Below are positions 1-20,629 of a DNA stretch of 20,629 nt, one piece after another (position 1 is the first letter of the stretch; every line of letters begins with the position of its first letter). The stretch comes from Eledone cirrhosa (Eukaryota), in NCBI GenBank assembly GCA_964016885.1, contig CAXHJY010000737.1, positions 1 to 20,629 of the forward strand. Direction: 5' to 3'. The notes below the pieces were generated by a model. It saw nothing but the letters and a program-made list of their open reading frames with translations, did no database searches and was not told where the DNA came from. Position numbers and translations under genes: made by a program.

Positions 1-3481
<3,481 letters not shown>

Positions 3482-3872
3482 ATGACCCATTAGCCTTTGT
3501 CAAGGCAGAATTCTAGGAGAAGGAAAACTCTGATATAACACCTGCAACCCTGATGGTATCCAATGATGTTGACTTGATCTTCTTTTTGGTAAATATCATC
3601 TTGGTTAAGAGAGTGGGACTGGCTTTGTGCAGTGCCTTTGCTCACTATAAAAGCTTCACGGCACAGGCATTGCTTTATATCTGGAGATCTCTCTGCACTT
3701 GTCGTCACATGGTACCAACACTATGTGTCAATAATTGTCACAAGTGTAGTGTTTATACCAGAGCTTTCAAGTCGCTGGCTGGACTAAAATGTCACACTCG
3801 TTCAGTGCATCGGTAGGGGTTTTACATGGATATAAAGTAGTGGCCGTACTCGAAAACGAGTTGGCAGCCACC
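3482..3872 (+). mobile_element. 5'-truncated copy of a short non-autonomous RTE-like retroelement
   Basis: Diverged homologue of ~4587-4988; contains GGAGAAGGAAAACTCTGAT (resembles RTE 5'UTR motif), degenerate C2H2 remnant (..[18 protein letters not shown]), 3' stem-loop CTCG-AAAA-CGAG, ends GCAGCCACC then (AT)n. Confidence 0.7.
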
Positions 3873-4222
<350 letters not shown>

Positions 4223-4387
4223 GGTGGCTGCCAACTCGTTTTCGAGTACGGCCACTACTTTATATCCATGTAAAACCCCTACCGATGCACTGAACGAGTG
4301 TGACATTTTAGTCCAGCCAGCGACTTGAAAGCTCTGGTATAAACACTACACTTGTGACAATTATTGACACATAGTGTTGGTACCATG
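4223..4387 (-). repeat. 165-bp inverted copy of 3708-3872 (3' end of RTE-like element)
   Basis: Reverse complement of 3708-3872 with no mismatch seen by eye; shares the indel state of the first copy, not of the 4382-4988 copy. Confidence 0.95.
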
Positions 4388-4469
4388 GTCAGGTCACCAG
4401 TTGGTGCTACTGGTAACATGTATCCCAGTACAACCTGTCTCATGGTCGGGTCGTTGGCGACTAAACTGG
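4381..4469 (+). ncRNA. Candidate HDV-like ribozyme (probably degenerate in this copy)
   Basis: P1 (t)ACCATG 4381-4387 / CATGGTC 4441-4447; J1/2 hairpin ACCAGT/ACTGGT; P2 CCAGT 4425-4429 / ACTGG 4465-4469; CC 4434-4435 / GG 4448-4449 (P1.1); P4 TCG-TTGG-CGA; J4/2 CTAA. P3/L3 region is only 11 nt and imperfect. Confidence 0.55.
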
Positions 4470-4988
4470 CAACCCCACCAAGGTTTCTTGGTGAGGAGGG
4501 TGACTTTGGACATCCTGCAGGACTAAAAACAAAACCTGTCAAAGCAGCTCTTAAGAGTCAATGGCTATCCAAAATCACCGGGAGAGATGACCCCTTAGCC
4601 TTTGTAAAGGCAGAATTCTAGGAGAAGGAAAACTCTGATATAACACCCGCAAACATGATGGTATCCAATGATGTTGACTTGTTCTTCATTTTGGTAAATA
4701 TCATCTTGGTTAAGAGAGTGGGACTGGCTTTGTGCAGTGCCTTTGCTCACTATAAAAGCTTCACGGCACAGGCATTGCTTTATATCTGGAGATCTCTCTG
4801 CACTTGTCGTCACATGGTACCATGGGCCCTGCACTATGTGTCAGTAATTGACACACGTGTACTGTTTGTACCAGAGTTTTCAAGTCGCTGGCTGGACTAA
4901 AAAGTCACACTCGTTCAGCGCATCGGTAGGGGTTCTCCTACATGGATATAAAGTAATGGCCGTACTCGAAAACGAGTTGGCAGCCACC
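4382..4988 (+). mobile_element. Near full-length (~600 bp) non-autonomous, internally deleted RTE-like element
   Basis: 5' HDV-like fold, GGAGAAGGAAAACTCTGAT motif, intact C2H2 coding remnant at 4858-4929, 3' stem-loop, (AT)n tail; no RT or endonuclease coding. Confidence 0.7.
4858..4929 (+). pseudogene. C2H2 zinc-finger coding remnant (C-terminus of an RTE-type ORF)
   Basis: Hand translation [23 protein letters not shown] = C-x2-C-x3-F-x5-L-x2-H-x4-H followed by stop. Confidence 0.75.
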
Positions 4989-6460
<1,472 letters not shown>

Positions 6461-6500
6461 TAATCTACCTTGTATATTTATCTACTATATGTATATGTAT

Positions 6501-7747
6501 TTATCTACCTTTATTTCAGCAAGGCCTTTGACAGGGTTGATCATAACATTCTACTGAGAAAGCTGTCCAATATTGGTGTCACTGGAAAGCTGCTGCAGTG
6601 GATCAAGAGCTTCCTGTCAAATAGAACCCAACATGTTGTAGTTGAAGGAGTCAAATCCAGCCCAGCCAACGTCAGTAGCGGGGTCCCATAAGGCACTGTC
6701 TTGGGCCCACTTCTCTTCATCATCTACATTAATGACATCACTGAAATCATCAAACACAGCAACATTAAAATTGTCGCTGATGATTCCAAGCTCCAAAAGG
6801 TCATCAATGGCGTGGATGACGGGATAAGCCTTCAGTCAGACCTACTGGCTGTTACCCAATGGGCGGAAAAGAACAAACATGTTACTGAACGGAGACAAAT
6901 TCGAACTGATCCACTTTGGAAAAGAGGATGCCCTGAAACTCCCGTACTCCCTTCCCTCCGGGGAAACTCTCGTGGCATCTAACAACATCAGAGACTTGGG
7001 AGTAACCGTGGACAGCAACATAAGCTGGGCCACGCATATAAGCAGCAAAGTTGACATGGCCCGCAGAATGTGTTCCTGGATCCTCAGAACCTTCCAGTCG
7101 AGAGATTCCCACACCATTATCCTTCTCTTCTCTACTTTTACCCGACCACACCTTGAATACTGTTGTCCACTGTGGTCTCCTCACACGAAACAAAGTATCA
7201 TGAAACTTGAAGCTCCTCAAAGGGCAATCACGAAAAAGATAGATGGCATGTCAGACCTTGACTACTGGGGTCGACTAGAAAAGCTGAAACTTTATTCACT
7301 CCAACGTCGCCGTGAGCGTTATATTATCTGCATGATGTGGAAAATGTTCCATCATCACTGCCCAAATGATGTTGGCATCGCCTTCAAGATACACCCAAGG
7401 TTGGGCCCCGTGCTATCCGTCCCATTCAAAAATCTAAATCGCAACTCATAACAACAATACGGAACAATTATTTCACCTCAATCGGCCCTGCTCTCTTCAA
7501 CATCACACCAGGACACGTCAAAACAGAAACTGACCACACAAAATTCAAGAAGTCTTTGGACAAATTCCTCCAAGTAATCCCGGACAAACCACTCACACCC
7601 GGATATGTCTCCGCAAACAGTAATTCTCTTCTCGAATGGGCCATGGTACCCAAGTCCTGAATTGAAAGACTTCGCCAGGTGGTGCTATTAAGTTAGACAT
7701 GGCCTGGGCCAATACTGGCCAAAACATTTCAAAGTTATTCAAAGTTA
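6501..7747 (+). mobile_element. 5'-truncated CR1/L2-group non-LTR retrotransposon, copy 1 (disrupted RT and C-terminus)
   Basis: RT motifs [52 protein letters not shown]; premature TAA at 6689-6691, frameshifts ~6876 and ~7400; 3' end TTCAAAGTTA-TTCAAAGTTA then (TA)n. Confidence 0.93.
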
Positions 7748-7787
7748 TATGTATATATATATATGTACATATATATATGTATATATG

Positions 7788-7840
<53 letters not shown>

Positions 7841-7861
7841 GAATATATGTATATATATATG

Positions 7862-7913
<52 letters not shown>

Positions 7914-7939
7914 TGTATATATATGTATATATATATATA
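7748..7939. repeat. (TA)n/TG microsatellite
   Basis: Directly visible. Confidence 0.97.
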
Positions 7940-8158
7940 GAAGACGATCGACTTTCGTCAAATCGGACCGAGGGAACAATGTTTCCGTTGGTCTTTCCAA
8001 TTGCTAATACTATCTCTCGGTCGCAACTCCAGGTAGAAGGAGCAACGTGAAATAAAGTGTCTTGCTCAAGGACATAACGCATCGCCTGTTCCAGGAATCG
8101 AACTCACAACCTTACGATTGCGAATCCAATTCTCTAACCACTCAGCCACACGCCTTCA
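7940..8158 (-). mobile_element. tRNA-derived SINE (Pol III A/B boxes, CORE-like central motif, structured tail)
   Basis: Minus strand: A box TGGCTGAGTGG (8138-8148), B box GTTCGATTCC (8094-8103), then TGTCCTTGAGCAAGACACTTTATTTCAC; whether 7940-8038 belongs to the SINE is inferred. Confidence 0.8.
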
Positions 8159-8180
8159 TATATATATATATATGTATGTA

Positions 8181-8225
<45 letters not shown>

Positions 8226-8254
8226 ATATATATATGTATATATGTATATATATA

Positions 8255-8287
<33 letters not shown>

Positions 8288-8302
8288 ATATATATGTATA
8301 TA

Positions 8303-8335
<33 letters not shown>

Positions 8336-8518
8336 ATATATATATATATATGTATATATATGTATATATATGTATATATATGTATATATATATGTATATA
8401 TATGTATATATATATGTATATATATATATATATATGTATATATATGTATATATATGTATATATATATGTATATATATGTATATATATGTATATATATATA
8501 TATATGTATATATATATG

Positions 8519-8613
<95 letters not shown>
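8159..8613. repeat. (TA)n/TG microsatellite
   Basis: Directly visible. Confidence 0.97.
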
Positions 8614-8617
<4 letters not shown>

Positions 8618-8700
8618 TAAGATAAGCAGAACAAGTAAAATTCAATCAATTTTTCAAAATACATTAAAAAATATAATATAAATATTTACCTCTTCTAGTG

Positions 8701-8782
8701 GCCCTTACTGATCAGTTTCGCTTTGTAAAACCTCATAAATCCGATGGATTCATGATGGAAAACCAAAGCTCATCAGAGAAGC
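8701..8782 (-). ncRNA. Type I hammerhead ribozyme, family A copy 1
   Basis: Minus strand GCUUCU-CUGAUGA-GCUUUG...CAAAGC-GAAA-CUGAUCAG-UA^AGGGC; full core, long stem II, palindromic helix III. Confidence 0.88.
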
Positions 8783-9185
8783 ATTTTCCCATCCTAGGGC
8801 TAAACGTCCCAGGAACGACAAAATATACAACCTCCTGCCAGCTAATAAAGGTCTGAAAGGTCGTAAAAGTGACCCGTATGTAAACTGGACCGAAGTAAAA
8901 GCGGGAAAATCAAAGACTTGCTGTCTACAATTACTACTAAAGAAATAGCAGCCTAGTAAAGCAACAGATTTGTTCTCAACGGACGGAGAAAAAGGTATAA
9001 GTTAATATGTCCAGGGATACTAGGTACCCCTAGAAATACATAGGTTGTCTATGATTCAGGGTTGTTCAATGGTGTTAATTTGATACACCAGAACTTTAAT
9101 ATTAAGATAAGCAGAACAAGTAAAATTCAATCAATTTTTCAAAATACATTAAAAAATATAATATAAATATTTACCTCTTCTAGTG

Positions 9186-9267
9186 GCCCTTACTGATCAG
9201 TTTCGCTTTGTAAAACCTCATAAATCCGATGGATTCATGATGGAAAACCAAAGCTCATCAGAGAAGC
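9186..9267 (-). ncRNA. Type I hammerhead ribozyme, family A copy 2
   Basis: Same as 8701-8782 (+485). Confidence 0.88.
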
Positions 9268-9670
9268 ATTTTCCCATCCTAGGGCTAAACGTCCCAGGAA
9301 CGACAAAATATACAACCTCCTGCCAGCTAATAAAGGTCTGAAAGGTCGTAAAAGTGACCCGTATGTAAACTGGACCGAAGTAAAAGCGGGAAAATCAAAG
9401 ACTTGCTGTCTACAATTACTACTAAAGAAATAGCAGCCTAGTAAAGCAACAGATTTGTTCTCAACGGACGGAGAAAAAGGTATAAGTTAATATGTCCAGG
9501 GATACTAGGTACCCCTAGAAATACATAGGTTGTCTATGATTCAGGGTTGTTCAATGGTGTTAATTTGATACACCAGAACTTTAATATTAAGATAAGCAGA
9601 ACAAGTAAAATTCAATCAATTTTTCAAAATACATTAAAAAATATAATATAAATATTTACCTCTTCTAGTG

Positions 9671-9752
9671 GCCCTTACTGATCAGTTTCGCTTTGTAAAA
9701 CCTCATAAATCCGATGGATTCATGATGGAAAACCAAAGCTCATCAGAGAAGC
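9671..9752 (-). ncRNA. Type I hammerhead ribozyme, family A copy 3
   Basis: Same as 8701-8782 (+970). Confidence 0.88.
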
Positions 9753-10155
9753 ATTTTCCCATCCTAGGGCTAAACGTCCCAGGAACGACAAAATATACAA
9801 CCTCCTGCCAGCTAATAAAGGTCTGAAAGGTCGTAAAAGTGACCCGTATGTAAACTGGACCGAAGTAAAAGCGGGAAAATCAAAGACTTGCTGTCTACAA
9901 TTACTACTAAAGAAATAGCAGCCTAGTAAAGCAACAGATTTGTTCTCAACGGACGGAGAAAAAGGTATAAGTTAATATGTCCAGGGATACTAGGTACCCC
10001 TAGAAATACATAGGTTGTCTATGATTCAGGGTTGTTCAATGGTGTTAATTTGATACACCAGAACTTTAATATTAAGATAAGCAGAACAAGTAAAATTCAA
10101 TCAATTTTTCAAAATACATTAAAAAATATAATATAAATATTTACCTCTTCTAGTG

Positions 10156-10237
10156 GCCCTTACTGATCAGTTTCGCTTTGTAAAACCTCATAAATCCGAT
10201 GGATTCATGATGGAAAACCAAAGCTCATCAGAGAAGC
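10156..10237 (-). ncRNA. Type I hammerhead ribozyme, family A copy 4
   Basis: Same as 8701-8782 (+1455). Confidence 0.88.
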
Positions 10238-10632
10238 ATTTTCCCATCCTAGGGCTAAACGTCCCAGGAACGACAAAATATACAACCTCCTGCCAGCTAA
10301 TAAAGGTCTGAAAGGTCGTAAAAGTGACCCGTATGTAAACTGGACCGAAGTAAAAGCGGGAAAATCAAAGACTTGCTGTCTACAATTACTACTAAAGAAA
10401 TAGCAGCCTAGTAAAGCAACAGATTTGTTCTCAACGGACGGAGAAAAAGGTATAAGTTAATATGTCCAGGGATACTAGGTACCCCTAGAAATACATAGGT
10501 TGTCTATGATTCAGGGTTGTTCAATGGTGTTAATTTGATACACCAGAACTTTAATATTAAGATAAGCAGAACAAGTAAAATTCAATCAATTTTTCAAAAT
10601 ACATTAAAAAATATAATATAAATATTTACCTC

Positions 10633-11283
10633 TATATTATATTTTTTAATGTATTTTGAAAAATTGATTGAATTTTACTTGTTCTGCTTATCTTAATATT
10701 AAAGTTCTGGTGTATCAAATTAACACCATTGAACAACCCTGAATCATAGACAACCTATGTATTTCTAGGGGTACCTAGTATCCCTGGACATATTAACTTA
10801 TACCTTTTTCTCCGTCCGTTGAGAACAAATCTGTTGCTTTACTAGGCTGCTATTTCTTTAGTAGTAATTGTAGACAGCAAGTCTTTGATTTTCCCGCTTT
10901 TACTTCGGTCCAGTTTACATACGGGTCACTTTTACGACCTTTCAGACCTTTATTAGCTGGCAGGAGGTTGTATATTTTGTCGTTCCTGGGACGTTTAGCC
11001 CTAGGATGGGAAAATGCTTCTCTGATGAGCTTTGGTTTTCCATCATGAATCCATCGGATTTATGAGGTTTTACAAAGCGAAACTGATCAGTAAGGGCCAC
11101 TAGAAGAGGTAAATATTTATATTATATTTTTTAATGTATTTTGAAAAATTGATTGAATTTTACTTGTTCTGCTTATCTTAATATTAAAGTTCTGGTGTAT
11201 CAAATTAACACCATTGAACAACCCTGAATCATAGACAACCTATGTATTTCTAGGGGTACCTAGTATCCCTGGACATATTAACT

Positions 11284-11287
<4 letters not shown>
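10633..11287 (+). repeat. Inverted (fold-back) arm of array A, ~1.35 units
   Basis: Reverse complement of array A beginning immediately after ..AATATTTACCTCT; ends ACTTATA running into TA tract. Confidence 0.95.
11016..11097 (+). ncRNA. Type I hammerhead ribozyme, family A copy 5 (in inverted arm)
   Basis: CTGATGA 11022-11028; stem II GCTTTG/CAAAGC plus inner TCATGAATCC/GGATTTATGA; GAAA 11079-11082; CTGATCAG; GTA cleavage triplet 11090-11092. Confidence 0.88.
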
Positions 11288-11628
<341 letters not shown>

Positions 11629-11760
11629 TAGAATTCCGAACCCTCTATTAGGTTGATGCAAATGCCACAGTTGGGTCTATCGCATTTAACCCACAGTAAT
11701 AAAATGCGATAGACCCAACTGTGGCATTTGCATCAACCTAATAGTGGGTTCGGAATTCTA
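11629..11760. repeat. 59-bp inverted repeat (11629-11687 / 11702-11760), 14-nt spacer, 1 mismatch
   Basis: TAGAATTCCGAACCC...CGCATTT versus AAATGCG...GGGTTCGGAATTCTA. Confidence 0.95.
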
Positions 11761-12103
11761 TTTCAAAGATGGACAACGTTTTATAGTAAAATACAATTTC
11801 ACATGTGCATCGGAAAATCTAATATATGTATTAACTTGTTCAGGTTGTCGAGAACAATACATAGGCCAGACCAAAAACAGCCTTTGCCAACGCATGACTG
11901 TCCATAGATCCCAAATTAAAATACGGGAATACAGGAAAATACCACTGAGTGAACACATTGATACCTGTGCCGCCCAAAATCATCCCAACTTCAGAATCTT
12001 TCCCCTCTACAAATTTAAAGATAATGCCACCCACACCCAGCGCATCAGCAAGGAATCTTACTTCATTAACAAATACGGACCCCGTCTAAACACTTCTCCC
12101 TAA
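11690..12103 (+). mobile_element. 5'-truncated Penelope-like element ORF: Cys-rich linker plus GIY-YIG endonuclease (Neptune-type architecture)
   Basis: Open frame from 11690: [14 protein letters not shown]...FTCASENLIYVLTCSGCREQYIGQT..L.QRMTVHRSQI...PLSEH...R..KESYFI.KY.PRLN; LIY/YIG motifs, conserved R, H, E, N; no RT portion. Confidence 0.88.
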
Positions 12104-12245
12104 GACGAACCCACAACATACACACGTCAACATACATACCTACATCAGCACACATCTCTACCCACATATAAACACAATGACACACGTAAACACACATGCT
12201 CTATAGTGCAATACAAAAAAATATATGTGCATATATATGTATGTA

Positions 12246-12282
<37 letters not shown>

Positions 12283-12425
12283 AATGTATGTATGTGTGTA
12301 TATATATATAGTGAAAATCATTTCACACCTTTTATTGTTAAGATTTTTGATGTTCTTTTAAGAGAACTGAAAAAATCGAATAATGTACACCATTTTACCA
12401 GGGGGGAAAAAAATACTGGTCCACC

Positions 12426-12587
12426 CACACACACACACACATATATACACAAACACATACACACGCGTACATCAACATACAAAGAGACTTATACACACAC
12501 ACACACACACACTTCTCCGTATAAGACAAAAGCTTAAAAATATCTTTTGACCTTCGAATGACTCTGCTATACACACACACACACACA

Positions 12588-12642
<55 letters not shown>

Positions 12643-12713
12643 ATCTTAATAGCCATTTGACACACATCGCTGCTGGCCATTGTCGCAGCATCGAACACAT
12701 TACTACTACTACT

Positions 12714-12810
<97 letters not shown>
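12426..12810. repeat. Clustered (CA)n microsatellites (main tracts ~12571-12640 and ~12714-12810)
   Basis: Directly visible. Confidence 0.95.
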
Positions 12811-12811
<1 letters not shown>

Positions 12812-12836
12812 TTGTTGTGAAAGAGTCATTTCTCAA

Positions 12837-13072
12837 TCTTGGCGCAAAACCAATTTTTTATCCACATGCCCTCTACCGACCAATCAAAATTGTTTTGACC
12901 AATAATTTTTGCTGGAGCCACTTTTTTTAACATTTTAACATAAAAACAGTCTTGGCGCAAAATCAACTTTTTACATACACATGACCTCTACCGACCAATC
13001 AAAATTGTTTTGACCACAAGCATTTTTGCAACACAAAAATAACGCTGGAGCCACTTTTTTAACATAAAAACA
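12837..13072 (+). repeat. Diverged direct repeat, two ~112-123 bp units (12837-12948, 12950-13072)
   Basis: Both units contain TCTTGGCGCAAAA, CCTCTACCGACCAATCAAAATTGTTTTGACC, GCTGGAGCCACTTTTTT, AACATAAAAACA. Confidence 0.9.
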
Positions 13073-13357
13073 CGTAGAATTCCCAAAACTAATCAGATCA
13101 GAGCAAACAACACGGGCACTCTATCTCAAAATTATTTTTGAAAAGCATTTAGAAATGCGCAACCGGTAAAAACTTAAAAACTTAAAACCACAACTGAATA
13201 CTAACCCATACAATCACTAATACTCTTTTATTCCTAATTAAACCATTTTTCAACTGTGAACAATTTGTCAGCATTTTCTATTCCGTTTACCAATATATGT
13301 ATATATATATATATATGTATATATGTATATATATATATGTATATGTATATGTATATA

Positions 13358-13642
13358 TAACTTTGACTTTGAATAACTTTGAAATGTTTTGGCCAGTATT
13401 GGCCCAGGCCATGTCTAACTTAATAGCACCACCTGGCGAATTCTTTCAATTCAGGATTTGGGCACCATGGCCCATTCGAGAAGAGAATTACTGTTTGCGG
13501 AGACATATCCGGGTGTGAGTGGTTTGTCCGGGATTACTTGGAGGAATTTGTCCAAAGACTTCTTGAATTTTGTGTGGTCAGTTTCTGTTTTGACGTGTCC
13601 TGGTGTGATGTTGAAGAGAGCAGGGCCGATTGAGGTGAAATA
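13358..13642 (-). mobile_element. Short 3' fragment of the same CR1/L2-group LINE (copy 2)
   Basis: Reverse complement of the LINE 3' end ([10 protein letters not shown]...EWAMVPKS* plus 3'UTR), flanked by TA on both sides. Confidence 0.93.
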
Positions 13643-13664
13643 TATATATATATATGTATATATG

Positions 13665-13723
<59 letters not shown>

Positions 13724-13994
13724 ATATATATATGTATATATATATGTATATATATGTATATATATGTATATATATGTATATATATATGTATATATATATG
13801 TATATATATATGTATATATATATGTATATATATATGTATATATATGTATATATATATGTATATATATGTATATATATATGTATATATATGTATATATATG
13901 TATGTATATATATGTATATATATGTATGTATATATATGTATATATATGTATATATATATGTATATATATGTATATATATATGTATATATATATG

Positions 13995-14092
<98 letters not shown>

Positions 14093-14119
14093 TATATATA
14101 TGTGTATATATATGTATAT

Positions 14120-14153
<34 letters not shown>

Positions 14154-14258
14154 ATGTGTATATATATATATATGTATGTGTATATATGTATATATATGTA
14201 TATATATATGTATATATATGTATATATATATATGTATATATATATGTGTATATATGTA

Positions 14259-14301
<43 letters not shown>

Positions 14302-14316
14302 GTGTATATATGTATA

Positions 14317-14355
<39 letters not shown>

Positions 14356-14776
14356 ATATATGTATATATATGTATATATATGTATATATATGTATATATA
14401 TGTATATATATATATGTATATATATATGTATATATATATGTATATATATGTATATATATATGTATATATATGTATATATATGTATATATATATGTATATA
14501 TATGTATATATATGTATATATATATGTATATATATGTATATATATATGTATATATATATGTATATATATGTATATATATATGTATATATATATGTGTATA
14601 TATATGTATATATATATGTATATATATATGTATATATATATGTATATATATGTATATATATGTATATATGTATATATATGTATATATATGTATATATATG
14701 TATATATATATGTATATATATATGTATATATATATGTATATATATATGTATATATATATGTATATATGTATATATG

Positions 14777-14807
<31 letters not shown>
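13643..14807. repeat. (TA)n/TG microsatellite
   Basis: Directly visible. Confidence 0.98.
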
Positions 14808-16377
14808 CCTCCTCTTGCCAATCTGTGGCGGAACTCACTGGATGCTGGATATGTGCCAGAAAACCTTCTATCCCAGTCTGTTGTCCCAGTTTTCAAAAGG
14901 GAAACAATTCCCTTGCCGTGAATTACCGTCCAATCTCACTCACCTCTCATATTATTCAGGTATTTGAGCGAGTGGTGAGATCGCGAATGACCCACTTCCT
15001 TGAGAGTAACAATATGCTGAACTCCAACCAGCATGGATTCCGTAATGGAAGGGATTGCCTGACGCAGCTACTGCATCACTTTCATGACATTTTGAGAGCC
15101 TTGGGAGAGGGTTCCAACACTGATGTTATCTACCTTGATTTCAGCAAGGCAAGGCCTTTGACAGGGTTGATCATAACATTCTACTGAGAAAGCTGTCCAA
15201 TATTGGTGTCACTGGAAAGCTGCTGCAGTGGATCAAGAGCTTCCTGTCAAACAGAACACAACATGTTGTAGTTGAGGGAGTCAAATCAAGCCCAGCCAAA
15301 GTCAGTAGTGGGGTCCCACAAGGCACTGTGTTGGGCCCACTTCTCTTCATCATCTATATTAATGACATCACTGACATCATCAAACACAGCAACATTAAAA
15401 TTTTCGCTGATGATTCCAAGCTCCAAAAGGTCATCAATGGCGTGGATGACCGGATAAGCCTTCAGTCAGACCTACTGGCTGTTACCCAATGGGCAGAAAA
15501 GAACAACATGTTACTGAACGAAGACAAATTCGAACTGATCCACTTTGGAAAAGAGGATGCGCTGAAACTCCCGTACTCCCTTCCCTCTGGGGAATCTCTC
15601 GTGGCATCTAACAACATCAGAGACTTGGGAGTAACCGTGGACAGCAACATAAGCTGGACCACGCATATAAGCAGCAAAGTTGACATGGCCCGCAGAATGT
15701 GTTCCTGGATCCTCAGAACCTTCCAGTCGAGAGATTCCCGCACCATTATCCTTCTCTTCTCTACTTTCGCCCGACCACACCTTGAATACTGTTGTCCACT
15801 GTGGTCTCCCCACACGAAACAAAGTATCATGAAACTTGAAGCTCCTCAAAGGGCAATCACGAAAAAGATAGATGGCATGTCAGACCTTGACTACTGGGGT
15901 CGATTAGAAAACCTGAAACTTTACTCACTCCAACGTCGCCGTGAGCGTTATATTATCTGCATGATGTGGAAAATGTTCCATCATCACTGCCCAAATGATG
16001 TTGGCATCGCCTTCAAGATACACCCAAGGCTTGGGCCCCGTGCTATCCGTCCCATTCAAAAATCTAAATCGCAACTCATAACAACAATACGGCACAATTA
16101 TTTCACCTCAATCGGCCCTGCTCTCTTCAACATCACACCAGGACACGTCAAAACAGAAACTGACCACACAAAATTCAAGAAGTCTTTGGACAAATTCCTC
16201 CAAGTAATCCCGGACAAACCACCCACACCCGGATATGTCTCCGCAAACAGTAATTCTCTTCTCGAATGGGCCATGGTGCCCAAATCCTGAATTGAAAGAC
16301 TTCGCCAGGTGGTGCTATTAAGTTAGACATGGCCTGGGCCAATACTGGCCAAAACATTTCAAAGTTATTCAAAGTTA
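14808..16377 (+). mobile_element. 5'-truncated CR1/L2-group non-LTR retrotransposon, copy 3 (nearly whole RT domain to 3' end)
   Basis: [74 protein letters not shown]..; frameshift ~14897 and 5-bp AAGGC duplication ~15145-15155; ORF stop at 16290; no endonuclease domain retained. Confidence 0.95.
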
Positions 16378-16407
16378 TATATATATATGTATATATATGT
16401 ATATATG

Positions 16408-16444
<37 letters not shown>

Positions 16445-16457
16445 GTATATATATGTA

Positions 16458-16522
<65 letters not shown>

Positions 16523-16561
16523 GTATATATATGTATATATGTATATATGTATATATATGTA

Positions 16562-16604
<43 letters not shown>

Positions 16605-16620
16605 ATATATATATATATAT
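16378..16620. repeat. (TA)n/TG microsatellite
   Basis: Directly visible. Confidence 0.97.
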
Positions 16621-16735
16621 GTTGAAAAAAATGAAAACGAAATTTCATTTCTCACTCTTAGTATGGCACTTACTTAAATGTAAGTATGTATGTATACGTA
16701 CATACATATATGTATACAGACGTACAGTAGCAAGC

Positions 16736-16766
<31 letters not shown>

Positions 16767-16939
16767 TATAGACATATGCATACAGGTACACATACATATA
16801 TGCACGCATCAGTTTAGCCTACGTTTATTATAACGCCGGCCGCTTTGTTCGTTTGTTTGTCAACAAAGCGAACAGCCTGAATTTATGCCATACGGTGTTA
16901 AGGCAACCACGTCACCTTTTTGTTCAACACTGACACAGG

Positions 16940-16984
16940 AACGATGTACTAGTTTCAAGCTTGTTAGCTATCATCAGCACCGTT
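16940..16984 (-). ncRNA. Minimal type I hammerhead ribozyme, family B copy 1
   Basis: Minus strand AACGGUG-CUGAUGA-UAGCUAACAAGCUU-GAAA-CUAG-UA^CAUCGUU; 7-bp stem I, 4-bp stem II, palindromic ACUAGU helix III. Confidence 0.85.
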
Positions 16985-17221
16985 TACCCATCTGCCAGAT
17001 AGTTGAACGTTCGAAAGTATATACTTTCCTTATGAAAATTAACGGCTGGGCAGCCTAATTTGCATATAGAGTGAGTTAAATCGGTCAGGCATACCGAAAA
17101 CGATAAGTTGAAAAAAATGAAAACGAAATTTCATTTCTCACTCTTAGTATGGCACTTACTTAAATGTAAGTATGTATGTATACGTACATACATATATGTA
17201 TACAGACGTACAGTAGCAAGC

Positions 17222-17252
<31 letters not shown>

Positions 17253-17425
17253 TATAGACATATGCATACAGGTACACATACATATATGCACGCATCAGTT
17301 TAGCCTACGTTTATTATAACGCCGGCCGCTTTGTTCGTTTGTTTGTCAACAAAGCGAACAGCCTGAATTTATGCCATACGGTGTTAAGGCAACCACGTCA
17401 CCTTTTTGTTCAACACTGACACAGG

Positions 17426-17470
17426 AACGATGTACTAGTTTCAAGCTTGTTAGCTATCATCAGCACCGTT
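17426..17470 (-). ncRNA. Minimal type I hammerhead ribozyme, family B copy 2
   Basis: Same as 16940-16984 (+486). Confidence 0.85.
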
Positions 17471-17707
17471 TACCCATCTGCCAGATAGTTGAACGTTCGA
17501 AAGTATATACTTTCCTTATGAAAATTAACGGCTGAGCAGCCTAATTTGCATATAGAGTGAGTTAAATCGGTCAGGCATACCGAAAACGATAAGTTGAAAA
17601 AAATGAAAACGAAATTTCATTTCTCACTCTTAGTATGGCACTTACTTAAATGTAAGTATGTATGTATACGTACATACATATATGTATACAGACGTACAGT
17701 AGCAAGC

Positions 17708-17738
<31 letters not shown>

Positions 17739-17911
17739 TATAGACATATGCATACAGGTACACATACATATATGCACGCATCAGTTTAGCCTACGTTTAT
17801 TATAACGCCGGCCGCTTTGTTCGTTTGTTTGTCAACAAAGCGAACAGCCTGAATTTATGCCATACGGTGTTAAGGCAACCACGTCACCTTTTTGTTCAAC
17901 ACTGACACAGG

Positions 17912-17956
17912 AACGATGTACTAGTTTCAAGCTTGTTAGCTATCATCAGCACCGTT
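17912..17956 (-). ncRNA. Minimal type I hammerhead ribozyme, family B copy 3
   Basis: Same as 16940-16984 (+972). Confidence 0.85.
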
Positions 17957-18365
17957 TACCCATCTGCCAGATAGTTGAACGTTCGAAAGTATATACTTTC
18001 CTTATGAAAATTAACGGCTGAGCAGCCTAATTTGCATATAGAGTGAGTTAAATCGGTCAGGCATACCGAAAACGATAAGTTGAAAAAAATGAAAACGAAA
18101 TTTCATTTCTCACTCTTAGTATGGCACTTACTTAAATGTAAGTATGTATGTATACGTACATACATATATGTATACAGACGTACAGTAGCAAGCATATATA
18201 TATATATATATATACATATATATAGACATATGCATACAGGTACACATACATATATGCACGCATCAGTTTAGCCTACGTTTATTATAACGCCGGCCGCTTT
18301 GTTCGTTTGTTTGTCAACAAAGCGAACAGCCTGAATTTATGCCATACGGTGTTAAGGCAACCACT

Positions 18366-18779
18366 TACATACATACTTACATTTAAGTAAGTGCCATACT
18401 AAGAGTGAGAAATGAAATTTCGTTTTCATTTTTTTCAACTTATCGTTTTCGGTATGCCTGACCGATTTAACTCACTCTATATGCAAATTAGGCTGCTCAG
18501 CCGTTAATTTTCATAAGGAAAGTATATAGTTTCGAACGTTCAACTATCTGGCAGATGGGTAAACGGTGCTGATGATAGCTAACAAGCTTGAAACTAGTAC
18601 ATCGTTCCTGTGTCAGTGTTGAACAAAAAGGTGACGTGGTTGCCTTAACACCGTATGGCATAAATTCAGGCTGTTCGCTTTGTTGACAAACAAACGAACA
18701 AAGCGGCCGGCGTTATAATAAACGTAGGCTAAACTGATGCGTGCATATATGTATGTGTACCTGTATGCATATGTCTATA

Positions 18780-18810
<31 letters not shown>

Positions 18811-18871
18811 GCTTGCTACTGTACGTCTGTATACATATATGTATGTACGTATACATACATACTTACATTTA
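18366..18871 (+). repeat. Inverted arm of array B, one unit plus ~20 bp
   Basis: Reverse complement of unit B starting TACATACATACTTACATTTAAG, ending ACTTACATTTA into TA tract; one substitution seen (TATATAGTTTCG vs expected TATATACTTTCG). Confidence 0.95.
18562..18606 (+). ncRNA. Minimal type I hammerhead ribozyme, family B copy 4 (in inverted arm)
   Basis: AACGGTG 18562-18568, CTGATGA 18569-18575, GAAA 18590-18593, CTAG, GTA cleavage triplet 18597-18599, CATCGTT 18600-18606. Confidence 0.85.
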
Positions 18872-20463
<1,592 letters not shown>

Positions 20464-20629
20464 TAACTTTACTTTGATAACTTTGATATGTTTTGGCCAG
20501 TATTGGCCCAGGCCATGTCTAACTTAATAGCACCACCTGGCGAAGTCTTTCAATTCAGGATTTGGGCACCATGGCCCATTCGAGAAGAGAATTACTGTTT
20601 GCGGAGACATATCCGGGTGTGGGTGGTTT
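20464..20629 (-). mobile_element. 3' end of the same CR1/L2-group LINE (copy 4), running off the window edge
   Basis: Reverse complement of ~16216-16377 with slightly different CAAAGT(TA) tail repeats. Confidence 0.92.

Follow-up and report, generated by a model that had tools for sequence, protein, structure and literature searches.

A dispersed 485-nt hammerhead repeat of Eledone cirrhosa, likely a non-LTR retrozyme mobilised by Penelope-like elements

Results

The window analysed here is the whole of a 20,629-nt unplaced contig of E. cirrhosa, and it contains, between positions 8614 and 11287, two head-to-head arms of a single repeat that we call family A. The left arm (8614-10633, ribozyme strand minus) is a tandem array with a period of 485 nt, 4.16 units long and with 0 mismatches between units. 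The right arm (10633-11287, ribozyme strand plus) is inverted, measures 655 nt or 1.35 units, is 100% identical to the left-arm units and meets the left arm with a 1-nt overlap. A sequence-only reading of this DNA had described about 4.2 identical 485-bp tandem units, which is correct for 8614-10633 but not for 10633-11287, the inverted arm. With the unit numbered q1-485 along window positions 10803-11287 of the plus strand, the ribozyme is predicted to cut after q290, that is, after 11092 on the plus strand and at 8706/8705 on the minus strand. The left arm has its 5' end at q303 and its 3' end at 8614 (q382, hereafter site 1); the right arm has its 5' end at q316 and its 3' end at 11287 (q485, hereafter site 2). 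The 103 nt between the two sites (11185-11287, plus strand) form a 'tail', in the sense given to this word for Penelope-like elements (PLEs) in PMC3846280, PMC8557442 and PMC11167929, and are found at the outer end of the right arm only. Both outer ends of the element adjoin (AT)n, which occupies 8158-8613 on the left flank and 11288-11625 on the right flank. The array had been said to start and stop mid-unit, away from the cleavage site; it does end mid-unit, but in no arbitrary phase, 8614 and 11287 being the two recurrent 3' ends of the family. As had been proposed, the unit is non-coding: read round its 485 nt, the longest ATG frames are 19 aa (sense) and 34 aa (antisense). No LTR layout was seen in the tandem units.

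The contig as a whole is a nest of microsatellite-targeting retroelements. One neighbour of the family A element, a 5'-truncated copy of the PLE family N1 (11688-13298, plus strand, with a GIY-YIG frame at 11690-12103), ends at its own site 1 in (AT)n and is a separate insertion, not part of the family A element. Another (16617-18871) belongs to an unrelated hammerhead family with a 486-nt unit, family B, and has the same two-arm, one-tail architecture; its unit contains an internal (AT)n that varies in length from array to array, and a first look gave 1029 candidates for this family. LINE-like reverse transcriptase (RT) fragments ending in (AT)n were seen at 6501-7939, 13293-13642, 15126-16573 and 20223-20629, and long fold-back repeats at 3482-5340.

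We assigned a type I hammerhead to the family A unit from its sequence, pairing and covariation. On the plus strand (11018-11096, predicted cut after 11092), it comprises a stem I of 4 bp, two of them G-U, the CUGAUGA core at 11022-11028, GAAA, a stem II of 50 nt in all (6 bp, an internal loop and a 10-bp hairpin) and a stem III made by a 10-nt palindrome (3 bp and a 4-nt loop as a monomer). Four consecutive units of the left arm carry the motif on the minus strand at the 485-nt period (8702-8780, 9187-9265, 9672-9750 and 10157-10235), the first of them with the predicted cut at 8706/8705. We confirmed the earlier finding that the minus strand has CUGAUGA, GAAA and GUA in the order of a hammerhead that would be cut at 8706/8705, and the inverted arm adds the fifth copy, on the plus strand. 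This is a type I topology in tandem units, not the pair of LTRs with type III hammerheads by which plant-type LTR retrozymes are defined. The Rfam hammerhead models, which had been proposed as a check, gave no match at E≤1 in the window nor at E≤10 in 8620-9600, although covariation supports the motif; the matches that Rfam did give were to microRNA models and fell on AT repeats and hairpins. Across 16 copies, pairing held in 96.4% of cells, and two pairs showed two-sided, compensatory change between subfamilies; the U-A pair in stem III becomes C-G in 5 copies with the palindrome kept, and a G-C/U-A switch occurs among copies in the stem II hairpin. Pairing and covariation scored above all 500 shuffles and all slid controls, with a covariation signal made of few inherited events counted many times; stem I is without covariation support because its 4 pairs are invariant.

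Fold prediction gave -25.3 for the active hammerhead against -35.5 for the local optimum, a cost of about 10 kcal/mol as a monomer, and by this measure the family A ribozyme looks weak. Hammerheads of this type are reported to need dimers or protein (PMC4209133; PMC11167929). The extended stem II had been considered atypical; PMC4209133, however, gives PLE hammerheads a long helix II and a short helix I. Short helix I, long helix II and a palindromic helix III are shared with the dimer hammerheads of PLE and amphibian type (PMC4209133; axolotl HHR_Amex1, PMC7229834), from which family A differs by the 10-nt length of its palindromic helix III, the internal loop and hairpin of its stem II and a possible pseudoknot. 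The latter, which is speculative, would pair GGAAAA (11009-11014) with UUUUCC in the stem II internal loop (11036-11041), within 11009-11041 of the plus strand. All of its cells (100%) are paired, but 5/6 pairs are invariant and none shows two-sided change, and it is intact in 71/87 distinct copies, a count that, like the other conservation counts, is conditioned on the motif used to pull the copies. Folded as a circle, the whole sense unit reaches a predicted -138 kcal/mol (z about -7 against 40 shuffles) and the antisense unit -89.9; sites 1 and 2 are predicted to be unpaired with values of 0.80 and 0.88, as against 0.36 overall. In the flanks of loci L001-L156 we saw ten or more other minimal type I hammerhead families that have a palindromic stem III and lie in (AT)n neighbourhoods.

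Family A is dispersed through the genome (3.0 Gb), where 40 scored of 1712 candidates gave at least 162 matches. Searches for exact patterns found 700 ribozyme cores genome-wide, 459 junctions of site 1 (q382) with (AT)n and, for two young variants, 38 junctions of site 2 (q485) with (AT)n, as compared with 0 in reversed controls. Because older variants, and ends displaced by a few bases, escape the site-2 pattern, 459:38 is unfair as a ratio of site use, and we used instead the 59:5 obtained on contig C1. Copies range from 100% to about 73% identity, and the insertions lie in (AT)n, where a target-site duplication cannot be read. For locus mapping we used 141 records, duplicates being merged; among them is every one of the 85 site-1 matches listed on contig C1. 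Duplicate records (L094, L095, L101, L222, L223 and overlaps) were dropped before the counts, as were L234 (gap), L273 (array running off the fetched stretch), L264, L269 and L270 (3' ends at neither site) and L262 (a second arm of 15 nt, below detection). Family A is described here as a dispersed non-coding tandem repeat, likely a non-autonomous retroelement of the non-LTR retrozyme kind. At L058, L259 and L273 (G000:C1:382.89 Mb), arrays of 8 to >19 units show higher-order block duplications, which we read as a retrozyme insertion turning into a local satellite.

The mapped insertions share a fixed anatomy. Their 3' ends fall at q379-384 (site 1) or from q480 to q10 (site 2), whereas the 5' ends are variable. 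The two sites are 100-103 nt apart; counted in the 3' direction from the predicted cut, site 1 comes after 92 nt and site 2 after about 195 nt. Head-to-head arms were found in 49 of the 141 locus records: 43 combine site 1 with site 2, 0 use the same site twice and 6 are unreadable, among them L241, whose second arm ends at q389, away from (AT)n. The same rule emerged from the contig C1 loci, which were chosen by site 1 alone: the partner arm of 21 of the 24 inverted loci ends at site 2 and of 0 at site 1, with 3 unreadable (L089 was scored by hand within this set), while 59 of the 64 single-arm loci end at site 1. Even if the choice were 50:50, this partner-site bias would have a p of 5e-7. 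Subfamilies that have lost the TATA match at site 2 continue to use that site, so position, not pairing, sets site 2. The 'permuted' register noticed earlier is set by these two internal start sites and does not reflect random permutation. In young head-to-head loci, the truncated ends of the two arms meet with an overlap of 0-4 nt, and half of the single-arm loci (32/64) are longer than one unit. The 5' ends of inverted arms are mildly clustered near the cut (14 observed for 5.8 expected at q276-300; p 0.003, uncorrected for the 12 bins), a pattern compatible with either stalling or cleaved 5' ends. Single-arm 5' ends are in excess at q301-325 (14 for 4.8 expected), an excess that is confounded by an AT-rich, target-like stretch and was therefore not used as cleavage evidence. 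A number of arms fail to reach site 1 by 20-32 nt, stopping at q402-414 (p 0.13 by bin, not significant): they are nine site-2 arms of 105 nt or less and site-1 arms just under one or two units long.

The genome also contains at least four young autonomous PLE families (N1-N4) with intact frames of 775-796 aa, RT and GIY-YIG domains being confirmed for N1. A CxxxxCxxC motif precedes the nuclease, which agrees with the published description of Neptune/Nematis types. PLE family loci were recorded at window positions 11629-13298, L149-L156 and L193-L204, and in three of the PLE families an additional frame, of 409-476 aa, was seen upstream. All four families insert in (AT)n and all have two ends. 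In their readable inverted loci, the one-tail rule holds in 14/14 cases (N1 8/8, N4 3/3, N3 2/2, N2 1/1), as it does in 4/4 family B loci. The hammerhead of N4 is canonical, the hammerhead-like motifs of N1 and N3 have a UUGAAAA core, and in N2 a hammerhead was not recognised. We take the UUGAAAA core of N1 and N3 to be a compensated U3-A8 variant. From the cut to site 1, the distance is 92 nt in family A and 79-128 nt in N1, N3 and N4; by subtraction from values in PMC11167929, it is 85-92 nt in a lizard PLE. Published accounts describe, for PLEs, an inverted 5'-truncated copy and a tail of 30-40 bp at one end only (PMC3846280, PMC8557442). At AT-rich DNA, the purified protein of the lizard PLE cuts both strands and extends them, starting at two internal RNA sites whose interval equals the tail; in vitro, the RNA used was uncleaved and the start site did not differ between the strands (PMC11167929).

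As regards sequence relationships between family A and these PLEs, BLAST found no clearly homologous pseudo-LTR (pLTR) among N1-N4. N3 has a weak local similarity over the stretch from ribozyme to site 1, which is AT-rich (z 5.6 with the young unit, 2.1-2.8 with older ones), and N2 and family A agree at 11 of the 12 nt that immediately precede site 1. No ORF with RT and GIY-YIG is joined in register to family A in the 141 locus records. At one locus (L093/L260, G000:C1:30.666 Mb), one side is an N2 arm that ends at the N2 tail; the opposite side joins 55 nt of N2 (3' UTR) to an older family A arm whose end is site 1, and the 8 kb fetched contain no other N2 sequence. This chimera suggests that two different RNAs can serve one insertion; it is a single locus and could also be a later insertion with deletion. 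Two short local duplications then follow the chimera. Other apparent neighbours were rejected: the N2 neighbour at L248/L274 is simple repeat only, and the N1, N3 and N4 neighbours at L207, L221, L241 and L275 are separated from family A by (AT)n and were read as nested insertions.

Discussion

The fixed ends, the tail, the inverted arms and the shared (AT)n target make it likely that family A is mobilised by PLEs, and they support the earlier suggestion of a retrozyme-type element moved in this way. We consider it quite probable, taking the observations together, that family A is a dispersed retrozyme copied into (AT)n by a PLE RT/GIY-YIG protein. The protein would nick both target strands; one DNA end would prime at site 1 of the RNA, 92 nt beyond the cut in the 3' direction, and the other, when it also primes, would use site 2, at the end of the tail, to give the inverted second arm; the two cDNAs would then be joined at their truncated ends, with the 0-4 nt overlap of young loci. 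The template may be a monomeric circle, cut by the ribozyme, closed by a host ligase and then traversed by the reverse transcriptase more than once, a step for which there is less support than for the others. Two points count against the scheme: start sites in the lizard PLE showed no strand difference (PMC11167929), and N1-N4 gave no clear pLTR homologue of family A.

On the form of the template, we lean only slightly towards a circular RNA rather than an uncleaved multimer. Firstly, passage across the ribozyme site is seamless, with cut-site indels in 0/122 full units, and on this count template jumping across a nick found no support. Secondly, units differ by 1.5 within arrays versus 6.4 between them, single arrays have variants fixed in every one of their units, and the 33 arms examined did not share unit-specific variants in any ordered way. 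Thirdly, half of the single-arm loci are longer than one unit. Fourthly, retrozyme circles have been shown in coral, mussel and axolotl (PMC7229834). The rival reading, PLE-driven insertion without a circle, is a serious one, which we put at somewhat less than an even chance. Here the template would be a linear, uncleaved or partly cleaved multimer transcribed from an existing array, unequal exchange would keep array length, and the ribozyme would be a slow relic of a pLTR that trims 5' ends at most. The weak predicted fold of the ribozyme is in its favour, as are the use of uncleaved RNA as substrate by the lizard PLE in vitro (PMC11167929) and the enrichment of inverted-arm 5' ends around the cut (14 versus 5.8 at q276-300). 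So are the block duplications of the long arrays: those at L058, L259 and L273 indicate that arrays also lengthen in place, without a circle. The homogeneous birth of arrays, with the fixed variants and the lack of ordered sharing described above (33 arms), speaks against a linear multimer, as do the published circles; moreover, with internal starts and 5' truncation arrays should become shorter at each generation, yet subfamilies that are 20% apart have loci of several units. Comparison of arms does not prove a single template: the closest match is the locus's own arm in 9/29 cases, a tie in 13 and another arm in 7, by a metric that is biased. Of nine Xenopus retrozyme dimers, 8/9 are reported without in vitro cleavage (10.64898/2026.07.22.740005), which also speaks against the need for a circle. 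A more specific model, in which a PLE dimer sits on one 485-nt RNA circle and reverse transcription starts twice, each fixed site serving one target strand and each start running for more than one round, is doubtful as it stands; if true, such twin-primed rolling-circle retrotransposition would explain the PLE tail, the head-to-head inversions and the retrozyme arrays in one step.

Three further explanations fare much worse than insertion of a retrozyme by PLEs. The unit could be the pLTR of an unsampled autonomous PLE family and the arrays its solo-pLTR debris, since hammerhead, spacing and tail are pLTR-like and the genome has many PLE families, of which four were examined. We regard this as improbable: in 141 records no arm joins a PLE ORF, loci of more than one unit run into the previous unit, and the sole join to a PLE is the L093 chimera with its 55-nt piece of N2 3' UTR. 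Still less credible is a SINE-like repeat moved by the (AT)n-targeting LINE of the window, with inversions made by L1-style twin priming at AT microhomologies. LINE RT fragments in the window do end in (AT)n and both sites do contain ATAT/TATA, but microhomology priming should often reuse site 1 of the upstream unit, which 0/43 loci do, site 2 persists without a TATA match, and the one-tail rule is common to PLEs. Finally, an amplification or assembly fold-back artefact is highly improbable, for although the window is an entire small (20.6-kb) unplaced contig with many inversions and no read contig in four read-contig runs spans the junction of the two arms in the window, the arms end at different, family-specific sites, the flanks are not mirror images, the same architecture recurs with different junctions on chromosome-scale contigs, and read-derived contigs (perhaps from the same sample) show (AT)n fused at both sites.

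Retrozymes, their link to PLEs and units of up to 972 bp are already in print. With the animal non-LTR retrozymes (PMC7229834; 10.64898/2026.07.22.740005), family A shares tandem units that are non-coding and carry a single type I hammerhead, a GC content below 50%, dispersal and co-occurrence with PLEs. The unit had been thought unusually long; at 485 nt it falls within the reported range of 51-972 bp (10.64898/2026.07.22.740005). Family A differs from these retrozymes in that its cleavage is a prediction from DNA sequence, and whereas the Xenopus retrozyme families have 21 PLE matches, no pLTR homologue of family A was found in N1-N4. With EN+ PLEs (PMC3846280, PMC8557442, PMC11167929) it has in common 5' truncation, partial tandems, the head-to-head inverted copy, a tail at one end, a microsatellite target and a hammerhead that precedes the first start site by about 90 nt; in contrast to them, it has no ORF and its unit closes on itself. 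Its tail, at 100-103 nt, is longer than those of EN+ PLEs (30-40) and of N1-N4 of this genome (36-66). In the literature searched, and in retrozyme papers searched by term, we found neither tails, fixed start sites, inverted arms or (AT)n targeting described for retrozymes nor a count of the one-site-each rule.

The mover of animal retrozymes has so far been argued from co-occurrence and pLTR homology; in family A, a PLE signature can be counted in the insertions themselves. That each site is used strictly once when an insertion is primed twice constrains how PLE tails and inversions form. With a 485-nt natural substrate whose start sites are mapped, beside four young PLE families with intact frames, both trans-mobilisation and the circle become testable in vitro. 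At one last locus (L052/L141, G000:C3:326.457 Mb), the 5' end of a family A copy is fused to a further hammerhead family, C, a few bases from the C cut, a possible template switch between retrozymes.
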